Shown here one piece after another: positions 1 to 56,322 of a stretch of 56,322 nt of DNA; the first letter of the stretch is position 1; every line of letters starts with the position of its first letter. The notes under the pieces are model-generated. The model was not told the origin of the DNA and searched no databases. It saw only the letters and a program-made list of their open reading frames with translations. The translations under genes and the position numbers were made by a program. This DNA is from a bacterium (GTDB taxonomy: Bacteria; JAJRZV01), in assembly GCA_024275095.1 (NCBI GenBank), contig JAJRZV010000074.1, positions 1 through 56,322 of the forward strand, in the 5' to 3' direction.

Positions 1-26
1 AGGATCCAAAACGGTTAACACATTCT

Positions 27-722
27 TTAAAGCAACTCTATCTTCTCTTTCAACTCCGCAATGGTATCAACCACGGTGCCGAGCAGATTTTTAATCTCTG
101 CTTTTAGCTCCTGGTAGCGGTTGCATCTCTCCTCAAGTGCTTCGAGCTCTCTTTCGCGTTCCTCCAGTTTGTGCTTCGTTTCTTTGAGATCGCTTTCCAG
201 GGCTCGTACTTTTTCCAAGAGTTCATCAATGCGATTTTCCAGGGAGGTGCGCAGGTCCTCGTAATCCTTCACGGTCCGCTCCAGTTCCGCCTTTTCACTG
301 AGCACCTGTTCGAATTGTTCCTGGAGCTTGAGAAATTCCTCTTCCGAGATTTTAAACCCGATGAGATTTTCGACCTTTTTCAAAAGCTGATCATCACTGT
401 AGGGCTTGTGCAGATAATCGTCAGCCCGAACCTTCAGGCGGCGATGCTTGTCAAAGTCTTCCCTGGTGGCCAGCTCGGACGTGAGTATTAAAGGGATACC
501 TGCCGTCTTTTCTTCCGTGCGAAAACGCTTGCACAGGGCATAACCGTTTACATCCGGAAGTTCCACGTTGAGGATCACCAGGTCGTATTCGTTCTTCCTC
601 GCAAGGCGAAAACCGGCCTCGCCCTCTGACTGAGTGTCAACGATGTACCCTGCGTTTTCGAGCACGCCCCTGACCATATCCTGATAATCGGCATCGGCGT
701 CAATGAGCAATACTTTCTTCAT
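27..722 (-). CDS. Atypical (pseudo) response-regulator receiver domain + coiled coil, FrzS/AglZ-like
   Basis: REC fold (KKVLLID...DLVILNVELPDVNGYALC...ADDYLHKP) with Asn at the phospho-Asp position; C-terminal heptad-rich coiled coil. Confidence 0.8.
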   Translation of the reverse strand: MKKVLLIDADADYQDMVRGVLENAGYIVDTQSEGEAGFRLARKNEYDLVILNVELPDVNGYALCKRFRTEEKTAGIPLILTSELATREDFDKHRRLKVRADDYLHKPYSDDQLLKKVENLIGFKISEEEFLKLQEQFEQVLSEKAELERTVKDYEDLRTSLENRIDELLEKVRALESDLKETKHKLEERERELEALEERCNRYQELKAEIKNLLGTVVDTIAELKEKIELL

Positions 723-731
723 TGTTCCACC

Positions 732-3143
732 TCAATTTACCCCGAGGTGTTCTTTAAAAACCTTCACGGCCTCAAGGGCATCAGCAGCGTACATGCTTGC
801 ACCGATCTCCCTGGCAAACTCGGGGGTCACGCACGCTCCACCCACAGCCACGGGAATATCAAGTCCCTTTTTTCTCAATTCCTCGATCACCTTTTTCATT
901 GCCCCCATTGTTGTTGTCATCAGTGCACTCAGTGCCACGGCATCGGGCCGCTCGCGTTCCACGGCCCGGACAATTTCTTCCGTCTTCACGTTTTTTCCAA
1001 GGTCCACAACGTCAAAGCCGTTGGCCTCCAGGAGCGTGATAACGATGTTCTTGCCAATGTCGTGAACATCGCCTTCCACCGTGGCGAAGACAATCTTCCT
1101 GCCTGCTTTCCTTCGCGACCTTTTCAACGCAGGCCTGAGCACTTCAAACGCAGCCTTTACCGCCTCTGCAGATTGCATTACCTGGGGAAGGAAAAATTCC
1201 TGGGCAGCGAACTTTTTACCCACCACCGCCAGTGCGGATACAAGGTGTTCATTTCCTATGACCAGCGGGTCCACTCCCCCCTCGAGCATGTCCCTTGTCA
1301 GCTGAACCGCGGCCTCCTTCTCGCCCTGGATAACCGCCTGCTTGAGCCTTTCTTCAAGGGAAAGTTCTTCTGCTGGCGTTTCCACGGGAGTTGCACTGGA
1401 ACCTTCCTTTCCCGCCATTCGTTCAATATATGCTTTCGCACCCCTATCCTTCCCCGTGAGAAGCTGAACAGCCGATAATGTATCCATAATGTCTTTATCC
1501 AGGGGGTTGAGTATCACCGCGTCAACACCCTCCCACCCGGCCATGGCAAGAAAAGCTGCATTGATCACACGGCGTGCAGGAAGGCCGAAAGACACATTGC
1601 TGAGCCCCATGATCGTGTAGAGGCTTTTCTGTTTATAACCTCTCAGTGTCTTGAGTGTTTCTGCAGGAGCAGCAGCGTCACTGCTTACCGTGAGCACAAT
1701 TGGGTCAAAAAACATTTCCGAGAGGGGAAAGTTAAGCCCCCGGGCCTTTTCCACGGCCCATTCTGCAAGTTTTAACCTCTCCCCAGCTTTCCTGGGAACA
1801 CCGGCTCCACTGAGTGGCAGCACCACAACGGCGGCCCCGTAGAGCTTCGCCAGTTCTATAATCTGAATAAACTTCTCTTCTTCACACGTAGTGGAATTCA
1901 AAAGGGGCTTGCCGTCCACGCTTTTTACACCCGCCTCAAGGCCTTTTACGCTGGAGGAGTCCAGGCTTAACGGCAAAGGACTCGTCACGTTAACCGCGTG
2001 GACAACTTTCTTCATCAGCTGAACCTCGTCGGCACCCGGAATTGAAACGTTTACATCCAGAACATGGGCTCCGGCCTCCGTTTGCTTCCTTGCCTCTTCC
2101 CTGACAACAGAAATGTCACCGGCCCGAAGAGCCTCTATCAGGTGTTTTTTACCCGTGGGATTGAGCCTCTCTCCTATGAGCATGAGTTTTTTTCCATATT
2201 CACGAATATTTGTACGGGAAGAGAGTGCATGAAGATACCGGAGCCGCTGTGCCCTGTCTTCCAGGTTGTAAACCAAACTGTCAGCTGCGCTGCGCAGGGC
2301 TTTTACGTGTTCGGGGGTAGTTCCGCAGCATCCGGCAATAACACGTGCACCGGCAACGACGGCCTGTTCCACGTATGAAGAAAGTTCACGGGGCTCAGCC
2401 GGGTAAACCGTGACCCCATTTTTTACCACGGGAAGTCCGGCATTGGGCTGGAAAATAAGGGGTTTACTTGTATAGGGGGCCATCCGGATCAGCGCTTCAA
2501 GTATGCCGTCTGGTCCCAGGCTGCAATTTGCTCCTATTACGTCTACAGGCAGCGCGTTGAGAAGCACCCCGGCCGCTTCAGGCGTTGTTCCCAGCACGGT
2601 CCTCATGTCCTCCTGGAACGTCATCATGGCAAAGACAGGAATGTCACGCGAAAGCTGCCTGATCGCTACCACGGCTGCCCTCAGCTCCTTTACGTCCATC
2701 ATGGTTTCAATATTGAAAAGATCCACGCCTTCGTTAAGAAATATTTCCGCAACCTCTGTGAATATCTCCACGGCATCGTCAAACGAGAGGTCTCCCACCG
2801 GTTCGACAAACAGGCCTGTCGGTCCCATGCTGCCGGCCACAAGAGCCCGGCCGCGCGCTGCTTTTTTCGCTTCCCTTACAGCAGCGGAAATAATCTCCGC
2901 CAGCTGGTTTTCGAGCTTGAACTCGGCAAGCTTGATTCTGTTGGCCCCAAAGGTATTGGTTTCAATGATATCAGACCCTGCGCTGACGTATCCTTCGTGA
3001 ATCTCTCTGATTACGTCGGGATGTTTTACGTTTACAAGCTCAGGGGGACTGCCCGGAGATAAAACCCCCCGGGCCTGGAGAAGAGTGCCCATGGCACCGT
3101 CGAAGACAAGCACACGTTCCTGCAGCGCCTCTCTCACGTTCAT
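732..3143 (-). CDS. metH: Cobalamin-dependent methionine synthase (Hcy-binding, pterin-binding, cap and B12-binding domains; no AdoMet activation domain)
   Basis: DGAMGT, NCSLGP and GCCGT Zn ligands, IGERLNPTG, DVHDIG B12 motif; start moved to ATG 3143 behind AAGGAG. Confidence 0.9.
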   Translation of the reverse strand: MNVREALQERVLVFDGAMGTLLQARGVLSPGSPPELVNVKHPDVIREIHEGYVSAGSDIIETNTFGANRIKLAEFKLENQLAEIISAAVREAKKAARGRALVAGSMGPTGLFVEPVGDLSFDDAVEIFTEVAEIFLNEGVDLFNIETMMDVKELRAAVVAIRQLSRDIPVFAMMTFQEDMRTVLGTTPEAAGVLLNALPVDVIGANCSLGPDGILEALIRMAPYTSKPLIFQPNAGLPVVKNGVTVYPAEPRELSSYVEQAVVAGARVIAGCCGTTPEHVKALRSAADSLVYNLEDRAQRLRYLHALSSRTNIREYGKKLMLIGERLNPTGKKHLIEALRAGDISVVREEARKQTEAGAHVLDVNVSIPGADEVQLMKKVVHAVNVTSPLPLSLDSSSVKGLEAGVKSVDGKPLLNSTTCEEEKFIQIIELAKLYGAAVVVLPLSGAGVPRKAGERLKLAEWAVEKARGLNFPLSEMFFDPIVLTVSSDAAAPAETLKTLRGYKQKSLYTIMGLSNVSFGLPARRVINAAFLAMAGWEGVDAVILNPLDKDIMDTLSAVQLLTGKDRGAKAYIERMAGKEGSSATPVETPAEELSLEERLKQAVIQGEKEAAVQLTRDMLEGGVDPLVIGNEHLVSALAVVGKKFAAQEFFLPQVMQSAEAVKAAFEVLRPALKRSRRKAGRKIVFATVEGDVHDIGKNIVITLLEANGFDVVDLGKNVKTEEIVRAVERERPDAVALSALMTTTMGAMKKVIEELRKKGLDIPVAVGGACVTPEFAREIGASMYAADALEAVKVFKEHLGVN

Positions 3144-3208
3144 GATCACAGCACTCCTTCTTAAATAAACGAAAAAAATCGAAAAAGATATTAACACAAA
3201 ATAGCATT

Positions 3209-3345
3209 ACTTTATATTCCCCGCCCGCCCTATCCCTGAATCTTCTGGCGCGCAATCAGCACGCGCGCCTGACTTTATATTCCCCACCCGCCTGAGCGTC
3301 GTGGCGAGCAGTGGGCACACGAGCCGAACTTCACATTTCCCATTT
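3209..3345. repeat. Cluster of three degenerate direct repeats (ACTTTATATTCCCC(A/G)CCCGCC family)
   Basis: Copies at ~3209, ~3272 and ~3328 (degenerate); same family at 37454-37622 and inverted at ~15708. Confidence 0.7.
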
Positions 3346-3415
3346 CTCTAAGCCCTGCATTCCGACGTGCAACTGATACACCCGTTAAGAAAAGAAACAC
3401 AGGTCAGACTCTCAA

Positions 3416-3445
3416 TTGACAAGTTTTCAACGAGATAGTAAAAAT
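3416..3445 (+). promoter_or_regulatory. Putative sigma70 promoter for tRNA-Val/tRNA-Arg
   Basis: TTGACA at 3416-3421, 17-nt spacer, imperfect -10 TAAAAA(T), just upstream of the tRNA. Confidence 0.5.
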
Positions 3446-3457
3446 AAATTTACACGC

Positions 3458-3529
3458 AGGCACGTAGCTCAGGGGGAGAGCGCTACCTTGACATGGTAGA
3501 GGTCGGCGGTTCGAAACCGCCCGTGCCTA
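3458..3529 (+). tRNA. tRNA-Val(GAC)
   Basis: AGGCACG/CGTGCCT acceptor, GCTC/GAGC D-stem, CTACC-TTGACAT-GGTAG anticodon arm, GGCGG-TTCGAAA-CCGCC T-arm; CCA not encoded. Confidence 0.97.
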
Positions 3530-3542
3530 CAAATGTTTCCAT

Positions 3543-3692
3543 GGACGCAGGCGTGATGGTAAACACGGCGTTTTTCATACAGACACACGCAGGTTTCGAA
3601 CCGCCGACTGGCGTGAGCCACGATGCAGAGCGAGGGAGCCATAATGCGACCGAGCGAGAATACCAGGGGCGGAACAATCGCCCCTTCACGAT
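3543..3692 (+). repeat. tRNA-linked structured element (tRIP-like), copy 1
   Basis: CAGGCGTGA, then a 17-nt exact reverse complement of the tRNA-Val T-arm region (3592-3608 vs 3502-3518), TGGC-GTGA-GCCA hairpin, GAGCGAG, TTCACG. Confidence 0.7.
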
Positions 3693-3757
3693 CCACATGC
3701 ACATCCACCCAAGCACAGCTCCTGCTGCACCAGCAGGGCCCGGTTTTAAAAACCCAG

Positions 3758-3831
3758 GCGCCCGTAGCTCAACAGGACAGAGCGGCGGGCTTCGGACCCG
3801 CAGGTTGCCCGTTCGACTCGGGTCGGGCGCT
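3758..3831 (+). tRNA. tRNA-Arg(TCG)
   Basis: GCGCCCG/CGGGCGC acceptor, D-loop with A20, GCGGG-CTTCGGA-CCCGC anticodon arm, GCCCG-TTCGACT-CGGGT T-arm; followed directly by a T-run, no CCA. Confidence 0.9.
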
Positions 3832-3928
3832 TTTTTCGGTACGTGTTGATGGGTCTGTTCCAGACTGGTATTCTTTCCCGGGCAGACTGTGATGAGGGAG
3901 TCGCCACTGAATATACCCTGAGAAAGAA

Positions 3929-5062
3929 ATGAACAATCTCTTAAATACACTCGATTCAAAACTTGTAAAAAAAATTGAAGATATAAAAATCCCTTCCCTT
4001 TTGCTTGTTGTATTCCTTTTTATTATTTCGTTCTTGAGAATGTATTTTGAAGCGGTATTCATATGCGAACGATGTAATGGGATACTACCAATGGTGGTGT
4101 ATTCTCACGGAATTGCCATGTTCTTTTTCGCATATATCAGCGGAAACGTTGTTATTAAATACCTGACACACTATGATTGGTACAAGATACTCAAAATTTC
4201 CTTCATTGGTTTTTTAATTACGCTGTTACCACCGGTGATGGATGGTGTAGTCTTTGGAAGAACCACTATATATAAATACGCTAACTTTTTTTATACCCCC
4301 GAAGGTCAAAAAATGTTTTATTCTGTAAAGGACCTGTTATTCAATTTCAGCAACGATTTTGTTGGAGGGCCTGCTCTTAGAATGGAGTTCTGGTTTATCA
4401 CTTTTCTTGCTTCATTTTATGTGTTGCTGAAATCGAAGAAAATGATCCGGTGGCTGCTGGCATTTGCATTGATCATGTGTATTTTTATTTTCGTGGCATA
4501 CCAGCAATTATTATGGCATATACTAACCCATGAATTTGAGCAATGGCTGGCTTTTTTACAACAGAGACGTCTTTTCACGGTAGATAAGTTTCTTACATTT
4601 TTATGGTCTTTCTACTCTATTATCCTGCTGGTGTTGTTCTTTTTTTCAGAATTCAAAGCTTCTTTCTTTCAAAGAAAGCTATATTCTACCGTGATACTGT
4701 GCCTCGTGGGCATAACCTTTTTATCGCTTTTATTTTACAACCCATCTGTTGTGGAAATGTTTCTATACCATTTAAAATTCATGGCTGCTGCTCTTGCAAT
4801 CTCTCTGATGATCCTAATTAACGTTCCCAGCAAAGAATATCGCTTTATATCAGGTTTCCTCTTTTTACTGGCATGTCTTCAATTACCGGCTCTTTCCCCG
4901 GTCATGTTTTTTATTTTGTTGTTGATGTTACTTTGCGTTGGTATTGTTTACATCTTACAGTTAACAACACCTTTTGCTATCGTGAAAATTACCCTTCCGG
5001 CTGTGCTTATTTTCTGGGGAGTAGAAAACAGTTACTTTTTATATTTTGCGATTACACATTAA
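3929..5062 (+). CDS. Multi-pass membrane protein of unknown function (AT-rich)
   Basis: 377-aa ORF with many hydrophobic segments; visibly more AT-rich than its neighbours. Confidence 0.7.
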   Translation: MNNLLNTLDSKLVKKIEDIKIPSLLLVVFLFIISFLRMYFEAVFICERCNGILPMVVYSHGIAMFFFAYISGNVVIKYLTHYDWYKILKISFIGFLITLLPPVMDGVVFGRTTIYKYANFFYTPEGQKMFYSVKDLLFNFSNDFVGGPALRMEFWFITFLASFYVLLKSKKMIRWLLAFALIMCIFIFVAYQQLLWHILTHEFEQWLAFLQQRRLFTVDKFLTFLWSFYSIILLVLFFFSEFKASFFQRKLYSTVILCLVGITFLSLLFYNPSVVEMFLYHLKFMAAALAISLMILINVPSKEYRFISGFLFLLACLQLPALSPVMFFILLLMLLCVGIVYILQLTTPFAIVKITLPAVLIFWGVENSYFLYFAITH

Positions 5063-5128
5063 GTTTAAATCCTGAATGGTTATTTCGCATGTATTGGAAG
5101 ATAGCTCTACCATTTAGATAATTTTTCT

Positions 5129-5142
5129 ACCGAACGGTCGGT
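5129..5142. promoter_or_regulatory. Palindromic operator, PaaR/TetR-type (ACCG-N2-CG-N2-CGGT)
   Basis: ACCGAACGGTCGGT upstream of an acyl-CoA catabolic operon. Confidence 0.5.
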
Positions 5143-5359
5143 CAAGAAATGTTCTTTTTGTGTATATTTCTTGAACCCTTACCCGCCTCAGAACATACTA
5201 AACTTTTCAACGTTCTGAAATTTCATCGGGTGTTCACCGTCAGCGTATTATAAGCAATTGATTTTCCATACCTTTTGAGACTTCGAAAAATACTCCACGA
5301 ATATGAGCTCATCCATCCACATATCAATATTGAAAGGGCTGGCCAATCCTTTATGATTT

Positions 5360-6451
5360 TTGCTCGTGAAACTGGTCAACATACTTGGGGCCGGGCTTGC
5401 TGGACTGACTGCCTCCATTATTTTACGACGTAAGGGTTACAAAGTCGTTGTCCACGAACGCGAGAAAGAAATCGGGTCTTATTCCAATTTTCATCCATCC
5501 CTTCACGTAACACCTTTCGACCACGAAGCAGTAGAAGAGCTAACAGGTATCAGTTTTAAATCTGTTATCAAACCCATGAAAGAGGTGAAATATTTTTTCG
5601 AAAACCGTGCTTACGAAGCTAACGCGCCTGCTTTATACGGCGTGGAACGCTCCTCGAGACCGACTTCGGTAGATACCTTTCTGTTCAAACTCGCTGTGGC
5701 TGAAGGTGTCGAGTTTGAAATGGAAAAAGGAGATGTAAATCCGGATGAACTTCCTGATGGTTCCATTATTGCCACAGGGCTCAACCCTCTAACATTTGAA
5801 AAAATGGGATTGCCCTCCCGGCCGGTATGGGGATATGCCTTCAGGGAGGAAGTAAAAAACGATCCCCATGACGGAAAGGCTTACTGCTGGTTCTGCCATT
5901 ACGCGGATGATTACGGATACGGAGCATCCATTAACGGACTGCGTTACTTTCTGCTCTTCTCAACATTTCGCAAAATTTCTGAGGCTCAGCTTCACTCATT
6001 TCGGCAGGATTTAAAAACTCGTCTGGACATTGAGTTCGCCGAACCCATTCCCACCGCGGGAGCCGTGCCCATCGGTTCATTTACCAACCCGAGGCTGTTT
6101 CACAGGGGAAAAATCCTGGCAGGTACCATTTCAGGAACCATGGAGCCAGCACTTCTATTCGGTATTCACGGAGCCATCGTATCTGGAGCGATCGCTGCGA
6201 AAGCAGTGGAAGAACCGGGAAAAGCCCGGAAACTTTTTAAACGCATCAACCGGTACTTCCGGCGGCTTTACCTGAGCAGGCGCTGTGCAGAACTTCTGCC
6301 GCTAAAAGTAAGACACGTGATGCTGGAGACTGCCACCCGATATCCGCGTCTGCATTATTTCTACATAGCACTAATGGGCCATGGCATCCCGGGCTACCGT
6401 GGCAACTGGATATGGAAAGTACTTTTAAAGGAGGAAAGGAGCCATGCCTGA
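5360..6451 (+). CDS. FAD/NAD(P)-dependent oxidoreductase (geranylgeranyl-reductase-like flavoprotein)
   Basis: N-terminal GAGLAG dinucleotide-binding motif, IIATG, C-terminal AGTISG...FGIHGA. Confidence 0.75.
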   Translation: MLVKLVNILGAGLAGLTASIILRRKGYKVVVHEREKEIGSYSNFHPSLHVTPFDHEAVEELTGISFKSVIKPMKEVKYFFENRAYEANAPALYGVERSSRPTSVDTFLFKLAVAEGVEFEMEKGDVNPDELPDGSIIATGLNPLTFEKMGLPSRPVWGYAFREEVKNDPHDGKAYCWFCHYADDYGYGASINGLRYFLLFSTFRKISEAQLHSFRQDLKTRLDIEFAEPIPTAGAVPIGSFTNPRLFHRGKILAGTISGTMEPALLFGIHGAIVSGAIAAKAVEEPGKARKLFKRINRYFRRLYLSRRCAELLPLKVRHVMLETATRYPRLHYFYIALMGHGIPGYRGNWIWKVLLKEERSHA

Positions 6452-7244
6452 AATCTACATTAACGACTGGCCGCCCTTTTCACCTCCTGACATGAACAGG
6501 AGGGAAGGAGTAGTGGAAGCTGCAAAGCTCATGATTAATGCAGCCATGACAGCTCCCAACGCAGGAGGCGTACCTCAAATTGAAGCCCACCTTGTGTACG
6601 GGATGGACGAACAGGAAAAAATCGCCCGCACCATGGAGGAGATGGGATGGGAGGTAAGGGAGAACGTACATCTGTCGCGCATGTTCAAGTACGAAGCCCA
6701 GATGGTTCGTGAGTCAGATGCGGTGATTTTTCTGGGCAACTTTCGCGCAGCAGAAACCCCCATGGATGCAGGTTGTGGCGGATGCGGAGGCGTCGAAGAC
6801 TGCTCTTTTGTGTATGAGCGCCGTGAAAATGTGTACGGGCTTATTGACTGGACACACCGCAGAACTGACATCTATTGCGATGGGCCTCTGTGCACGGTGC
6901 GCGTGGATGATTTCGGCTATGCCGTGGGAAGTGCCCTGTGGATGGCCAACAGGTTACTGGTAGATGCGCGGGCCTATTTCACAGTGGGAGCTGCAGGAAG
7001 ACGTCTTGGGTACTGTCCCAACTCGCCCATGGTCGTGGGGGTGCTGGTAGCCGCACTTGCAAAAAATCCATATGTGGATGTGAATACAGATTATCACGTG
7101 GTCAATCTATCAAAACTTCTGGATTCCGTTCGCAAAACATATATTCTCATGCGTCAAACAGGCGGAGATTACAGGCGCTCCGACCCCGGAACAGAACGTG
7201 AACGTGAAATGAGAAAAAAGAAAAAAGACACTGAAAAGGAGTAA
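6444..7244 (+). CDS. DUF2148 ferredoxin-domain-containing protein (paralog A)
   Basis: AAMTAP, CGGCG...C...GPLC...DFGYAVGSA Cys pattern. Confidence 0.8.
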   Translation: MPEIYINDWPPFSPPDMNRREGVVEAAKLMINAAMTAPNAGGVPQIEAHLVYGMDEQEKIARTMEEMGWEVRENVHLSRMFKYEAQMVRESDAVIFLGNFRAAETPMDAGCGGCGGVEDCSFVYERRENVYGLIDWTHRRTDIYCDGPLCTVRVDDFGYAVGSALWMANRLLVDARAYFTVGAAGRRLGYCPNSPMVVGVLVAALAKNPYVDVNTDYHVVNLSKLLDSVRKTYILMRQTGGDYRRSDPGTEREREMRKKKKDTEKE

Positions 7245-7247
7245 GCC

Positions 7248-8090
7248 ATGAGCGTGTACGATGGTAATAAATTGGCCCGGGAGGCTCTTTTAGACGTGGC
7301 CAAACTGTGCGCAGCCGCAGCCCTCAAGGCTCCTCAAATCACCGGTAAAACGGAAATTAAAACATTGATTATCACCGGTGAAGACCTGGAACCCATCATC
7401 GAAGCACTGATGGTCCTCGGACGCCTGGAAATGTTCAACATGCTTTCCTATCTGTGCTGGAAAAACCTCTATGACCAGGGGCGCCCTCCTGTGTTGCTTT
7501 TAATTGGCACAAAGGTGAGGGCTTCTGATCTTAACTACAACTGCGGCGGCTGCGGTTTTCTCACCTGTGCTGAATTCAACCGGTATACAAAAACAGTGGA
7601 ACCCAATCCACGACTTATGATCCGCGGCCCTGCCTGCCAGTGGAAAATCATGGATTTCGCCATTGCATGTGACTGGGCAGCTGCTGCAGCATGGCAGTAC
7701 AACATCACCAACCGCGTGGAGATTGCAACAGGTATGGCCGCATCCGCGCTCGGGTACCTTCCTGATTGCGACGTCGTAATGGGACTTCCGGTGGGACCCA
7801 ACGAAGACCTTTACTGGTACTCACGTGATGTTCTTACCTACATGCTCCCCCACGAGATGTGGCACGAACGAACAATCAAGGACTTCCCCACCCTCTTCGC
7901 AACCTTCCCGGGCAACGGGAGACAGGAGCTGAAACTAACGGAAAAGTGGTGGAAGCAACCCTATGTGAGGTCCTATCAGGCAAAATCTTTTGAAGAAATG
8001 GAACAGTTAAGAGAAGGTATAGACAAAGACCTTGCGGAACTTCGCGAAAAGTGGAAGGAAAGAATACAAAAACTTAATAACAATAATTAA
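7248..8090 (+). CDS. DUF2148 ferredoxin-domain-containing protein (paralog B)
   Basis: AALKAP, NCGGCGFLTC...GPAC...DFAIA Cys pattern. Confidence 0.8.
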   Translation: MSVYDGNKLAREALLDVAKLCAAAALKAPQITGKTEIKTLIITGEDLEPIIEALMVLGRLEMFNMLSYLCWKNLYDQGRPPVLLLIGTKVRASDLNYNCGGCGFLTCAEFNRYTKTVEPNPRLMIRGPACQWKIMDFAIACDWAAAAAWQYNITNRVEIATGMAASALGYLPDCDVVMGLPVGPNEDLYWYSRDVLTYMLPHEMWHERTIKDFPTLFATFPGNGRQELKLTEKWWKQPYVRSYQAKSFEEMEQLREGIDKDLAELREKWKERIQKLNNNN

Positions 8091-8115
8091 TAACAAATAA
8101 AAAGGAGGTGCAACC

Positions 8116-8529
8116 ATGGCTTTGTTTCCATCAGAAGAGTGGTTCAGAGAAATGGAAAAGATCCTGGCCAGCGACGAGGAATATAAAAAGGCGGGAGCCG
8201 AATGGGATGATGACGTCATTATGGTGATAGAGAAGGAACCCGGAAAATTGGAAGAGGACTTTATCTGGTACTCCAAGTCCAAAGGCGGTGAAATACTGGA
8301 GTCCGGTCCCCTGAAAAGTATTGATGAAAAAAATGCAGCGTATGTAATCTCCGGCCCTTACTCAGCCTGGAAAGCTATTGTGACCAGAGAAATGGATGCC
8401 ATGCAGGCCATGCTCCGTGGCAAAATACGGGTAAAAGGCGATATGCAGAAGCTCCTCAGGTTCACAAAATACCAGCAACTTGGAATGAAGGCTCTACAGC
8501 AGGTAGAGACCTCTTTCCCTGACGAATAG
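8116..8529 (+). CDS. SCP2 sterol/lipid-binding domain protein
   Basis: FPSEEW start and ...YSAWKAIV...DAMQAMLRGKIRVKGD signature; AGGAGG RBS. Confidence 0.85.
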   Translation: MALFPSEEWFREMEKILASDEEYKKAGAEWDDDVIMVIEKEPGKLEEDFIWYSKSKGGEILESGPLKSIDEKNAAYVISGPYSAWKAIVTREMDAMQAMLRGKIRVKGDMQKLLRFTKYQQLGMKALQQVETSFPDE

Positions 8530-8572
8530 AGGAAAACTTTTGTAAACAATAAAACAAGCGAGGTGAAAACAC

Positions 8573-9952
8573 ATGAATGAAAGACCTTACTGGAACATGA
8601 AAATTGAACCCCTGCTTAACACACCTGACATCATTCCCATTCAACAAAAAAATATGCAACAGACACTGGAGGATCTGTATCATAACGCACCTTACTGGAG
8701 AAAAAGGTTCGATGAGTTGAAAGTCAAGCCTGAACAGATAAAAACGACTGACGACCTTGCCAGCGCATTTCCTCCACTCACAAAAGACGATGTTCGTGCA
8801 GCCATGATGGAATTTATGGGTGAGGCCGGACCAAGAGGTGCTGTTGAGGGATTTATGCCAGCGAGCATATCCGACCTCGTGCTCATGTGTACCACCTCTG
8901 GAACAACGGGAGAACCAACCCCCTACTTCTTTACCCAGAGAGACCTGGAGCTCTGGTACGAAAGCATCAGCCGTGCTTTCTGGCGGGCCGGGCTCAGGCC
9001 GGGAATGGTCGTCATACATGCCATGGCCCTCAGTATGTTCGCTGCAGGTGTTCCCGGTGTTCAGGCGCTGGAGCATTTCGGAGCACTGGCTATACCAATG
9101 GGCGCGGAAGCAGGTTCCGAGAGACTTCTTTCCTTTGCCCGACTTTACAGTGCCCTCATCGGTATAGACGGGATTGTATGCACTCCATCCTATGCAGAAT
9201 ACCTCATAGAAAAAGCACCAGAGGTCATTGGAGACAGCCTGACCTCGATTGGTATCAAAGTGGTTTTCTGCGGAGGTGAGCCCGGTGCAGGAATTCCTGA
9301 AGTGCGGAAAAAAATCATGGAAGGTTTCGGGGCAAAGGTGTTCGATGCCATGGGCATGGGACCGATCCTGTGGGCTTCATGTGACCATGAAGAATACCAG
9401 GGGATGCACTTCGTAACAGAAGACACCTGCATTCTTGAGCTGGTTGACCCTGAAACAAAAGAATGCATTCCCGTGGAAGATGGAGCTGAAGGAGCAATTG
9501 TTCTCACCCCACTGCTGAGCAAAGGGCTTTCGGTTATTCGACACATTGTCGGTGATGTGGCCCGTATAGAAACATCACCGTGCCCATGCGGCAAAACCGG
9601 CAAACGCGTAAGAATTATCGGGCGTGTGGATGATATGCTGAAAGTCAAAGGAGTTATGGTTTACCCTGCAGCCATTGACGGAGTGATCGCGTCATTCGTC
9701 CCCCGGGTTACAGGTGAATTCAGAATCGTGCTTACTGAACCACCACCGCGCGTAACTCCGCCACTCAAGCTCAAAGTAGAATACGGTGAAGGTATAAGCG
9801 AAGAAGAACTACCTGCGCTGGCGAAGGAAATCGCTGATAAGATGCACGACAGGCTCAGGATTCGCCCGGAAATCCAGTGGGTTCCGCCTAAAACGCTTGA
9901 ACGCTCTGTCCATAAGACCCGGTTTATCGAAAAGGCTTACGAGAAGAAATAA
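8573..9952 (+). CDS. Phenylacetate-CoA ligase (PaaK) family adenylate-forming enzyme
   Basis: TTSGTTGEPT P-loop, GGEPG, GD...CPCG...IIGRVDDMLKVKGVMVYP. Confidence 0.88.
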   Translation: MNERPYWNMKIEPLLNTPDIIPIQQKNMQQTLEDLYHNAPYWRKRFDELKVKPEQIKTTDDLASAFPPLTKDDVRAAMMEFMGEAGPRGAVEGFMPASISDLVLMCTTSGTTGEPTPYFFTQRDLELWYESISRAFWRAGLRPGMVVIHAMALSMFAAGVPGVQALEHFGALAIPMGAEAGSERLLSFARLYSALIGIDGIVCTPSYAEYLIEKAPEVIGDSLTSIGIKVVFCGGEPGAGIPEVRKKIMEGFGAKVFDAMGMGPILWASCDHEEYQGMHFVTEDTCILELVDPETKECIPVEDGAEGAIVLTPLLSKGLSVIRHIVGDVARIETSPCPCGKTGKRVRIIGRVDDMLKVKGVMVYPAAIDGVIASFVPRVTGEFRIVLTEPPPRVTPPLKLKVEYGEGISEEELPALAKEIADKMHDRLRIRPEIQWVPPKTLERSVHKTRFIEKAYEKK

Positions 9953-9984
9953 GAATTAAACACTATTCAGGTCAGGAGAAACCA

Positions 9985-10407
9985 ATGAAAGCAAAACCCC
10001 GAGGGATACCCGTAGTAAAAAAGTTTTTCAGGGAGACTCCGGAGGGTATAGAAGTTATTGCTTCACGCTGTTCCCGGTGTGGTTCGTATTTTTTTCCTGT
10101 GAAAAAAGTGTGTCCTCACTGTCTTGACGAAACGATGGAGGAAGTACCAATTTCTGGTAAGGGAACACTCATTTCCTTTTCCGTTTCGTATGATGGACTT
10201 CGGGGAATCAAACCACCTTATGCTTTCGGATATGTAAAGCTGAAAGAAGGGTTTATGCTTTTTTCTCTCCTTACGGATTGCGAACCGTTTGAAGAAAAGC
10301 TCAAAATCGGAATGCCGGTGGAAATGGTGATAGAAGAAATGGGTGAAGATTTTTACGGAAACGTTCTGTATACCTACAAGTTCAGGCCGTCGGAGGATCA
10401 GTCATGA
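9985..10407 (+). CDS. DUF35 Zn-ribbon/OB-fold protein (thiolase partner, BbsA/ChsH2-like)
   Basis: CxxC...CxxC rubredoxin-like motif followed by OB fold; overlaps the thiolase start. Confidence 0.88.
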   Translation: MKAKPRGIPVVKKFFRETPEGIEVIASRCSRCGSYFFPVKKVCPHCLDETMEEVPISGKGTLISFSVSYDGLRGIKPPYAFGYVKLKEGFMLFSLLTDCEPFEEKLKIGMPVEMVIEEMGEDFYGNVLYTYKFRPSEDQS

Positions 10408-11564
10408 GAAAAACAGCTGTGGTGGGGGCAGCTCAAACCCCCTTTGGAAAACTTTACGAGCGTGATACACGTGACCTTGCAGAAGAGGCTGTGTTCAAGG
10501 CACTGAAGGATGCCGGCGCCCGTCCCTCTGATATCCAGGTTGCATTTGTAGGCAGCGGTGGAATGGATCCCACCACTCCCATGATGATAGGCCAGATAGC
10601 TCTTGAACAACTGGGAATCAAAGGTATTCCCATTACACGTGTGGAAAATGCATGTGCAAGTGGCTCCAATGCCTTCCACCTTGCCTGGCTGGCAGTGCAA
10701 ACCGGCATGTACGATGTTGCCCTTGCCCTGGGCGTAGAAAAAATGTCCACACCAACACCTGAACAGGCTCGCATGGCCATGCGACTTGGTGGCGGAGATG
10801 CACTTCTCGAAGGCTCCATGGGGCTATTTCCACCTGGTATATTCGCCATGATCGCTCAAATTTATATGGAAAAGTACGACTGCCGCCGTGAAGACCTTGC
10901 CATGATATCTGTCAAAAATCACAAACACGCTTCTCTTAATCCACTGGCTCAATATCAAAAAGAAGTGACTCTCGAGGAGGTAATGAATTCACGGCAGGTC
11001 GCTTATCCCCTTGGGGTGCTGGATTGCTGCCCCATCTCTGACGGAGCTGCATGCGCCATCATTGCCTCCGAAGACGCTGTTAAACGCTTTTCCAGCAAGC
11101 CTGTATGGATCAGAGCTTCTGTACAGGTTTCAGGAACATATGAGGACCTCGATGACCTTCGTCCTGACACCACACAACGTGCAGGATTTCAGGCATATGA
11201 AATGGCGGGTGTGGGCCCGGAAGATATTGATCTCGCCGAGGTGCACGATTGTTTTACATTTGCAGAAATCATGCATTACGAGGACCTGGGATTCTGCAAC
11301 CTGGGCGAAGGAGCCAGGTATATACGAGAGGGCAAACCATTCCTGGGCAGGGAAAAGCCTGTCAATACATCAGGTGGACTGCTTGCAAAAGGACATCCTC
11401 TCGCTGCGACAGGAATCGCCCAGGTATATGAAATTGTACAGCAACTCAGAGGACAGGCGGGACCCAGGCAGGTGGAAGGTGCACGCATAGGACTTACGCA
11501 CAACGGAGGCGGCTTTCGCCACGGAGACGTTGGGATAGTCACGGTTCATATACTGGAAAGGTGA
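10404..11564 (+). CDS. SCP-x type thiolase family protein
   Basis: ENACASG, EVHDCF, GGLLAKGHPLAATG, HNGGG. Confidence 0.9.
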   Translation: MRKTAVVGAAQTPFGKLYERDTRDLAEEAVFKALKDAGARPSDIQVAFVGSGGMDPTTPMMIGQIALEQLGIKGIPITRVENACASGSNAFHLAWLAVQTGMYDVALALGVEKMSTPTPEQARMAMRLGGGDALLEGSMGLFPPGIFAMIAQIYMEKYDCRREDLAMISVKNHKHASLNPLAQYQKEVTLEEVMNSRQVAYPLGVLDCCPISDGAACAIIASEDAVKRFSSKPVWIRASVQVSGTYEDLDDLRPDTTQRAGFQAYEMAGVGPEDIDLAEVHDCFTFAEIMHYEDLGFCNLGEGARYIREGKPFLGREKPVNTSGGLLAKGHPLAATGIAQVYEIVQQLRGQAGPRQVEGARIGLTHNGGGFRHGDVGIVTVHILER

Positions 11565-11576
11565 TAAAGGTGATGT

Positions 11577-11888
11577 TCAGCGTAATATAGCCACCATTAT
11601 GGCCAGAAAGGTGGTGATCTGGATGCCGATAATCCAGAGAAAAAACCGAGAGAACTTCAAATCTAAACTATCCACTCTTGCTTCAAGACGAACAATGCGA
11701 GCTGATAATTCCTCGCGGTACCTTTCCACCTTCAGTTCAAGGGAGTATATTCGCTGTGAGAGCTCTTCCTTGTTTCGATCTGTTTTACCATCCATTGCCA
11801 ACACCAGATCCTTCAGGTCCTCCCAGGCATGAGAATGCTCTGTGACACGCCCTTCAAGATAAGCACCACGTTCCTCCAGCGTGGGCAT
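11577..11888 (-). CDS. Small coiled-coil protein with C-terminal TM helix (CCDC90/DUF1640-like)
   Basis: LEERxAYLEG, heptad repeats, WIIGIQITTFLAIM tail; AGGAGGGG RBS. Confidence 0.7.
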   Translation of the reverse strand: MPTLEERGAYLEGRVTEHSHAWEDLKDLVLAMDGKTDRNKEELSQRIYSLELKVERYREELSARIVRLEARVDSLDLKFSRFFLWIIGIQITTFLAIMVAILR

Positions 11889-11962
11889 TTTCTACCCCTC
11901 CTTTTTAAAACCAATATTTCTTCATATGAAGCGATTTAATATATGACGAAGGAGGTGCATGA

Positions 11963-12715
11963 ATGAAACTTGAAAATCGTATCGCCATTGTTACAGGCGC
12001 TGGTTCCGGAATCGGCCGGTCCATAGCCCTCGCCTTTGCCCGGGAAGGAGCGTCTGTACTTATTGCCGAAATTGATGAAGAAAAAGGTAAACAGGTGGAA
12101 AAGGAAATCCACAACTCTGGAAAAAGAGCGCTTTTTGTGCGCACAGATGTTGCCTCCCTGAGTGACATTAAGGAAGCTGTACAGGCATGTGTGAATTCCC
12201 TGGGTCCCCCTGACATTCTCGTGAATAATGCAGGTGTTGAATTTATGGGTACCATAGATTCATTTACAGAAGAGCAATTTGACAGGCTCATCGGTGTTAA
12301 CCTCAAAGGGGCCTTTTTCTTTTCAGCCCGGGTAATAGAACACATGCGTCAGAAGGGAAAAGGCAAAATTATTAACATCTCTTCAGTAGCAGCGTTCTGC
12401 GGTGCACCTCTTCTGAGCCTCTACTCCTCCTCAAAAGGTGGTCTTGTAGGTCTCACAAAGGCACTGGCGGTGGAGCTTGCACCCATGAAAATTACTGTTA
12501 ACGCCATTTGCCCGGGATTCATTGAAACAAACATGACCGCCCTTTATCTTTCAGTAGAAGAGGTGAAGAAAGAGGTACTGTCGCGCACACCCCTTGAGCG
12601 CATCGGCGATCCCGAAAAGGATATCGCACCGCTTGCTGTGTATCTTGCCTCAGATGATTCAGATTTTATAACAGGCCAAGCGTTCATCGTGGATGGAGGA
12701 TTTTCCGTGCTGTAA
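11963..12715 (+). CDS. Short-chain dehydrogenase/reductase (FabG-like)
   Basis: TGAGSGIG, NNAG, YSSSK catalytic motif. Confidence 0.92.
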   Translation: MKLENRIAIVTGAGSGIGRSIALAFAREGASVLIAEIDEEKGKQVEKEIHNSGKRALFVRTDVASLSDIKEAVQACVNSLGPPDILVNNAGVEFMGTIDSFTEEQFDRLIGVNLKGAFFFSARVIEHMRQKGKGKIINISSVAAFCGAPLLSLYSSSKGGLVGLTKALAVELAPMKITVNAICPGFIETNMTALYLSVEEVKKEVLSRTPLERIGDPEKDIAPLAVYLASDDSDFITGQAFIVDGGFSVL

Positions 12716-12724
12716 TTAAAAAAC

Positions 12725-12762
12725 GTTCGCGTCAACCGGAACTTCAGCCCGTTGACGCGAAC
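12725..12762 (+). terminator. 12-bp perfect hairpin after the SDR gene (possible terminator or mRNA-stabilising stem)
   Basis: GTTCGCGTCAAC-14 nt-GTTGACGCGAAC; no strong U-tract. Confidence 0.5.
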
Positions 12763-12848
12763 TGTACAAAGCTGACACCTGCAACTTTTTCATTCTTCAA
12801 TTGTTATAAAAAGTGAAAACACACAAAAAGCACATAGGAGGTGCAGTC

Positions 12849-14078
12849 ATGAGTAAGTGGAAAATGTTTGCAGGAGCTGGGGTTATGCTTTCGCTGGGGA
12901 TTCTCATTGCAGCCTGCGGGGGCGAGAAACTTGCAGATGTATCAGGCGATGATGCTGTCAGTTACGTCAGCGATACGATGGAACTCCTGGATCCAGCCGA
13001 ATACTCCGAAATGCTCGGTACATGGAGCCCCCAAAGCGAACTTCAGCTGGCACCCCTGGCAGTTGATGACCCGGTGCTGGCAGAAGCACGAAAAGTCCTC
13101 GTGTTCCTCAACCCCAATATCATACGCCGCAGAGGTGACCTCCTTCGCGCAATAGAGGCTCCACTCCACATCGCACGCTACTTCGGCGCGCTTTACAAAG
13201 CCGGCGATGCAGAATGCCTCCAGCAGGTCTCAGGAATCGAGGATTGCGCTGCCTCAATACTCACATCCGGTGAATGCATCATCGAATACGCAACTACCAC
13301 TACCGGCTGCTCCGCAGAAATCTACGTGGCCGGCGCCTCTCACACCATTACCCTTACCGGGGATCTCAGCGTAACCATCTCCCCTCTTTCCGAAAACAGC
13401 TTTAAAGTCACCGCCGTGCCAGAGAACCTCAAAGTCACAGGAGACGATGGTAGATACCTCATATACAACGGTACCGTCACCAAAACCATCACACTCACAC
13501 CTGACAGAACCGGACACACCTCCGTGCTCGTGGCAAACGGCCTCACCATCGAAGACTCCGCCGGCGCTGTAGGCACCGCTGACGGCGTCAGGACAGTCAA
13601 CGTGATCTACGACCAGTCTTTTGAAGCTCATAACGTGGGGACCCTCACCTATACCCCTCCCGATGGTGGTGAAACCGTTGTAATCCAAGTAGATATACTC
13701 AGACAGGTCACGATTGATGGAGATACCAGAACAATCCACGTGGAAGATAAAGTCACCACAAACGGTGTCGAAAGAACAAGAACTCTCGACATCACCATCG
13801 AAGGCATGTTCACAGAAGGAGACATGCTTCAAGAACTGGTGGTCAACGGCACCGCATCCTTCAGCGGTCCAAGAGGTGAAGCAAACATCACCTTTACTGA
13901 CCTCACCATCGACGTCACCTGCCCTCACAATCCTGTAGGAGGAACCATCGAAATATCAGGAAAACGTACCATCACCATCACTTTTGCTGAAAACTGCTCA
14001 TGCCAAGCCACCCTCACATGGGATGACGGAACCGTAGAGGAAATCAACTCCTGTAACCAGCGATCACTGAGGCGCTGA
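12849..14078 (+). CDS. Beta-rich, Thr-rich lipoprotein of unknown function
   Basis: AGGAGG RBS, signal peptide with LIAA-C lipobox, paired cysteines. Confidence 0.75.
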   Translation: MSKWKMFAGAGVMLSLGILIAACGGEKLADVSGDDAVSYVSDTMELLDPAEYSEMLGTWSPQSELQLAPLAVDDPVLAEARKVLVFLNPNIIRRRGDLLRAIEAPLHIARYFGALYKAGDAECLQQVSGIEDCAASILTSGECIIEYATTTTGCSAEIYVAGASHTITLTGDLSVTISPLSENSFKVTAVPENLKVTGDDGRYLIYNGTVTKTITLTPDRTGHTSVLVANGLTIEDSAGAVGTADGVRTVNVIYDQSFEAHNVGTLTYTPPDGGETVVIQVDILRQVTIDGDTRTIHVEDKVTTNGVERTRTLDITIEGMFTEGDMLQELVVNGTASFSGPRGEANITFTDLTIDVTCPHNPVGGTIEISGKRTITITFAENCSCQATLTWDDGTVEEINSCNQRSLRR

Positions 14079-14113
14079 TGCGCTGATCGGGTTTAAAGCA
14101 TGGATACTCCGTA

Positions 14114-14142
14114 GGGGGGCGGGGTCCCGCCCCCCTTTTTTT
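14114..14142 (+). terminator. Rho-independent terminator
   Basis: GGGGGGCGGG-GT-CCCGCCCCCC hairpin followed by T7, between convergent genes. Confidence 0.85.
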
Positions 14143-14157
14143 CATATCAGGCCTGTG

Positions 14158-15327
14158 TTAATTTTCTATTCTTTCGATAATTGTGATAGGTGCCATGCCT
14201 CCACCAGTACACAGTGTCACCATTCCATAACGTCCACCGATTCTCTCCAGCTCGTAAAGCGCCTTCGTTACGAGTATGGCACCTGTGGCTCCCAGGGGAT
14301 GACCCAGAGCGATAGCTCCACCATTGGGGTTCACCTTTTCCCAATCAGGGTTAATCTCTTTTCCCCACGCAAGAGGTACAGATGCAAAGGCCTCGTTAAT
14401 CTCAATGACATCCATGTCGTTGATGGAAAACCCCGTCTTCTGGAGAATCTTTTTTGTAGCCGGTATAGGACCGGTAAGCATCATTACGGGGTCGTCGGCT
14501 GCCACATCCATGGCCACAATTCTGGCACGTGGCTTTAAGCCAAGTTTCTCAGCTTTTTGTCTTGTCATAATAAGCACCGCTGCCGCGCCATCGCTTATCT
14601 GGCTGGAGTTGCCCGCTGTAATTTTGCCGTCGGGTTTAAACGCAGGCTGAAGCGCCCCTAACTTCTCCATTGACGTGTCAAACCTCACGCCCTCATCGGT
14701 ATCCATTAATTCCTTCGTCCCATCGTCCAGTGTTACTTCCAAGGGTACAATCTGAGATTTAAAACGTCCTTCTTCTATGGCCCTCGCCGCCTTTCTGTGG
14801 CTCTCCAGGCTGAATGCATCCAGCTCCTCGCGTGAAAGTCCCCACTTGTCTGCGACCATTTCCGCTGAAAGACCCTGCGGCACGATATTGAACCGTTCTG
14901 AAACCTTTGATGCAAAAGGATTGCCTCCAACAGCGATGTTGGTACCCATGGGCACGCGATCCATGCTCTCCACACCTGCCGCGAGAATACAATCGTGAAC
15001 TCCTGACATGACAGCCATAGCAGCGAGGTTTACAGTGGTGAGACTCGAACCACACTGCCTGTCAACACTGATTCCGGGAACCTCAACAGGCAGGCCAGCA
15101 GCAAGAACGGCGTTGCGGCCAATATCAAGTGCCTGGTCACCCACCTGAGACACGCATCCCATGTACACATCTTCAATTTCCAGAGGGTCTATCCCTGTAC
15201 GTTGCACAATTTCCCGGAGGACAACCGCTGCCATGTCAACCGGATGATAATTCTTGAGTTTGCCTTTACGTCTTCCAACAGGTGTTCTTACTGCTTCAAC
15301 GATTACAGCTTCTCTTCCCGTATTCAT
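14158..15327 (-). CDS. Acetyl-CoA C-acyltransferase (canonical thiolase)
   Basis: RQCGSS, NEAFA, GHPLGATG, CTGGG motifs. Confidence 0.93.
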   Translation of the reverse strand: MNTGREAVIVEAVRTPVGRRKGKLKNYHPVDMAAVVLREIVQRTGIDPLEIEDVYMGCVSQVGDQALDIGRNAVLAAGLPVEVPGISVDRQCGSSLTTVNLAAMAVMSGVHDCILAAGVESMDRVPMGTNIAVGGNPFASKVSERFNIVPQGLSAEMVADKWGLSREELDAFSLESHRKAARAIEEGRFKSQIVPLEVTLDDGTKELMDTDEGVRFDTSMEKLGALQPAFKPDGKITAGNSSQISDGAAAVLIMTRQKAEKLGLKPRARIVAMDVAADDPVMMLTGPIPATKKILQKTGFSINDMDVIEINEAFASVPLAWGKEINPDWEKVNPNGGAIALGHPLGATGAILVTKALYELERIGGRYGMVTLCTGGGMAPITIIERIEN

Positions 15328-15521
15328 TGAAAACCTCCTTCAAAGGTATATTAAAGAAATACCAATAATAACACCGGGAAATAACAATGCAAAGTTTTTA
15401 CAACAGCATGTTTTATAAATATTTTTGAAACATACAATACAAAACTCGAACAAAATGGAGATTTTCCATCCAACATTCAAGCATCACCAATCCCGGATCC
15501 TGAAAGACAACCCGACCTCCA

Positions 15522-15702
15522 CCAGTCACTGCGAGGAATATCATCGTGACCCCGCCGTCTTTTATCCTGTTATTGCGAATCCTGCTTTGGCAGCACGAAG
15601 CAATTCCCGGTGCATGCTCCAGCACATCAATAAGGCGTGTTTGAAACCCGGGATTGCTTCGCTCATCCCCTGCAATGCAGGAAAGTTGCTCGCAATGACT
15701 GG
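15522..15702. repeat. REP-like nested palindrome cluster (GTCA(C/T)TGCGAG ... GAAGCAAT / GATTGCTTC ... CTCGCAATGAC)
   Basis: CCAGTCACTGCGAG / CTCGCAATGACTGG outer arms; CGAAGCAATTCCCGG / CCCGGGATTGCTTCG inner arms. Confidence 0.8.
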
Positions 15703-15724
15703 CAGATGGGGAATATAAAAAATA

Positions 15725-15820
15725 GCGTGAATTATATGCTCGCTCCGCTCGCCCACTGCCTCACGGCAGTTCGAATCCCACCACACAGTTGATAATTTAG
15801 ACAATATTCACGCCTGATCC
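15725..15820 (-). repeat. tRNA-linked structured element (tRIP-like), copy 2
   Basis: On the minus strand: CAGGCGTGA, 14-nt reverse complement of the tRNA-Ser T-arm, ACTGCC-GTGA-GGCAGT hairpin, GAGCGAG, TTCACG. Confidence 0.7.
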
Positions 15821-15841
15821 TTCGTGGATAACTGCCCGTTA

Positions 15842-15930
15842 CAGAGGGGGTGGGATTCGAACCCACGATCCCCGGGTAAGGGGATACACGCTCTCCAGGC
15901 GTGCGCCTTCGTCCACTCGGCCACCCCTCC
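15842..15930 (-). tRNA. tRNA-Ser(GGA)
   Basis: GGAGGGG acceptor, CACGC-CTGGAGA-GCGTG anticodon arm, long variable arm, GTGGG-TTCGAAT-CCCAC T-arm, G discriminator; no CCA. Confidence 0.96.
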
Positions 15931-16157
15931 GGCTGTTTCAGAACATTATAAAAATAGCAGAGCGGCTGCGATTTTTCCAGGGACACTTCCCCGGATAACA
16001 CACCCTGCCAGTAAATAACCAAGACAGTAAATACCCTTTCCCGTTGAAAAAAAGATTCGAAATGTCTCTAAAACATAACCCCTGCACCGAAACACCCCGC
16101 CTTGTCGGAGCTGATGAGATGTGGTTTAATTCAGAAAACACTTCTTCAGGAGCGGAA

Positions 16158-17117
16158 ATGCTGAAGGAAATCCGCAAAGGCGAAAAAGGTGCACTCGCCC
16201 GTGCCATCACCGAAATTGAAAGAGGGACCTCACAGGGACAGGAAATATTAAGCCAGCTGGACAAAGGATTTTTAAACGCATACGTCATCGGTATTACCGG
16301 ACCATCCGGGGCCGGTAAGTCCACCCTGCTGAATGCCCTGGCAAATGAATACGTGGCCTCAGGAGAAAAAGTGGCCATACTGGCGGTGGATCCCACCTCG
16401 CCTTTTTCCGGAGGCGCCCTTCTCGGTGACCGCCTGCGCATGAACTCTCTTGCACTGAATCCGTCTGTATTTATACGAAGTATTGGTTCACGAGGGCGAC
16501 AGGGCGGTATATGTCCCATGGCATCCGATATTATCCGGGTCATGGACGCTGCCGGTTACCCTCTCATCTTCGTGGAAACAGTTGGAATTGGACAGGCAGA
16601 GGTGGAAGTAATGGATATCGCAGATACCGTTGTACTCGTAATTACTCCTGATTACGGAGACGGAATTCAAACTCTCAAAGCCGGAGTCATGGAAATTGCA
16701 GACATTTTTGTAATCAACAAGGCCGACAAGTACGATGCTTCGGCATTCGCTTCCGAACTTCGTACAATTCTGGAAATGTCCCGCAACAACTCCAATCCGT
16801 GGCAGAAACCTGTCATAGTAGCCTCTGCTCGCCGTAAGGAAGGAATTAACGAACTCAAAGATGCAATTGAAGCCCACAAGAAATTTCTTACTGAAACAAA
16901 ACTACTCGAAAAGCAGCGCTTTCAGCGACGACTCAAGGAATTTGCAGGGTCACTCGCCTCTGCAATTTCACAAAATATTAAAGAAATGATCAGTGGCGGT
17001 GAGTTCAAGGACCTGGAAAAGCTTATCGCAGAGGGTGCTTCTTCATTACATATAAAAAAGCAGCTTGTAAAAAAACTCCTGGAGGATCCCGATGCTATTG
17101 AAAAAGTATTTGGTTAA
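16158..17117 (+). CDS. meaB: Methylmalonyl-CoA mutase-associated GTPase MeaB/ArgK
   Basis: GPSGAGKST, AVDPTSPFSGGALLGDRLRM, ETVGIGQ, NKAD; alternative start at 16119. Confidence 0.92.
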   Translation: MLKEIRKGEKGALARAITEIERGTSQGQEILSQLDKGFLNAYVIGITGPSGAGKSTLLNALANEYVASGEKVAILAVDPTSPFSGGALLGDRLRMNSLALNPSVFIRSIGSRGRQGGICPMASDIIRVMDAAGYPLIFVETVGIGQAEVEVMDIADTVVLVITPDYGDGIQTLKAGVMEIADIFVINKADKYDASAFASELRTILEMSRNNSNPWQKPVIVASARRKEGINELKDAIEAHKKFLTETKLLEKQRFQRRLKEFAGSLASAISQNIKEMISGGEFKDLEKLIAEGASSLHIKKQLVKKLLEDPDAIEKVFG

Positions 17118-18777
17118 AGCACTTTTCGCGGCGCTTCTCGTAACTTTGACCCCCTTGTCAGCACCGGGAGCGAATCCTGACGTGGTTTTTAAAGCCATGG
17201 AAAAGGAAATGAAGCGGAACATGAAAGGCCTTCACATGGAAGATTACAAACGCCCGTATTTCATGGCTTACAGACTCACTGAAGTTGACGTGCTTTCACT
17301 TGAAGCAAGGTACGGCGCACTTGTCCAAAATTACCGGAACACCTACAGGGTTATCTATACAGAGGTGCGGGTAGGTGATTACAAGTTCGACAACACCGGA
17401 GACAATGCATACCGCCTCGGAGCTCGTATTGGCGAAAACATAGACTACTACGCGCCAGTTGAGGATGACCCGAAAGCCCTGATGCACAAACTCTGGCTGA
17501 TGTCAGATATCAGGTACAAAGAAGCGATTAACCAGTACATGAAAAAAAAGGGCCAAAATATCTTCAGACCACGAGAAGACCTGATCGACTTTACTCACGA
17601 GAAAAAAGTTGTCTACATGGGCTCACCCGTCTCTCTCAACCTGGACTCCCAACGTGCTGTAGAGCTCGTAAAAAAAGTTTCTGCCGTGTTCAAAGAGTAT
17701 CCAGAAATTATCAACTCTTCAGTTTCGTTCGATGCAAGGGCTGTCAACAAATACTTCATCAATTCAGAGGGCACACGTATACTCCAGGGTTCCACGTCCT
17801 ACTACATTCGCATAGATGCGAGAACAAAAGCGGAAGACGGCATGCCGGTTCAAAACTTTCACACGTTCTTCTTTACATCCCCGGAAGATATTCCGCCCGA
17901 AGACGAAATCATCCAGGCAGCCCACGATGTGGCGGAACAGCTTATCAAACTGAAAAAAGCCAAGGAGATGGAACCCTATTCCGGCCCTGCCATTTTGACC
18001 GCAGAAGTCGCCGGAGTGTTTTTTCACGAAGTCCTGGGACACCGTCTTGAAGGGGAACGTCAGCGCAGCGAGATGGAAGGAAAAACATTCTCGAAAAAAC
18101 TCGGTGAAAAAATTGCACCAGGGTTTATAGACATTATTGACGATCCCACACTTGAAAGTTTCCAGGGAACGAAACTGGCTGGTCATTATCTGTACGACGA
18201 TGAAGGTGTACCTGCCCAGAAGGTTGCACTTGTAAAAAATGGGGTTCTGAAAAACTATCTCACCTCGCGCACCCCCCCAAAAGGTTACAAGCATTCCAAC
18301 GGCCACGGACGTGCTGCAGATATTCAAAAACCCATGGCCCGTATGGGCAATCTCATCGTGAAATCGCACAAAGAAATGCCTTATGAGGAGCTTAAAAAGA
18401 AGTTGCTGGAACTCTTACGAGAAAAAAACAAGCCTTTCGGCTTTATTCTTAAAAAAGCCCGAGGAGGAGAAACAAATACCTCACGCTTCGGGTTTCAGGC
18501 ATTCAAAGGCAAACCGGTTCTTGTTTACAAAGTTTACGCCAAAGACGGACGAGAAGAGCTTGTAAGAGGCGTCGAAATTGTAGGAACTCCCCTTATCACC
18601 ATCAATAAGATCGTAGCGACCGGTAACGATTACGGTGTCTTCAACGGCTACTGCGGTGCAGAAAGTGGTTACATACCGGTCTCCACAGTAGCTCCGAGTA
18701 TCCTGGTCTCAGAAATTGAACTCCAGAAAACTGCCGCACGCAAAAAACGTCCACCCATACTCAAACCCCCGTTGTAA
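17092..18777 (+). CDS. TldD/PmbA family metalloprotease with N-terminal signal peptide
   Basis: HEVLGHRLE, YDDEG, SNGHGR, GYCGAESG; hydrophobic leader. Confidence 0.88.
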   Translation: MLLKKYLVKALFAALLVTLTPLSAPGANPDVVFKAMEKEMKRNMKGLHMEDYKRPYFMAYRLTEVDVLSLEARYGALVQNYRNTYRVIYTEVRVGDYKFDNTGDNAYRLGARIGENIDYYAPVEDDPKALMHKLWLMSDIRYKEAINQYMKKKGQNIFRPREDLIDFTHEKKVVYMGSPVSLNLDSQRAVELVKKVSAVFKEYPEIINSSVSFDARAVNKYFINSEGTRILQGSTSYYIRIDARTKAEDGMPVQNFHTFFFTSPEDIPPEDEIIQAAHDVAEQLIKLKKAKEMEPYSGPAILTAEVAGVFFHEVLGHRLEGERQRSEMEGKTFSKKLGEKIAPGFIDIIDDPTLESFQGTKLAGHYLYDDEGVPAQKVALVKNGVLKNYLTSRTPPKGYKHSNGHGRAADIQKPMARMGNLIVKSHKEMPYEELKKKLLELLREKNKPFGFILKKARGGETNTSRFGFQAFKGKPVLVYKVYAKDGREELVRGVEIVGTPLITINKIVATGNDYGVFNGYCGAESGYIPVSTVAPSILVSEIELQKTAARKKRPPILKPPL

Positions 18778-18782
18778 CAAAT

Positions 18783-19559
18783 GTGGTGAAATTAAAACGT
18801 ACATCTATTGCATTATTACTCTTTTGTATTTTTCAGAATTTCTATTTGCCTGCAAAATCAGAGGCCAGATGCGCATTCGCTCCGGAAGAAATGATCAAAA
18901 TCACACTGGAACTTCCGGATGCGCAGCCATCTTCCGAATTCAAAAAACTTATCGGAGATATAATCAACCATTACCTTTTCACCCCGTACAACGCATACCC
19001 CCATGGGAAAGGCATGGAAGTAAAATTTCTTTCACATTTCATACAAATGCAAAACGCTACATACTGGAATGATGCACTGACATCCAGTTATTCTAACAGG
19101 AACTTTTTTCAGGCTATTGGAGTTACTCTTGTAAAAGGTCTTCCGCTGGATGTGGATTTTGGTTTCACCTATATGAAAAACCTGGACTTCTGTGATCAGA
19201 CATTCATGTGGTCACTGAGCTGGGCTCCCATTCCGGGATGGGAATCACTTTATGCTTTTTCAGTGAGAACGGACTTTTTCTACCTGTACGGCAATGGCTT
19301 TTATTTTGCCTACGGAACAAACATAGGGGCTACCATATCCAAACGGATCGGAAGATTTACCCCCTATGCGGGTGTTATCATCACGTTCACAAAGGCATTT
19401 TCAGCCTCTTATTATCGAAAATACCTCGGAGCACCCTTTATATTTTCCGGGAAAGGCACAATCGGATTAAACTACAACCTTTCATTTATTCAGATAGGAA
19501 TGCAATTCTCCATTTCCAGTCTGGTCAGTTACACACTGACGGTTGGAGGAAGGTTTTAA
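18783..19559 (+). CDS. Putative outer-membrane beta-barrel protein
   Basis: Signal peptide, aromatic-rich alternating strands, terminal GGRF. Confidence 0.6.
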   Translation: MVKLKRTSIALLLFCIFQNFYLPAKSEARCAFAPEEMIKITLELPDAQPSSEFKKLIGDIINHYLFTPYNAYPHGKGMEVKFLSHFIQMQNATYWNDALTSSYSNRNFFQAIGVTLVKGLPLDVDFGFTYMKNLDFCDQTFMWSLSWAPIPGWESLYAFSVRTDFFYLYGNGFYFAYGTNIGATISKRIGRFTPYAGVIITFTKAFSASYYRKYLGAPFIFSGKGTIGLNYNLSFIQIGMQFSISSLVSYTLTVGGRF

Positions 19560-20236
19560 CGATATTTGCGCAGTACAAGACGCCTCTTGAGCCTTTTAAT
19601 TTTCCACCTCATGTATTCGGGGTTATAACCTTTTTGCAATGCTTCGGTTGCGGTCTGAATGGCTGCCTTCAATTTTTCCTGAGATTCATATAACCGGACA
19701 AGCCTGAAATAAGCGGTTTCCTGAATGTCTCTGGGATAGGAACCTTTTACAAGTTTGCGACATATTGATATGGCTCTATCTATCTGACCGAGGGCCTCCT
19801 CTGCACGTGACAGAAGAAGATACATTCGCCCTGACTGATACCCTTCTCTTATCAATCGGTCAACAAGCAGTTTCATTTGAAAATAATTTTTCTGCATTTC
19901 GAAGCATTGACACATTTTTGAAACGATATCTTCAACATCATCTGTACGTGCCCTTTCCAGCGCTGAAAAATAGTACTCAAGCGCCTGGGCACATCTGTCC
20001 GTGTAATAAAAATGATCTGCAAGTGTCAGGTACACCTGTGTACAAACATCCGTTCCTCCAGAAAGATTACATGCCTGAAGAAGCAGGCGTTCTCCTTCCT
20101 GCTCGCGAGAAGGAGAATTCAGCAGACGATTTCCCTCTGAAAGAAGTTCCTTAACGGAATAATCCGTGCTCTTCTCCGCAAATTGGCATGAAAAAGCACC
20201 TGCTGCAATGCTGACTATAACCAGGAAATACCGCAT
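19556..20236 (-). CDS. TPR-repeat lipoprotein
   Basis: MRYFLVIVSIAAGAFS-C lipobox; TPR-like helical repeats; downstream of gyrA. Confidence 0.7.
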   Translation of the reverse strand: MRYFLVIVSIAAGAFSCQFAEKSTDYSVKELLSEGNRLLNSPSREQEGERLLLQACNLSGGTDVCTQVYLTLADHFYYTDRCAQALEYYFSALERARTDDVEDIVSKMCQCFEMQKNYFQMKLLVDRLIREGYQSGRMYLLLSRAEEALGQIDRAISICRKLVKGSYPRDIQETAYFRLVRLYESQEKLKAAIQTATEALQKGYNPEYMRWKIKRLKRRLVLRKYR

Positions 20237-20237
20237 A

Positions 20238-22669
20238 TCAGGCCTCTTCGGGCCTGATGATAGCCACATCTGCAACCTCTTCGTCTTTGTCGCATTTCAT
20301 AATCCGTACACCTGATGCTGCGCGGCCGAATTGTGACACCTCGCGTGCACTGAATTTGATGATTTTACCCTTGGTGCTTGTAAGGATTACTTCATCATCT
20401 TCCGATACAGGAAGGGCATTGATCACACGGCCCGTCTTCTCCGTCACCTTTACAGCGATTACGCCTCCGCCGCCACGGTTCTGCCGTCGAAATGCCGAAA
20501 AGTTTACTCTCTTGCCGTAGCCCCTGGCACTGACAATCAACATGGCCTTGCCTTCTTCTACAGGTACACCACAAACAACTGCGTCGCCTTCAGAAAGGCT
20601 GATTCCCCGGACGCCATGAGCTGTACGTGCCATTGGTCGTACCCCGCTTTCGCTAAACCGAATTCCTTTACCGCGGGCAGTAACAAGGACAATGTCGCTC
20701 TTTCCATCGGTAAGAAAGGCGTTCACAAGAGTATTGCCCTCTGCAAGTTCAATGGCAGAAATACCTGTCACCCTGGGGTTGGAAAAAGCCGAGAGGGTGG
20801 TTTTTTTCACAATGCCACTGCGAGTCACAAAAAAGACGTAGCGATCTGCGCTGAACTCCCTTACATTAAGACATGCCGCCACATTCTCTCCAGCCTGAAG
20901 TTGAATGAGGTTTTTTACGTGAATTCCCTTGGCAAGTCTCCCCGCCTGAGGAATCTGGTGGACTCGAAGCCAGTACACGCGGCCTTTATCCGTAAAGAAC
21001 ATCATATAATCCTTGGTATTCGCCATGAATATGGAATCCACAATGTCATCCTGCCTTACTTCCAGACCCTTGACCCCCTTTCCACCCCTGCGCTGAGAGC
21101 GGAAAAGGGTGAGAGGAATGCGCTTGATGTATCCTGTCCGCGTATAAATGACAACCATGTTTTCTTCGGGTATGAGCTCTTCATCGCTGAAATCCTTTTC
21201 TCCTTCTACAATGTCGGTTTTGCGCTCATCGCCGAATTTTTCTTTGACTTCGGTAATTTCGCGGATGATAAGGTCGTTAACCTTTTTGTCACTGCGCAGG
21301 ATGCTCTCAAGTTCGTCAATAAGTTTCTTTATCTGTTTAAGTTCATCAAGAATGGCCTGGCGCTCAAGCGCTGTAAGTTTTTCCAGTTTCATATCAAGAA
21401 TGGCCTTGGCCTGGATCTCGGTAATATCAAATTCCTTCATCAGGGCTTCACGCGCAGCCGCCGGATTTTTTGAGGCTCGAATGAGCTCGATACATCTGTC
21501 GAGATTGTCCACTGCTACTTTCAGCCCTTCGAGTATGTGTTCTCTCTGTCTGGCCCTTTCCAGCTCAAAGTGCGTCCTGCGCCTTATAACCTCCCTGCGG
21601 TGAGATACAAAAATATCCAGTGCTTCTTTTAAATTGAGAAGTTTTGGTTGGTTGTGATGAAGCGCGAGCAAAATAATACCAAAGGTTGTTTGAAGAGGGG
21701 TCAGCTTATAAAGTTGCTTGAGTACCACCCCTGAATTTTCGCCGCGTTTAATCTCCACAATAATCCTCATGCCCTCCCTGTCTGATTCATCCCTGATATC
21801 AGCCACGCCCCGGATTCTCTCCTGCCTGGCGAGTTCAGCAATTTTTTCTATCAATTTTGCCTTGTTAACCATGTAAGGAATTTCCGTAATAACAATCGTT
21901 TCGCGTTCGCCCTTTTCTCTTTCAATGTACGCGCGACCGCGTACCGTGATAATACCCTTCCCTGTCCTGTAGGCTTCTTTGATTTCCCTGCTCCCGATAA
22001 TCATTCCCCGCGTTGGAAAATCAGGTCCCTTAACAATATCCATGAGCTCTTCAATGGAACAACGCGGGTTTTGCACAAGATAAATAATGGCATCGCAAAT
22101 TTCTGTCAGGTTATGCGGAGGTATGTTTGTGGCCATACCCACGGCAATGCCTGATGACCCGTTAACAAGCAGGTTGGGGACACGTGATGGAAGAACCACC
22201 GGCTCTCTTAAACTACCGTCATAATTGGGCACAAAGTCCACAGTGTCTTTCTCGATATCTTCCAGCAACATTTCGGCCATCGTGCTCATGCGCACTTCCG
22301 TGTATCGCATGGCTGCCGGCGGGTCCCCGTCCATAGAACCAAAATTGCCCTGGCCTTCTACCAGCAGATACCGCATGGAAAAGTCCTGCGCCATCCGGAC
22401 AAGTGCGTCGTAAACAGCAGCGTCACCGTGGGGATGGTACTTACCGATGACGTCTCCAACTACTCTTGCGGACTTTCTGAATGGTTTGTCGTGAGTATTA
22501 CGGCTTCGTACATGGCGTAGAGGATTCGACGGTGAACAGGTTTGAGACCATCACGTGCGTCAGGAAGTGCCCTTCCTACAATAACGCTCATTGCGTAGTC
22601 GAGATATGAACGTCTCAGTTCGCGATCAATGGTGGTTTCAATAAACTCCCTGGCAAACTGCTGTTCCAT
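20238..22669 (-). CDS. gyrA: DNA gyrase subunit A, interrupted by a 1-nt frameshift at ~22500
   Basis: [26 protein letters not shown] in ORF 22460-22669, continuing as [18 protein letters not shown] in the other frame; AAMRYTE catalytic Tyr; GyrA-box QRRGGKG. Confidence 0.95.
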
Positions 22670-22684
22670 ATACCGACCTCCTCG

Positions 22685-23677
22685 TTACTCTTTTCTTTCT
22701 GCCACATAATGGCACAACTCATTTAGTCTAAGAATATATTCACCATTACTTTTAAACACTTCTCTCAGGTGTGCATTCGCCCTTCTGGCATACTCTTGTG
22801 CAAGTCTTCTGGTATCCCGTGCTCCTCCGTAATTAAGTACCAGTGATAAAATTGTCTGGATTTGATCTTCATCCTCGTTGGCAGCAAACTGCTGCTTTGA
22901 AAGGAAATCCTTAATGTGCTTTCGCTCCAAATTTGATGCCCTTTCATAAGCGAGAACGAGTGGCAATGTGATTTTATGCTCACGAAGATCTTTACCCGGG
23001 GTCTTTCCTGTTCTCTCCTCTATAGAATCATAGTCCAGTGCATCGTCGGCGAGTTGGAATGCGATACCAAAATCCAGCCCGAATTTTCTCAAAGCACGAC
23101 GGGCCTCAGGAGATGAATTAATTCCAATAGCCGGTAATTCACAGGCACACGCCATGAGATACGCTGTTTTGCGGGTAATAATTTCCATGTAGGTCTCACT
23201 ATTAAATTTATCTATATCGGTGTTGTAAAGCTGAATCGCTTCACCTTCGACCATCTTTATTACCACGTCGAGCAAAATCCTCATAACCTCCTGATTGTCA
23301 AGTTCCAGAGCTACCTGAGAAGCGTAAGCGAGAATATAATCTCCTGCCAGAACACTGACCTTGTTGCCCCATACCACATTTGCAGAAGGTTTACCTCGCC
23401 GCATTTCTGCCACATCCACCACGTCATCGTGAATAAGCGTCGCGGTATGAAGAAGCTCCACGATGGCTCCGGCCTTGAGAATAAAATCCTCGGGCGCCCT
23501 GACCAGCTTCCCACATAAACACGTTAAAAGCGGCCTGATACGTTTACCACCACTCTGTAAGATGTAAGAACTTACCTGCGGCAACAACTGAACCTCATGG
23601 TTGACGATAGACTGCATGTACTCATCAATGCGCCTCAATTGTGCTTTCACAGGTTTCACAATTTCCTGATACTTCAC
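22685..23677 (-). CDS. ispB: Polyprenyl diphosphate synthase (IspB/HepT-like)
   Basis: GGKRIRP, HDDVVD...RRG, FQLADD, GKDL..KITLP. Confidence 0.88.
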   Translation of the reverse strand: MKYQEIVKPVKAQLRRIDEYMQSIVNHEVQLLPQVSSYILQSGGKRIRPLLTCLCGKLVRAPEDFILKAGAIVELLHTATLIHDDVVDVAEMRRGKPSANVVWGNKVSVLAGDYILAYASQVALELDNQEVMRILLDVVIKMVEGEAIQLYNTDIDKFNSETYMEIITRKTAYLMACACELPAIGINSSPEARRALRKFGLDFGIAFQLADDALDYDSIEERTGKTPGKDLREHKITLPLVLAYERASNLERKHIKDFLSKQQFAANEDEDQIQTILSLVLNYGGARDTRRLAQEYARRANAHLREVFKSNGEYILRLNELCHYVAERKE

Positions 23678-23805
23678 TTTTCACCCTCACCTGCCGTCAA
23701 AACATGTTGCTCTAACACCGGTGACTCATTCTCCGGGAACACTGCGTTCATTAAAGTCCGCAAGACTTCAGGCATATATGCATGGAGAAGCGCCAGGAAT
23801 TCATT

Positions 23806-24627
23806 TTATCCAGCGTGCCCCAATCTTTTAAGCAAAGTTCTTCGTGCCTTTTTTAATACCCGCGCGGCTGTAATTAGCTCTCGCCCTGTAGGATCTATCG
23901 AAACGAGACGGCTCTTCTCGCCTTCCCGAAGCACCTCTATCGCAGCGCTGACAGAAGCATTTATGCAGGCTGTTACATTAAAACGTGTTCCGTTGGCGAG
24001 TACGTCTTTCACCTCCTGTGAAGGAGACTTGCGCCTGACCATATTGTTAACCCGTTGAATAAAAATCAGGCTGGAAAACAATCGTTTGTTTGTTTTAAAA
24101 GAAAACAGTACACTTTTCAGTGTCCTTTCCATGAGTTCATCATCTTTGCGATCTGACTCTTTAATAATAAGCGGGGCTGTACGAATAAGATTTCCTCCTA
24201 CCACGGAATCAGCCCAGTATTCCCAGGCGATATGTGTGCTTCTTGGAACATGAGCGCCACGAATTAACGCGGAAGGAATAAAAAAATTGTGTGAGATAGT
24301 ATCAGAGGCAAGATGGGCAAGGTACCCATAGCTGAAAGCCTTCTGGCGCTGACCAACCGAGTTCTTCAACATCTGGAAAGCGAACTTCCAGTTATGACAA
24401 TGTTCATGATATGGAGCCAGATTTTTACCAAGAATTACATCAGCGCCTATCATGCCATACATAAAATCATAGATATACCTGGTAATGATAAGAGCAATAC
24501 CTCCGGGTAAAGACGAGGTCGCTCGCAGAACCCCTTCAGCAATATTCAAATGAGTTCCCGGCGCCCATGCCCAGGCCTCATGGGGAATAAGTAAAATTAC
24601 AACAACGAGTGTCAAAAACACAATCAT
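23806..24627 (-). CDS. Zinc-dependent phospholipase C family protein
   Basis: Signal peptide then W-x4-H (WAPGTH), HLASD..SHN, H...E. Confidence 0.8.
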   Translation of the reverse strand: MIVFLTLVVVILLIPHEAWAWAPGTHLNIAEGVLRATSSLPGGIALIITRYIYDFMYGMIGADVILGKNLAPYHEHCHNWKFAFQMLKNSVGQRQKAFSYGYLAHLASDTISHNFFIPSALIRGAHVPRSTHIAWEYWADSVVGGNLIRTAPLIIKESDRKDDELMERTLKSVLFSFKTNKRLFSSLIFIQRVNNMVRRKSPSQEVKDVLANGTRFNVTACINASVSAAIEVLREGEKSRLVSIDPTGRELITAARVLKKARRTLLKRLGHAG

Positions 24628-24714
24628 TTACTCGCTCCCACCCCAATTTTACTCCAGTATCTTCCATATTTCCTATTTAATCCTGCGTCAGAAATTACTG
24701 CGACCCTGTTTATT

Positions 24715-25896
24715 TCAGGCCGATATCTTTTTCAACAGGTGCACGGCAAAATGAAACTTGTCCGAAGCGGAAATTTCCTGCTTTTTTCCGTCAGGCGAAA
24801 TCAGAAAACCGCTGACCTCTCCACTCCCGAAACTCTCCGGAATTTTGTTAGCGACAATAAAATCCAGCCCTTTGTCACGTAACTTTTTCAACGAATTTTC
24901 AAACAGATCATGAGTTTCTGCTGAAAAACCCACAAATAAGCGATTTTTTTTCAAGTGCTGGATAGATTTCAAAATGTCTTCTGTTCTTATCAAATTCAGT
25001 GTAAAGTTTCCCCTGTCCTTTTTTATTTTTCGCTCTTCAATAATATCGGGCCTGAAATCAGCCACGGCAGCTGACATGATAAGCACATCCGCTGACTCCA
25101 GTTCATCGCGAACTGCTTCCAGCATTTCCACTGCAGAAACAATTTCTTTTACATTGATCTGTGACGGCACTCTGGGATGCAGGGGTCCTGTAATCAATGT
25201 AACATCAGCACCCAGAGCATAACTTGCTTTCGCCAGCTCCACCCCCATAATTCCGGTTGAACCGTTTGTGAGGAATCTGACAGGGTCTAAATATTCACGC
25301 GTGGCCCCCCCGGTAACAAGAATTCTCTTACCTTTAAAAGGTCCAGAGGCAACAGCCCGCAAAATTTCAAGAACAATGTCATCAATATGGGCAAGACGCC
25401 CTTCCCCTTCTTCACCACATGCAAGATACCCACTGCCAGGGTCCACAAATGTAAATCCTTTTGCTTTTAATTCTTCCACGTTCCTCTTTACAACAGCATT
25501 TTTCCACATACGTACGTTCATGGCAGGTGCTACCACCACAGGACCTTCATGAGCAAGGACGGAGGCAGTAAGAATATCATCTGCAAGCCCTGCAGCAAGC
25601 TTGCCAATAATATTTGCTGTTGCAGGAGCAATGATAAACGCCTGTGCACCTCTTGAAACTTCAATATGATCAATTCCTTCCTCTCCCATTTCAAAGGGAC
25701 TTAACAGAACCCTGTGACCACTGAGTGTCTGGAAAACAAGCGGTGTCATAAACTGCTGGGCTCCTGGTGACATAACAACGTGAACATCACAGCCCAGGTC
25801 TCTCAGTTGTCTGATAATTTCGGGAGCTTTATAAATGGCGATACTTCCCGTAACTCCCAAAACGACTTTTTTACCCTCAAGAAAATCTTTTTTCAT
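24715..25896 (-). CDS. coaBC: Bifunctional phosphopantothenoylcysteine decarboxylase/ligase
   Basis: GVTGSIAIYK, PAMN, LACGEEGEGR, DPVRFLTNGSTG, AAVADF. Confidence 0.95.
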   Translation of the reverse strand: MKKDFLEGKKVVLGVTGSIAIYKAPEIIRQLRDLGCDVHVVMSPGAQQFMTPLVFQTLSGHRVLLSPFEMGEEGIDHIEVSRGAQAFIIAPATANIIGKLAAGLADDILTASVLAHEGPVVVAPAMNVRMWKNAVVKRNVEELKAKGFTFVDPGSGYLACGEEGEGRLAHIDDIVLEILRAVASGPFKGKRILVTGGATREYLDPVRFLTNGSTGIMGVELAKASYALGADVTLITGPLHPRVPSQINVKEIVSAVEMLEAVRDELESADVLIMSAAVADFRPDIIEERKIKKDRGNFTLNLIRTEDILKSIQHLKKNRLFVGFSAETHDLFENSLKKLRDKGLDFIVANKIPESFGSGEVSGFLISPDGKKQEISASDKFHFAVHLLKKISA

Positions 25897-26014
25897 TTCC
25901 TTTCAGTCCGATGTGGTTTTGTAACAGTGTATATTTTCTGGTATCATTCAGCCAAATGAAAGGTTTTTCGATATTAAAAGCACAACGTCGCGATAGACCA
26001 GCAATACTGTTTCA

Positions 26015-27484
26015 ATGAAGATAACAAAGGGGTCATTGCTGTTGGCGGCAGCCATTTCATTCTCAGCAACCTCTGCATCTGCCCAATTTTTAAAAGGGCT
26101 TAAAGAAGCCTCTCGAAAAGACCTGTCAAAGCCACCTGTCGTCCAGCCCGTACCGGTACTGACCTCCAAGCTATTCGTTACCATTCGGGGTAAGACATTT
26201 CCAGGTGCGTATGTGTTTATTACAGGAGGCTCATCTCCTGCAGGAATCATGGCCGACCCATCAACCGGAGAATTTGAAATTGACGTATTTTTACGACCAG
26301 AAACTATAAATAAACTTTCTATCAGAGCCATAGATCGGCGAGGGCGCACCACACCTTCTACTGTTGTTGAAATTCAACAAACGCTTACGCCTGCAGAAGC
26401 TCCCATTGTGTACACGTATGAAGAATACACCAATAAAACCATGGTAGACATTCACGGTCGCACGCGGCCGGGATACAAAGTTGTTGCGTATGGTGGGAGA
26501 TACCCTTCTACAGCAAAAGCAAGTGAAACAGGTGACTTTACAATAAGTGTGTACTTGAACGCCAACGCTACAAACCGCATCCGGATTGCGGCAGTTGATC
26601 GCGTGGGCAACATGAGCCCTTTTACAGAAATCGAAATTGTACATGACTCCGTCCCACCTTATCCTCCTGCCGTCACACGATATCCCACAAAAACACGTAA
26701 AACTCTCATCACCGTGGAAGGCACAGCAGAACCCTCAGCCAAGGTTGTGTTTGAAGGGACGGTTAAAAAGCAGACCATTCCTGTGGATGAATACGGACAT
26801 TTTAAGGGTTTACTGGAGATAGAAAAGTTTACACTTTCAAGCCGGGTTAACCGCATTTACGTGTACGCTGTAGATCGCGCCGGCAATAAAAGCGAACCTA
26901 CAGAAATTATCATTACGCATGTGCACTTCTTTAAAAAACACATGCTTCATGTGCGCTCGGGGTTTCACATCTATCCACCATCTGATTTTCTCACAGACAT
27001 ACAGACAAAACCCTCTGAAACCCTCGGACCTGCACTGGAAGTATCATACGATTATGTATTTAAAGCTCCATTCTCTATCGGTGCATCAGTGGGCACGTAT
27101 GGTTCCCTCGGCAATACTGTTCTTGCCTCGTATATCAATACAAAATATGACATCTATACAGTTGCATTTTATGTACTTCTGCGTCCTTCCCTTCACTTCA
27201 TGCTGGAAAAATTCGACATATATCTCACTGTAAGCGGGGGTTTTCTCAATTTGGTTAAAATCGTCCAGACCAGACAGGGAACAAGCTCCTCTACAAACCT
27301 TAACAATTTCCAGACGTGGCTGGTAAAGTTCAGCGTGGGGGTGGATTACTATTTCAGAGATGAGTGGTCTGTGGGTATTGAGGAGTCGTATGGTGTTTCA
27401 TATATACCCAGCGCCAACGAAATCGGTTCTTATTTTGACCCGGGTGGAAACGTAATTACCATCAATGCCGGATACCACTTTTAA
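26015..27484 (+). CDS. Secreted protein with three Ig-like repeats and C-terminal outer-membrane beta-barrel
   Basis: Signal peptide; three repeats of G.T.P...G.F...N.I.I.A.DR.G; C-terminal amphipathic strands ending GYHF. Confidence 0.7.
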   Translation: MKITKGSLLLAAAISFSATSASAQFLKGLKEASRKDLSKPPVVQPVPVLTSKLFVTIRGKTFPGAYVFITGGSSPAGIMADPSTGEFEIDVFLRPETINKLSIRAIDRRGRTTPSTVVEIQQTLTPAEAPIVYTYEEYTNKTMVDIHGRTRPGYKVVAYGGRYPSTAKASETGDFTISVYLNANATNRIRIAAVDRVGNMSPFTEIEIVHDSVPPYPPAVTRYPTKTRKTLITVEGTAEPSAKVVFEGTVKKQTIPVDEYGHFKGLLEIEKFTLSSRVNRIYVYAVDRAGNKSEPTEIIITHVHFFKKHMLHVRSGFHIYPPSDFLTDIQTKPSETLGPALEVSYDYVFKAPFSIGASVGTYGSLGNTVLASYINTKYDIYTVAFYVLLRPSLHFMLEKFDIYLTVSGGFLNLVKIVQTRQGTSSSTNLNNFQTWLVKFSVGVDYYFRDEWSVGIEESYGVSYIPSANEIGSYFDPGGNVITINAGYHF

Positions 27485-27486
27485 AG

Positions 27487-29037
27487 ATGGCTACACCTCC
27501 AGACAAAACAAAATTCCATAGTATCCTCGCTGCACTTGTGAAAACCGTAAAAACCATCGGGATGTATCCTGAAGGCCATCCATCGCTGAAAAACGCGGCA
27601 GAAAAAAATTACAGATCGCTCGTACAGGAGCTGGGCGAGACAGGAAGAGTTGAAATCAAAATCAAGCGCAAGTCACTCACGGTAAACGAAACAGACATGC
27701 CAATGGAAGATCCCATTGCAACCGACCTTATAGAAACATGTTTCTGGCGTCGCATTGGCACTATAGAAATTTTCCCGAAAGTCTCATTCGACGAATTTCT
27801 GCTTTTTTGCAAATTACTGACACTGCCCCGAGAACAGTTTGAAGTGGAAACATTCGCGGAGGATTACCTGGCAAGAAATGAGATCAAACACATCTGGATC
27901 AACAACATTCCATTTCACGCCGTAAAAGAAAAGTACGAAAAACGCCTGGGCAGCTACAGTATCGACCAGCGAATGGTCAACTTCTTCAAACAATTAGAAG
28001 AGGAGAAAATAACCCCTGAAGTTTTATGGAATGCCCTGAGCCGCCTGAGCACTCTGGAGGAACCCAACGAATATTACAATCTCCTCAAGCGGGTTGTCCC
28101 TGCCGTGAGAAAAGCCCCTGTGGAGGAAAAAGAATTTGCAGAGGTTACGGTCGAAATAGCAAAGTTACTGGCTTCACACTTTACCAGTCAAGCCAAACAT
28201 CCCCTCATAAGGAAATTCGCTGGCGAAGGACTTCGCTCAATGGCCGACGAAAAAATTTTAAAAGTGCTGGCACGGGTTCTCATTCATTCTAAAAGTGACA
28301 AAAACATACCTCTCATCAATACTTTTGCAGCCATAGGACCTCTTGCGATCAAGCCCCTTGTAGAGGAATTGAAAACGCTAACAGACATGACCGCTGTAAC
28401 AAAATTAGCGCGTGTCCTTTCTCTTATGGGAGAAGAAGCATCAAGGCACGTAAAGCCTCTTCTCCAATCAGAAGATTTAAACCATGTGCGAAATGCGCTT
28501 CACGTCATGAGTGTGCTTCGCGATCCTCTTTCGGTAAAGGAAGTTGCTGCTTTTTTAAATCACGATAGTGCGCAGATACGGTCGTTTGCTTACAGAGCGT
28601 TGTTGAGCATCAGTACCCCGGAAAGCATCGAGCTTATGGTTTCTCACCTTCAAAAAGCTCCCGACGAAGAAGTGTTGCAAATTTTAGACAGTCTTCTCCG
28701 GGTCGCTTACCGAAGTAACGCGGAGCGATTAGAGCGAGCGGTGGTGGAATTGTTCAAAACACGTAAAAACATGGATTTGAAAATGAAACTTATGGATTTT
28801 CTCGCGACGTCCAGTTCATCTTTTGCACTCGATACCATTACTGCTGTAATTCTCAGAAAAGAAGGGTTCAGTAAATCCATTCCCCCTGAAAAACTCAGCA
28901 CCTTTGTAGAAAGAATATTCAAAATCCCTACAGGCCAAAAGGTAAAAATTCTCTACCGATTAATGACTGAAGGTAAAAACGACATTGTACGATTTGCTTC
29001 TCACAAATTGGGAGCATTTGCTGAGTTCTACCTGTAA
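27487..29037 (+). CDS. HEAT-repeat domain protein
   Basis: N-terminal YPEGHP domain; helical HEAT/PBS-like repeats (VRNALHVM, IRSFAYRAL). Confidence 0.75.
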   Translation: MATPPDKTKFHSILAALVKTVKTIGMYPEGHPSLKNAAEKNYRSLVQELGETGRVEIKIKRKSLTVNETDMPMEDPIATDLIETCFWRRIGTIEIFPKVSFDEFLLFCKLLTLPREQFEVETFAEDYLARNEIKHIWINNIPFHAVKEKYEKRLGSYSIDQRMVNFFKQLEEEKITPEVLWNALSRLSTLEEPNEYYNLLKRVVPAVRKAPVEEKEFAEVTVEIAKLLASHFTSQAKHPLIRKFAGEGLRSMADEKILKVLARVLIHSKSDKNIPLINTFAAIGPLAIKPLVEELKTLTDMTAVTKLARVLSLMGEEASRHVKPLLQSEDLNHVRNALHVMSVLRDPLSVKEVAAFLNHDSAQIRSFAYRALLSISTPESIELMVSHLQKAPDEEVLQILDSLLRVAYRSNAERLERAVVELFKTRKNMDLKMKLMDFLATSSSSFALDTITAVILRKEGFSKSIPPEKLSTFVERIFKIPTGQKVKILYRLMTEGKNDIVRFASHKLGAFAEFYL

Positions 29038-29040
29038 TCA

Positions 29041-30408
29041 ATGGACAAACACATCTTAGATGAAATAGCTTCATCCCTGATAGCTCTTGTTGGAGCGCTT
29101 CGTCTCTACCCTCCAGGTCATCCTGCTGTGAAAGGTCCTCTATCGCGCTTTCTCGATGCATCGCGTCCTTACATATTTGAAAAAAATCACCTCCTCATTC
29201 GCTTTTACGAAGACCTGATTGTGGTGGAAGGTGAACCCGCGTATGACCTTGCTGCTCAAAGCGAAGAGGTATGCAGGTTCTTTAAAGAAAAAGGAATAGA
29301 AGGTTTTGAACTTCACAGGGGAATTCAGGAATCAGACGTTGTTACTTTTCTTCAAACACTTTTAACCACGGATGCTCCTCCTGAAAAAATTCCGGAAATT
29401 CTTCAAGCACAGAACATCCACCGTATTACCCCGGTATCATTCCACAAGGAAGAAGACATATCCCGCAAGGCCAGGCGCATATATCGAGAAGCAAAAAAAT
29501 TCATCATAGATATCATGAGTGAAACGAAAACCGGTAAAACACCCAAAAGTGGTGAAAAAGCAGTGGAAATGATGGAAGAAATAGGTGACATAATGGATCA
29601 GGATATCAACGCCGTGCTTCCTCTCGTGATACTTCAAGATTACGACGAATATACTTTCAATCATTGTGTAAATGTGGGGATTCTGAGCCTCGCCCTTGCC
29701 AAAGCGGTGGAAATGCCTGTGGAAGAAGCCATAGCTATCGGTGTTGGAGGAATGCTGCACGACATTGGAAAAACAAAGGTTCCCAAAAACATTCTCTTGA
29801 AAACATCCAAGCTCACCACTGAAGAATGGGAGTTGTTAAAAGCTCACCCTGTATTCGGTGCCCAGATAGCAAAGGAAATGGGAAGCCTTGATGCTTACAC
29901 TATCAGAGTGATATATCAACATCATGTAGGCCTGAACCTTAAGGGATACCCGCAGCTCAAAAACCCGGACGAACTTGTCCGCGGTGCCATCATTGTCGCC
30001 ACCTGTGACAATTATGATGCCATGACAACACAGCGTCCCTATCAGATGCGCATGGATCCTTCGCAGGCCTTGAAAATTATGGAAAAGAAGGTGGGCTCAT
30101 TCCTTGATCCATTTATTTTTTCCAGATTCGTCCAGATGATGGGGAAATATCCACTGGGCTCCATTGTACGCCTTGATACCTCAGAAGTAGGGGTGGTATC
30201 CCGCGTCAACCTCAAGGAACCGGATCTTCCATATGTAAAAATCATCATGGACAGTCACGGAAACAAACTCGACAAACCATATGAAGTCAATACAGCCGAC
30301 CGTGACCCTGCCACCGGACAGCTTCGCCGAAGAATTGTCGACTTTGTCGACCCTTTAACACGGGGGCTTATAGAGGTAACACATTACTTTTCACTTGAAG
30401 AGGGATAG
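29041..30408 (+). CDS. HD-GYP cyclic di-nucleotide phosphodiesterase
   Basis: YTFNH, LHDIGK, HH..LN.KGYP, YDAMTTQRPY. Confidence 0.9.
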   Translation: MDKHILDEIASSLIALVGALRLYPPGHPAVKGPLSRFLDASRPYIFEKNHLLIRFYEDLIVVEGEPAYDLAAQSEEVCRFFKEKGIEGFELHRGIQESDVVTFLQTLLTTDAPPEKIPEILQAQNIHRITPVSFHKEEDISRKARRIYREAKKFIIDIMSETKTGKTPKSGEKAVEMMEEIGDIMDQDINAVLPLVILQDYDEYTFNHCVNVGILSLALAKAVEMPVEEAIAIGVGGMLHDIGKTKVPKNILLKTSKLTTEEWELLKAHPVFGAQIAKEMGSLDAYTIRVIYQHHVGLNLKGYPQLKNPDELVRGAIIVATCDNYDAMTTQRPYQMRMDPSQALKIMEKKVGSFLDPFIFSRFVQMMGKYPLGSIVRLDTSEVGVVSRVNLKEPDLPYVKIIMDSHGNKLDKPYEVNTADRDPATGQLRRRIVDFVDPLTRGLIEVTHYFSLEEG

Positions 30409-30499
30409 TACCGATCGGCCAGGATGCAACTGGGCCGACCGTCCCCCGCTTTCTCAAAGATGGAAAGGTCGTTTCTTCATTACCAGTGCTTCTATCGCT

Positions 30500-32278
30500 T
30501 CATATGCCAAATGGATATCTCTCAGCCTCGATGACTGCATCTGCAACCTTTATCTTGTATTCAATAGAGCTATACCCCAAGCGATCAAGCAACGTTTCTA
30601 TTTCCCTTGCAGCAGACACCACATCAGTAAGCCCGGTATACCTGCCTACTGATTCAACTGCGCATATGGTTTCAGTAACAAAGTCTTCAATCATCGCTTT
30701 GAGTACATTGAGATGAGCCTCGCTGTTTCCACGATACACCCGACGAATTGTAGAATCGAGCGCAAGAATATTAATAACCGCATTTGCAAGGAGCTCAATT
30801 ACAATTTCCTCCTCCTGAATTTTTTGCATGTACTTCATACCCGCCTGTTGAATCGCAACCACTACCAGCCTTTTCAGGAGTTCGTTCAATACTGCTTCAT
30901 TCTGAACTGCTCCAAGGTCAACATCAATATTGAACCCGGAAATATTCTTAATGTCCTCAGTCGCTTTGCCTGCAAAATCCATAAGGGGTATTTGGCCCTT
31001 CATCGCGCGCCGCATAATGGTGCCGAAGGTAACAAGCCGGTTGATTTCGTTGGTTCCCTCAAAAATGCGGTTAATACGGGCATCCCTGTAGGGCCTCTCT
31101 ACAGGGTATTCTTCCATATAACCGTACCCCCCGAAAATCTGGATAGCATCATCAATCACCTTACCGAGCGTTTCAGAACCATACACTTTGGCTGCAGAAT
31201 CCTCTATGTTATGTTCTTCAATCACGTCCACCATTTTCTTCCAGTAGTCTTCCCCCGAAGCATCAACACCGCACTTCAAACTTTCTATGTAAGATGCGAT
31301 TCTGAAAACAATGGACTCTAAAGCAAATGTACGTGCAACCATATCTGCGATTTTACGTTTAATCATCTGGAAGTTGGCAATGGGCTGACCAAACTGTTTT
31401 CTTTCCTTAGCATAGAGAATGGTCTCTCGAATAATTCTTTTGCATCCACCTGCACTTGATGCAGCAAGAGAAAAACGTCCGAGGTTGAGAGTATTGAATG
31501 CGATCTTATGACCACGACCGATCTGCCCAAGCACATTCTCAGCGGGAACCTTCGCATCTTCCAGGTATACGGCACACGTGGAAGACCCGTGCAATCCCAT
31601 CTTTTTCTCCTCTGGTCCAACAGAAACACCCGGATAATCTTTTTCCACAATAAATCCTGTAAACTTTTCGCCGTCAATTTTGGCGTACACGATGAACATA
31701 TCAGCGAATCCTGAGTTTGTGATCCATTGCTTGGAACCATTGAGAATGTAGTACTTTCCATCAGAAGAAAGTTCCGCCTTTGTCTTGATGGACATGGCAT
31801 CTGAACCCGCTGTAGGTTCGGTGAGAGCGTAGGCGGATATTTTCTCCGCCGTTGCGAGAAGAGGCAGGTACTTCTTCTTCTGATCTTCGGTTCCGAAGTA
31901 AAGAATTGGCATCGTCCCGATAACACAATGAGCACCGATGGTGGCGGAGAAAGATGCATTACCCGCAAGTTTTTCTTTAACAATGGCCGAGGAAATTTTG
32001 TCCATACCAAGGCCTCCGTATTGTTCGGGAATATCCACCATCGTTAAACCCAATTCCGCAGCCTTCCTGAGAAGCATCTTGTTCAACTCGTACTTTTTCT
32101 CCCCTTCGAGGTCTTCGATTACGGGAATCACCTCTTTTTCAACAAAATCGTCGGCAGTCTTGGCGAGCATTTTGTGTTCTTCGGTAGCCCCTTCCGGGTA
32201 CATCTCATCCCCTTCAGTGACACCTTTCATAAGAAATTCACCACCCTTTAATGGCTCCATGTTTTTAAATTCACTCAT
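30500..32278 (-). CDS. Acyl-CoA dehydrogenase (long, FadE/VLCAD-like)
   Basis: YALTEPTAGSDA, GSKQWITN, QIFGGYGYMEEY, IFEGTNEINR plus C-terminal extension. Confidence 0.93.
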   Translation of the reverse strand: MSEFKNMEPLKGGEFLMKGVTEGDEMYPEGATEEHKMLAKTADDFVEKEVIPVIEDLEGEKKYELNKMLLRKAAELGLTMVDIPEQYGGLGMDKISSAIVKEKLAGNASFSATIGAHCVIGTMPILYFGTEDQKKKYLPLLATAEKISAYALTEPTAGSDAMSIKTKAELSSDGKYYILNGSKQWITNSGFADMFIVYAKIDGEKFTGFIVEKDYPGVSVGPEEKKMGLHGSSTCAVYLEDAKVPAENVLGQIGRGHKIAFNTLNLGRFSLAASSAGGCKRIIRETILYAKERKQFGQPIANFQMIKRKIADMVARTFALESIVFRIASYIESLKCGVDASGEDYWKKMVDVIEEHNIEDSAAKVYGSETLGKVIDDAIQIFGGYGYMEEYPVERPYRDARINRIFEGTNEINRLVTFGTIMRRAMKGQIPLMDFAGKATEDIKNISGFNIDVDLGAVQNEAVLNELLKRLVVVAIQQAGMKYMQKIQEEEIVIELLANAVINILALDSTIRRVYRGNSEAHLNVLKAMIEDFVTETICAVESVGRYTGLTDVVSAAREIETLLDRLGYSSIEYKIKVADAVIEAERYPFGI

Positions 32279-32314
32279 GACATCACCTCTCCACTTTTAT
32301 TGGTTTTCAATAAA

Positions 32315-32332
32315 TGAATGATTATTCATTCA
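32315..32332. promoter_or_regulatory. FadR(YsiA)/TetR-type operator TGAATGA-N4-TCATTCA in the acyl-CoA dehydrogenase promoter
   Basis: Perfect 7-bp inverted repeat lying between a minus-strand TTGACA (32341-32346) and the gene start. Confidence 0.75.
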
Positions 32333-32379
32333 CTCGGCTTTGTCAAGTTTCTTCCGCAATGGCACTGCCTGGATTTGCG

Positions 32380-33273
32380 TTACTGGATAAGAAGATGCTT
32401 GAGAACAGCTTTTGCTGTGTGAAGTCGGTTTTCTGCTTCTTGAAAAATCATTTCTGCAAAACGCTCAAAAACAGCTTCTGAAATTTCATATCCTTTGTAA
32501 GCGGGGAGGCAATGAAGCACAATGACATCTTCTGAAGCTACTGCTACCAGTCTTTCATCCACAGTAAAACCCGCAAAGTCGCGCAGGCGTTCTTCTTTCT
32601 CTTCTTCCATGCCCATACTTACCCACACATCTGTTGCGATGACATCTGCACCTTCACAGGCAACACAAGGATCATGAAAGATTTTCACATCACTCCCACG
32701 CGCAAGATCCTTCACGTGTGCTTCGGACGGTGTATATTTTTCTGGCACAGCAATGTGCAAACGGTAGCCAAAACATCCCGCACCTTCAATCCACGAATTG
32801 CACACATTATTCACATCACCCACGTAGGCAATACACAGGTCCTCAATACGACCCTTGTATTCTTTAACAGTCATCACGTCAGCAAGAAGTTGAAGTGGAT
32901 GGTGTTCATCGGTAAGAGCATTAATTACAGGCACGCGTGACCATTTTGCAAACTCTTCGACACGTGCATGTTCAAAGGTTCTTATGGCAATGGCGTCCAC
33001 AAACCTTGACAGGACACGTGCCGTATCAGAAATGGACTCTCCCCGACCAAGTTGCATATCGCGTGACGAAAGCACCAAGGGATACCCTTCCATGGAGCTC
33101 ACAGCCACTTCCAGCGATACACGTGTGCGCGTGGAGGGCTTCTCAAATATAAGAGCGACGTGTTTCCCTTTTAAGGACACCTGAAGTTCGCATTTCTTCA
33201 TGGAGATGGCATCATTCACTATCTGGATCAACTCTTCCCTGCTGAGATCCCGGAGTCTCAAAAAATGCTTCAC
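32380..33273 (-). CDS. argF: Ornithine carbamoyltransferase
   Basis: STRT, HPLQ, DVWVSMG, HCLP; likely GTG start overlapping the argD stop. Confidence 0.93.
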   Translation of the reverse strand: MKHFLRLRDLSREELIQIVNDAISMKKCELQVSLKGKHVALIFEKPSTRTRVSLEVAVSSMEGYPLVLSSRDMQLGRGESISDTARVLSRFVDAIAIRTFEHARVEEFAKWSRVPVINALTDEHHPLQLLADVMTVKEYKGRIEDLCIAYVGDVNNVCNSWIEGAGCFGYRLHIAVPEKYTPSEAHVKDLARGSDVKIFHDPCVACEGADVIATDVWVSMGMEEEKEERLRDFAGFTVDERLVAVASEDVIVLHCLPAYKGYEISEAVFERFAEMIFQEAENRLHTAKAVLKHLLIQ

Positions 33274-34478
33274 TGAAAATCCTCCCTTAAACATTGCTCC
33301 AAAACCTTTACTGCCTTTCTCACTTCTACTGGTTTTACAGTCAGGGGAGGAAGGAAACGAAGTGTATTTTCACCTGCACGCGTCAGCAGCACGCCCCGAT
33401 TAAGACATCCATTTATCACATCCTTTACAGGTACGTTAACGTCAACACCCCAAACGAGCCCCGTTCCCCTGATTTCTCCCACAACATCAGGCATTCTTTC
33501 ACGAAGAGAGAGCAGGAGTTCCCTTAGAAATTGACCTTTATTCCTGACACTTTGAAGAAACCTTTCAGATTTTACTGTTTTCACAACAGCCAGTCCTGCT
33601 GCACACGCAACAGGATTTCCCCCGAACGTCGAGGCATGATCACCGGGACCTAAATGTTCCTGAACACGAGGTCCAACAATAATCGCCGAAAGCGGCAGTC
33701 CTCCACCCAAAGCCTTGGCTGAAAGAATCACGTCTGGTTGGACACCATAATGTTGAAAAGCAAAAAAACAACCAGTCCGTCCAAGCCCGGACTGGATCTC
33801 GTCGACAACCAGAAGCACTCCAAAAACCCTGCATAACCTCTCTATCTCTTGAACGTACTGCTTTTCAGCAGGCCGTATTCCCGCGCCTTCAATTTGGATG
33901 ACCTCTGTAAACACAGCGCATACATCTTTTGTGAGCTCGCGCTTCAGGGTTTGAATATCTCCAAAAGGGACAAATTTGACCCCCCTGAGTAAAGGCCCAA
34001 AGTTTTTACGGTAATGACGCCCCCAGGTAAGGGAAAGAGCACCAGCAGTGCGACCATGAAAAGAACCCTCCATGGCGATAATCTTCCAGCAGCTTTTACC
34101 TCTCGTTTGAATTCCATATCTTCGTGCGAATTTGATGGCTCCCTCAACAGCTTCTGCACCTGAATTTCCGAAAAACACTTGGTAACCTGGAAGGTGTCCT
34201 GTCAGTTCGCGGGCCAGCTCGGCTTGTACGTCACTATAAAAAAGATTGGATACATGCATATACCGCTGTGTTTGTTCTTTTACAGCCTTCACAACACGAG
34301 GGTGACAGTGCCCCAGGTTAAGGACTCCAATACCAGACGTAAAGTCCAGATATGCTCTGCCATCGCGATCGTAAAGCCACGATCCAGCTGCTCTCTCAAC
34401 ACTCAGTGGAAATCGAGAATACGTGCCAAGAATATGAGCCTCTGAAAGCTCTATATCACGAATGTTTTTTTTTCTCAC
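33270..34478 (-). CDS. argD: Acetylornithine aminotransferase
   Basis: NSGAEA, FHGRT, DEIQSGLGRTG, AKALGGG, STFGGNP; lies between argB and argF. Confidence 0.92.
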   Translation of the reverse strand: MRKKNIRDIELSEAHILGTYSRFPLSVERAAGSWLYDRDGRAYLDFTSGIGVLNLGHCHPRVVKAVKEQTQRYMHVSNLFYSDVQAELARELTGHLPGYQVFFGNSGAEAVEGAIKFARRYGIQTRGKSCWKIIAMEGSFHGRTAGALSLTWGRHYRKNFGPLLRGVKFVPFGDIQTLKRELTKDVCAVFTEVIQIEGAGIRPAEKQYVQEIERLCRVFGVLLVVDEIQSGLGRTGCFFAFQHYGVQPDVILSAKALGGGLPLSAIIVGPRVQEHLGPGDHASTFGGNPVACAAGLAVVKTVKSERFLQSVRNKGQFLRELLLSLRERMPDVVGEIRGTGLVWGVDVNVPVKDVINGCLNRGVLLTRAGENTLRFLPPLTVKPVEVRKAVKVLEQCLREDFQ

Positions 34479-35335
34479 GCTATGAACTCCGTACCAATTC
34501 CCTCACGTGTGAAAATCTCCAGAAGAACCGCGTGCTCAACAGTACCGTTGATAATGTGGGATTTGGTTACACCACCCTCCACCGCACCCAAGCACGCCTG
34601 AACCTTGGGTATCATTCCCTCTGCAATAATTCCTTCCTTGAGGTACCTGCGCACTTTGCGTCGGTTCATGCTGTGGACATGCCTACTGCGCTTATCCAGA
34701 ACCCCGTCCACATCTGTAAGCATCATCAGTTTTTCAGCCTTTAAAGACACGGCTATCTTAGAAGCAGCCTCATCAGCGTTAATGTTTACAGCCTCGCCAT
34801 TGTGTGTTACTCCGGTAGGCATAATCACTGGTATAAAACCTTCACGTACCAGTCGCTGAATCACCTCTGCATCCACACGTTCGACTTCTCCTACCAGCCC
34901 TATATCTTTTCCCTTTGGTGCAATTTTCCGGGCAATAATACATGCACTGTCATTTCCCGAAAGACCAATGGCCCTGCCCCCGTACTGATTGATGAGTCTT
35001 ACTATCTCCATGTTCAGACGCGCAAGAGCCATTTCCACATATTTAAGTGTTTCATTATCTGTTACTCGCAACCCCTGAAAAAACTTAGGTTTTTTGCCCA
35101 TGCGTTCAAGTAGTTTGTTAATTTCAGGCCCCCCTCCATGAACCACCACAACACCAATTCCCACAAGCCGTAAAAGCGCCACATCCTGTGCAAACTGGTG
35201 GAGATTTTCCCCACTGGTCAGTACCTTGCCACCAATTTTAATCACAAAGAGTTTCCCTGCAAATGTACGAATGTACGGTAAAGCTTCAAGTAACACCCGC
35301 GCTTTCTCAATCAGTTCCTTCACGGAAGTCCTCAA
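34475..35335 (-). CDS. argB: Acetylglutamate kinase
   Basis: EALPYI, IKIGG, VHGGGP, GLRVT, NINAD, GMIPK. Confidence 0.95.
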   Translation of the reverse strand: MRTSVKELIEKARVLLEALPYIRTFAGKLFVIKIGGKVLTSGENLHQFAQDVALLRLVGIGVVVVHGGGPEINKLLERMGKKPKFFQGLRVTDNETLKYVEMALARLNMEIVRLINQYGGRAIGLSGNDSACIIARKIAPKGKDIGLVGEVERVDAEVIQRLVREGFIPVIMPTGVTHNGEAVNINADEAASKIAVSLKAEKLMMLTDVDGVLDKRSRHVHSMNRRKVRRYLKEGIIAEGMIPKVQACLGAVEGGVTKSHIINGTVEHAVLLEIFTREGIGTEFIA

Positions 35336-35580
35336 TCAATCTCTATGAAATAATCCTCTGTAACGGGATTGGCGAGCAGTTTGCGGCACATATCTTTGAC
35401 TGCATCCTCTACTTTGGACCTGTTTTCGGCTGCCATTTTCAACGATATAACCTTACCCATACGAACATCAGAAAGCCCTTTGAAGCCCAGCTTCTTCAGT
35501 GACTGCTCTACCGTCTTCCCCTGAGGATCAAGCAGACCCTCTCGCGGCATCACTATTACCCTCACTTTAAAAAACTTCAA
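35332..35580 (-). CDS. purS: Phosphoribosylformylglycinamidine synthase subunit PurS
   Basis: LDPQG...VRMGK...LLANPVTEDY; TTG start behind GGAGG, overlapping the purB stop. Confidence 0.92.
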   Translation of the reverse strand: MKFFKVRVIVMPREGLLDPQGKTVEQSLKKLGFKGLSDVRMGKVISLKMAAENRSKVEDAVKDMCRKLLANPVTEDYFIEID

Positions 35581-36902
35581 TTCAAAACCTCCAGCACTTT
35601 CTTCCACTCCTCTCTCACGCGATCAATAATCAAGCCAGTGTGTCGAAGCGCGTGCTTCATATCAAAACATTTATCCAGCTCTTCCGCTGAAAGATACGAC
35701 ATGATTTCTTCGTCAGCCTTTAAATACTCCAGAAATTCTCCACCTTCGTCCCAGCATTTCAGGGCGTTACGCTGAACAAGAATATAGGCCTGGTCTCTAC
35801 TAAGTCCTTTATCAATAAGAGCCAGAAGCACCGACTCGCTGAATACAAGCCCCCTGGTGAGATTGAGATTCGCTACGGCCTGTGCCACATCTACCTGAAG
35901 TCCCTCGAGGATGTTCTTTAATCTGTTGAGCATAAAGTCAGTTGCAATGGTGGCATCCGGTGCAATAACCCGTTCCACCGATGAATGACTGATATCCCGC
36001 TCATGCCACAGGGGCATGTTTTCCAGGGCCGCCAGAGTATACGAACGAACCAGCCGTGCCAAGCCCGTGATATTTTCCGAAAGTACAGGATTCTTTTTGT
36101 GAGGCATCGCAGAGGACCCTCTTTGACCTCGACCAAAAGGTTCCCACACTTCACGCACCTCTGTACGCTGAAGGTGGCGTATTTCAACCGCGATTCTTTC
36201 CACCATTCCTGCACAAAGCGCCAGTGCCGTGAAAAATGCAGCGTGACGATCTCTTGGCACTACCTGGGTAGACACAGGTTCTGGTCTAAGCCCGAGCAAC
36301 TCAAGAGCTCTGCGTTCTAAATCCGGAGAGACGTGTCCGTATACACCCACAGCTCCTGATATTTTACCGACAGAAATTTCTTTAACAGCCTCCTTCATCC
36401 GTTTTACATTCCTCGCTGTCTCAGAGAGCCAGGACGCAAATTTCACCCCAAGGGTGATAGGTTCCGCATGAATACCGTGTGTGCGTCCCACGGCAGGAGC
36501 ATCTGAATACTCAAGCATCAGCGACTCTATAACTTCTCCAACCTTTTTGAGGTCATCCAGCAAAATATATCCCGCCTCCCGTAACTGAAGAGCAAAAGCT
36601 GTGTCCAGCACATCTGAAGATGTCATTCCAAAATGAAGAAAACGCACATCTTCAGGATTTGCCTGTTCAGCCACGTGCACAAGAAACGCAATGACATCAT
36701 GACGAACCGTATTTTCAATTTCCTGGATACGCGATACATTAATTTTTACCCTTTCCCTTACTCGTTGAGATGCCCCACGTGGTATTCTGCCCTCTTCTTC
36801 AAATACTTTTAATACTGCAAGCTCTACATCAAGCCAGAGATTAAACTTTCTTTCCTCCGTCCATACAGCCTGCATTTCTTTACGTGTGTATCGTGGAATC
36901 AT
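35577..36902 (-). CDS. purB: Adenylosuccinate lyase
   Basis: MIPRY, RHDV, TSSD, GRTHGIHAEP, SSAMPHKKNP, HERDISHSSVER. Confidence 0.96.
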   Translation of the reverse strand: MIPRYTRKEMQAVWTEERKFNLWLDVELAVLKVFEEEGRIPRGASQRVRERVKINVSRIQEIENTVRHDVIAFLVHVAEQANPEDVRFLHFGMTSSDVLDTAFALQLREAGYILLDDLKKVGEVIESLMLEYSDAPAVGRTHGIHAEPITLGVKFASWLSETARNVKRMKEAVKEISVGKISGAVGVYGHVSPDLERRALELLGLRPEPVSTQVVPRDRHAAFFTALALCAGMVERIAVEIRHLQRTEVREVWEPFGRGQRGSSAMPHKKNPVLSENITGLARLVRSYTLAALENMPLWHERDISHSSVERVIAPDATIATDFMLNRLKNILEGLQVDVAQAVANLNLTRGLVFSESVLLALIDKGLSRDQAYILVQRNALKCWDEGGEFLEYLKADEEIMSYLSAEELDKCFDMKHALRHTGLIIDRVREEWKKVLEVLN

Positions 36903-37387
36903 TTTGCCACCACTTTGAAACGCATGGTCGCGAGATTAAAACCTTCCGAATCATACACTTCACATCGACCTGTACCTTCAAAATCAGGAGGAATTCGCTT
37001 ACTGGAATACGTACGATAATTAGAAGAACGAATAGGCAAACGGATTGTGGCCGCCTTCTGATTGTTCAGATACCACACATGTGTTATGTAAACCTTCTTG
37101 CGTGCTCCCGTCACCCGCGTAAAACAATAAAGTTTCCTCACGCCCTTGGGGAATTCTTTACCAACACCAATAGGCCGCCTCTCTCGAACATCACGTGCAA
37201 TATAACCCTCTTCAACGCCTATTTTCCCCTCATCTATATTAAAAGAACCCGAAAGATACTTTTTGTATTTCACTCCGGTATTTTCCCTTGTTTTTGGCTT
37301 TTCCTCGGGTGCGGCTTTAGCATGCAGCACGTTCTGAGAAACAAATAATCCCACAATCAGTACAAAAAGTACCATGCGATGTCCCAT
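36899..37387 (-). CDS. DUF2914-like secreted protein
   Basis: Signal peptide; LYCFTRV...ITHVWY...YRTYSSK..P...G...CEV; overlaps the purB start. Confidence 0.75.
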   Translation of the reverse strand: MGHRMVLFVLIVGLFVSQNVLHAKAAPEEKPKTRENTGVKYKKYLSGSFNIDEGKIGVEEGYIARDVRERRPIGVGKEFPKGVRKLYCFTRVTGARKKVYITHVWYLNNQKAATIRLPIRSSNYRTYSSKRIPPDFEGTGRCEVYDSEGFNLATMRFKVVAK

Positions 37388-37453
37388 CTCAAACATCTCC
37401 TGAAGCAGAATATAATAAATATAAATCAACGGAGCGTAAGTTGTCACTACTAT

Positions 37454-37622
37454 ACTTATATTACCCACCCGCCCGAGCCCTGATTATTCGGCGCACCCTG
37501 CAATTCTTATATTGCCCAATCCACCCGAGCCTTACTTTTCGGCACGCACCAATCACGCGTGCCGTGCGCGCCGAACTTTATATTCCCAACCGATCCCTCT
37601 GATTCTTTGCCGGCGCGCAATC
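37454..37622. repeat. Cluster of three degenerate direct repeats (ACTT(T)ATATT.CCCA family)
   Basis: Copies at ~37454, ~37505, ~37575; shares GCCGAACTT and GGCGCGCAATC with the 3209-3345 cluster. Confidence 0.7.
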
Positions 37623-37653
37623 CACATGCGCACCTCCTGTTTCGCAGCATCCG

Positions 37654-37831
37654 GTCACTGCGAGGAGTTACACCAAAGGCAGGACGACGAACCAGTCCCA
37701 GAGATTGCTTCGCACTGCTATAGCAGCGCTCGCAATGACGGCGCTTCCTCAGTCACTGCGAGGAGCGAGCACGCCTCTGGTAAATGCCCTTACCAGTCAT
37801 TGCGAGGGAGCGAAGCGACCGAAGCAATCTC
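37654..37831. repeat. REP-like palindrome cluster (GTCA(C/T)TGCGAG family)
   Basis: GTCACTGCGAG 37654, GATTGCTTCG..CTCGCAATGAC to 37739, GTCACTGCGAG 37752, GTCATTGCGAG..GAAGCAATCTC 37796-37831. Confidence 0.85.
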
Positions 37832-37907
37832 ACCCCCACACACCCCACCGCGACTGAAACCTCAGCATTGAACCCCGAATGTCCAATGTTGAGACCAGAC
37901 CCCGGGG

Positions 37908-38546
37908 CTATTTCTTCAGCAAATATAAAGTTTGTGCGTGAATAAAAGAGAGTACCCGCTTCTTTTTCAGAGTATTAAGACCGGCCTTTAGAATCATCTC
38001 CTTTATATCATCCGGATCTACGAAAATAATTGATCCCTTTCCTTTAACACGGCGCCAGCTTTCGTGCACCAGGTTCTTCTCATAAACCGATATAATCACA
38101 AACTCCCTGCTCACACGTGCTGCCTCTGTCAATATCTCCTGTGCATGTTCCCATGCCTCCAGGTGATGCAAAAGCCGCAAGCAAAGAACAGCTCGAAACA
38201 TGTTGTCTCTGAATGGTAATTCGTGCGCTGAACATCGAACGCGGAATCTGTAAAATGCAGGCAGAGCTCTCAGCATGTCCATAGAAAGATCTGCGGCAAC
38301 AGGGCGGCCTGCCTCAGGAAAAGCAGCAGCCATTCTTCCGTATCCAGAAGGCACATCCAGAATCAAATCTCCCGGAGCCAAAAACGAGAACCACTGTTTT
38401 ACAATTCTTAACTCGCGTACGTGGAGTATGCGCTGATCCGGGGTCCTGTAGCGCCTGAGTGCATATTTTTTCACCTCATCCTGACCAAAATCCGAGCCCA
38501 GGAGATCTCTGTAAGAGCCAACTTTTTGATCGTTTTTATTATTCAC
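37908..38546 (-). CDS. Class I SAM-dependent methyltransferase
   Basis: ILDVPSGYGR, ADLS..ML, LPF, LLHH. Confidence 0.85.
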   Translation of the reverse strand: MNNKNDQKVGSYRDLLGSDFGQDEVKKYALRRYRTPDQRILHVRELRIVKQWFSFLAPGDLILDVPSGYGRMAAAFPEAGRPVAADLSMDMLRALPAFYRFRVRCSAHELPFRDNMFRAVLCLRLLHHLEAWEHAQEILTEAARVSREFVIISVYEKNLVHESWRRVKGKGSIIFVDPDDIKEMILKAGLNTLKKKRVLSFIHAQTLYLLKK

Positions 38547-39957
38547 TGGTTAAGAGATTGTAAATTTCAGCAGTACGTATTACCCTGCGCGAGCCGGTGT
38601 CCAGATTTGTTACTACAGGTACGTGCATATGTTCCCTGTGCAATGAACCATGAGTGGCCAGATGTTCAGGAATTTCAAATTCAGCTGCGCGCAGGTCATA
38701 TCCTGGTTTTGCCGTAACCAGCACATCACCACACCTTGAAGATTCCAGAAGCTGAACCGCGGCAAACGGAGCGTCAGGATATTCTGTCCAGGCTGTCTCC
38801 TGTAAAATGCCCTCAGGAGATGCCTCCACATTTTTCCCCAGGCGGAAAGGATCTCCTTGAATACGTCTGTAAATAATACGCCCGTCTTTTATGCCCACCT
38901 CCGCGCAACCTTCTCTGCTGAAAACCGTAAGCCTATCCCTTCCCGAACGCACCAACACCTGGTCTACTTCCTCTCTCTCAAGGAGCAACTCCACAATACC
39001 GGAAGATTTTATCTCGGTGGGTGACGGCGGACTGTTCCAACCGTTACTTCCTCGAAGGTATATGTGCGACATGCCATTTCCAGAAATCATATTGATAATT
39101 TTTGGATTTCTCCAGGCCCTGAAAGTTTTGGGATAATAAAACACACCTTCAAAGGACTTTTCCAGCAAGCGGTCGAGATCCAGATGTGTATGTGTATGCG
39201 TAAGGCCATGATCAGAAGTAACTGCAAATTTAACATTCGCATATCCTTCTCGCCTTGCTTCTGTCAGTATCCTTCCAAAAAGGGTATCAAAGTTTTCATA
39301 AGCGTGTTTCACCTTGTCTGAGAACGGATGTGAATGATGTGAAAGTTCATCCACTGCTGGAAATACAGCGTGAACAAAATCAGCTCCCCTTTTGATAGCC
39401 TGAACTACATAGGCAGCCGCCCTTTCGTCCGTTTTCAACCACTCACCCGTCAGCCTGCCGTAAGGTGTCAAGTATACACGAATGAAATACCCCAGACGGT
39501 ACTTTACAGGTACACCTCGATTAACACTGGCAAACACTGTAAACGGCCGATTAAAATGATCGTATATCAGTGGCACGTCACGTGCGAGGTCCACATCTAT
39601 AAGAAATGCACCAAATCCCACATAACTGCGATACTTTACAAAAGATACTTTTTTGCGAGAAAAAACTTCCCTGTTGAACCATCGAATACCAGGCACATTA
39701 CAGCGTCCCGGAAAACAACCTGTCAGCATGGGCAAATGCGCGGGACCCGTGGTGGAAGGAAACGTGGTGATACCCAGAAGTGGTTCGGCAGTAGAGGCTT
39801 CCTTCTTCAGGTGAGGTAATTTTCCTGCTGCGAAAAATTCGCAGAACAGGTCATACCTCGCACCATCAAGAACGATAAGCAACGTCAGGCTTTTCACAGG
39901 TGGTGAGTATAAATCGCCTCTTGTTTTGACGTAAAGGTCCACACGCTGTAAACTCAC
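38539..39957 (-). CDS. Alkaline phosphatase superfamily (nucleotide pyrophosphatase/phosphodiesterase) protein
   Basis: LDGAR, FPSTTGP (Thr nucleophile), DELSH, TSDHG, HGS. Confidence 0.85.
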   Translation of the reverse strand: MSLQRVDLYVKTRGDLYSPPVKSLTLLIVLDGARYDLFCEFFAAGKLPHLKKEASTAEPLLGITTFPSTTGPAHLPMLTGCFPGRCNVPGIRWFNREVFSRKKVSFVKYRSYVGFGAFLIDVDLARDVPLIYDHFNRPFTVFASVNRGVPVKYRLGYFIRVYLTPYGRLTGEWLKTDERAAAYVVQAIKRGADFVHAVFPAVDELSHHSHPFSDKVKHAYENFDTLFGRILTEARREGYANVKFAVTSDHGLTHTHTHLDLDRLLEKSFEGVFYYPKTFRAWRNPKIINMISGNGMSHIYLRGSNGWNSPPSPTEIKSSGIVELLLEREEVDQVLVRSGRDRLTVFSREGCAEVGIKDGRIIYRRIQGDPFRLGKNVEASPEGILQETAWTEYPDAPFAAVQLLESSRCGDVLVTAKPGYDLRAAEFEIPEHLATHGSLHREHMHVPVVTNLDTGSRRVIRTAEIYNLLTSE

Positions 39958-39962
39958 GGGTT

Positions 39963-40976
39963 ATGAAGAAAAACTACACCAGGGGACTGGAAAAAGAAGG
40001 AATTTTTACTCTGGTCATGCCGTCTCCTTTTCCCCAGGTAGAAGATATTCGAGCTTACCTCATTGATGCAGGGGGCAAATGGTTCATGGTGGATACAGGT
40101 GTTAAAACACCCGATGCCCGTGAATCTCTTTTCAAAAGAATGGAGGAAATCGGCGTAAAACCGGAAGATGTCACAACAATATTCATCACTCACCACCACA
40201 TTGACCATGCAGGTAACGCCCGCCTCATTGCAGAGAAGGGAGGCGGCAGCATTTATATCCATCCTGCAGAAGGTGAAAAAATCGAAGAAGAAAAAGGACC
40301 TCTACTGTGGGAGCGCAGTAAGGACACTTACGGAGAATTCTTTCGAAAAATTGGTATGCCGGAAAGTGTTATAAACTTTCTCAATTTTTTCGACTCCAGA
40401 TTTGACCAGTTCATAGACCTCATACCACGCCACCTCATAAAACCGGTGCATCCCGGCTCAGAATACCGCATTGGCGATTGCACCATCCGCGCTCTCAATT
40501 TTCCAGGCCACACTCCAGGTATGATTAACTATTTTCTCGTAGAGCGAGGGATACTTTTTTCAGGCGACCATATTATCAAAACCATTACCCCCAATGCCCT
40601 GCTGGAGCTTGATGAGAAAGGTAATACAAAAAAAGCATTGATCTCGTATATGAATTCTCTGGAAAAAACCTGTGAACTCAAGATCCGCATGGCACTTTCT
40701 GGGCACGGAGACCCTGTTACGGATATAGAGGAGCACGTGGAAAAGCTGTTCCAGTTCTACGAACGTCGCAAACAAAGAGTCCTTAAAGCCCTCGAGGAAG
40801 CTGGTCCCATGAAGCTTTACGATCTCACTCTTACGGTTTTTCCCATGGTGCGGTTATACGACATTTACCTGGCTGTATCCGAAGTGCTGGGACTCATCGA
40901 ATTGCTGGAATGGGAAGACCGCGTACGCCGTTTTGAAAAAGAGAGTTTTGAATACTGGGAAATTACAGGAAACTGA
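39963..40976 (+). CDS. MBL-fold metallo-hydrolase
   Basis: THHHIDHAG, PGHTPG, FSGDH, GHG. Confidence 0.9.
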   Translation: MKKNYTRGLEKEGIFTLVMPSPFPQVEDIRAYLIDAGGKWFMVDTGVKTPDARESLFKRMEEIGVKPEDVTTIFITHHHIDHAGNARLIAEKGGGSIYIHPAEGEKIEEEKGPLLWERSKDTYGEFFRKIGMPESVINFLNFFDSRFDQFIDLIPRHLIKPVHPGSEYRIGDCTIRALNFPGHTPGMINYFLVERGILFSGDHIIKTITPNALLELDEKGNTKKALISYMNSLEKTCELKIRMALSGHGDPVTDIEEHVEKLFQFYERRKQRVLKALEEAGPMKLYDLTLTVFPMVRLYDIYLAVSEVLGLIELLEWEDRVRRFEKESFEYWEITGN

Positions 40977-42168
40977 ACAGCTCCCCCTGGTATGGCTTGT
41001 TTTTTCGCGCAGGTGTTCCACCGGTGACAGACTCTCTGGAAGCAAGGGGTTTTCCTTTCCACGTGCTGAAAGGCCCCGCCCTTTTCAGATCAACACCCAC
41101 GCACTTCAGGTCTTCAGCATTCCGTATGAAATTTCTGTGCGAAAGCAATTTACTTGCTGTGGCAGGACCTATTCCAGGCACCCTCAACAACTCTTCCTTT
41201 CCGGCCCGTGAAAGTTCCACGGGGAAAAAATCTGGATTTCTCAGAGCCCACCAGGTTTTGGGATCGATGCTCAGCGGAAGATTTTCTTTTACCCCGCTGA
41301 ACAACTCTTCTGGCCTAAATCCGTAATGTCGAATAAGGCTGTCAGCCTGGTAAAGTCTGCGTACTCTTACCGGCAGATCCGGCTGTTCACGAGGCAGACA
41401 CGCATCCTCCACCACTCGCCTGAAAGGAGAGTAGTACACTCGTTTGAGGCCCAGCTCTCGATACAGTCGGTAAGCCATCTTAATGTACTCAACGTCCCGA
41501 GCGTAAGTGGCTCCGACCATCACCTGTGTTGTTTGTCCCGTGGCATACACCAGTGATCCCCCTCCTCCTTGCCTCTCACCTATCAGGCGCGCAAGCCTGC
41601 GCATCACCTGAAACATGTACGCATGGCTTTTAGCGGGTGCAATGCGTCTCAGCCCTTCTTCGTCAGGACACTCCAAATTGATGCTTACCCTGTCAGCATA
41701 CCTCACGGCTGCATCTACAAGTGAAACGTGTGCACCGGGTAAAATCTTCAGGTGGATATACCCGGTGAAATTCCATCTTTTGCGAAGAAGCCACGCAGTT
41801 TCTATCATCCGCTCCATCGTGCGTGTGGGATTTGAATGAACGGCAGAGCTGAGGAAAAGACCTTTAACAACTCCCCTGCGGTAAAGACCCGCTGTAAGTA
41901 AGGCTAACTCCGCGGGTTGAAAACTCACCCGTGGCACATTCAGGCGCCAGCGGTTAGTGCAATACGCGCAGTCATGACTGCACGCATTTGTAAAAAGCAC
42001 CTTGAGAACGGGCATTACACCTCCCGGTGTCTTGGCAGGATAAACAGGCAGGTGCTTTAAAGACATACCCTCCGCACACGGGCCACATGCATCAAAACGC
42101 GCGGCCATACCCAGCAGGAGCATCTTCCCTTCCAGTGACTCATACCTTTTCTTCAACACTTCTGCCAT
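40963..42168 (-). CDS. Putative DNA modification/repair radical SAM protein (TIGR03916-like) with HhH motif
   Basis: CSHDCAYC, GLFLSS, GYIHLK, RLYQAD.L.R.YGF, LLRVPGIGP. Confidence 0.88.
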   Translation of the reverse strand: MAEVLKKRYESLEGKMLLLGMAARFDACGPCAEGMSLKHLPVYPAKTPGGVMPVLKVLFTNACSHDCAYCTNRWRLNVPRVSFQPAELALLTAGLYRRGVVKGLFLSSAVHSNPTRTMERMIETAWLLRKRWNFTGYIHLKILPGAHVSLVDAAVRYADRVSINLECPDEEGLRRIAPAKSHAYMFQVMRRLARLIGERQGGGGSLVYATGQTTQVMVGATYARDVEYIKMAYRLYRELGLKRVYYSPFRRVVEDACLPREQPDLPVRVRRLYQADSLIRHYGFRPEELFSGVKENLPLSIDPKTWWALRNPDFFPVELSRAGKEELLRVPGIGPATASKLLSHRNFIRNAEDLKCVGVDLKRAGPFSTWKGKPLASRESVTGGTPARKNKPYQGELFSFL

Positions 42169-42660
42169 ATGCCATATATTTTACCATACATATATACACG
42201 GTGAATCACGCAAATTTATCCCGGGCTCGCAGACGCACAACCGACGACCATCGCATCGGGAAGCACCTGTAGACGCAATTCCAATCAATGCACAAAACAA
42301 AAATAGAACCACCCCCTTCAAGTAAAAAAAGACAACCCCTGCCCCCTGGAGCTGTAAACATCAATAAGGTTTTGTCCCGAGCCAGAAGACAAAATATCAA
42401 TTGCCAAATTTTGAATGCAATAAACTTAAAGCTCACCAGACCACCACCAGGAATGGTGCCTGGACATGCTGCTCAGACAGGTGCAGTTCCAAACATCCCC
42501 ATCCTCAGAGCAAAAAGAGTGAAATTTTTATTTTAATTTTGTACCCGAATAATTTGGTGACAAATGAGGTTGAATCAGTTATATACAGATGAAGGTTTAC
42601 GGTCTGTGAATCAAAGTATAAAATAAAAAAAGAAGAAAAAATTAACAGGTCAGGTGAAGC

Positions 42661-43596
42661 ATGGGTGAAATAGGAATAATCATCAACAAAAACGCAAAAC
42701 GAAACAAAAAGGACCCTGGTGTGGTGGATCGAGTGAAAGATATCGTCGGCCGGCACGGCATTGTGGAGGTTACAGAAAAAATCGAGGACATCAGTGAAAG
42801 TGTGAAACGATTCATCGCCGAAAGGGTGAAGGTTATCGGCATATCAGGAGGAGACGGCACGTTTCATCAAACCATCACCCACATCATCAATACCTATCGT
42901 GACAGAGCATTGCCATACCTGATCCACCTCAAACAGGGAACCATGAACACCATCGCCCGGGGTTTTCACATTCGACAGAGGCAGGATGAAATCCTCCACC
43001 GCATCCGCTCCTACATTGAAGGGAAACTCATCTCTACCCCGAAAGTTGTGGAAAGACCAACGATCTGTGTGGAAGAAAGATACGGATTCGTATTTGGTAC
43101 CGGTCTTCCGGCGAATTTTCTCCAGCTTTATTATCAGGGAAAACTGCGCGGGCCTCTTAAAGCTCTATATATGATTATCCGGGGGGTCATCTCCCATATA
43201 ATGGGCACTGGATACGCAAAAAAAATCACACAGCCCGTAGAATGTCGCATCGAGGTCGATGGTCAAAGGGTCAGCGAAGGCCCCCATACAGGCGTGCTTG
43301 TTTCCACTGTTGCGAGCATGGGATTGGGTATGAAAGTGGCATACCGGGTGGAGCAATATCGTGACCGTTTTCAGGTGCTTGCCGCATCGGTGAGCCCACT
43401 CAAGCTGGTATCTCGAATACCGCGCTTTTTGTTGGGTCTTCCGCCCGCTCTCGAAGGTATTGTTGACGAGCTCGGTACCCATCTTCACCTGAATTCCCGC
43501 AAACCGGTTGTGTATACCATTGACGGCGACATGTACACATCGGAAGGGACACTGGACGTCACCATAGGACCAGTGGTAAAAAGTCTTACAGTATGA
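42661..43596 (+). CDS. Diacylglycerol/sphingosine kinase family protein
   Basis: GGDGT, GTMNT, YTIDGD. Confidence 0.85.
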   Translation: MGEIGIIINKNAKRNKKDPGVVDRVKDIVGRHGIVEVTEKIEDISESVKRFIAERVKVIGISGGDGTFHQTITHIINTYRDRALPYLIHLKQGTMNTIARGFHIRQRQDEILHRIRSYIEGKLISTPKVVERPTICVEERYGFVFGTGLPANFLQLYYQGKLRGPLKALYMIIRGVISHIMGTGYAKKITQPVECRIEVDGQRVSEGPHTGVLVSTVASMGLGMKVAYRVEQYRDRFQVLAASVSPLKLVSRIPRFLLGLPPALEGIVDELGTHLHLNSRKPVVYTIDGDMYTSEGTLDVTIGPVVKSLTV

Positions 43597-44453
43597 AATA
43601 TAAAAAGTATTCTCAAAAGCTGCTCCCAGTGGTGGTCATTTTTGCATTTGTGTGGAGCGGTTGTGCCACCATAATACAGGGGTCATCCCAGGTCGTGAAA
43701 ATAAAATCCGAGCCTCCAGATGCAGCTCTATATGTGGACAATGTTGCTCAGGGTAAAACCCCTGCTGAAGTTTCCCTCACCCGTTCCGAAAATCACTACG
43801 TTCAGGTCAAAAAACCGGGTTACAAAAAAGCAACTGCATTGATTGAGAAGAGATTTTCCCCGTGGTTTCTCGGGAATTTCATTTTTCTGAGCCTGTTCTG
43901 GGTCGGAATGATTGTTGACAGCGTCACGGGAGCCATGTGGAAACTGGAACCTCCTGAGGTACTTCTCAAACTCGAAAACGTATCTGGAAACACTGCAAAC
44001 AAAAATCCTGTGCCAGCTGGTAAGGCTGTGAATATCGCTGTGCTGGACCTTTTCCCGGGAACGGGAATTGAAAGAGAAAAAGCACGGTTTCTTTCAGATA
44101 TATTGCGGTCATTTTTAGCGAATGATAAACGGTTTACCCTTGTCGACAGAAACAACATGGAAGCCATACTCAAAGAACAGGGTTTTCAAATCAGTGATTA
44201 CTGCGACAGTTCAGAATGTTCTGTGCGAGTAGGCCGACTGTTGGGCGTGGAAAAGATGGTATCGGGTACCATCGGCCGGCTTGGAGAAAGGCTGATGGTT
44301 ACCCTGCAGATACTCGATGTGGAGACAGGTCGCATAGATGCTGCTGCTGAGAATTCGTGCAATTACTGTTCGGAAGAAGACCTGCCCGAGCTGCTGCGTG
44401 AGTGTGCTCAAAAGATGGTGGACAAATATTTCTCTGGCCAGAGTTCCAACTAA
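43593..44453 (+). CDS. Lipoprotein with PEGA domain and CsgG/FlgO-like C-terminal domain
   Basis: WSG-C lipobox; SEPPDA.LYVD...GKTP; LVDR..M..ILKEQ...VGRLLGV. Confidence 0.75.
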   Translation: MKYKKYSQKLLPVVVIFAFVWSGCATIIQGSSQVVKIKSEPPDAALYVDNVAQGKTPAEVSLTRSENHYVQVKKPGYKKATALIEKRFSPWFLGNFIFLSLFWVGMIVDSVTGAMWKLEPPEVLLKLENVSGNTANKNPVPAGKAVNIAVLDLFPGTGIEREKARFLSDILRSFLANDKRFTLVDRNNMEAILKEQGFQISDYCDSSECSVRVGRLLGVEKMVSGTIGRLGERLMVTLQILDVETGRIDAAAENSCNYCSEEDLPELLRECAQKMVDKYFSGQSSN

Positions 44454-44529
44454 ACCCTTCCTGAAACCCGAGAAGACAGAAGAGTAAAATGTAATTATAA
44501 TTGCGTATTTCATACACGGAGCGAATGCG

Positions 44530-45540
44530 ATGGCAAAAGCAATCGGGCTTATTTCCGGGGGACTTGATTCTCTCCTGGCAACCCTTATCCTCAAGGAACA
44601 GGGAATTAACATCATCGGGGTAAACTTTTATACAGGCTTTTGTATTACCGAGACTCGCAAACGCAAAGGTCTTCCGGCACGCAACCTTCCTGCAGAAACA
44701 GCGGAAAAAACGGGGATCGAACTTCGCATTATTGATGTTTCTGCTGAATACATGGAGATTGTTACGAGACCACGGTACGGATACGGTAAAAACTCCAATC
44801 CATGTATTGACTGCCGCATACTTATGCTCACAAAAGCCCGGGAAATCATGCTCAAGGAAAACGCAGACTTTGTTTACACGGGTGAGGTGGTGGGCGAAAG
44901 ACCCATGACTCAAATGAAACCACAGCTTATGCTCATTGAAAAAGAGGCAGGGCTCCAGGGTTATCTGTTACGGCCTCTCTCTGCAAAACTGCTTCCTCCC
45001 ACGATCCCGGAGAAAGAAGGCATTGTGGACAGGTCAAAACTCTACGCAATAAAAGGGCGATCACGCAAGCCGCAAATGAGGCTGGCGAAAAAATTTGGAA
45101 TCGACGATTACCCCCAACCTGCAGGTGGCTGCTGTTTTCTCACAGACGAAACCTTTGCCAGGCGTTTTTTTGATTTAATGACCAGAAAAACCATTACCCG
45201 TGTGAGCCACGAAGACGTGGTGCTTCTCACGACGGGCCGCCACTTTAAGCTGAATGAAAAAGCCAGGCTAATTGTTGGAAGGAATGAAGTGGAAAACAGA
45301 ATACTTCAGCAATATGCATCTCACAGAATCATGCTCGCCCCTGTCAACGCACAGGGTCCTGTAGCTCTTATTGATGGAGACGTTACGGAAGAAGATATTA
45401 AACGCGCAGCGTCCTTTCTTGCACGCTACTGCAAAGGCAGAGAGGGAATTTTCGTGGAAATAATCAAACGCGGAGAGCCACCATTCTCCATCAGCACCCA
45501 TCCGGAACGTCCCGAAGTAGTGGAATTATTCATGGTCTGA
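44530..45540 (+). CDS. PP-loop tRNA sulfurtransferase (ThiI/MnmA-like, DUF814-associated type)
   Basis: SGGLDS, NPCIDCR, TGEVVGERPM, PAGGCC, GRHF. Confidence 0.8.
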   Translation: MAKAIGLISGGLDSLLATLILKEQGINIIGVNFYTGFCITETRKRKGLPARNLPAETAEKTGIELRIIDVSAEYMEIVTRPRYGYGKNSNPCIDCRILMLTKAREIMLKENADFVYTGEVVGERPMTQMKPQLMLIEKEAGLQGYLLRPLSAKLLPPTIPEKEGIVDRSKLYAIKGRSRKPQMRLAKKFGIDDYPQPAGGCCFLTDETFARRFFDLMTRKTITRVSHEDVVLLTTGRHFKLNEKARLIVGRNEVENRILQQYASHRIMLAPVNAQGPVALIDGDVTEEDIKRAASFLARYCKGREGIFVEIIKRGEPPFSISTHPERPEVVELFMV

Positions 45541-46230
45541 CTTTTTTACTGACTTCAGGTACACAGGCCCCATCGCGTTAACAAGGCCACCACTTATTCC
45601 ACCGGCAAAACTCTTCGAATGCGTCACATCAGGAATAAATACAGAGCGATAACCACCCCACAGTGAAACACACCATCTTAAACGACGTGAGAAACACCAC
45701 GTTACCTCGGCACGCCACCTCCTGGATTTACCCCATGTGTCACTACCTGTGAGCTCCCGGATATAAGGAGCATAAGAATATTCAATATCCAGCCACACAC
45801 TGTAATGATAGAGGCGGTCACGACCTATTTGTGCGGGCGTCAGGGGAAGTGCAAGGCCGGCGGTGAGTGAAAAAGGTTCCAAGTACAGAGCCTTCCACCT
45901 GTACCACTCAAGAGAAAGGACGCTGAGATTGAAATATACACCTGGAACAAAAGGTGTTCCTGCTCCGGCACCCATACCGGCACTGCCGCCCTGTATCATC
46001 AAGCCGGAATCGCCGGCAAAAAGATAGATGCCTCTACCGCGGTAAAACATAAAGGAAGAGCGCTTTTCAACTTCTTTATCTGCTCCGAGCACATGGCCAC
46101 TCGCCAACACACACATGACCAGACACAAGCTTCCCGCCAACAAATTCAAACTTCGATTTTCGACGTTTAGCCAATCCGTTTTTTTAAAAGGCACTGCAAG
46201 CAACCTCATCGGAAAACCAAAAATCAACAC
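45526..46230 (-). CDS. Hypothetical exported protein (start uncertain)
   Basis: 234-aa ORF filling the gap; aromatic-rich, beta-strand-like C-terminal half. Confidence 0.45.
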   Translation of the reverse strand: MLIFGFPMRLLAVPFKKTDWLNVENRSLNLLAGSLCLVMCVLASGHVLGADKEVEKRSSFMFYRGRGIYLFAGDSGLMIQGGSAGMGAGAGTPFVPGVYFNLSVLSLEWYRWKALYLEPFSLTAGLALPLTPAQIGRDRLYHYSVWLDIEYSYAPYIRELTGSDTWGKSRRWRAEVTWCFSRRLRWCVSLWGGYRSVFIPDVTHSKSFAGGISGGLVNAMGPVYLKSVKKSDHE

Positions 46231-46424
46231 CTGCTTCGACCGCTTCAGGTACAGGCACAGGACATATTAAAACCAGAGCAGCGTTTTTTAAAGAAATAAA
46301 ACTTTATACCCGGAAATACGCCTACTCCCCCGTTCCCCCACGTTACAAAGCGAATCCTTGACTTTGGTTAAGTGTAATGCTATCTCACTGGTATAATTGA
46401 ATAAACTTCACCGGAGGTTAGAAG

Positions 46425-47945
46425 ATGAAAAAAGGAATTTTTATTATGTTGCTATGTCTTACCGTACCTCTCGTAACATCTGCGGATGAAGCCATTGTAT
46501 TTGAACACGATGGATATTACAGAATATACGGGCATTACCTGCGCCACCTGGATCAACGTAACAATATTAACAATGTAGGATTTCTGGATATGAGGTTTCG
46601 CTATGAGCCCATATTTAAACTAACAGGTTCTATTTCGATAAAAGCACAGATTGATATGCTGGATAATGTTGTCTGGGGTTACTATCCTCCAGGAGACGAA
46701 TTGAGCGTACTCGAAAACACTCCCAATGACTACGGCTTAGAAACGATTGGCGAGAGTGCACCCGATGGAGCACTCAGTAATCTTTATGGACCTAATGGAA
46801 GTTCTCGCAACATTAACGTAAAGCGTGTATGGATCGAGATTGTTTCTTTTCTTGGAAAACTCAAAATAGGAAGAACCGACTCACATTGGGGAATGGGTAT
46901 TTTTGAAAATAACGGAAATGAGTACACAAGAAGCGCAAGGTTCCTGTCCCCCACACCGTTTCACCAGGAATGGGGAACGAGCCGTTTTGGAGATACAAGA
47001 GACTCCATCCTGCTGGCCACCAAACCTCTCGGCCGTGACAAACCCTTCGTCCTCGCACTTCGTTTCGATGTCTTCAGTGAAGGGAGCGTTTACAGGCCCG
47101 GAGATGACGAGGACAGGTGGTCAATTATTCCTCTTTATATGGACCGGGAAAGAAATATTTATGCAGGAGCTTTTATCAGCTACCTCAGACAGCCCTCCTC
47201 CGATACCCACATAGCCATATTCGACCCTTATGTAAAAATGGCAATGCCGTTCCACAGAAACTTAAACCTTGAGGCAGAAGCGACGGTTTTCCTGGGCAAA
47301 ACCGGCTTTATGCAGGGTAATACAGGTGAGCTGGGATATAGAGGTGGCGATCTCACTGTAAAAGCTGTTAATGCTGTCGGTCGCATCAGCTACAATCTTC
47401 CACCCCTCAAGTTTCTTACAGAAGCAGGCTACGCATCTCCGGAGAAAAATGGTTTCGAAGACGGAGAGCTTACGGCCATACCTATGGATCCGGATTTCAA
47501 TATAGCATTGTTGATGTTTGATTATGCCTCTGCTTATTTCGCAGGAATGCTTGTTGACCAGAAAAATCTGCCGGCCAATCTTTCCCGTCTCATCCCTTCC
47601 GATGGAGCTATAACCAACGCATTGTGGGGACGTTTTCAGATGAAGTTCGCTCCTGTGGATACTCTTTCCTCCGCGGTCCAGGTTGTCTGGGCCCAGGGAC
47701 TGGAGCCACTCCTTACACTTTATGGAGATACATTAAACGTAAGAGGCGTAACACCGGCCAAGCACTACGGCTGGGAACTGGACTGGAACTTTAAATTCGG
47801 TTTAGGAGAAAATCTCATGTTTGACCTTCAAATGGGTTTCCTGTGGCCAGGACGGGGCATAGGCAATTATTTAAGCGAAGATGGCACCACAAAAAGAAAC
47901 AGCATGATTTTCGGTCTTACCGGAGGATTAACCGCCTATTTTTGA
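46425..47945 (+). CDS. Outer-membrane beta-barrel protein (porin/alginate-export-like)
   Basis: GGAGG RBS, signal peptide, LKIGR...WGMGI..N.G, YGWELD, terminal AYF. Confidence 0.75.
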   Translation: MKKGIFIMLLCLTVPLVTSADEAIVFEHDGYYRIYGHYLRHLDQRNNINNVGFLDMRFRYEPIFKLTGSISIKAQIDMLDNVVWGYYPPGDELSVLENTPNDYGLETIGESAPDGALSNLYGPNGSSRNINVKRVWIEIVSFLGKLKIGRTDSHWGMGIFENNGNEYTRSARFLSPTPFHQEWGTSRFGDTRDSILLATKPLGRDKPFVLALRFDVFSEGSVYRPGDDEDRWSIIPLYMDRERNIYAGAFISYLRQPSSDTHIAIFDPYVKMAMPFHRNLNLEAEATVFLGKTGFMQGNTGELGYRGGDLTVKAVNAVGRISYNLPPLKFLTEAGYASPEKNGFEDGELTAIPMDPDFNIALLMFDYASAYFAGMLVDQKNLPANLSRLIPSDGAITNALWGRFQMKFAPVDTLSSAVQVVWAQGLEPLLTLYGDTLNVRGVTPAKHYGWELDWNFKFGLGENLMFDLQMGFLWPGRGIGNYLSEDGTTKRNSMIFGLTGGLTAYF

Positions 47946-47986
47946 GCAAGAAACGCAAATTATGAAATTAGTATCGCTGCGTGAAA

Positions 47987-48400
47987 CTATCCTTTCTCAA
48001 CCAGTTCAATCAGTACACCGTTCATTGACGAGGGATGAATAAAAATGTAGGCAACGTCTCCTACTCTTACCGGTTTATCCGGGATGAGTTTCACGCCCTG
48101 AGACCTCAAATGCTCAATCAGTGCATCCAGACCTTTCACTTCAAAGCATATATGATGTATTCCCTCACCCTTCTTTTTGAGAAAGCTATCTATTGGACCT
48201 GCAGCAGCCGTTGCCTCAACCACGTGCAACTGCGTTTCTCCTATCTGTGCAGCTCGAACGCGCATGTTCTCCCACGGGAGCTCCCACTGGAGGTCAAAAG
48301 ATATTCCGAGTAACCGCGAATATTTCTCTGTCACTTCTTCTGCATTGTGGACAGCATGAACAACCTCGAATACTCTTGTCACTCTGAACTTCTCACTCAT
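47987..48400 (-). CDS. VOC family protein, methylmalonyl-CoA epimerase-like
   Basis: FLKKKGEGIHHICFEV...FIHPSSMNGVLIELVE. Confidence 0.82.
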   Translation of the reverse strand: MSEKFRVTRVFEVVHAVHNAEEVTEKYSRLLGISFDLQWELPWENMRVRAAQIGETQLHVVEATAAAGPIDSFLKKKGEGIHHICFEVKGLDALIEHLRSQGVKLIPDKPVRVGDVAYIFIHPSSMNGVLIELVEKG

Positions 48401-48545
48401 AGCATCCTCCTTTTACAGAGTCATAAGTACGACATTAAACGCGACCGGTGCTTTCTTCAATAATTTCTGGTTTCTTTATTTTAAAGTATTTTCAAACCCG
48501 TTTTTTTGATTATAATTCTGGAGACACCATAACGTGGGGGACATC

Positions 48546-49862
48546 ATGGCACGATACCTGTCAGGAATATTATTAATCATATTTCTGTGGCCTTTAAGAG
48601 CAGGTGCAAGCGGGTTTTATATGACTAATTTCGGTGGTAGTGGAGCTTCGGCAGTATCCTCAGGTGCCGAGGCCACATTCTGGAATCCGGCAGGTGTAAT
48701 AAATGGAAGAAACGTGGAGGTGCTACTTGATTATACCCAGTTTCTGGTAAACATGAAGTACAAACGTAACTTCATATACAAATTTGATGAGTCAACCCAA
48801 AAGTGGATAACTGAAACCGCTGACAATCTTCCTGAGGACACTCTGCTCAATTTCCCTCCGCTTCCTTTTGTAGGCACTGTCTGGAGAATAAATAAAAAAA
48901 TAGCAGCCGGACTCGGCATTTACACTCCATTCGGATCATCAACCAGGTGGAGTGATAAGAACGGATACCAAAAATATCATTCTATCAGTGGTTCTATCCT
49001 CACAGTTTACGTGTCCCCTACCTTTGCGTTAAGAGTCACACCTTGGCTCGACGCGGGTATAAGCATAAGTTACGTAAGAGCCGCCATAGAAGCTGAAAAA
49101 TACCAGTCGTTTGCAGATGTTGTTGGAGGACTGCCGGAAGATTCCTCTCTCGACGCCTTGCTTAAAATGCACACATTTGCCGGCAACGGGTGGAATGCAG
49201 CATTTGGCTTCATGATTCACCCACAACCAACGTGGAAAATGGGAATATCGTATACTTTTCCACTGGAACTCAGTCTCAAAGGCACCATCGAAATTCAACC
49301 ACTTGGAGAAAAGGCTCTCGCACTCTTCTCCGGCGCGTCAGCTTATGCAGAAGGAACACTCAAAACCACTTTCCCCCAAACACTGCGACTGGCTGCAGAA
49401 TGGAACATTTCCGGTGTGCATTTTCTCACAGGGGCATTTGAGTACGTTAACTGGAGAGCTTTTGATGGTTTTCGCTTCCATTTTGACAGGCGGACCAGTC
49501 CATTCGTACCTGAAGAAATGGAGGAAGAAAAAGCATTTTTTGACGCTTATACTGTACGAATTATTTACCGCAACAATAATCCCCACTGGCCCTTTTTTGG
49601 AGGAGCCGGCTTCGAGTCCAATGCTTCGAGCAATCTAACCCAGGCTGCTGATATGCCGGACTATCACAAAGTGCTTTTAATGGGTGGTCTTAATAAACAC
49701 CTGCCGCACGGATTTCAAATTCAGTTTGATCTGCTCGGGGCAATTTTTATTCCACGTACTGTAAACACCTCAGTGCTTGTCCCTCCTGCAAATGGAGATT
49801 ACAGCGGATTCGCCGTGCTCGCCCACGTATCCCTAAGATGGAGCGAGGGAGGTGAATTATGA
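48546..49862 (+). CDS. FadL/OmpP1/TodX family outer-membrane hydrophobic-compound transporter
   Basis: ASGF mature N-terminus, FWNPAG, GLGIYTPFG, PQTLRL. Confidence 0.85.
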   Translation: MARYLSGILLIIFLWPLRAGASGFYMTNFGGSGASAVSSGAEATFWNPAGVINGRNVEVLLDYTQFLVNMKYKRNFIYKFDESTQKWITETADNLPEDTLLNFPPLPFVGTVWRINKKIAAGLGIYTPFGSSTRWSDKNGYQKYHSISGSILTVYVSPTFALRVTPWLDAGISISYVRAAIEAEKYQSFADVVGGLPEDSSLDALLKMHTFAGNGWNAAFGFMIHPQPTWKMGISYTFPLELSLKGTIEIQPLGEKALALFSGASAYAEGTLKTTFPQTLRLAAEWNISGVHFLTGAFEYVNWRAFDGFRFHFDRRTSPFVPEEMEEEKAFFDAYTVRIIYRNNNPHWPFFGGAGFESNASSNLTQAADMPDYHKVLLMGGLNKHLPHGFQIQFDLLGAIFIPRTVNTSVLVPPANGDYSGFAVLAHVSLRWSEGGEL

Positions 49863-52267
49863 AGGTGATGAAAATCGCGGGCTTCATTACTCTAATGTTG
49901 GCGGGAATATCCTGTTCCTCCAGTATGCCGGAGGCATTCCACGTGGAATACACACATGACAACACCCTTTATGTAGGAAGCACCAAAGTGGACATCACCC
50001 CCATTCCATATGGAGAAGATGGTAGCTGTCCTGATGGTGCATACTGTTTTGAAGTGCCCGTGCAAAAAGGGCCGGAAGATGGATGCCCGGACAATAAAAA
50101 CCGGATATATGAAGGACTCCTCGACAGCCCCGAAGGCATCCCGGATGACCCCTGTTCAGAAGGTTTCATTGACGCCAATGGTAATGGCTGGTTCGATGCC
50201 ATCTGGTTGGGCGGTTTCAACATGGCCCGGCCGGCAACAGGTGTAGATCCGGAAGCACACCTATACGCACGAACATTTGCTCTGCGTTTCAATGAAGAAC
50301 TGGTTGTGGTGGTTGTTCTCGACAACATTGGATTGCCTACAATCCAGTTGGCAGGGCTGCGTGAACGCATTCAGGGACTCAGTAAGGGTACACTTTCAAA
50401 AAAATCATTGCTCATATTTTCCGTTCACAACCACGAAGCCCCTGACACACAGGGACTCTGGGGACCGGACCTTGTAACCAATATGGACATTCAGATGGTC
50501 GAGGGGATCAGCCTCCGCGACATTCTGAAGCTGCCGTTCCTGGCCGAAGCGGAGGTCCAGTTTCCCATGAAGGGACTGGTGGACGATTACTGGGCTTGGG
50601 TGGAGAATCGAATTATTCAGGCCGTTCAGACCAGTGTTTCAGAGATGAAAAAAGCCTCGGTAATTCCCTTCCAGGTGGAAGTACCGCACCGGGAGGTGGG
50701 CTGTCACGAGGTATCCTTTGAAGGCGAAGTAAAAATCGACTGCAACAATAATGGTGTGTATAACGAAAACAGGGACCGTGATATATACGAAAAGGGCATG
50801 CCTCGAAATTACCAGGAATGCTTTACCAACCCTTCAGTGCCTGAACGATTTCTTATTACCGATGGCAGGCTTCCTTATGTTGTTGATTACACCGTTTACG
50901 GTTATCAATTTCTGGACGAAAACGGTAAAGTAGTTGCCACATTTGTTGTGTGGGGTAATCACGTAGAGGCCATGTCGGATGATAATACAGCTCTGTCAGG
51001 GGACTGGTCAGGATACCTGTGCAATGAAATTGAAAAGCGCTATGGCGGAACATGTGTTTTTCAGATTGCTCCTGAGGGAGGTCTGACAACTCCTCTCGGA
51101 ACATGTATTCCTTACATCGACGCAAGCGGCCGGTATATTGCTGACGACGGTTCTCCCATCGAGGCTCCCACTTCAAGGCCCGACAATTTCCTGGAACTTT
51201 ATGTTGAGAAGGGTTATCACCTCAAACCTGCCACTGGTGCATTCGAACGAGCGAAAAGCCTGGGGAGACAAATTGCAAAAAGTGTCGCCTATGCCATAGA
51301 CAACAGCGAACCTCTCGAAGTTACCGAGCTCAAAAACACTCTCGCCTTTGTAAACGTGCCCCTATACAATCCCCTGTTCTATGTGGCTGGACGGCTGGAA
51401 CTTATTGAGGGACTTTCTCTCCTCCTGAGAAGTGACGTGGATTTCAACAACATAGACGATGTGATATGGAAAGAAGAGCTCTCCGAAGATAACGATGCCT
51501 GTGGTACTGTCATGTGCCTGAGGTTGCCCATCAATATGGTCACCCTTAATCTCACCGATGGAAATTCCACGTACCGTACAGGTTTTATCACCAATCCGGG
51601 AGAGCTTTTTCCAGAGTACGTAGTGGGTCGTAAGAAAAGTTCCTTCTACTTTCATGATGCTCCCGAAGGCGTGTCGCTTGTGGCACAGGACCCGAACTTT
51701 CCCGCTTACCGCTATACCACCAATATCAATCCCCAGGTGTTCGACGAAATTAAAGGGCTCCGTGAGGTTGCCTCGGAGCTGGGCTACTCTCTCTTTTTCG
51801 TACTGGCAGAAGGAAATTCCACCATAGGGTACGAAATGCCCCAGAGCGACTTCATACTCGTATATGAAGGAATATTCAAGGAAATCACTTCATTTGCAGG
51901 ACTCATAGACAGAGTGCTTGATGTCAACGACGATGATCCAGATCACAATACAGGTCTTTATACTTTCTTCCATCTTACGGAAACAGATAAATACCTCACG
52001 TTCTCACAGCTTATGATGGATACGTGGGAACGATTTTCTGTAGAACTGCGAGACTACAATCCTACTGATGGGTCTCAAGTCTTTTTAAGCAACCATCCAA
52101 ATATTTACGAAGAAGAAGTCTCAATGGGTCCTTACACGGGCGACCTTGTATACAACATGTTGAGGGGTTTATTGGAATACGGCCATTATCAGGCATACCG
52201 CAGTATCCCTTCAGATCCCAACACAGATACAGAAATCCTGGCTCTACCCAAGTTATCCGGTCACTGA
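49859..52267 (+). CDS. Neutral/alkaline ceramidase-like lipoprotein
   Basis: AGIS-C lipobox; VDITP, LYAR.FAL, HNHEAPD, GNHVE, SGDW.G, PGELFPE; DANGNG Ca-binding loop. Confidence 0.7.
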   Translation: MKVMKIAGFITLMLAGISCSSSMPEAFHVEYTHDNTLYVGSTKVDITPIPYGEDGSCPDGAYCFEVPVQKGPEDGCPDNKNRIYEGLLDSPEGIPDDPCSEGFIDANGNGWFDAIWLGGFNMARPATGVDPEAHLYARTFALRFNEELVVVVVLDNIGLPTIQLAGLRERIQGLSKGTLSKKSLLIFSVHNHEAPDTQGLWGPDLVTNMDIQMVEGISLRDILKLPFLAEAEVQFPMKGLVDDYWAWVENRIIQAVQTSVSEMKKASVIPFQVEVPHREVGCHEVSFEGEVKIDCNNNGVYNENRDRDIYEKGMPRNYQECFTNPSVPERFLITDGRLPYVVDYTVYGYQFLDENGKVVATFVVWGNHVEAMSDDNTALSGDWSGYLCNEIEKRYGGTCVFQIAPEGGLTTPLGTCIPYIDASGRYIADDGSPIEAPTSRPDNFLELYVEKGYHLKPATGAFERAKSLGRQIAKSVAYAIDNSEPLEVTELKNTLAFVNVPLYNPLFYVAGRLELIEGLSLLLRSDVDFNNIDDVIWKEELSEDNDACGTVMCLRLPINMVTLNLTDGNSTYRTGFITNPGELFPEYVVGRKKSSFYFHDAPEGVSLVAQDPNFPAYRYTTNINPQVFDEIKGLREVASELGYSLFFVLAEGNSTIGYEMPQSDFILVYEGIFKEITSFAGLIDRVLDVNDDDPDHNTGLYTFFHLTETDKYLTFSQLMMDTWERFSVELRDYNPTDGSQVFLSNHPNIYEEEVSMGPYTGDLVYNMLRGLLEYGHYQAYRSIPSDPNTDTEILALPKLSGH

Positions 52268-52343
52268 GGAACTGCAGGTTCGTATTTTCGTGGAAAATTT
52301 CCAGGGTGGGGTTGTATATTCCATAACAACCCGTTCATGAGGA

Positions 52344-53726
52344 GTGAGGGGAGTGTTTGCAGAAGTCGTGTCAGGCCAATCCCGTTTTTTTCGCGCTTCG
52401 TTCCTGAAAAGGATTTCATCTCTGGCAGCTCCTGTGATGCTGGGCATGCTCAGCCAGGTACTCATGAACATCGTTGACACGGCTTTTATCGGCCGCATCG
52501 GTGAGAGAGCGGATGAAGGCCTTGCCTCATTAGGACTTGGAATTATCGCCATGTGGGTTGTTGGTGGAATGCTCAATGCCCTGAGCGTGGGTATTCAGGC
52601 ACTTACATCCCGACGCGAAGGAGAGGTCGACTATGAAAAAGCAGGACAGGTAGCCTTTAATGGATTTGTTCTCGCAATGCTCCTTGGAGCAGCCTTTGGA
52701 ATATCAGGTTCACTCCTGGCTGACAAAATTGCTCCTGTGCTCAGCAATGACCCTGGAGTGGTTGCGTACATTGAGGACTTTTTGAAATATCGTTTTGTGG
52801 GTCTTTGGCCCATGCTTGTGGTAATAGCATTCAAGGCATTCTTTGATGGCATAGGTCACACCCGCATATACATGTTCAGTGCATTTCTTATGAATGCCGT
52901 CAACCTTTTCCTGGCTTACATACTTATATTCGGTCACCTCGGTCTCCCGCGTATGGAAGTGGGTGGAGCAGCTCTTGCCGCTACCATCAGCGGAACAATA
53001 GGAGCCCTCTTTATACTCGGCATATCCTTGCTTCCCCAATACAGGCGTTACAAGATTATAAGATTGTCCAATCTCTCTCCGCGCATTGCAGCTTCAATTA
53101 TCCGTGTCGCTTATCCTTCCTCCATTGCAGCCATGTTTACAACTCTCGGTTTTCTTATATTTCTGCGAATAGTGGGCATAATAGGTACAGTAGAACAGGC
53201 TGCAAGCACCATTATGATTAATCTCGCATCCCTTTCATTTCTTCCATGTATTGCGCTGGGAACGGCTTCAGCAACACTTGTGGGTCAAAATCTGGGAGCA
53301 CAAAAACCCAAGCGCGCCATGGTTTTTGGTATAGAGGCAGCAAAACTCGGTGCATTGATTATGGGATCTGTCGGCCTGTTAGCATTTATATTTGCTCCTT
53401 ACATCCTCAAAGCGTTCACTCCACATCACGACGTTATAAGAGAGGGAATTAAAGCATTACGGTTGCTGGCAGTGGTTCAGATATTCCAGGCCTCGGGGTT
53501 GGTATTTGCCAACTCCTTAATGGGGGCTGGAGACACCAGATACGTGATGTTCGCAGACGTTCTGCTTCACTACGTTATATTACTCCCCCTTACCTACCTC
53601 ATGGGCGTTACACTTCAGTGGGGCATTTACGGAGCATGGGGAGCTATTGACATTTATATATTCCTGATGGGATTGTTTATGGGAGTCCGCTTCTTACGAG
53701 GGAAGTGGCAGAAAATAAAGCTGTGA
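52344..53726 (+). CDS. MATE family efflux transporter
   Basis: LAAP...IVDTAFIGR, GAALAT, LVGQNLGA, GAGDTR; ~12 TM segments. Confidence 0.92.
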   Translation: MRGVFAEVVSGQSRFFRASFLKRISSLAAPVMLGMLSQVLMNIVDTAFIGRIGERADEGLASLGLGIIAMWVVGGMLNALSVGIQALTSRREGEVDYEKAGQVAFNGFVLAMLLGAAFGISGSLLADKIAPVLSNDPGVVAYIEDFLKYRFVGLWPMLVVIAFKAFFDGIGHTRIYMFSAFLMNAVNLFLAYILIFGHLGLPRMEVGGAALAATISGTIGALFILGISLLPQYRRYKIIRLSNLSPRIAASIIRVAYPSSIAAMFTTLGFLIFLRIVGIIGTVEQAASTIMINLASLSFLPCIALGTASATLVGQNLGAQKPKRAMVFGIEAAKLGALIMGSVGLLAFIFAPYILKAFTPHHDVIREGIKALRLLAVVQIFQASGLVFANSLMGAGDTRYVMFADVLLHYVILLPLTYLMGVTLQWGIYGAWGAIDIYIFLMGLFMGVRFLRGKWQKIKL

Positions 53727-53729
53727 TTT

Positions 53730-54443
53730 TTATTCTTTTCTGGCTATTCCAATAATTACGTATCGCCAATTTTCAGGAATTAAAGGTACAAAAACTCGAT
53801 CAAGCATCGCGAGAATCTCCCTCTGCCTTTCCGACCGTCCAAACGCAGCCCAGAAACCGGTGGTCATATAATCAAAAGAAGAAAAAATATTCATAAAATT
53901 TTTAACTTCTTCTATTGTCACGTACCTCCATACTTTCCCCCACGAGACAAAGTTCCGCCGCATAAATTTATGTCCGGGAGAAGCAACAAGATTTTCAGCA
54001 AACATCAGTTCACCTCCGGGCTTGAGAGCATTGTACATCTCTTCAACAGCTCGTCTCTGAAGCTCCTTTCTTCCGCCAGAGCCTATATCTCCCAAGATAG
54101 ATTTAAACATGACAATATCAAATGTATTTTTGTATGGAATTCGTGTTGCATCAATCCGTTCATATTGGATACGATGAGCGACTCCATAACGTTCATGTTT
54201 TTCACGTGCCGTTTTTGTGGGACCTTCAAGATCAGAGCATACGACCTCGGCACCCTGTAAAGCCATCCATAGTGACAATCCCCCGTTCCTGCTCCCCAGT
54301 TCAAGAACTTTTGCACTGGAAAAATCCGAGGAACTTTTCTGAATCCAAAAATCTAAAGCATGGCTCCATGTGCAGACATCCCATTCAATAATGTCCGTCA
54401 AAAGTTCTGGTTGAATTGGTCTGAATTTAGAGGTATATCCCAT
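53730..54443 (-). CDS. Class I SAM-dependent methyltransferase
   Basis: VLELGSRNG, SDL, IDAT.IPY...FD, LKPGG. Confidence 0.88.
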   Translation of the reverse strand: MGYTSKFRPIQPELLTDIIEWDVCTWSHALDFWIQKSSSDFSSAKVLELGSRNGGLSLWMALQGAEVVCSDLEGPTKTAREKHERYGVAHRIQYERIDATRIPYKNTFDIVMFKSILGDIGSGGRKELQRRAVEEMYNALKPGGELMFAENLVASPGHKFMRRNFVSWGKVWRYVTIEEVKNFMNIFSSFDYMTTGFWAAFGRSERQREILAMLDRVFVPLIPENWRYVIIGIARKE

Positions 54444-54490
54444 GTCCGCCTTACGTTGTATTTGTAATAAAGGATGCTTATACTTTTAAT

Positions 54491-54739
54491 ATGTTCAGGC
54501 ATCCGGTAGAAGAACTCAAGGGTAAAGAAGTCATCGTAATTGCAGAAGGTGTGATATATCGAGGCATTCTCATCGAAATAGGGGAAGATGAAGTAACACT
54601 CTCTACCGAGGCACGCTGGGTATCCATACCCCATTCAAAAATTACAGAAATTTATGACCCTGCTGCAGAGTCACAATCACACAGACAAAGCTACGACCCA
54701 CAGAGTTTTTGGGATGAAAAATTTGACCCTCACAAGTAA
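54491..54739 (+). CDS. Small Sm/LSm-fold-like protein
   Basis: Helix + GKEVIV...YRGILIEI...VTL...WVSIPHSKI pattern. Confidence 0.55.
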   Translation: MFRHPVEELKGKEVIVIAEGVIYRGILIEIGEDEVTLSTEARWVSIPHSKITEIYDPAAESQSHRQSYDPQSFWDEKFDPHK

Positions 54740-54767
54740 AACTTGTATTCCCTCTACTCCACTCCTT

Positions 54768-55568
54768 ATGGATACAGATCCCCTGATTCTTGAAAGGCGG
54801 ATTCTCAAAAAAGCTGCCATGGCATCAGCACGTTATGGTCTTCTTAAGAAGAACGATCGTGTCCTCGCGGCCATATCAGGAGGCAAAGATTCCTGGACCA
54901 TGCTACATGCACTGATAGAACTCAGGAAAAAAGCTCCTTTCTCCTACGAAATTCATGTTGTGGTTGTCCAGCAAGGGGCAGAACGTTTCAGGACAGATAT
55001 CATCGAAAAACGAGTGAGCAAACTGCCCGTGGATGGATTCGAAATTTTGCATTATCCCGTTTTCGAAGTGGTAAGACTAAAAAATCGAAAAGGCAAAATT
55101 TCCTGTTCACTCTGTTCGAGGCTGCGTAGAGGTATCCTGTATTCTTATGCTGCCGAAAATGGTTTCAACAAAATAGCACTTGGTCACCACCTGGATGACG
55201 TAATAGAAACCCTGCTGCTTAATGTGTTCTTCGAAGGGAAAATAGGTGCCATGGCACCTATACGAAGTTCTGACGACGGGCGTAACATTATTATAAGACC
55301 GCTCTATTTTGTAGAAGAACGCGAAACCGCAACTTTCGTTTATCACAAGCGGTATCCTGTCGTCTGTTGTCACTGTCCCCTCTGCCACGAGAAGTTCTCT
55401 TCCAAAAGAGCCCTTATCAAACAGTGGATCGCACAAATGGAAAAAGAATATCCTGGTATCAAGCGTTCGCTACTGGCATCTCTCGAAAATATAGATGTAA
55501 AGGGAATCACCTGGTTTCTGAAAGGTAACAACAATGGGTACGAAAGAACATCCGATAAAGGAGCCTGA
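54768..55568 (+). CDS. ttcA: tRNA 2-thiocytidine(32) synthetase
   Basis: SGGKDS PP-loop, CSLCSRLRRG.LY, IALGHH.DD..ET, IIRPL, C-terminal Cys cluster. Confidence 0.85.
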   Translation: MDTDPLILERRILKKAAMASARYGLLKKNDRVLAAISGGKDSWTMLHALIELRKKAPFSYEIHVVVVQQGAERFRTDIIEKRVSKLPVDGFEILHYPVFEVVRLKNRKGKISCSLCSRLRRGILYSYAAENGFNKIALGHHLDDVIETLLLNVFFEGKIGAMAPIRSSDDGRNIIIRPLYFVEERETATFVYHKRYPVVCCHCPLCHEKFSSKRALIKQWIAQMEKEYPGIKRSLLASLENIDVKGITWFLKGNNNGYERTSDKGA

Positions 55569-56322
55569 ACTTCCACCGTTCAGGCCACCAAGCGAAGCAC
55601 GGAGCCTTTTAATCCGAGTAACTCGGGGTTGTGCATGGAACCGCTGTGCATTCTGCCCCATGTACAAAGGGGTTGTGTTCGAGATAAGACCACCAGAAGA
55701 AGTCTTGCAGGAGGTGGAGTTTTATGGCCGCCTTATCAGCCAGGTGCGTGAACTGGCCTGGAGATACGGATACGGCCCAAACATCAGCAGGTTTATCGTG
55801 GATGCAGGCCTCTGGTGGATGCGCGAGGATGGAAGTGTACCAGCAGTGTTTCTCGGTGACTCTGACATACTGGCGGTAAAAAAGGATAAGCTGGTATCAA
55901 TTCTTAAAAGCATCAAAAAACACATTCCCGGTGTTCAGCGCATTACCGCATACGCCCGCAGCAGAACCATATTGAACAGGCCTCTTAAAGATTTAAAAGA
56001 CCTGCGCGAGGCAGGTCTTACACGCTTGCACGTGGGTCTCGAATCAGGAGACGATGAGACATTAGCACTGTTGAAAAAAGGGGTCACATCAGAGCAAGCA
56101 GTGGAAGCAGGACAAAAAGCACTTGAAGCAGGATTTGAGTTAAGTGAATATGTAATCGTGGGAGCCGGCGGCAAAAGCCGATGGAAAGAGCATGCTGACG
56201 GAACTGGAGAAGCTCTTAACAAAATTAAACCGCATTTTATCCGCTTGAGAACCTTATTTATCGTGCCAGGCACACCACTCGATCAACTGAGACAAGAAGG
56301 ACGCTTCCGAGAAAGTCCACCA
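55534..56322 (+). CDS. Radical SAM protein (truncated by the window end)
   Basis: Read from the sequence, not in the ORF track: RPPSEARSLLIRVTRGCAWNRCAFCPMYK, VFLGDSD, HVGLESG; frame open to the end. Confidence 0.85.
   Translation, partial: MGTKEHPIKEPELPPFRPPSEARSLLIRVTRGCAWNRCAFCPMYKGVVFEIRPPEEVLQEVEFYGRLISQVRELAWRYGYGPNISRFIVDAGLWWMREDGSVPAVFLGDSDILAVKKDKLVSILKSIKKHIPGVQRITAYARSRTILNRPLKDLKDLREAGLTRLHVGLESGDDETLALLKKGVTSEQAVEAGQKALEAGFELSEYVIVGAGGKSRWKEHADGTGEALNKIKPHFIRLRTLFIVPGTPLDQLRQEGRFRESPP

Follow-up and report, generated by a model that had tools for sequence, protein, structure and literature searches.

The window analysed here is a contig of 56,322 nucleotides (C39, GenBank JAJRZV010000074.1) from the assembly of an uncultured bacterium (GCA_024275095.1), and it carries two copies of a small element, one directly downstream of tRNA-Val(GAC) and one directly downstream of tRNA-Ser(GGA) (Table 1). 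In the Val copy, an antisense arm reproduces tRNA-Val positions 45-61 in reverse complement, i.e., the end of the variable loop, the 5′ strand of the T-stem, the T-loop, and two nucleotides of the 3′ T-stem strand. The exactness of this complementarity was the starting point of the original prediction and holds on the sequence, as does its statement that the segment behind tRNA-Ser matches tRNA-Ser, with 14 nt exact and no correspondence to tRNA-Val. The short scaffold words that it listed around the arm were all found in both window copies, in identical order. The genes surrounding the two copies are ordinary, a B12-dependent methionine synthase (732-3197, minus strand), a thiolase (14158-15327, minus strand) and a MeaB-type GTPase (16044-17117, plus strand), none of them related to mobile elements. 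A search for relatives with the neighbouring methionine synthase (MetH) as query found none in genome contigs, and its sole match in a metagenome contig was 33% identical.

Table 1. Features of the Val and Ser(GGA) copies in the window, and Y1 transposase genes on other contigs (contig handle before the colon).
Feature	Position	Strand	Basis or remark
Promoter-like site, 5′ of tRNA-Val	3416..3445	+	Consensus scan alone; hexamer matches 10/12
tRNA-Val(GAC), host gene	3458..3530	+	ARAGORN and Rfam; CCA not encoded
9-nt spacer word (scaffold 9-mer), common to Val and Ser(GGA) copies	3548..3556	+	Candidate for the 5′ side of a short closing helix, pairing with 3685-3690
Val antisense arm	3592..3608	+	Exact 17-nt reverse complement of tRNA-Val 3502-3518
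First core hairpin of Val copy	3609..3620	+	4 bp, GNRA-type tetraloop
Val copy, degenerate box region	3625..3658	+	Divergent box 3625-3639, AT-rich word 3640-3645, second 7-mer 3652-3658
Scaffold 7-mer, Val copy	3628-3634	+	Repeated at 3652-3658
T-arm-like hairpin of Val copy, with scaffold 6-mer	3666..3690	+	6-bp stem, 7-nt loop; 6-mer at 3685-3690
tRNA-Arg(TCG), second gene in Val unit	3757..3832	+	ARAGORN and Rfam
tRNA-Ser(GGA), host of second window copy	15841..15931	-	ARAGORN and Rfam
Scaffold 9-mer, Ser(GGA) copy	15816-15808	-	
Ser(GGA) element	15725..15813	-	Best R1 match in genome, 57.8 bits
Ser(GGA) closing-helix strands	15813-15806 and 15732-15725	-	
Ser(GGA) antisense arm	15782-15769	-	Exact 14 nt, against tRNA-Ser T-loop and 3′ T-stem strand
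Ser(GGA) GNRA-type tetraloop hairpin	15768-15757	-	
Ser(GGA) 15-nt box hairpin	15752-15738	-	
Scaffold 7-mer, Ser(GGA) copy	15745-15739	-	
Ser(GGA) AT-rich heptamer	15737-15731	-	
Scaffold 6-mer, Ser(GGA) copy	15731-15726	-	
Second box-like word, then 6 nt identical to tRNA-Ser T-loop/T-stem	15650..15664	-	Sequence reading
Y1 (HUH) transposase gene	C36:30069-30392		Open frames of the three Y1 genes, 323-334 aa
Y1 (HUH) transposase gene	C108:41156-41482		
Y1 (HUH) transposase gene	C55:5211-5534		

The Val copy lies between two tRNA genes, the second of which, tRNA-Arg(TCG), has no antisense arm of its own. Given the promoter-like site before tRNA-Val and a terminator-like stem with a T-run (3810-3839) at tRNA-Arg(TCG), the Val element is probably co-transcribed with both tRNAs as one unit. 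Its core is divergent, scoring 7.8 bits, which is noise level, against the covariance model of the core (R1), and its terminal T-arm-like hairpin (including the 6-mer) contains no recognisable sense copy of the tRNA-Val 3′ end. In fact, neither the Val nor the Ser(GGA) copy repeats the tRNA 3′ end in sense orientation within 1500 nt downstream. Behind tRNA-Ser(GGA), the second box-like word and the six tRNA-identical nucleotides that follow it may be a weak remnant of such a sense arm.

Antisense arms of this kind recur throughout the genome. The assembly (2.45 Mb in 136 contigs, 97% complete) contains 45 tRNA genes and one tmRNA gene, and for each of these the longest exact match was sought between the reverse complement of the gene and 300 nt of each flank. 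Exact antisense matches reach 11 nt or more (range 11-24) within 120 nt downstream of 14 of the 46 genes, the longest belonging to Trp (24), Tyr (21), Leu-CAA (20), Val-GAC and Ala-GGC (17 each) and Glu-UUC (15), followed by Ser-GGA and His (14 each), Phe and Ser-GCU (13 each), and four further genes with 11. None of the 46 genes reaches this length within 300 nt upstream, where the maximum is 10 and three genes have little or no upstream sequence, and none of the 74 distinct tRNAs (40 and 34) of two unrelated control genomes does so on either flank, with maxima of 9. Counting the weaker arms of Arg-UCU (10 nt), Ser-UGA (9 nt) and Leu-GAG (with mismatches), the element is found behind 17 of the 45 tRNA genes. 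When each downstream region was aligned to the reverse complements of all 46 genes, the adjacent tRNA was the best or tied match in 13 of the 17 copies, the exceptions being His, Arg-CCG, Arg-UCU and Ser-UGA. The downstream excess, its absence upstream and in the control genomes, and the preference for the adjacent tRNA establish that the antisense arm is host-matched and the host-specific insert real, in line with the initial notion of one scaffold carrying an insert specific to its host. Because the T-arm is nearly palindromic, antisense matches of some 6-9 nt arise frequently, and this symmetry or simple chance might be invoked to explain the arms. Such an origin is, however, practically negligible in probability: chance does not account for the observed distribution of matches of at least 11 nt, and dyad symmetry is ruled out because the matches cross the asymmetric T-loop and extend into the variable loop, the anticodon stem or the acceptor strand. 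Overall, the arms cover tRNA positions 41-85 and do not include the CCA end.

Many contigs (C59 and C129, C89, C98, C100, C104, C24 and C121) begin or end within or beside elements, C59 and C129 overlapping in one, and it is probable that the repeats fragment the assembly. The arm of the copy at the end of C104 fits none of the 46 assembled genes, so that its host gene is probably unassembled. Identical tRNA-Gln(UUG) genes occur at C24:7653-8024 and C121:65315-65686, with the arm and first hairpin in common and divergent sequence thereafter, which means that either the gene is present twice or one locus was assembled in two ways. At the end of the C121 copy is a sense segment that resembles a T-loop yet has no match to tRNA-Gln.

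The elements are protein-less, measure roughly 100-230 nt, and share a constant order, in which a trailer of about 25-80 nt is followed by the antisense arm (9-28 nt), a GNRA-type hairpin of 4-5 bp, a 15-nt box hairpin, an AT-rich heptamer and a GC-rich word. The box hairpin consists of a three-base GNA loop closed by two G-C pairs, a tandem G.A and two further pairs. Mini-hairpins with GNA loops are unusually stable as DNA. In an alignment of ten sequences from this genome (A2), all four pairs of the first hairpin are changed on both sides, and in the box the inner two G-C pairs are invariant and the outer pairs covary; the tandem G.A positions have become Watson-Crick in the Glu copy, and the box of the Leu-GAG copy is Watson-Crick throughout. 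Over both core hairpins, six of ten pairs show changes on both sides, with observed values reached by 0-1 of 500 shuffles, and the covariation score of the core was reached by none of 500. At E<=1, R1 gave 12 matches across the genome, of which two are contig-end copies, one lies about 80 nt upstream of tRNA-Pro(UGG) and the others lie closely behind tRNA genes; in five unrelated genomes it returned five weak matches, none near a tRNA. As to whether the scaffold also exists away from tRNAs, the core is thus confined to tRNA-gene neighbourhoods or contig ends. A closing helix between the trailer and the post-box region, formed by the two flanking scaffold words of the original prediction, was considered as a further general feature and rejected, since among 11 copies shuffles were beaten only in Ser(GGA), Phe and, marginally, Ser(UGA); in the Val copy they were not beaten (fraction 0.47).

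A minority of copies are more complete, and their architecture includes features that the earlier description of the element lacked. Six of the 17 elements (Leu-GAG, His, Arg-CCG, Arg-UCU, Ser-GCU and Leu-CAA) repeat, at +185 to +237, 16-26 nt of their tRNA in sense orientation, from the T-loop through to its 3′ terminus, and after this sense copy comes a second copy of the trailer. The clearest example is tRNA-His, where 76 nt, comprising the tRNA from position 52 onwards and 54 nt of trailer, are perfectly duplicated on either side of a 133-nt insert that starts with the antisense arm, and duplications of the same kind, though diverged, are present at Ser-GCU and Leu-CAA. Complete copies therefore look like an insert placed inside a 58-76-nt direct duplication that starts within the tRNA gene. 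Since CCA is neither encoded nor found in the sense copies, these derive from the gene or its precursor and not from mature tRNA. Minimum-energy folding predicts pairing between arm and sense copy for four of the six (Leu-CAA, Ser-GCT, Leu-GAG and Arg-TCT) and, in part, for Arg-CCG, but not for tRNA-His. The remaining 11 of 17 copies have no sense arm (in the Arg-CCU copy, none within 500 nt), and among them are perfect arms of 17-24 nt (Trp, Tyr and Val). A mirror-image copy with the same core was also observed on the 5′ side of tRNA-Pro(UGG) (C13:21133-21398), in which a 149-nt insert, devoid of an antisense arm of 8 nt or more, is enclosed by a 58-nt duplication of 43 leader nucleotides and tRNA positions 1-15.

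This layout is reminiscent of the tRNA-linked repeats (TLRs) of E. coli, known since 1978 (Egan & Landy 1978 and Rudd 1999, cited in PMC8144298). According to the excerpted passages of PMC8144298, 22 TLRs are present at ten loci, no function is known for them, and they are recognised by a final 18-19 bp identical to the 3′ terminus of the tRNA or rRNA that precedes them, a repeat which is suggested there to serve RNase E processing; antisense arms go unmentioned in these passages. The group includes the tyrT 178-bp repeats, or RtT (rttR) RNA, and the 5S-linked rrA/rrB/rrF RNAs. A literature search, most subscription journals excepted, yielded nothing on antisense arms in TLRs or on TLRs outside enterobacteria. 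The enterobacterial precedent invoked in the original prediction thus exists in the form of TLRs (PMC8144298), but under the name used in that prediction, 'tRIP', no family was found.

K-12 loci (tyrT/V, serX, the lys/val cluster, lysV and proK) were analysed in the same way as those of this genome. All K-12 TLRs examined consist of a trailer, an antisense arm to their own tRNA (at tyrT/V, serX, lysQ/V, the short lys copies and proK), hairpins, a box, a sense copy extending from the T-loop to CCA, and a repeated trailer. Like them, the elements described here follow a tRNA gene immediately, share its strand and lie within the operon, and the combination of insert and long duplication has the same form at tRNA-His and at E. 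coli lysV. At lysV, K-12 (NC_000913.3 2521253-2521593) equals strain E308 (NZ_CP030281.1) plus a 95-nt insert and a 61-nt duplication starting in the T-loop, and the element behaves as a presence/absence allele, with 2,305 of 5,426 complete E. coli genomes (~42%) covering at least 80% of the query. The annotation at this locus names the element 'RtT sRNA'. Comparison of the boxes by reading the sequences (the pair counts given above refer to this genome only) showed that the serX box is identical to the Ser(GGA) box at 15 of 16 positions, and that variants at lysZ/lysT, tyrV and proK keep the hairpin through inserted or exchanged pairs. An 11-nt box word occurs 19 times in K-12, compared with 15 times for the reversed control, and 11 of the 19 occurrences are just downstream of tRNA genes. 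In addition, a common two-base deviation of the anti-T-loop is found at three E. coli loci (serX, tyrT and proK) and in the Gln copy of this genome, which would create a tandem G.A opposite T-loop positions 57-58.

Differences from TLRs are equally evident. Neither window copy has the hallmark 3′-end repeat, which 11 of 17 copies lack overall, arms here are longer than those of TLRs (up to 28 nt), and the repeats lack CCA, as tRNA genes here encode none, whereas E. coli sense copies reach it. Occupancy also differs, with 17 of 45 tRNA genes here against the 22 TLRs at ten loci of E. coli (PMC8144298). The Rfam RtT model (RF00391) had no match in 20 element loci (E<=1) or in the whole genome (E<=10), with the control above the cut-off in E. 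coli only. Judged by the refuting condition that the original prediction had set, novelty is reduced by the shared layout, though not removed, given that the described RtT model itself is not matched. When R1 was applied to E. coli, the boxes were the top eight matches in 7.2 kb, at 8.7-10.3 bits against a best window background of 8.9, three of the four loci having been picked by the box motif itself. The shared layout, the near-identity of the boxes and the common anti-T-loop deviation make shared descent with E. coli TLRs likely. Common descent is nevertheless not proven, because R1 scores are near background and loci were chosen by motif, and convergence on a very stable hairpin is possible. 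The 5S-linked rrB element behind rrfB (NC_000913.3 4171757-4171925) has an anti-T-loop segment of tRNA type together with a strand that partners it, suggesting descent from a tRNA-linked copy; it ends in a terminal repeat that is a 13-nt exact copy of the 5S 3′ end, and it has no antisense arm to 5S.

We conclude that the elements of this genome constitute a divergent TLR-type element. That the antisense segment is the left arm of such an element, residing in a transcribed tRNA spacer or trailer and with arms templated from the host gene, is a reading we hold to be somewhat better than evenly probable. The arms would be produced on the host gene as the element arises, which would account for their host specificity, their match to the host would then be maintained by local templating, and no finished guide would have to be brought along by the element. 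In complete copies the antisense arm would pair with the sense copy to give a closing stem imitating the paired 3′ end of a tRNA, and tRNA-processing nucleases could trim the co-transcribed element RNA. In the Val and Ser(GGA) copies, which have no sense arm, the tRNA itself is the only possible partner, and their arms would be orphans pairing with it alone, possibly to no consequence. The flanking duplications at tRNA-His and E. coli lysV agree with the earlier proposal of an element that takes its insert, or homogenises it, from the target. The main fact left unexplained by the TLR-type reading is the existence of perfect 17-24-nt arms without a sense arm, which are not expected if these copies are merely decayed complete ones.

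These orphan arms bear on the cis-acting RNA switch that the original prediction had also put forward, by which the arm would invade the T-arm in the precursor, delay or block tRNA folding and processing, and so tune the tRNA level. In its favour, the tRNA is the sole partner in 11 copies, several of whose arms are perfect over 17-24 nt, and in the predicted minimum-energy fold of tRNA-Val with its spacer an 18-bp helix to the arm replaces the T-arm (z = -3.6, with 0 of 200 shuffles as good). However, any 17-nt complement yields a helix, so that this fold is not independent evidence, and neither the Val spacer nor the Ser(GGA) element, folded by itself, exceeds shuffles in structure (z = -0.3 and -0.2, respectively). 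The arm of the Ser(UGA) copy has shrunk to 9 nt, despite a core about 90% identical to that of Ser(GGA), and mismatches within arms, at ten too few to be decisive, show no wobble bias (one wobble-compatible, one incompatible and eight transversions). The element is, moreover, missing at lysV from more than half of the 5,426 E. coli genomes and hence dispensable there. Taken together, these observations make a regulatory switch unlikely. A comparably low probability is assigned to a mobile element in which the arm, alone or with the sense copy, guides a trans-acting enzyme to insert at the matching tRNA T-loop. The arms do span the start of the duplication (T-loop position 52/53 or 58/59), the perfect duplication at tRNA-His speaks for a very recent event, and the lysV allele, the mirror-image copy 5′ of tRNA-Pro and the many contigs that end in or beside elements, as they do with repeats, all sit well with mobility. 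On the other hand, each of some 17 targets would need its own guide, cores have diverged between different tRNAs and thus give no sign of recent jumps across tRNA types, no known guided system is compatible with duplications of 58-76 nt, and the genome, 97% complete, offers no outstanding candidate for the enzyme.

The search for a co-occurring enzyme gene, proposed in the original prediction, brought up none that sets this genome apart. A retroelement with a tRNA primer-binding site was rejected, as reverse transcriptase (PF00078) has no match in the genome and the arms cover positions other than the CCA end, and so was an IS110-type element with a bridge RNA, the DEDD recombinase (PF01548) being likewise without a match. 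Y1 (HUH) transposase genes are present, as they are in E. coli, but equally so in both control genomes, which have no elements. REP/BIME sequences and IS200/IS605 miniatures, which are moved by Y1 enzymes, insert by a fixed short target, generate no long duplications, and have ends that are not copies of the target. The elements here resemble them in being small, hairpin-rich, protein-less and repeated, but the long duplications argue against membership in the IS200/IS605 or REP-RAYT family. Tyrosine-integrase islands and prophages, by comparison, recombine in the tRNA T-loop and leave the gene intact with its 3′ end directly repeated. Leftover att sites of such islands or prophages, once integrated at these tRNA genes, would share with the elements the T-loop junction, the intact tRNA gene and the direct repeats of the tRNA 3′ end, which in six copies resemble attL/attR. 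They are nonetheless a very improbable source, considering that the inserts of 95-150 nt contain no genes or ORF, integrase and cargo are lacking, the duplication runs 43-54 nt past the tRNA end, and the antisense arm and conserved hairpin core are foreign to att sites. Seventeen tRNAs are occupied, yet the only tyrosine recombinases found are two Xer-like ones on other contigs, and no intact island with the same core beside its integrase was seen.

Beyond the TLR-type reading, it may be speculated, at a low level of confidence, that TLR-like modules are protein-less inserts found across phyla at the ends of stable-RNA genes, installed by a host-encoded, target-templated process with staggered breaks and copying of both strands. 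The breaks would be staggered by about 55-75 nt, one of them in the T-loop, both target strands would be copied into the arms, and the hairpin with its GNA triloop and tandem G.A would be the recognition site of the machinery.

Neither a function nor an origin has gained acceptance for TLRs since 1978. The presence of TLR-type modules behind more than a third of the tRNA genes of this genome suggests that they are more than a peculiarity of E. coli or a few chance events. The host-matched arm and the long duplication starting in the T-loop, both of which are also present in E. coli, place testable constraints on the origin of the module, and the natural filled and empty alleles at lysV make its effect on tRNA maturation, as well as its gain and loss, directly testable in a laboratory organism. 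If target-templated installation is true, it would amount to a new kind of DNA insertion; if the modules only shape precursor processing, they would be a widespread and overlooked part of tRNA operons.

Follow-up and report, generated by a model that had tools for sequence, protein, structure and literature searches.

The gene-less element behind a tRNA-Ser (GGA) gene in the DNA analysed here, a contig of 56,322 nucleotides that we call the window (contig C39), is probably the tRNA-proximal part of a module of the RtT or TLR kind, in a divergent form specific to its lineage. The Ser copy is an incomplete unit, without the distal repeat of the tRNA tail. The genome from which the window comes (2.45 Mb in 136 contigs, 97% complete) carries approximately 17 such modules behind its 45 predicted tRNA genes, or behind about a third of them. 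A preliminary description of this DNA had proposed a recurring tRNA-linked element that is fitted to each tRNA, and this proposal holds across 13 to 17 copies of the genome. The description overlooked the match to the E. coli RtT/TLR layout and the absence of the distal tail repeat from the Ser copy.

On the tRNA strand, the Ser module reads in the order tRNA, spacer, antisense arm, hairpin, GTGGGC, GAGCGGAGCGA, ATATAAT and a GC-rich stretch (Table 1). It contains no gene, and it lies 58 nt behind tRNA-Ser on the same strand. Specifically, the arm at 15769-15782 and the tRNA segment at 15849-15862 are identified by the repeat finder as an inverted pair of 14 nt, 66 nt apart and 100% complementary, just as the preliminary description had claimed. 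The arm is the complement of positions 70-83 of tRNA-Ser(GGA). The spacer is shared solely with the paralogous tRNA-Ser(TGA) locus (G000:C89:45-245, with 75% identity across tRNA, spacer and module) and not with copies at other tRNAs. Another copy in the same window stands behind tRNA-Val, where a spacer of 61 nt separates the gene from its antisense arm.

Table 1. Positions of the tRNA genes and module parts in the window
Feature	Position	Strand	Basis or remark
tRNA-Ser (anticodon GGA), host gene of the Ser module	15841-15931	-	ARAGORN
Rfam tRNA match to tRNA-Ser	15842-15930	-	55.5 bits
Spacer of 58 nt from the tRNA-Ser 3' end to the module	15783-15840	-	Local DNA
Ser antisense arm: T-loop, T-stem 3' strand and first acceptor base of tRNA-Ser	15769-15782	-	Repeat finder
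Ser hairpin ACTGCC-GTGA-GGCAGT, 6-bp stem	15755-15770	-	Flanking AC/GT counted
Ser hairpin core TGCC-GTGA-GGCA	15757-15768	-	4-bp stem, 15757-15760 with 15765-15768; loop 15761-15764
GAGCGGAGCGA box with a C-GGA-G mini-hairpin motif inside	15740-15750	-	Motif scan; alignment A3
ATATAAT and GC-rich block, conserved among copies	15725-15737	-	-10-like hexamer at 15731-15736; alignment A3
Match of core model R1 to the Ser copy	15724-15780	-	55.6 bits, E 4.5e-11; copy is in the seed alignment
tRNA-Val (GAC)	3458-3530	+	ARAGORN; Rfam tRNA
Val antisense arm, 17 nt, tRNA-Val positions 45-61 (variable loop, T-stem 5' strand, T-loop)	3592-3608	+	
Val hairpin TGGC-GTGA-GCCA	3609-3620	+	Directly after the arm
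Val core: hairpin, degenerate GAGCG box, ATAAT block	3597-3663	+	R1 39.1 bits, E 1.2e-6; in the seed

Within 400 nt of tRNA-Ser(GGA), the tRNA tail is not repeated in direct orientation over 10 nt or more. The distal part of the unit is missing from this copy, since the adjoining stretch at 15520-15705 is built of units of another dispersed palindromic repeat, which has a second site at 37680-37850. A candidate for a decayed tail repeat at about 15650-15655 (AATCCC after GAGCGAAGC) was dropped because it falls in this different repeat. A scan of 15300-16100 reveals no terminator-like sites, and its only promoter-like sites are near 15365-15425, outside the Ser module. In the same scan, no -35 partner is recognisable for the TATAAT block. 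The Rfam model for the Xanthomonas small RNA sX4 (RF02223) gives a weak match at 15776-15947, which runs over the tRNA, spacer and arm. At 28.6 bits it lies far below the threshold of 70; the match is probably just the tRNA part plus a hairpin, and the Ser module is not treated as a member of that family.

The hairpin that accompanies the antisense arm covaries among copies. Both of the hairpins compared in the preliminary description, ACTGCC-GTGA-GGCAGT in the Ser copy and TGGC-GTGA-GCCA in the Val copy, are present as claimed, and the compensatory change proposed from them recurs in additional copies. In a gap-free alignment of 13 copies (alignment A2), three of the four stem pairs show compensatory change. 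The 4-bp stem comprises 52 cells in this alignment, of which 90.4% are paired, versus 73.0 +/- 4.1% in 500 shuffles, and 10 cells are changed on both sides, versus 3.4 expected; no shuffle reaches either observed value, and both figures carry some ascertainment bias because the hairpins were chosen by eye beside the antisense arm. When the partner strand is slid by one to three columns, pairing drops to 33-54%. In two of the 13 rows (Ala and Arg-CCG), the loop measures 3 nt and the row falls out of register, an observation that speaks against the structure.

The preliminary description also saw the element as enclosed by an inverted pair, GCGTGAAT/ATTCACGC. The two sequences are indeed present, at 15725-15732 and 15806-15813, but the enclosure is not general in the family. 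Nor is it beyond chance, as nine inverted pairs of at least 8 nt occur in a stretch of 601 nt. Of its two arms, the left one falls within the spacer, which is non-homologous between copies, and the right one (15725-15732) belongs to the conserved TATAAT-GCGCG block.

Elsewhere in the source genome, exact inverted self-matches of at least 10 nt are found within 400 nt downstream of 19 of the 45 tRNA genes and upstream of one. When local alignment is used instead, 16 tRNA genes have an inverted self-alignment score of at least 10 within 130 nt downstream. These include both tRNA-Gln(TTG) copies, which are located at two contig ends; a degenerate inverted match is present at tRNA-Ser(TGA). Each arm is private to its own tRNA, and the matches are tRNA-specific, reaching 24 exact nt at tRNA-Trp, rather than being limited to the generic GTTCGAA core of the T-arm. 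The segment covered varies, from positions 41-68 in Trp and 45-61 in Val to 66-85 in Leu-CAA and 70-83 in Ser-GGA. Spacers between tRNA and arm are mostly 54-63 nt long, and the arm mostly stands 75-85 nt from the T-loop. The spacers of 15 copies are dissimilar in sequence (105 pairs, median z of approximately 0).

The remainder of the module is conserved from copy to copy. An alignment of 12 copies (alignment A3) holds, in order, the hairpin, GTGG, GAGCGGAGCGAGC, ATATAAT, G.GCGCG and TGTGG. Exact matches to GAGCGGAGCGA number nine in the genome, and seven of these are on the same strand as a tRNA and roughly 80-110 nt behind it. A covariance model of the shared core, R1, was built from 12 copies of the source genome and returns 15 places genome-wide at E<=1. 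These correspond to 14 loci, because contigs C59 and C129 have overlapping ends that represent one locus. Thirteen of the 14 loci are on the same strand behind a tRNA, the remaining one (C104) lacks its upstream DNA because the contig ends there, and none is found elsewhere. Twelve of the 14 loci are in the seed; the two outside it are the tRNA-Phe copy and the second of the units that follow tRNA-Ser(GCT). When BLAST was run against 40 and against 150 genomes of the same domain, none of them closer, the matches cover the tRNA part only.

[quoted passage not shown] The repeats are 16-26 nt long and begin in or just before the T-loop, and the one behind tRNA-His extends to 76 nt. A seventh repeat, at the tRNA-Gln on contig C121, is degenerate. 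Among seven whole units with a distal repeat, the predicted minimum-energy fold pairs the arm with the repeat in three, and the folding z values range from -3.7 to +0.5, which are weak statistics.

This arrangement closely resembles that of the E. coli units. In the tyrT-tyrV unit of E. coli K-12, which is 178 bp long, the tRNA or tail repeat is followed by a spacer of 54-59 nt. The arm, 22 nt long, is antisense to the T-arm and four acceptor bases, and its T-loop complement is altered to GATGAGAAG/C. After the arm, the E. coli units carry the T-stem 5' strand and half of the T-loop in a short direct copy, then a GAGCG..AGCGAG box and a GC hairpin, and they close with the final 19 nt of the tRNA, which run from the T-loop to CCA. 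In the Rfam RtT consensus, the outer stem is the antisense arm paired with the tail repeat.

With RtT, the source-genome modules have in common their same-strand position behind a tRNA, a spacer of about 55-60 nt, an antisense T-arm copy on the 5' side of the unit, a box of the GAGCG..AGCGA type, small GC hairpins and the absence of genes. Like RtT, the complete copies also possess a tail repeat that starts in the T-loop, have a unit length of about 180-220 nt and can be tandem. The source-genome modules differ from RtT in that the hairpin comes before the box, no direct "GGTTCGA" half T-arm is present, the T-loop complement is unaltered in most copies and the tail repeat usually takes in the whole T-loop. 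Unlike the E. coli units, they carry the TATAAT/GCGCG block. The Ser copy departs further from TLRs, as its 3' end lacks the last 18-19 nt of the upstream tRNA. The tRNA-Gln copy has the altered T-loop complement GATGAGAAC, as do E. coli RtT and the locus L086 described next.

When a collection of genomes was scanned with the hairpin-to-box motif of the window, most matches were chance occurrences in GC-rich genomes, and two were real look-alikes. One (L086) is located behind tRNA-Ser(CGA) in a gammaproteobacterial MAG and the other (L021) behind tRNA-Lys in a Halobellus MAG. The Rfam RtT model (RF00391) matches L086 with 55 bits against a threshold of 45 (E 1e-8 to 2e-10), and a weak, sub-threshold sX4 match is present there as well. 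The same model finds no match at E<=1 in positions 3300-16200 of the window, and no match at E<=10 in 17 source-genome loci or in the whole genome. On 150 diverse genomes it yields a single sub-threshold match (G102, 31.7 bits). In the reverse comparison, R1 matches E. coli RtT, L086 and the Halobellus units weakly (E 0.06-2). The case for homology with RtT is therefore built on layout and short motifs, with L086 as the bridge, as no alignment is significant, and the modules are filed as RtT-like by these features rather than as members by alignment. On sequence grounds, we regard the source-genome copies as a divergent branch that the Rfam RtT model leaves undetected. A strict form of the source-genome core motif has one match on metagenome contigs, in a coding-like stretch with no tRNA, and we read it as chance.

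E. coli TLRs have been known since 1978, and the account in PMC8144298 presents them without an established function or origin, citing Egan & Landy (1978), Rudd (1999) and Bosl & Kersten (1991) among the sources on TLR, RtT and rttR. [quoted passage not shown] Three that follow 5S rRNA are described there as transcribed by read-through of the terminator and then processed, and the authors suggest that the repeated end guides RNase E cleavage (PMC8144298). An early claim that E. coli RtT acts in the stringent response is reported as withdrawn, and the function is given as unknown (PMC8144298). The supplementary figures of that paper include TLR alignments across Enterobacterales, which may bear on how far the family has been traced before. 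For RtT homologues in Actinobacillus, PMC4986893 reports Northern signals. A literature search with the box sequence and related words returned primers and unrelated papers only.

The breadth of the layout is best demonstrated by a simple pattern, in which a common T-arm word is followed after 60-90 nt by GGATGAGAACC. This pattern occurs at no fewer than 120 loci, versus 8 loci in a complete scan with a control in which the 11-mer was permuted. Among the matches listed are Enterobacterales, other Gammaproteobacteria, Alpha- and Deltaproteobacteria, Bacteroidota, Verrucomicrobiota, Planctomycetota, Fibrobacter, Bacillota, Coriobacteriales, Saccharibacteria, Gottesmanbacteria, Gracilibacteria, Poribacteria and one archaeon of the Methanobacteriota. 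The arm extends by at least 3 nt toward the acceptor end, complementary to its own tRNA, in 57 of the 120 matches listed, and by at least 3 nt toward the variable loop in 37 of them; each extension is expected by chance in about 1.6%.

Further parts of the layout can be assessed in the 108 matches listed that have at least 150 nt of downstream DNA. A tail repeat, scored as a 12-mer with at most one mismatch, is present in 75 of these 108, with a median unit of 175 nt, and the units among the matches listed are about 100-260 nt long. Direct GGTTYG occurs within 40 nt past the arm in 85 of the 108 matches listed. The insert contains GCGNAGC, a C-GNA-G mini-hairpin, on the tRNA strand in 45 of them (4.8% of shuffles) and GAGCGNAGCGA in 16 (0 of 2200 shuffles). 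The left edge of the tail repeat is 0-3 nt before the T-loop ATCC in every one of the 75 repeats among the matches listed, and the most common repeat length is 18 nt. Again among the matches listed, 32 of the 75 repeats continue at least 12 nt past CCA, and 15 run through the whole spacer.

The Halobellus units are compact. In the Halobellus genome the box has 12 occurrences, versus none for a reversed control, and minimal units composed of an arm, about 20-27 nt and a tail repeat stand behind tRNA-Lys, tRNA-Pro (two units) and tRNA-Met. Across the Halobellus units (L021, L129 and L143), only about 35-40 nt separate arm and repeat. In these units and in the cross-phylum modules (L164-L283), the antisense arm matches the local tRNA, as it does in the source-genome modules, and the tail repeat and the GAGCGNAGCGA or C-GNA-G loop motifs are further shared features. 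Most cross-phylum modules differ from those of the source genome in carrying the altered GATGAGAAC and an insert inside a second, direct copy of the T-arm.

Attachment-site cores used by integrases at tRNA genes span the region from the T-loop to near the tRNA 3' end. The direct repeats described above have this extent, both among the matches listed (mode of 18 nt) and in the source genome (16-26 nt), and the modules might accordingly be scars of islands that were integrated at tRNA genes and then lost. We disfavor this explanation and consider it highly improbable. A conserved internal core is common to modules at different tRNAs, the layout recurs in many phyla, and the units listed are only about 100-260 nt long. 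The antisense arm is foreign to ordinary attachment scars, and the Ser copy has no direct repeat at all. Moreover, only two tyrosine recombinase genes are present in the genome, one on C129, about 21 kb away from the closest module, and the other on C6, and neither is adjacent to a module.

The same repeats, viewed together with the arms, raise another possibility, namely that the modules are non-autonomous mobile elements that target the tRNA T-loop. The arm would serve as an RNA or single-stranded DNA guide, and insertion would copy the tail of the target to give the direct repeat. Such an element could account for the occurrence of modules, with individually matched arms, behind a wide range of tRNAs, and for the copies at C59/C129 and C104, whose cores of about 100 nt are near-identical while arm and hairpin are different. 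The sharp T-loop edge of all 75 tail repeats listed, the continuation of some of them past CCA or through the whole spacer, and the T-loop-to-arm distance that is mostly constant in the source genome are likewise in its favor. The over-represented C-GNA-G motifs also fit, being best known as very stable DNA hairpins.

Regardless of these points, we judge such a mobile element to be unlikely, in part because no candidate enzyme was found. Searches for reverse transcriptase, IS110 and TnpB-type proteins gave no match in the genome (97% complete), and rve-type matches number two. Three matches to Y1 transposases are RAYT-like proteins with a DnaA C-terminal domain, and their genes are flanked by a different inverted repeat of 24-35 nt, which assigns them to another repeat system. 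The variable coverage of the tRNA by the arms, as seen in the four ranges given above, is unexpected for a fixed guide. Similarly, the duplicated spacers can be explained equally well by tandem amplification followed by decay, and for this reason the long spacer duplication was rejected as a target-site duplication.

Two specific sources of mobility also lack support. For a REP/RAYT system, the module core flanks none of the three RAYT-like genes, and for a transposon directed by a guide RNA (IS110 bridge RNA, TnpB/IscB), no IS110 or TnpB-type gene was found in the genome. The folded single-strand attachment site of phage CTX and the primer-binding sites of retroelements also place the complement of a target or primer near a direct copy, inside the element. 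This likeness is an analogy only, as the modules carry neither phage nor retroelement genes.

Given that the arm is perfectly complementary to 14-28 nt of its cognate tRNA, it might instead act as an antisense regulator of that tRNA in cis or in trans, sequestering the T-arm to influence folding, processing or availability, with the tail repeat as an internal decoy. Copies without a tail repeat, such as Ser, provide the arm with no other partner. A thermodynamic fold of pre-tRNA-Ser plus trailer, an analysis recommended in the preliminary description, does predict pairing between arm and T-arm, but the fold is no better than those of shuffled sequences (z = -1.25). This result weighs against a regulator, as does the fact that the tRNA segment covered differs from copy to copy. 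In addition, most of the cross-phylum matches listed carry two fixed mismatches in the T-loop complement, and the stringent-response effect once attributed to E. coli RtT has, as noted in PMC8144298, been withdrawn. Together these observations make regulation of the tRNA by its module quite doubtful.

A related candidate role at the RNA level, a CsrA sponge acting through GGA loops by analogy with E. coli RrB, was rejected because no CsrA gene was found. This negative result argues against carrying over the CsrA-binding role shown in vitro for TLRs of E. coli rRNA operons.

In keeping with the RtT/TLR reading that we favor, the module would be transcribed by read-through as a trailer of the tRNA and would fold into a hairpin-rich RNA. 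In complete units the antisense arm would pair with the tail repeat, and the module might then be released as a small RNA by-product by the enzymes that process tRNA ends, as reported for E. coli RttR and RrB. The Ser copy presumably lost the distal repeat or never had it, and its arm could pair only with the T-arm of the tRNA itself because that repeat is absent.

How, then, does each arm come to match its tRNA? We hypothesize that the fit arises by copying at the level of DNA. Unequal crossing-over between the tRNA tail and its repeat could contribute, as could template switching or gene conversion between the two T-arm copies, which are inverted and lie close together, with the tRNA acting as the master copy under selection. 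Template switching is an established process that corrects imperfect inverted repeats, and correction of this type would preserve the match of the arm to the tRNA under selection. A dedicated enzyme that uses a guide would be unnecessary.

DNA copying accounts for the fit better than selection for pairing does, since the segment covered varies, the arm tracks the tRNA rather than the repeat, and spacers are duplicated. Specifically, at 11 positions where the tRNA and tail repeat differ among the cross-phylum matches listed, the arm follows the tRNA at six, neither at five and the repeat at none. The absence of any position at which the arm follows the repeat means that there is no sign of compensatory selection on an arm-repeat stem, and the overall pattern fits copying from the tRNA or simple decay. 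The duplicated spacers, for their part, fit tandem amplification by unequal crossing-over, by analogy with the E. coli tyrT array.

A broader extension of this idea is that modules of the RtT/TLR type might be pan-prokaryotic, gene-less elements that fit themselves to their hosts and spread among tRNAs by T-loop-centred copying that acts on single-stranded DNA. Template switching during replication or transcription would be driven by the T-arm hairpin, its antisense copy and the stable C-GNA-G mini-hairpins. Each new copy would thereby gain both a forward and an inverted copy of the arm of its host. We offer this extension tentatively, as a possibility that is on balance rather doubtful.

Modules of the RtT/TLR kind are not new in themselves. 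What is new is a lineage-specific branch, its density at about a third of the tRNA genes of one genome, and support for spread across domains. To the existing picture of TLRs, these findings add that an antisense T-arm copy fitted to each tRNA is part of the layout, that the layout is present in many bacterial phyla and in archaea, and that a deep-branching genome holds, at about a third of its tRNA genes, a divergent branch missed by Rfam. There are also practical consequences. Several contigs of the source genome end inside modules, which break assemblies at tRNA loci. The modules can also pass for guide RNAs or for scars left by integration.

If the modules are functional RNAs, then they constitute a widespread and unannotated class that rides on tRNA operons. 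If they are selfish, then they represent a mobile element without a known enzyme. Finally, if the single-stranded DNA copying scheme is true, the source genome, with modules at about a third of its tRNAs and no obvious transposase, would be a natural test case.

The module behind tRNA-Ser(GGA), which lacks the distal tRNA-tail repeat of complete copies, is adjoined in the window by several units of a dispersed palindromic repeat that is distinct from the tRNA-linked module. The units are centred on the arrangement CATTGCGAG ... hairpin ... GCGAAGCAAT. The motif of this repeat has 13-24 matches in the genome, most of them not near tRNAs. The distal part of the tRNA-Ser module has probably been replaced by these units.

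A box-bearing insert on the 5′ side of tRNA-Pro(TGG) is bounded by a 59-nt direct repeat comprising the upstream flank and the initial 15 nt of the gene, and is a 5′-side variant of the tRNA-linked module. The same tRNA-Gln(TTG) stands at the ends of two contigs, in both cases with the same spacer, antisense arm and hairpin; the sequences part beyond the hairpin, with box and core following in one and missing from the other. Either the genome has two copies of this gene, or strains in the sample differ here.

Features noted in the genome (contigs of GCA_024275095.1; the window is JAJRZV010000074.1)
Feature	Location	Remark
Dispersed palindromic repeat	window 15520-15705	
Dispersed palindromic repeat	window 37680-37850	
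Box-bearing insert 5′ of tRNA-Pro(TGG)	C13:21150-21400	locus L159
tRNA-Gln(TTG), contig end	C24:7953-8024	
tRNA-Gln(TTG), contig end	C121:65615-65686	
REP-associated Y1 tyrosine transposase genes (3)	C36:30069-30392; C108:41156-41482; C55:5211-5534	loci L293-L295
"tRNA-Pro (ggg)"	C69:14846-14930	ARAGORN, 85 nt

The proteins encoded by the three transposase genes are ~320-330 aa long and contain both a REP-associated Y1 tyrosine transposase domain and a DnaA C-terminal DNA-binding domain. Each gene (3/3) carries on both flanks inverted repeats of 24-35 nt of the GGGGTC.GGTCT type, a 15-nt word of which occurs 35 times in the genome, in some cases behind tRNA-Leu genes.

The 45 predicted tRNA genes on which our module counts are based include the doubtful "tRNA-Pro (ggg)", which differs in look from the remaining tRNAs of this genome and may be a false call. 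Among the compared sets of 40 and 150 genomes there is no relative closer than "same domain", and the organism seems isolated among the species compared.

The Rfam family sX4 (RF02223) gives a weak match (28.6 bits; threshold 70) to positions 15776-15947 (minus strand), a stretch that takes in tRNA-Ser, the spacer behind it and a portion of the antisense arm. Comparable weak matches are found at a gammaproteobacterial tRNA-Ser locus (L086) and at two other loci (L150, L152). The sX4 family itself may be a tRNA plus trailer hairpin.

Away from tRNA genes, GAGCGGAGCGA lies in the loop of hairpins formed by local sequence and its inverted copy, in metagenome-assembled genomes of Halobellus (L139, L140), Saccharibacteria (L085) and Paludibacteraceae (L041). 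One of these examples lies 3′ of a stop codon, one has a stem of ~35 bp, and tandem units measure 70 nt or ~280 nt. The box may mark a broader class of hairpin-forming inserts.
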